12,642 nt of DNA from Candidatus Bathyarchaeia archaeon. Lineage in GTDB: Archaea > Thermoproteota > Bathyarchaeia > Bathyarchaeales > Bathycorpusculaceae. The notes beneath the pieces are model-generated. The model worked only from the letters and a program-made list of their open reading frames with translations, ran no database searches and was not told where the DNA came from. Where the stretch lies: the NCBI GenBank assembly GCA_049970895.1, contig JBMFMB010000028.1:1-12642 (forward strand), in the 5' to 3' direction. This document shows positions 1-12,642 of the stretch, one piece after another. Both the position numbers and the translations under genes were made by a program. The first letter of the stretch is position 1. Every line of letters starts with the position of its first letter.

Positions 1-320
1 CATTCGCCTGTTTCTCTCGTATGGTTTATTAGGTGTCTTATTACGTTTGGCATTTCATATGTTTCGCCAGCCTTAGCTGTAAGTATCCTGTCTTGCCATG
101 ATAGTGAAATAGATGGCTCAGATGTTTTTACTGGCAGTAACAGCCTTTCTTTATAAGCCAAGAGTAGCAGGCTTCGCTTTGTCTCCTCATCACAGTTTAT
201 TTCTCCGTAGGATATTCTCCCCCTTTCCGAGGCCAACGCCAATATTTCTGCCAAAATGCTTGTTTGCTCTCTTGGATACCGTCTTTTTAAAGCTTCTCTT
301 AACCTGTTTAGGCTCTCCAA
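1..320 (-). CDS. Hypothetical soluble protein, 5' part only (runs off the left edge; missing from ORF track)
   Basis: Manual translation from TTG at 320 is open to position 1: MESLNRLREALKRRYPREQTSILAEILALASERGRISYGEINCDEETKRSLLLLAYKERLLLPVKTSEPSISLSWQDRILTAKAGETYEMPNVIRHLINHTRETGE... GAGG SD-like sequence upstream and an in-frame TGA 5 codons before the start; natural protein-like composition. Confidence 0.8.
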   Translation of the reverse strand, partial: MESLNRLREALKRRYPREQTSILAEILALASERGRISYGEINCDEETKRSLLLLAYKERLLLPVKTSEPSISLSWQDRILTAKAGETYEMPNVIRHLINHTRETGE

Positions 321-358
321 ATCATGTTCGCCTCAAAAAATAAAGGAAGAAGCTGTGT

Positions 359-724
359 TTATCGCGCGATGTATGGTTTTTTAACTTGTTCCGCAGCTTT
401 TAGAGTTACTATTTTTGGCATGTAGTGGCTTATTGCGAGTATTGTTCCCCACGTTAGAAAGGTAACAACAGACATGGCTGTGCCAACGGTTGCCATTTCA
501 TGAAGCATTACCGGAATATCTGCTGGGTTTGACATCGCTGTTAGAAACGGCGGCCATGGAACAACTTCAGCATGCCACACGTGTTCTAATGCTAGTAGGA
601 TTACTCCTCCCCACAATAGTGCGTTTAAAATCCAAAGTTTCAACTTTTCAGCCAAACTTCGCGCCGATTTCTGTATGATGGATGTTATAATTGCCAGAGC
701 CATCGGAACTAGAAAGCACGCCAT
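359..724 (-). CDS. Small 3-TM membrane protein (121 aa), paralog A; putative metal-transport subunit
   Basis: Three hydrophobic segments (about aa 3-18, 30-47, 78-98); GGAGG SD upstream of ATG; N-terminal MAC, LWGGVILLALEHVWH and LHEM motifs. Function is inferred from context only. Confidence 0.85.
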   Translation of the reverse strand: MACFLVPMALAIITSIIQKSARSLAEKLKLWILNALLWGGVILLALEHVWHAEVVPWPPFLTAMSNPADIPVMLHEMATVGTAMSVVTFLTWGTILAISHYMPKIVTLKAAEQVKKPYIAR

Positions 725-736
725 CCTTTTTCCTCC

Positions 737-764
737 GTAACACTAAATTTATATTCGGTAACAC
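737..764. promoter_or_regulatory. Putative NikR operator 1
   Basis: GTAACAC(737-743)-N14-GTAACAC(758-764); 28-bp span with AT-rich spacer containing a TATA-like box; same geometry as the site at 2487-2514; nikR is 400 bp away. Confidence 0.7.
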
Positions 765-773
765 CAATATAAG
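748..773. promoter_or_regulatory. Overlapping divergent TATA boxes
   Basis: TTTATATT on + (748-755) and CTTATATT on - (773-766), each about 22-27 nt upstream of the corresponding SD-containing leader arm. Confidence 0.55.
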
Positions 774-793
774 CTTAACGGAGGAAAAAGCGC

Positions 794-1090
794 ATGTGGC
801 TTGTAATCCTAGCGTTTGCCGCTGCGATTGCCACTCCAATATGGTATTCAAAAGCCGAGGAAGACAAGTGTATGCTTAAGCTTCTATGCCTCATACTCTG
901 GGGAGCAACAATAATGGTTTTCGTAGACCACGTAATGGGCTTCTTGATGGAGGGCGGTGAGTTCTTCGAGTTGACGCTTGACGCTACAATTTTGGGTTTT
1001 GCCATGCTGATAGCTGCACTTGTAATATGGGAGATCGTCCTCCTGCTCAAAGACCCAAAAGGCATATTATACAAAAAGAAGAGCGAATAG
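794..1090 (+). CDS. Small 3-TM membrane protein (98 aa), paralog B; putative metal-transport subunit
   Basis: Three hydrophobic segments (about aa 1-18, 28-45, 64-85); GGAGG SD; LWGATIMVFVDHV and GFAM-x7-W motifs align with the 359-724 protein; basic C-terminal tail. Confidence 0.85.
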   Translation: MWLVILAFAAAIATPIWYSKAEEDKCMLKLLCLILWGATIMVFVDHVMGFLMEGGEFFELTLDATILGFAMLIAALVIWEIVLLLKDPKGILYKKKSE

Positions 1091-1162
1091 ACGTTACTTC
1101 CCATATTTTCTTTCATTCTTCTATTGGAAGAATTCCTGTAAGGATGAATGGATGCTTATCAT

Positions 1163-1564
1163 TTATTCGTGAACAGTTACAAGTTTGGTTTGCTTAACTC
1201 CCCTTACCCCGCTTATTTTTTGGCTTAGGTTTTTAATAAGTTCAGCTTTACCCTTTATCGCGAGGATTTCAAGGCAGTTTTTCTCGTTCAAGTGTATGTG
1301 CATGGTGGAGTTTATTATGTCTCTAAAGCCGTGCTGAATGTCTGTTAAAGAATCTTCAAGTCCTCTTACAGTGTGGTCAAATAAAATTATGATTGCTCCA
1401 GCGACTTCGCCCTCTGCTTCGCCAAACTCGAACTCTGTTATGAAGTTTCTCATGGCAGCTTGAATTGCTTTAGACCTATCCCTAAAACCCATTTTATGCA
1501 TTGCCAAATCAAACTTTTCAAGAAGGTCCGGGGGAACCGAAACTCCAATACGATGGACAGGCAA
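1163..1564 (-). CDS. nikR: Nickel-responsive transcriptional regulator NikR
   Basis: N-terminal ribbon-helix-helix (RIGVSVPPDLLEKFD...DRSKAI) plus C-terminal ACT-like domain with the Ni ligand pattern QH-x10-HIH-x5-CLE; 133 aa; TTG start. Confidence 0.95.
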   Translation of the reverse strand: MPVHRIGVSVPPDLLEKFDLAMHKMGFRDRSKAIQAAMRNFITEFEFGEAEGEVAGAIIILFDHTVRGLEDSLTDIQHGFRDIINSTMHIHLNEKNCLEILAIKGKAELIKNLSQKISGVRGVKQTKLVTVHE

Positions 1565-1570
1565 ACCTTT

Positions 1571-2446
1571 TCACTCCATCGATGTTAAATTTGGCTTATT
1601 AGCCTTAAAAACTGCACTTTTATAGTTTGCTGGCTTAATCAGCTTAAGTTTCTCTGCTATTGCATCCACCTTCTCCATTAGAAACGCCTTCTCATAACTG
1701 GGTATTACGCTACTTTCAATTCTCTCCCTTAACTCGCTTAACATTTTAAAATCGTTGATACTGTGCTTTTCAACTCTTACATCAAATGATTGAATCTTTA
1801 AACCGCATTCCTCAATCACCTTTCTGATAAGCGATGGGTAGGTTGTTCCATATCGAAAAATCGGAACCAAATCATATAGATAGGCTTGAAGCCTCTTAGA
1901 AGTTGCTTCATGCCTAATTTTTGAATAAACCTCAAATTCAAACCTTAGTGTGTCAATCTCCTCCCGAAGGGCTTCACCTTCAGAATCAACAGAGGGCTCT
2001 TCGATAAGTATGAATCCGTCGCCTTTGAGCAGTGATGCTAAATTCTTAATGATGAGTTTAAGGAGCCTAAGTGGATGGTGATGAAGCATATTGCTCACGT
2101 TTATTGCTTTAAATGAGCCTTCCCTGAACGGGAGGTGGGTTGCGTCGGCCAAAACTAGGTGTGAACGTTCTTTTGGCAAAATTTTCTTCGCAAATTCCAA
2201 CGCTTTTTTGGAAAAGTCGATTCCAACAACCTCAATTTCCGGGTTGATCGAAAATAAGGCTAGAAGGTCTATTCCACTTCCTGTTCCAACATCTAAAACC
2301 AGCCCATCTGTATTAAATTTGTAACGCTTAAACTTTTCAATTCTATCTCCCAACTTTTTCTTCAAATCATCAACACTTAGCTTAGATGCCTTTTCATTTA
2401 CCCACTCCACCTCTAAAAGTTTTTTTGAGAGATATACCTTGTTCAC
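1571..2446 (-). CDS. Class I SAM-dependent methyltransferase
   Basis: Motif I VLDVGTGSG, acidic VGIDFS, ADATHLPF, MLHH and LKGDG-xILIEE; GTG start with GAGGA SD; ends 6 bp before nikR. Confidence 0.88.
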   Translation of the reverse strand: MNKVYLSKKLLEVEWVNEKASKLSVDDLKKKLGDRIEKFKRYKFNTDGLVLDVGTGSGIDLLALFSINPEIEVVGIDFSKKALEFAKKILPKERSHLVLADATHLPFREGSFKAINVSNMLHHHPLRLLKLIIKNLASLLKGDGFILIEEPSVDSEGEALREEIDTLRFEFEVYSKIRHEATSKRLQAYLYDLVPIFRYGTTYPSLIRKVIEECGLKIQSFDVRVEKHSINDFKMLSELRERIESSVIPSYEKAFLMEKVDAIAEKLKLIKPANYKSAVFKANKPNLTSME

Positions 2447-2486
2447 AGCTAATCCTCAAAAGCTCATCATTCATATAGGAAAAAAA

Positions 2487-2514
2487 GTGTTACGGTAATA
2501 TATAAAAGTCACAC
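2487..2514. promoter_or_regulatory. Putative NikR operator 2 overlapping the TATA box of the methyltransferase-nikR operon
   Basis: GTGTTAC(2487-2493)-N14-GTCACAC(2508-2514), an inverted repeat with 1 mismatch; spacer contains TTTATATA on the - strand (2506-2499). Confidence 0.7.
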
Positions 2515-2539
2515 CAACAAAATATATCACGGTGATAAT

Positions 2540-2857
2540 TTGCCAGACGAGTTGTCTATTGAAATTAGGAAGTTTGAGGTTAGACTTCAAGAATTTATAA
2601 AAGCTGAGGATGAAGCAATCAAATCGTTAAAAGCCTTCATAGAAAAAGTCAAAGAACTAAACAGCCTCCTAGAAGCACAACCCGAAAAGAGAAAACCTGA
2701 AACACTTGAGAAAATAATTAAACTTCGACTCGAAACAATCAAAGCTCTACAAAACGCCCTAAACTGCACAGCAAAAGCCGAACATGAAAAAAGCCACATC
2801 CCACAATCATACGGAACAATCCTACTAACCATAGAAAAACTAACCAAAACATCATAA
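2540..2857 (+). CDS. Hypothetical alpha-helical/coiled-coil protein (105 aa)
   Basis: TTG start preceded by GGTGA SD (2531-2535); E/K/L-rich heptad-like pattern; AEHEKSH motif. Confidence 0.75.
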   Translation: MPDELSIEIRKFEVRLQEFIKAEDEAIKSLKAFIEKVKELNSLLEAQPEKRKPETLEKIIKLRLETIKALQNALNCTAKAEHEKSHIPQSYGTILLTIEKLTKTS

Positions 2858-3148
2858 AAACTAAACGACAAAAGGCATAATCTAACATTCCTGTTGTTGT
2901 TAACAGACAAAATTTCAAATCGTTGTTGTGTTGGGGATTTCTATTGAGACAATTTTGCCTTTTTCGTTGTAGTGTATTATTGCTTTTCCGTTCTTTGTTG
3001 GTTCTCCGTAAGTTGTTTGGCGTGTTTGAACCTTATGAATAGATCGCCAACGTCATCTCACATAATCTATATAATGATCACTCTTTCTTGGCAGCTTTAT
3101 TTTATACTTTTTCGAATTTCTCTAATACTTCTCTGGGTTTATGTCTAA

Positions 3149-3325
3149 GAGGGTTTCAACCTTTTGAATCGTCTATACCTCCTAGCTGTCCCTAAAATAT
3201 GGGAAGACATGAACAAGCTCATCAATAAATGCGGCCTAAAACTTGACATTATTTATGACGATCCAAGATTTGATTTTAGGGCGAAGTACGCTAAAATTTA
3301 CCTTTGGAACAGCACAGTATCTTAG
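3149..3325 (+). pseudogene. 3' remnant of a hypothetical protein gene
   Basis: Stop-to-stop frame reading ...PKIWEDMNKLINKCGLKLDIIYDDPRFDFRAKYAKIYLWNSTVS*, which looks like a protein C-terminus; converges 6 bp from the next gene's stop; no intact upstream frame. Confidence 0.45.
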
Positions 3326-3331
3326 GCGAAA

Positions 3332-3725
3332 CTAGAGTTTTTCAACTCTTAATTTTTCGCCTTCATTCACCTTTTCAAGAACCTTTGGGTCTCCGAGGAT
3401 TTTTCCTATAACGTTTACTGGGCTGTAGGGCTTAATTATGTTTGGCGAGAGGCTTGAGAGGGTTGGACCGAAGAATAGACATAGGGCTGGTCCTTCTGGC
3501 CAGTAGGCTACGTCGCCGTAATCAACTATGGCTTTTGCCTTTTCTAAGCCTACCTTAAATGGTGCCTCGAAGTAGATTTCCTTGCCCAAAACTCAGCTCG
3601 CGCTTCGAATGGCAAGGCCCCCTCATTAATGCTTCAGCTGTTTTTGGGTTCTCGTCAAACCTTATTTCACATCGAATGGTTATTCCAGATTCAAATGAGA
3701 TTTTTATTAGCTCCCTTTTATTCAT
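3332..3725 (-). pseudogene. Cyclophilin-like fold protein (DUF369/TM1367-like), interrupted by two frameshifts
   Basis: Three frames join to MNKRELIKISFESG...NPKTAEALMR / ALPFEARAEFW / GKEIYFEAP...GDVAYWPEGPALCLFFGPT...SPVNVIGKI; breaks at homopolymers 3618-3622 and 3585-3591; ATG at 3725 has a GGAG SD. Confidence 0.8.
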
Positions 3726-3861
3726 AGTTTTAAACTCCGTCTTTAAGCTCATTCTTTTGTTAGGTTTAAAAGGGTTCGCATAGAGTTTTCCACTATCTTC
3801 GTGCATACATTCTTCTTATTTGCTGTTTATTGAACTTTCATGTGACTTGACCTTTGATATG

Positions 3862-6800
3862 CTATAGGATTGCTATGTAGATTTTCTTTTCATCTAATGG
3901 GTACTCGTGCCACTTCGCATTAACTTCGTCTCGGCTTTTGTTCAGATGGACTTTTTTAGCTCTTACAAGTTCAGCCATCTCACCCAAGTATGATTGTAGA
4001 AGCCTCACGCTTTCTTCGTCTAATCCGGCAATGTGGACGCTGTTTAATATGTCTGTTGGCACATAGCCCAACTCTTTCCTTAGAGATTGGACCCTTCTGG
4101 CTATGTCCCGCATGAGACCTTCGCCCAAAAGCTTCTCATCGCGGTAGACGTCAAGGTATACGCTTATTCCCTTTTCAGAGGCTTCAACCCATCTCCCAGT
4201 GCTGATTTCAGCCTTAACCCTTTCTGGAAGTTTTTCAATAAATTCCGCTTCTTTCACGTTTGAAAGCTCTAAGAGAACCTCTTTTAGGCTTTGGAGGGCT
4301 TTGCAGGCTTTTTCTGGCGCCACCACCAACATTTTTCTTAGGGGCCATCTCCGCTTGATTTTGGCTGATTGGCGGGCAGAATAAACCATTGAAACGCAAT
4401 CCAGCATTATTTCAAATTCTTCCTCTAGGGTTTTGTCACGAAGCTTTTCTTCCGGTTCTGGCCATTTTTCAAAGTTGATGGATTCTGGCAGTGTTGGGTC
4501 TAGGCGTCTGTAGATTTTCTGGTATAAAGCCTCGCACAGGAAGGGCGTAACCGGATTGAAGAGGGCTAGAACCGTTTTTAGAACATGCCATAAGGTTGCG
4601 TATATGGCTAGGCGGCGGTTTAGGGTTTCAGGGTCGTCTGTCCAGAGCTCTTTTCTTATCATTGGCACGTATAGGCGACTCACTGTTTCGACGACAAACT
4701 CTTCAAGTTCTGCTAGCGCCAAGTTGAACTCGCATTTTTTTAGCCTCGCCGTGTAATCGCTTATCGCCTTTTGAAGCTTTGATAGAAGCCACAAGTCTGG
4801 CTTTTTGAGTAGCCTATTGCTTTTTGCCCATTCAAGTGTGTGCCTCTGTGGGTTGAAGTTGTCGTATTCGGCGTTTTGTATGAAGAATCTGTTTAGGTGG
4901 TATAGGGTTGCCAGAACTTGGTATGGTCGGCCGTTCATCTCGTTTAGGTCGAAGTTCATGAACTCTATTGGGGAACATTTCCGCAGTAGGTAGAATCTGC
5001 ATATGTCTGCTGAAGCCTTTTCCAAAAGTTTGTTCACTTCTATTATGTTGCCTAGGCTTTTGCTCATCTTTCTGCCCTTAGCGTCTTGGGTCAAGCCTTG
5101 GAATAGGAAAGCCTTGTAGGGGGCTTCAGCCCTCCCCGTTAATATCACATGCTCCAGCAGAAGCGAGTTTGCCCATCCGCGGGTTTGGTCTATGCCCTCC
5201 GTTAAGAATTCCACTGGAACGTATTTTGCGAACTCTTCGTCTGTGAATCTTGCGTAGGGTGAGGCTCCACTATTGTGCCAAGTGTCTAGGACGAAGGGTT
5301 CGCGGTGCATTATGCCCCCACATTTTTCGCATTTTATTTTTATTCGATCTATCCATGGCTTGTGGAGCTCAAAGTTTTGTGGAGGCTTTTCTATGGCTTT
5401 TTCAACAAGCTCCTTCTTGCTGGCTATCAACGTTTTTGCTCCACATTTTTCGCAAACCCAAATTGGTAGTGGAGCGCCCCAAACGCGTTCTCTCGAGATG
5501 CACCATGGTTTGCCCTCTTTCAAGAAGGATATGAAGCGGTTCTTCGGAGCTTCGAAGAAGTATTCGACCTTCTCCGCTGCCTCCAAAACCTTTTCGTTTA
5601 TCCTGTCCGTTCTTAAGAAGTACTCTCTTCTAGCAAGCCATACAAGCTTGTGGTGGGAGCGCCAACAAGTTGGATACTCATGCTTTATCGTCTTAACACT
5701 AACAAGCAAGCCTTTTTTGCGAAGCTCCTCAACAACCATGGCATCGGCGTCCCTTGCAAAAACCCCGCTGAAAGCACCAGCCTCCTCCGTAAACTTCACC
5801 TCATCGTCGAAAGGCGCAAAAATAGGAACCCCACGTTTTTGCGCTACAAGAAAGTCTTCTTCCCCGTTTCCAGGCGAGAGGTGCACAACACCAGTTGCCG
5901 TGTTAACGTCAACAAAGTCTTCGCATACAACCCTGTGCACAAGGGGATACTCATCCAACTCCGCTTGTTTGGGAATTAAATCCTTGAATGGATAATCGTA
6001 CTTTAAGCCTTCAAGGCTCCTGCCAGAAACAGTTTCCGCCACCACATATTTTTCTATGCCCAATTCCTGCATAACTGATTCTACGCGTTGCCTCACCATA
6101 ATCCACTTCTCATCGCTAACTTGAACTTTTGCGTATTCGGCTTCTGGGTGAACTGCCAACATTAGGTCTGTCACTATTGTAAAGGGCATAGTCGTCCAAA
6201 CAAGGAAGTACTCGTTCTGGCTTCCCGCAACCTTAAATTTGAAGTAAAGCGATGGATCTTCAACCTCCACATATGAACCTTCATAGCCAACCTCGGCGCT
6301 GCTTAGGCTTGTTTGGCATCCGGGACAGTAGGCTACAACATAGTAGCCTTCTTCGAGGAGGCCTTGCTCCCATGCTCGTTTGAGGTATTGCCACTCGCGT
6401 TCTATGTAGTTGTCCAAGTATGTCCAGTAGGCTTTCTCTTGGTCTATGAATATGCCGAGTTTCCGGTCGGCTTCAACCCATTCTTTATGGTAACGCATTA
6501 TTGTCTTTTTGCATTCTTCTATGAAGCGTTCTTCGCCCACCCGCTCCAGCAGTTCCCTCTTGTTTTTGACGCCCAGCAGTTTTTCAACTTCAAGCTCCAC
6601 TGGCAAGCCTTGGCAGTCCCAGCCAGCCCAGAAGGGCACAAAATAGCCCATCATGGTTTTCCATCTGAACCACAAGTCCTTCATTACTCGGCCTCTGGCA
6701 TGCCCAACGTGGGGTATGCCGTTAAGTGTTGGCGGTCCCTCAACCCATCCGGAAAAGCCAACATTATTCTTCTCGCGGTAAGCCATCAGCTTTTCTCTTA

Positions 6801-6903
6801 TGCGGTTTTTCTCCCAGAAATCTCGGATTTCCCTTTCAATTTCAAGCGGGCGGTAGTCCATGCTCAGCTCTTTTTCAGAATTACCTTGGAATTTGGCGGT
6901 CAC
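3862..6903 (-). CDS. ileS: Isoleucine--tRNA ligase (archaeal/eukaryote-type)
   Basis: EGPPTLNG-x-PHVGH (HIGH), GWDCQGLPVE, WCISRERVWGAPLPIW, EGIDQTRGW, KMSKSLGN; 1013 aa. Confidence 0.97.
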   Translation of the reverse strand: MTAKFQGNSEKELSMDYRPLEIEREIRDFWEKNRIREKLMAYREKNNVGFSGWVEGPPTLNGIPHVGHARGRVMKDLWFRWKTMMGYFVPFWAGWDCQGLPVELEVEKLLGVKNKRELLERVGEERFIEECKKTIMRYHKEWVEADRKLGIFIDQEKAYWTYLDNYIEREWQYLKRAWEQGLLEEGYYVVAYCPGCQTSLSSAEVGYEGSYVEVEDPSLYFKFKVAGSQNEYFLVWTTMPFTIVTDLMLAVHPEAEYAKVQVSDEKWIMVRQRVESVMQELGIEKYVVAETVSGRSLEGLKYDYPFKDLIPKQAELDEYPLVHRVVCEDFVDVNTATGVVHLSPGNGEEDFLVAQKRGVPIFAPFDDEVKFTEEAGAFSGVFARDADAMVVEELRKKGLLVSVKTIKHEYPTCWRSHHKLVWLARREYFLRTDRINEKVLEAAEKVEYFFEAPKNRFISFLKEGKPWCISRERVWGAPLPIWVCEKCGAKTLIASKKELVEKAIEKPPQNFELHKPWIDRIKIKCEKCGGIMHREPFVLDTWHNSGASPYARFTDEEFAKYVPVEFLTEGIDQTRGWANSLLLEHVILTGRAEAPYKAFLFQGLTQDAKGRKMSKSLGNIIEVNKLLEKASADICRFYLLRKCSPIEFMNFDLNEMNGRPYQVLATLYHLNRFFIQNAEYDNFNPQRHTLEWAKSNRLLKKPDLWLLSKLQKAISDYTARLKKCEFNLALAELEEFVVETVSRLYVPMIRKELWTDDPETLNRRLAIYATLWHVLKTVLALFNPVTPFLCEALYQKIYRRLDPTLPESINFEKWPEPEEKLRDKTLEEEFEIMLDCVSMVYSARQSAKIKRRWPLRKMLVVAPEKACKALQSLKEVLLELSNVKEAEFIEKLPERVKAEISTGRWVEASEKGISVYLDVYRDEKLLGEGLMRDIARRVQSLRKELGYVPTDILNSVHIAGLDEESVRLLQSYLGEMAELVRAKKVHLNKSRDEVNAKWHEYPLDEKKIYIAIL

Positions 6904-6948
6904 CTTTCACCACAACACACCCGCAAACACAACAAAATAGCCCAAGCA

Positions 6949-6963
6949 AAATATAACCTTTTT
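6949..6963 (-). promoter_or_regulatory. Putative BRE/TATA promoter of ileS
   Basis: AAAAAGG-TTATATTT on the - strand about 45 nt upstream of the GTG start; GGTGA SD just before the start. Confidence 0.45.
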
Positions 6964-7135
6964 GAATCAAGCATCACTTCCAGTCAAATTTAGGCTTTGG
7001 CAGACACCTAAATTGGATACCTTTCTCTCTATCTATTTTGGTTATGAAAATGCCAATACGGACCTAGCCCCTTAAATTTTTCAGTTTAGCGCTTAAAGTC
7101 TGTATATGGCTTCAATCAAAAGAGAAATTGCCTAT

Positions 7136-7666
7136 TCATTGTAAAGAAACCGATGGGGTTGACTTCTTTGCGGATTTCAGCCAACAGATCAGCGAATAAA
7201 TGGATAATATGGCCGCAACAACATGCACTGTTGCTGAAGATTGCCACATCTGGAAGGGATTTCCATAGACAAAGGGGTACAAAACCCAAAGCATATGAGT
7301 GTGGCAGAACATGTCAAGGAATACGTGGCTAAATCCTCCGAAAATGCTTATCAGATATATGTTCCGCAGTGGATATCTCACTCTGACAGGGTCAAATCTC
7401 GCCCACTTGTAAATGGTTCGCAACCTATTTTCAAAGAGACGTTCCATCAAGTAGACTGCAGCTGTCACCAGAACTGGGTATATGGTTAAGGCAAGCGTAA
7501 AACCATGCCAAATCCTATGGTCTAAAGGATCCCCAAGAATCACATAGTATAAGGGTTCCAAGTCTATAAAAGTGGTGGAAATCACTAACGCCAAAGGGTC
7601 TACACGTCGTTTATCCTTAAAATATAGGAAGAGAAAGGCTGTCGCGTGAAAGGGGGTTATTGGCAT
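7136..7666 (-). CDS. Membrane-bound putative metal-dependent hydrolase (DUF4184/YdjM-like)
   Basis: MPITPFH N-terminus, IDLEP, H-x3-H (HRIWH), SHVFLD and LYPF motifs with several TM segments. Confidence 0.7.
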   Translation of the reverse strand: MPITPFHATAFLFLYFKDKRRVDPLALVISTTFIDLEPLYYVILGDPLDHRIWHGFTLALTIYPVLVTAAVYLMERLFENRLRTIYKWARFDPVRVRYPLRNIYLISIFGGFSHVFLDMFCHTHMLWVLYPFVYGNPFQMWQSSATVHVVAAILSIYSLICWLKSAKKSTPSVSLQ

Positions 7667-7693
7667 TCAAATCTTTCTCCATATGGTCTTTGC

Positions 7694-8521
7694 TTAAACC
7701 GGTATCCTTCTCCCGTCGAAGTCGCGTTTCCAAACTCCAAACTCGCTTTTAACATTTTTTAGCTGGTTTATGTTGAAGATTGGGCCGTCTCTGCATACTC
7801 GATAACCGCCTATAACGCAGCTTCCACATATGCCTATGGCGCATCGCATAAGCCTTTCAAGGCTTGCCTCAGCATAAACGCCAAACTTTTCAGCAAAGTC
7901 TAAAACCGCCCTCGTCATAGGCTCCGGCCCACAAGTGTAGACGGCGTCAAACTTTTCCCCCCTCATAACTGATTCTGCTAGGCTGGAAGCTAAGCCCCTT
8001 AAGCCGTGGCTCCCGTCCTCTGTGACTGTCAAAACGTTTTCCTCTCCGCAAAGCTTTTTAAACTTGTCTAAGAAAATTAGCTCATCTCTTGTTTTAGCTC
8101 CCAAAACCACAACAGTTTTTGAAACGGCTTTAGCGATTAATTTCCTCGCCAAAAAAGTTAGTGGAGCTATGCCAACCCCACCACCCACCAGCAGAACTTT
8201 ACCCTTTTTAACTGTGAAGCTGTTTCCAAAGGGGCCACGAACCCCTATTTGGTCGCCAGCCTTCATGTTATGTAATGCGCTAGTTGCCTCGCCAACCCTC
8301 TTTACAGCCACCGAAACAGTGGCTGTTTCTCTATCTGCGTCTAAAATGCTCAGTGGAATCTCGTCCACTCCGGGAATCCAAAGCATTAAGAATTGGCCCG
8401 GCTCAGCCTTTGCGCATTGCTTATCTTTGAAGGAGAACACCTTCACTGTTGGGCTTATGGCTTCCACTTTTAGGATGCTGGTTGTTCTATGCCTATTAAC
8501 TGCGGTGAGCCAAGCCGACAA
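7694..8521 (-). CDS. pyrK: Dihydroorotate dehydrogenase electron transfer subunit
   Basis: PGQFLMLW, RGPFGN, GGGVGIAPL, TCGPEPM and the [2Fe-2S] motif CAIGICGSC...VCRDGPIF; directly downstream of and overlapping pyrD. Confidence 0.93.
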   Translation of the reverse strand: MSAWLTAVNRHRTTSILKVEAISPTVKVFSFKDKQCAKAEPGQFLMLWIPGVDEIPLSILDADRETATVSVAVKRVGEATSALHNMKAGDQIGVRGPFGNSFTVKKGKVLLVGGGVGIAPLTFLARKLIAKAVSKTVVVLGAKTRDELIFLDKFKKLCGEENVLTVTEDGSHGLRGLASSLAESVMRGEKFDAVYTCGPEPMTRAVLDFAEKFGVYAEASLERLMRCAIGICGSCVIGGYRVCRDGPIFNINQLKNVKSEFGVWKRDFDGRRIPV

Positions 8522-9431
8522 TTTCTTCCACGCTCCTAAAACCTTTCCTTTTCAGGTAGGCGTTTATCCCCCTAACCACGGATCTGAAAATGTTTGGTCC
8601 TTTTATGGCTATGGCTGTTCCAATTTGGACGGCTGAAGCACCAGCAAGCATAAATTCTATAGCGTCCCGCCAACTGGTTATTCCACCGCACCCAATTATA
8701 GGGATTTTCACCCTTTCATAGATGTCATAAACACATCGGACAGCAATGGGTTTTATGGCTGGTCCCGACAATCCGCCCCTTTTATTGCTTAGTATGGGTT
8801 TGGCTGTTTCAACGTCTATTGCCATCGCCTTAACAGTGTTTATGGCTGTTATTGCATTTGCCCCAGCCTTAACAGCGGATTCGGCGATTTCAGCAATGTC
8901 CGTAACATTTGGCGAAAGCTTAACAAAAACTGGCTTCTCCACGGTTCCCTTAATTTTTGACACAACTTCTGCCAAAATTTTGGGGTTCTGCCCAATCTCG
9001 GCGCCAGTCTCCTTAACGTGCGGGCATGAGACATTAAGTTCCACGGCGTCCGCCCCAGCTAAAACAGCCTTTTTGGCAACTGTGGCATACTCCTCGGCGG
9101 AAAAACCGTAAACACTTACTATTAGAGGAACCTTCAAAACGGCTTTGGCTTCCCTAATATCCTTTACAAATTCATCTATTCCCGGGTTTGGAAGCCCAAT
9201 GGCATTTATCAAACCGCAGCTGGCTTGGACAACTGTTGGATTTGCATAGCCGCTCCTAGGCTTTAAGCCAACAGATTTGGCGACAACGGCGCCAGCGCCA
9301 CCTTCAACAATGCTTTTTAAGGTTTCAGCGGAATATCCCAAAATTCCGGAAGCCAGCATAGTGGGATTTTCAAGGCTTAAACCAGCCAAATCAACCCTCA
9401 AACCTTCATTTTCCAACGAGCTTTCCACCAC
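8496..9431 (-). CDS. pyrD: Dihydroorotate dehydrogenase family 1B catalytic subunit
   Basis: NPTMLASG, NAIGLPNPG, ELNVSCPH (catalytic Cys), VKLSPNV, AINT, GGLSGPAIKP, IIGCGGI, VQIGTA; true start may be a few codons downstream. Confidence 0.96.
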   Translation of the reverse strand: MVESSLENEGLRVDLAGLSLENPTMLASGILGYSAETLKSIVEGGAGAVVAKSVGLKPRSGYANPTVVQASCGLINAIGLPNPGIDEFVKDIREAKAVLKVPLIVSVYGFSAEEYATVAKKAVLAGADAVELNVSCPHVKETGAEIGQNPKILAEVVSKIKGTVEKPVFVKLSPNVTDIAEIAESAVKAGANAITAINTVKAMAIDVETAKPILSNKRGGLSGPAIKPIAVRCVYDIYERVKIPIIGCGGITSWRDAIEFMLAGASAVQIGTAIAIKGPNIFRSVVRGINAYLKRKGFRSVEEIVGLAHRS

Positions 9432-9548
9432 AAGGGTTTTCTGTTATTGTTGTTGCTTTTGAAAGATAAACTTTCGTTTAATCCCACGCTTGCTTCTGAA
9501 AATTCTATAAACATCCTATAAGCCTTGTTTATAGTGGAGACGCGTTCG

Positions 9549-9882
9549 ATGTCGGTGGTTGAGGTCACAGTTAAAAGTCAAAGGGGAAGTGCGCCTTTGG
9601 GCACAAAGTTGGCGACAAAATAGTCTTTGACGGAAATCCGTTAAGGGAGATATATGCTATAGTGCATTAATGGTTCTGCTTCCAAAGGTTTATGTCATGC
9701 ATTACGGCGTGGAGTTTCCATGGGCAGAGAATAAAGACGCCATCTTTAACGCTTGCCCGGACCCTGAAAACCCAGTTGTCTTTGAGGTTCACCGCATCAG
9801 AAGGCAGCCTTCCCTTCAGAATCCTTTATCTACACAAGCCGCTAGAATAGTATTCTTGACTCTGAAAAGAGGGGTTGGATGA
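9549..9882 (+). pseudogene. TIGR04076-family small Cys protein, disrupted by two frameshifts and a probable lost stop
   Basis: Joining three frames gives MSVVEVTVKSQRG/KCAFGHKVGDKIVFDG/KSVKGDICYSALMVLLPKVY...ACPDPENPVVFEVHRIRR; single-base losses at 9583-9588 and 9632-9636; GGAG SD upstream of ATG 9549. Confidence 0.75.
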
Positions 9883-11099
9883 TGAAGGCGACAATAGTTC
9901 AGTCACTGTTTGGGGTTTTAGCCTTCGACGAAGGGAATAGGCTTTTGGCTCATTCTCTTTTCAGTAAAAAGCCTGATGAGGCTGCGAAGGCTATTGTTGA
10001 GATAGAGTCTGGGAAAGCCGTGAAGGAGGTTGCCGAACTCGTCACCTACTTGAAGGGTTTGGGCTACGTAGCTTTTGTTTTTGAGAATCCACTTCTGGCG
10101 GCGGATGTTAAGGAAAAGTTTGGCGTTGAAGTTGAGGTTTCAAGGACTTCAGAGGCAGGTGAGCTGCTCCGCTCCAATATGGAAGGATTCGCCATAGAAA
10201 CGGGCTTTGTTAAGGGTTATGAGGAGTTCCGCGTTTGGACACATAATGTAACAATGGAGATTGCCAAACTCCGCGTTAAGAGGGCTGTTGAGAAAAGGGA
10301 CCTGATAATTGCGCAGGCTATTCAGACGCTTGACGATTTGGATAAAACCATAAACCTTTTCATGAGCCGCGTTAGGGAGTGGTATGGCATCCACTTCCCA
10401 GAGCTTGATCGCCTATTGGAGAAGCATGAAACCTACGCCCGCCTCGTCGTGAACCTTGGAGTTAGGGAAAACTTCACAGCAGAAAAGCTCGAGAAGGAAG
10501 GTTTGCCAAAGTTGAAGGCTGAGCAGATAGCGAAATCCGCCCAAACCTCCATGGGCGCAGACCTTGCAGAAGTGGACCTAGCCCAAATCCAAGCCTTAAG
10601 CAGAACAGTGCTAAACCTTTACGAGCTTAGGCAAAGGCTGGAGGACTACATAGACTCAGCCATGGAAGAAGTTGCCCCGAACATAAAAGCCTTAAGTGGA
10701 GCACTTTTAGGCGCCCGCCTCATCGCCTTGGCTGGTGGACTAACAAATTTGGCTAAGATGCCCGCCAGCACACTGCAGGTTTTAGGCGCTGAGAAGGCTT
10801 TGTTCCGTTCGCTTAAGACTGGGACTAAGCCACCAAAGCATGGGATAATTTTCCAACACGCCTTTCTGCATGAGGCTAAAAAGTGGCAGAGGGGCAAAAT
10901 AGCCCGTGCTTTGGCTGGGAAGCTTGCCATAGCCGCAAGAACAGACGCTTTTGGCGGAAGGTACATAGGCGAGGAGTTGAGGGCTGACTTGGAAAAGCGG
11001 GTTGAGGAAATCCGCCAGAAATATGCTGAGCCTCTAAAAGTGCCGGAGAAAAAGCCTAAAGCCAAAGAGAAATGGAGAAAGGGTAGGTATGCACGTTAA
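9879..11099 (+). CDS. nop5: C/D box sRNP scaffold protein Nop5 (Nop56/58)
   Basis: REWYGIHFPEL, APNI-x2-L-x-GALLGARLI, PASTLQVLGAEKALF, PKHGIIFQH, RGKIARALAGK; basic C-terminal tail; upstream of fibrillarin. Confidence 0.96.
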   Translation: MMKATIVQSLFGVLAFDEGNRLLAHSLFSKKPDEAAKAIVEIESGKAVKEVAELVTYLKGLGYVAFVFENPLLAADVKEKFGVEVEVSRTSEAGELLRSNMEGFAIETGFVKGYEEFRVWTHNVTMEIAKLRVKRAVEKRDLIIAQAIQTLDDLDKTINLFMSRVREWYGIHFPELDRLLEKHETYARLVVNLGVRENFTAEKLEKEGLPKLKAEQIAKSAQTSMGADLAEVDLAQIQALSRTVLNLYELRQRLEDYIDSAMEEVAPNIKALSGALLGARLIALAGGLTNLAKMPASTLQVLGAEKALFRSLKTGTKPPKHGIIFQHAFLHEAKKWQRGKIARALAGKLAIAARTDAFGGRYIGEELRADLEKRVEEIRQKYAEPLKVPEKKPKAKEKWRKGRYAR

Positions 11100-11784
11100 A
11101 CCCCACCCCCAATTCCCACAAATATTCATAGCCACCCTTGAGGATGGAAGCCAAAAGCTTGCAACACGAAACCTTGCACCCGGAAGAACAGTCTATGGTG
11201 AGAAGCTTATACGTTTTGAAGGTGTTGAATACCGCCTATGGGACCCGTTTAGGAGCAAGCTGGCGGCAGCCATCCTCAAGGGAATAAAAACAGTCCCAAT
11301 AAAGCCAGACCACCAAGTACTCTATTTGGGCGCTGCTTCCGGCACCACTGCCAGCCACGTCTCAGACATTGTTGGCGAGAGGGGTTATGTTTACTGCGTT
11401 GAGTTTGCACCAAGAGCCATAAGAGAGCTCGTCAACAACGTCTGCGCCTACAGAGTTAACATGTTGCCCATCCTTGAGGACGCCCGCTTCCCAGAAAAAT
11501 ACGCTATCTTCATCCGAGGCAAGGTGGACGACATATACTGCGACATAGCCCAGCCTGAACAGGCAAAAATCCTAGCGGACAACGCCGACCTCTACCTGAA
11601 AAACGATGGATGGATAATGTTAGCCGTGAAGGCTCAAAGCATAGACGTCACAAAGGAGCCCTCAGAAGTTTACAAGCGGGAAATCCGAATCCTCGAAGAA
11701 AGAGGCTTCAATATAGAGGATGTTGTGCACTTGGAACCCTACGATAAAGCCCACGCCATGATAGTTGCAAGGTTTTCGGGTTGA
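11089..11784 (+). CDS. flpA: Fibrillarin-like rRNA/tRNA 2'-O-methyltransferase
   Basis: VYGEK, YRLWDPFRSKLAAAI, VLYLGAASGTTASHVSDIVG, DIAQPEQ, LEPYDKAH; overlaps nop5 by 11 bp. Confidence 0.97.
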   Translation: MHVKPHPQFPQIFIATLEDGSQKLATRNLAPGRTVYGEKLIRFEGVEYRLWDPFRSKLAAAILKGIKTVPIKPDHQVLYLGAASGTTASHVSDIVGERGYVYCVEFAPRAIRELVNNVCAYRVNMLPILEDARFPEKYAIFIRGKVDDIYCDIAQPEQAKILADNADLYLKNDGWIMLAVKAQSIDVTKEPSEVYKREIRILEERGFNIEDVVHLEPYDKAHAMIVARFSG

Positions 11785-11798
11785 AAGGCTTGTTTCAA

Positions 11799-12245
11799 CT
11801 ACGGGGCGATGAGCATTTTCTCCCAAACAACGCTCACGGAAGTGTCAAATTTACTCACTGAAATGTTAAGTTCCTCCAAAGCCTTTCTCAGGTTGTATAT
11901 GCATATCCCCACGTCGTCTTTGTCGCACAGTATGGTTGCAATTATATCATGGTGCCCATAAGTCCTCCATAGAAACTTGACCTGATGCTGAACTTTCAGA
12001 AAGGAAACAGCCTTGTCAATGTCCCTTGGATTCAAGTTCATGCCAATAACAACAGCTGAGAATCCAATCTTACTGAAGTCTGGAACAGCCATAATCCTCC
12101 TCTTTATAACCCCGTCCCCCTCAAGCTTAGCTATCCTCCGATAAATGGTGTTTCGGCTTGCCCCACAACGTCTTGCTAAATCATCATATGAGTATAAACC
12201 CTCACACATAAGCCTCAAAATCTTCACGTCAAGCTCGTCCAACAT
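11799..12245 (-). CDS. Lrp/AsnC family transcriptional regulator
   Basis: N-terminal HTH LDELDVKIL...LARRCGASRNTIYRRIAKLEGDGVIKR, linker PDFSKIG and RAM-like C-terminal domain (TYGHHDII); GGTGA SD. Confidence 0.88.
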   Translation of the reverse strand: MLDELDVKILRLMCEGLYSYDDLARRCGASRNTIYRRIAKLEGDGVIKRRIMAVPDFSKIGFSAVVIGMNLNPRDIDKAVSFLKVQHQVKFLWRTYGHHDIIATILCDKDDVGICIYNLRKALEELNISVSKFDTSVSVVWEKMLIAP

Positions 12246-12367
12246 TTATCACCATTTTGTGTGTATATACTTTCATCTTTTTCTATATACCAAGTTCAAT
12301 AAATATTTACCGCTGCGTGGTGACAAATGTTCACATAAAACATTCAGAAGTGGATATTTCTCACCAT
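12242..12367. repeat. Three copies of a 14-bp motif AYATTTNTCACCAY in the lrp divergent intergenic region
   Basis: ACATTTATCACCAT (12242-12255, +), ACATTTGTCACCAC (12330-12317, -), ATATTTCTCACCAT (12354-12367, +). Confidence 0.6.
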
Positions 12368-12407
12368 CAGTTAATGATAACTAAGGAGTTTGCTCTAAAT
12401 ATTCTCG

Positions 12408-12638
12408 GTGGTAGAGGTGGCACAGCAACTGGTAATTACTGAAAGGAAACCAACGCTAGAAGATGAAATAGTAGGGTTGAGGAGAATGCTGTGTGCTAAT
12501 GGGCATCCCCACAAAGTTTGTATAGCCAGGTATAGGGATGGTTCCATATGGGTTTTCTGTCCACACTTTGGGCATGTAGGGCCGGATCTTGGATGCAAGA
12601 TTAGGCAGGCTCGTTGCAGGTATTTTAAGGCTATTTAA
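12408..12638 (+). CDS. Small Cys/His-rich hypothetical protein (76 aa)
   Basis: Open frame divergent from lrp with 5 Cys and 4 His in the C-terminal 48 aa (CANGHPHKVC...CPHFGH...C...C); start codon uncertain. Confidence 0.55.
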   Translation: MVEVAQQLVITERKPTLEDEIVGLRRMLCANGHPHKVCIARYRDGSIWVFCPHFGHVGPDLGCKIRQARCRYFKAI

Positions 12639-12642
12639 ATGC

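Follow-up and report, generated by a model that had tools for sequence, protein, structure and literature searches.

A pair of small membrane proteins in a hot-spring archaeon, predicted to be a new family of NikR-repressed permease for nickel uptake

The window analysed here, a stretch of 12,642 nucleotides from a hot-spring archaeon, carries a nikR gene (nikR2) amid five genes without described function. The open reading frame list confirmed all six genes at the positions claimed in the initial annotation (Table 1). None of the nickel-transporter families named in that annotation was recognisable in the window with Pfam or NCBIfam, as it had stated, and Q (T) or O (ATPase) genes were also absent from the window. 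Profile searches of the five flanking proteins placed MT in known methyltransferase families but left memA, memB, sol and hel without a Pfam or NCBIfam family.

Table 1. Genes and operator-like sites around nikR2, in coordinates of the window.
Feature	Position	Strand	Description
sol	3-320	-	First 106 codons of a 202-aa gene; remainder beyond the contig end
memA	359-724	-	121 aa, three predicted helices, larger subunit of the conserved pair
site 1	737-764		GTAACAC-N14-GTAACAC, direct repeat, TATA-like spacer, in the 69-bp memA/memB gap
memB	794-1090	+	98 aa, three-helix membrane protein
nikR2	1163-1564	-	Second NikR paralog of the genome, convergent with memB
MT	1571-2446	-	291 aa, class-I SAM-dependent methyltransferase, first gene of the MT-nikR2 unit
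site 2	2487-2514		In the MT/hel gap; GTGTTAC-N14-GTCACAC, inverted repeat with a single mismatch, TATA-like spacer
hel	2540-2857	+	105 aa, predicted coiled-coil, own box upstream

Judged from its sequence, nikR2 is a genuine member of the NikR family. Its product matched NikR_C (PF08753) over positions 1-77 of the 77-position profile (E 8.1e-29; 100.1 vs 22 bits at the cut-off) and, over residues 3-132, the NCBIfam models NF002169 (139 vs 111 bits) and NF003381 (131.5 vs 105). The Pfam model RHH_1 alone stayed just below its cut-off (18.5 vs 20.5 bits), and the N-terminal ribbon-helix-helix domain was recognised through the full-length NikR models. In the alignment with Pyrococcus NikR (2bj1; E 2e-29, from residue 3), the "QH" and "H-x-H-x(5)-C" positions were identical, and we take these His, His-x-His and Cys positions to be the high-affinity nickel ligands. 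The genome has another nikR, the nadA-linked nikR1 (C8:44166-44591). In a NikR tree, nikR2 lay apart from the nadA-linked clade and grouped only with the memB-adjacent NikR of locus L040 (77% identity, support 100/99). The NikRs adjacent to memA/memB fell into at least four NikR lineages of archaea and bacteria.

No Pfam, NCBIfam or PDB match to memA or memB was found in profile and structure searches, and no consistent Pfam family was seen for memB. The relatives of memA (2145 at 90% clustering, 395 clusters at 50%) were all annotated as "hypothetical" or with inconsistent automatic names. Among 150 memA representatives at 50% identity, residues of the ligand type were almost invariant; the conserved positions were Cys3 (90/91), Glu/Asp47 (150/150), His48 (149/150), Glu53 (150/150), Pro59 (150/150) and Glu76 (145/145). 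In memB, W36, G37, M41, D45 and W79 were invariant. The paralogy of the two proteins noted in the initial annotation proved to be real, though weak: BLASTP gave an E value of 0.001, hhalign one of 2e-4 (probability 47%, 70 columns), and a memB HMM matched memA-family proteins at 1e-5 to 1e-8. In 78 of 80 related loci memB lies no more than 1.2 kb from memA, and the remaining two loci are at contig ends; the 78 arrangements were divergent (51), tandem A>B (20) or tandem B>A (7). The six genes, read as one cluster in the initial annotation, do not form a conserved unit; only memA and memB travel together, and this membrane pair alone is the conserved core of the locus.

At least six representatives (P0168, P0150, P0228, P0219, P0227 and P0186) are natural memA::memB fusions, in which memA is joined to helices 2-3 of memB and the first memB helix is absent; one fusion cluster comes from a Eubacterium sp. 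and one from an uncultured archaeon. Such a fusion would keep the topology proposed below for the separate proteins. The AF2 monomer of memA showed three helices with middling confidence (pLDDT 71), and the model of a natural fusion was of similarly middling confidence (pLDDT 73, pTM 0.69). Comparison of the fusion model with known folds gave a best Foldseek E of 0.54 and a best VIA-align Z of 6.8, from helical hairpins only, and no solved transporter matched these middling-confidence memA/memB models in either search. Pfam searches revealed no match to NicO (PF03824) or HupE_UreJ (PF04955) in memA/memB, none to CbtA/CbtB in the memA/memB family, and none to CbiM/CbiN in memA, memB or 36 family members. 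We found no published description of the pair.

The initial annotation had assigned the same 7-N14-7 operator-like site to both divergent gaps. Two such sites on AT-rich, TATA-like spacers are indeed present, but they are not the same site, one being a direct and the other an inverted repeat. The half-site word of both is the word of the predicted NikR boxes of Rodionov et al. (2004, PMC545781), GTGTTAC-N13/14-GTAACAC, for which the accessible part of that paper also lists the everted (reversed) orientation. Both sites have seven-letter half-sites at the 13-14 bp spacing of the predicted operators, with exact words in site 1 and one mismatch in site 2. The inverted or everted symmetry is seen in site 2 only, and site 1, like most archaeal memA boxes, is a direct repeat; site 1 is therefore better described as working like a published NikR box than as a member of that class. 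NikR binding to direct-repeat boxes is an extrapolation, because the published boxes, as far as they appear in the accessible text, are inverted or everted.

When at most one mismatch in total is allowed, the 1.34-Mb genome contains no sites of this kind other than sites 1 and 2. Shuffling the genome five times gave 0-4 sites, and the count of two is therefore ordinary. Their placement is not, as both lie in promoter gaps less than 1 kb from nikR. A degenerate pattern, composed after the sites were seen, had two matches in the window and 0 in 200 shuffles. Site 1 was kept in 7/7 aligned intergenic regions (the window and six relatives). Across the family, 43 of 67 loci have a half-site pair in the 160 nt before memA, mostly starting 38-48 nt before the memA start codon and lying 12-20 nt upstream of memA. 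These 43 pairs fall within 11,255 bp upstream of memA, compared with 43 in the other 834,343 bp, and several of the latter precede hel, FmdE, a nikM remnant or nikR. The box was absent in 24 of the 67 loci, including nearly all bacterial ones, where one Elusimicrobia locus alone has it. In L029, L030 and L053, none of which has the nikR-MT unit, hel is preceded at a distance of 18-28 nt by an equivalent of site 2.

The other genes of the window vary between lineages. sol, separated from memA by 38 nt, is probably co-transcribed downstream of it. P0288, its full-length form of 202 aa, begins identically to the window ORF and has a C-terminus that equals protein P0307 (G000:C9) except for one residue. 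The family is small (40 clusters), occurs in 4/80 related loci, and all 40 relatives carry the precomputed database label PF27374; a Pfam search with P0288 gave 0 families in a Pfam copy without the PF27374 model. Residues 50-159 of MT matched Methyltransf_25 (60.5 bits), Methyltransf_31 (60.2) and Methyltransf_11 (57.9), all above the cut-offs, and no NCBIfam equivalog was found at cut-off; the protein has a C-terminal extension of about 130 aa. Full-length MT orthologs were present in 2/60 relatives; the G020 gene is preceded at about 38 nt by a box of its own, GTGTTAC-N14-GTAATAC, and has no adjacent nikR, and the G057 gene has no box. hel had sub-threshold Pfam matches only and occurs in 3/80 loci; in L013 and L016 it neighbours memB. 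The nearest relatives have no nikR-MT unit separating memB from hel, and a contig from another sample skips the unit as well. The nikR2-MT unit, located after memB and before the hel box, is a strain-variable insert. We predict that sol, hel and MT are lineage-specific passengers of a local NikR/nickel regulon under the same box.

The neighbourhoods of related loci contained nikR and nickel genes, for which the initial annotation had proposed to inspect the surroundings of homologs: nikR, [NiFe]-hydrogenase, hyp or lar genes lie beside the pair in 17/80 loci, as counted in the fetched flanks with each gene cluster named from one representative's Pfam match. Five Caldarchaeales-type loci have the order nikR-memB<>memA-hycI, and the four with a longer flank continue with genes for both hydrogenase subunits (large and small) and mvhD. 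In G035 the order is nadA-nikR-larE-larC<>larB-x-memB<>memA, and two Elusimicrobia loci are nikR-headed operons. No NiCo or cobalamin riboswitch precedes the pair in 13 bacterial loci, the sole cobalamin riboswitch being 5 kb away; no ATPase or T component is conserved beside the pair, with ABC ATPase genes within 4 kb in only 7/67 loci. Ten loci instead lie beside Fur, DtxR, FeoAB, ABC-3 or FmdE genes. Considering these ten loci together with the boxless ones, the metal could differ between lineages. Among the labelled gene clusters, a metal-related neighbour was absent in 53/80 loci. In the phylum sample, NikR was present in 52/66 memA-positive and 278/335 memA-negative genomes, showing no enrichment, and 14 of the 66 memA-positive genomes lack NikR.

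The host genome of the window (G000) encodes three [NiFe]-hydrogenase large subunits, two CdhA-like genes and larA as nickel enzymes. Neither NiCoT nor HupE/UreJ had a Pfam match in it or in four relatives, although control genomes were matched. The genome-wide scan that the initial annotation had proposed, run on the host with both variants of the word and tolerating a single mismatch at most, yielded nine sites, eight of them intergenic. The box-preceded units are nikR1 <> 176-aa membrane protein-FmdE, FmdE-binding protein-FecCD-ATPase, 168-aa membrane protein-CobN, memA<>memB and MT-nikR2<>hel. The sequence left of the window, which that annotation had singled out for inspection, holds the box-preceded operon of FmdE and a FecCD-type ABC system, which follows sol in the dominant strain; because of it, the pair is not the sole transporter candidate at the locus.

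The nikM gene of the host genome is a pseudogene with two stops, a 20-aa deletion and a decayed box, and an ortholog of the same genus is intact behind GTAATAC-N14-GTAATAC. Relatives of the host carry a solo "MHIPDG" nikM behind a NikR-type box with no N/Q/O genes adjacent, and in G035 a box-preceded, frameshifted nikM remnant directly follows memA. Stop-containing CbiM-family matches over cut-off occurred in 3/8 memA-positive and 0/53 memA-negative genomes, a count of only three pseudogenes from genomes that are kin. Intact CbiM/NikM was present in 3-4/8 memA-positive and 26/53 memA-negative genomes and is thus not complementary to memA. Each of five genomes tested has one CbiQ/EcfT gene away from the pair; the only CbiQ of the host is located on contig C1.

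The fixed-position box, the nikR adjacency and the hydrogenase, hyp and lar neighbours form comparative evidence that supports a link between the pair and nickel. The proposal of the initial annotation that the membrane pair occupies the transporter slot of a NikR regulon agrees with the same observations. Our favoured reading, with a probability of about 0.6, is that memA/memB is a new family of permease for nickel uptake, repressed by NikR. Gene layout, pairing, fusions, box conservation and neighbourhoods are observed, and we infer NikR binding, repression, and the topology, substrate and transport direction of the pair. memA and memB would assemble into a small heteromer with 3+3 membrane helices, whose most likely import substrate is Ni(II), perhaps alongside Co(II). 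Both genes would be transcribed from the 69-bp divergent promoter, in which the two putative NikR half-sites bracket a TATA-like core. When nickel is plentiful, Ni-NikR (from nikR2 and/or the nadA-linked nikR1) would occupy the box, block the archaeal initiation factors and switch the genes off. According to the positive-inside rule, three elements would lie on the outer face: the invariant N-terminal Ala-Cys of memA, the E-H-x-W-H-x-E motif that closes its helix 2, and the D-H motif that memB has at the equivalent position. This would make extracellular metal capture the likely first step. No ATPase is linked to the pair, which may be a secondary or facilitated permease, or may be energised by a shared ECF module of the genome.

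The pair might instead move another divalent metal (Co, Fe, Zn or Mn), be a broad-range permease for which NikR control is one arrangement of several, or export nickel, a group of readings that we regard as unlikely. Bacterial pairs lie beside a Fur-family regulator in four loci, DtxR in four (FeoAB in three) and ABC-3/ZnuB-like genes in two, some memA-positive genomes lack NikR as noted above, and ligands of the Cys, His, Glu and Met type do not tell one metal from another. However, nickel sensors, Nur among them, also belong to the Fur family, the 13 bacterial loci have neither a NiCo nor a cobalamin riboswitch in front of the pair, and nickel is indicated by the fixed-position box together with the hydrogenase, hyp and lar neighbours. 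As for export, a box that brackets or overlaps the core promoter would fit repression at high nickel, the logic of an importer. It is quite unlikely that the pair is only a capture or accessory part, resembling a split S component with a separate energiser (ECF T/A or a FecCD-type ABC system), or a membrane metallochaperone or sensor. The six helices and 219 residues of the pair match an ECF S component in size, a CbiQ/EcfT gene is available elsewhere in all five genomes tested, the host included, and the boxed FmdE-binding protein-FecCD-ATPase operon lies nearby in the dominant strain. The solo boxed nikM of relatives suggests that remote energisers are usual in the clade. Against this, energising genes are not conserved beside the pair, and no likeness to CbiM/NikM or other S components was found in sequence or, as far as the middling-confidence models show, in fold. 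A merely coincidental link to nickel, with the boxes serving as common promoter elements or binding some other regulator and the pair having no role in metal handling, seems very improbable. The direct-repeat symmetry differs from the NikR boxes in the accessible part of PMC545781, the box spacer is the TATA region and most loci have no labelled metal gene nearby, but the seven-letter words are those predicted there for NikR in unrelated bacteria. In the host genome these words also precede nikR1, the FmdE-ABC operon and CobN, and in a relative nikM, and nikR adjacency recurs in several NikR lineages of both domains.

The predicted permease can be compared with several known systems. The NikR-repressed nik(MN)QO and nikKMLQO operons, as far as the accessible text of Rodionov et al. 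(2004, PMC545781) describes them, share with it the regulator family, the half-site words, the 13/14 spacing and a box before a presumed nickel importer, and site 2 is one letter off a Geobacter sulfurreducens site given there. However, memA/memB have no detectable likeness to NikM, N, Q, O, K or L in sequence, or in fold judged from their middling-confidence models, and no linked ATPase, and the direct-repeat box of site 1 and most archaeal loci is an arrangement not listed in that part of the paper. Like the predicted pair, NikM and CbiM, the metal-binding S components of ECF Ni/Co transporters, are small integral membrane proteins for metal capture whose very first residues do not vary. NikM begins with Met-His and binds the metal through the amino group there, whereas memA starts with Met-Ala-Cys, has three helices compared with seven and lacks a CbiM Pfam match. 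The solo boxed nikM is kept in relatives of G000 but decayed in G000 and G035, where the pair is present, and the three pseudogenes suggest that the pair may functionally replace NikM. NiCoT (HoxN/NixA) and HupE/UreJ resemble the pair in the proposed role, ATPase-independent uptake under NikR, often by hydrogenase or urease genes, but are single polypeptides of 6-8 helices, whereas memA/memB would be an obligate three-helix pair. CbtA/CbtB is a two-subunit cobalt transporter of small membrane proteins, predicted by genome context and linked to B12 riboswitches. memA/memB is similarly a metal importer of two small membrane proteins predicted from genome context, but it has a NikR-type box, no riboswitch in the 13 bacterial loci and no CbtA/CbtB Pfam match.

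More tentatively, memA/memB may represent a new minimal class of metal permease: a 3+3-helix heterodimer, with five-helix fusions in some Firmicutes and archaea, that would capture external Ni(II) by an amine/thiolate "hook" of the N-terminal Ala-Cys and a Glu-His...Glu cluster and would move it into the cell with no ATPase of its own. Such a class, distributed across hot-spring Thermoproteota, Dehalococcoidia, Elusimicrobia and gut Lachnospiraceae, would be able to replace NikM, with archaeal NikR reading direct-repeat operators. If true, this reading of direct-repeat operators would be a binding mode not described for the NikR tetramer.

The window, 12,642 bp long, spans all of contig C28 of an archaeal genome bin (G000; 1.34 Mb, 45% G+C, 97% complete), and the sequencing runs containing the window stretch are DNA runs, all labelled as hot-springs metagenome. 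The initial annotation had listed five genes around nikR, one of them a methyltransferase, as having no assignable function. memA and memB, which encode paired small three-helix membrane proteins, and sol and hel have zero matches in Pfam or NCBIfam. MT encodes a class-I SAM methyltransferase, for which no specific equivalog was matched in NCBIfam/Pfam searches. A PDB sequence/profile search returned nothing for MemA and only chance-level rows for MemB, and an ESM Atlas search returned unnamed clusters only. MemA and MemB are weak paralogs with a common motif, LWG-x6-(E/D)-H, closing helix 2. Elsewhere in the window, an 85-aa ORF covers only positions 40–120 of the Cyclophil_like profile and overlaps an 83-aa upstream ORF in a different frame; the two may represent a frameshifted or split cyclophilin-like gene.

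Features of the window, predicted NikR boxes in genome G000, and related loci (window positions unless a contig or locus is named)
Feature	Position	Strand	Remarks
sol	3–320	−	ORF call
memA	359–724	−	ORF call
Inverted repeat, left arm	726–738		CTTTTTCCTCCGT
Site 1	737–764		inside 69-bp memA–memB gap
TATA-like element	766–771	−	
Inverted repeat, right arm	778–790		ACGGAGGAAAAAG
memB	794–1090	+	ORF call
nikR2 (window nikR)	1163–1564	−	bona fide NikR
MT	1571–2446	−	class-I SAM methyltransferase
Site 2	2487–2514		inside 93-bp MT–hel gap
hel	2540–2857	+	ORF call
ORFs with partial Cyclophil_like match	3332–3806	−	
nikR1 and divergent unit	G000:C8:44166–46498		box; 176-aa membrane protein (no Pfam), FmdE, metallo-beta-lactamase fold
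FmdE-Peripla_BP_2-FecCD-ABC ATPase operon	within G000:C9:604–5345	−	box GTATTAC-N14-GTAATAC at C9:4237
CobN/Mg-chelatase unit	G000:C25:3278–7594		three in-phase half-sites, 168-aa membrane protein (no Pfam), then 1248-aa homolog
Half-site pair	G000:C15:4742–4769		no obvious target
Half-site pair	G000:C8:57046–57074		no obvious target
Match to window bases 1–80	G000:C9:5266–5345		99% identical
nikM pseudogene	G000:C17:26274–26861	−	
Intact nikM of G013	L020:3649–4311		

Clustered at 90% identity the memA family forms 2145 groups, and at 50% it forms 395; the source names are all "hypothetical" or inconsistent automatic labels. In the Thermoproteota sample, 66 of 401 genomes (25 of 162 genera) carry the family, and Agathobacter and Eubacterium also have members. 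A search of 61 related genomes gave memA in nine, with a strong match in eight. At seven fetched related loci memB lies beside memA in six, that is, wherever the contig allowed, while sol is present in three, hel in two, nikR in one (3.5 kb off) and MT in none. A wider scan with one genome per species confirmed 270 loci, of which the best 80 were fetched. Their sources are archaeal (Bathyarchaeia, Methanomethylicota, Caldarchaeales/Aigarchaeota, Desulfurococcaceae, Archaeoglobaceae, Thermoplasmata and Altiarchaeales) and bacterial (Dehalococcoidia, Elusimicrobia, Atribacterota and Desulfotomaculum). According to six-frame HMM searches, memB lies no more than 1.2 kb from memA in 78 of these best 80 loci (51 divergent, 20 tandem with memA first and 7 tandem with memB first), and the two loci without a nearby memB are both at contig ends. 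Furthermore, natural fusions account for at least six of the 50%-identity representatives; each joins MemB helices 2 and 3 to the end of a complete MemA (E values of 2e-21 to 4e-8 with the memB HMM). The obligate pairing and the natural fusions are evidence that MemA and MemB form one unit. For the archaeal fusion P0228, AF2 predicts five long helices with middling confidence (pTM 0.69, pLDDT 73), and the model gave no convincing match to a solved fold.

According to the positive-inside rule, an established topology principle, we infer that both proteins are N-out/C-in. In the window sequences loop 1 and the C-tail contain 4 and 5 Lys+Arg residues in MemA and 3 and 5 in MemB, and the second loops contain none, that of MemB being acidic. 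A fusion without MemB helix 1 retains the inferred topology. Across 150 distant MemA representatives, the near-invariant candidate metal-binding residues are Cys3, Glu/Asp47, His48, Glu53, Glu76 and Met84, and His51 is present in 127 of them.

Both divergent gaps of the window had been described as carrying the same operator-like site, but their symmetries differ: site 1 is a direct repeat, GTAACAC-N14-GTAACAC, and site 2 is an inverted repeat with one mismatch, GTGTTAC-N14-GTCACAC. Both spacers are TATA-like. The half-site word is that of the published NikR signal GTGTTAC-[N13/14]-GTAACAC, a de novo prediction for the regions ahead of delta-proteobacterial nik(MN)QO-type operons, and an everted half-site orientation is also given in the same source (PMC545781). 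At up to one mismatch, sites 1 and 2 are the sole such sites in G000, and shuffled genomes contain 0–4; because this count is ordinary, the notable feature is the placement in two promoter gaps beside nikR. The half-sites of site 1 bracket a TATA-like element, putatively that of memB, and lie between a second, minus-strand TATA-like element and the memA leader. Through a perfect inverted repeat of 13 nt, the memA and memB leaders are mirror images of each other, with an identical GGAGG Shine-Dalgarno/ribosome-binding site. Predicted transcription starts in this gap are around 741–745 (−) and 776–780 (+).

A survey of Ni/Co transporters published in J Bacteriol in 2006 reportedly extended NikR boxes to archaea. 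We searched for boxes (at most one mismatch per half, N13–15, within 160 nt upstream of memA) at the 67 of the best 80 loci where the ORF caller and BLAST found memA, the other 13 being dropped. A half-site pair precedes memA in 43 of the 67, and the 11,255 bp upstream of memA contain 43 pairs, versus 43 in the other 834,343 bp. In most of the 43 loci, as in the window, the box starts 38–48 nt ahead of the memA start codon; site 1 ends 12 nt ahead of the memA ATG. Archaeal boxes are mostly direct repeats, with those of Caldarchaeales everted and spaced by N15. The box is absent at 24 loci, and nearly all bacterial loci lack it, one Elusimicrobia locus having it.

As to whether homologs are associated with nikR or metal genes, 17 of the best 80 loci are flanked by nikR, hydrogenase, hyp or lar genes, and 10 loci have neighbours related to other metals. 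Five Caldarchaeales-type loci have nikR and memB divergent from memA and hycI, and in the four with longer flanks hycI is followed by the [NiFe] large subunit, the small subunit and mvhD. In G035 the order is nadA-nikR-larE-larC divergent from larB-x-memB, followed by a divergent memA, and two Elusimicrobia loci are operons headed by nikR. The phylum sample contains further nikR-memA adjacencies (G135, G181, G216 and G245). In a NikR tree, pair-adjacent regulators occur in at least four lineages; NikR2 groups only with a NikR encoded next to memB in a further Bathyarchaeota bin (77% identity, support 100/99), apart from the clade of the nadA-linked NikR1. At six Dehalococcoidia/Chloroflexota loci (L080, L087, L089, L091, L093 and L104) memA and memB are in tandem, with memA first and no NikR-type box, and follow either a Fur-family regulator or an ABC-3 permease and a methyltransferase. 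The pair in this group is often beside nadC, and the Bathyarchaeia nikR1 is linked to nadA. A riboswitch search ahead of the pair at 13 bacterial loci found none.

When GTAAYAC words were permitted, nine sites were found in G000, eight of them intergenic; shuffled genomes gave 6–13, randomly placed. Apart from the C8, C9 and C25 units and the two pairs with no obvious target, the intergenic boxes are those of the two window promoters. The C15 pair is 590 nt ahead of a trypsin-like/PDZ protease gene. Two NikR specificities, with NikR2 reading GTAACAC and NikR1 GTAATAC, were considered and rejected because G013, which has only the nikR1 type, carries GTAACAC words at the divergent memA/memB gap and at hel. 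FmdE proteins recur in NikR-box operons (C8 and C9 of G000, L023 of G057, and L053) beside differing transporters, namely ABC-3/ZnuABC-like, FecCD-type or an unnamed membrane protein. This recurrence suggests a nickel-related role for this FmdE subgroup and points to a further nickel-handling protein.

The remaining window genes are less constant. The initial annotation had read the cluster as a nickel-starvation regulon, and its six genes are not conserved as a unit: in G013 and G057 sol and memA are divergent from memB and hel, the latter two directly adjacent, with nikR2-MT absent between them, and nikR2-MT is thus an insert or variable cassette in G000. An independent hot-spring run (X3) weakly supports this variability, since one contig (depth 5.6) joins window position 1127, at the memB end, to 2549, at the hel start, with 38 letters on the shorter side. 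In X3 the MT part has a depth of about 6 versus about 100 for nikR2 and the pair, and nikR2 and MT seem to vary separately between strains. Because hel retains its own box in three loci without nikR2-MT (L029, L030 and L053), site 2 was ancestrally the hel box; hel does not resemble the box-preceded ORF of 80 aa that takes its place in G035. In G020 the MT ortholog follows a box of its own, with no nikR next to it, and in G057 the ortholog has no box. Sol, 202 aa at full length (P0288), belongs to a family of only 40 clusters and always follows memA where present. We regard sol, hel and MT as lineage-specific members of a predicted local NikR regulon.

Inspection of the sequence left of the window, proposed earlier as a check, revealed a second transporter candidate, so the pair is not the sole one at this locus. 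Window bases 1–80 recur on contig C9, and in the probable source run the shared flank (depth 130) splits into a window path (72) and a C9-right path (38), which are strain variants. The C9-right path carries a truncated sol and a transposase-like gene. In the dominant strain sol is followed by the box-preceded FmdE (with zinc ribbon)-FecCD operon, and the sol-FmdE order recurs in G057, where a box precedes FmdE. We take the C9 operon to be a BtuCDF/NiuBDE-like candidate for nickel transport.

Nickel is a limiting resource for hydrogenases, for CO dehydrogenase/acetyl-CoA synthase, for lactate racemase-type enzymes and for methanogenesis. In G000 there are genes for three [NiFe]-hydrogenase large subunits, for two CdhA-like proteins and for LarA, and searches for NiCoT and HupE/UreJ found no match in this genome. 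Its sole CbiM/NikM-family gene is a pseudogene that contains two stops, lacks 20 aa through a deletion and follows a decayed box, whereas the ortholog in G013 of the same genus, a solo "MHIPDG" nikM behind GTAATAC-N14-GTAATAC, is intact. G035 has a frameshifted nikM remnant with a box directly after memA. Among the 61 related genomes, three CbiM matches exceed the cut-off and contain stops, and all three are in memA-positive genomes, a small count from related genomes; presence of memA was not complementary to intact CbiM/NikM. NikR occurs in 330 of the 401 genomes (52 of 66 memA-positive and 278 of 335 memA-negative) and is too common for genome-level co-occurrence to be informative; one entire family of memA-positive genomes has no NikR. 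Since a shared EcfT gene is present in G000, the pair may also work in an ECF-dependent mode.

Taken together, the window system is most likely a NikR-controlled nickel acquisition module, a known kind of system. Its putative transporter family and archaeal direct-repeat operator symmetry are the novel parts, both undescribed; a literature search, with most subscription journals outside its coverage, found no paper describing the memA/memB family. Ni-NikR represses importer genes. NikR at site 1 would exclude TBP/TFB or polymerase from the memA and memB promoters, and at site 2 it would likewise shut off hel and MT-nikR2, so that nikR2 would be autoregulated. Outside the cell, Ni(II) may be captured by the outward N-terminal Ala-Cys of MemA (Met removed) together with the Glu/His cluster, possibly in a manner resembling the N-terminal amine site of NikM and the Ni-hook of NiSOD.

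With 219 residues in total and natural single-chain versions, the pair lends itself readily to uptake assays and structural work. For many archaea and anaerobic bacteria, no recognisable nickel importer is known. If the proposed function is true, the memA/memB family would partly close this gap in metabolic reconstructions, and the direct-repeat boxes would broaden known NikR-DNA recognition.
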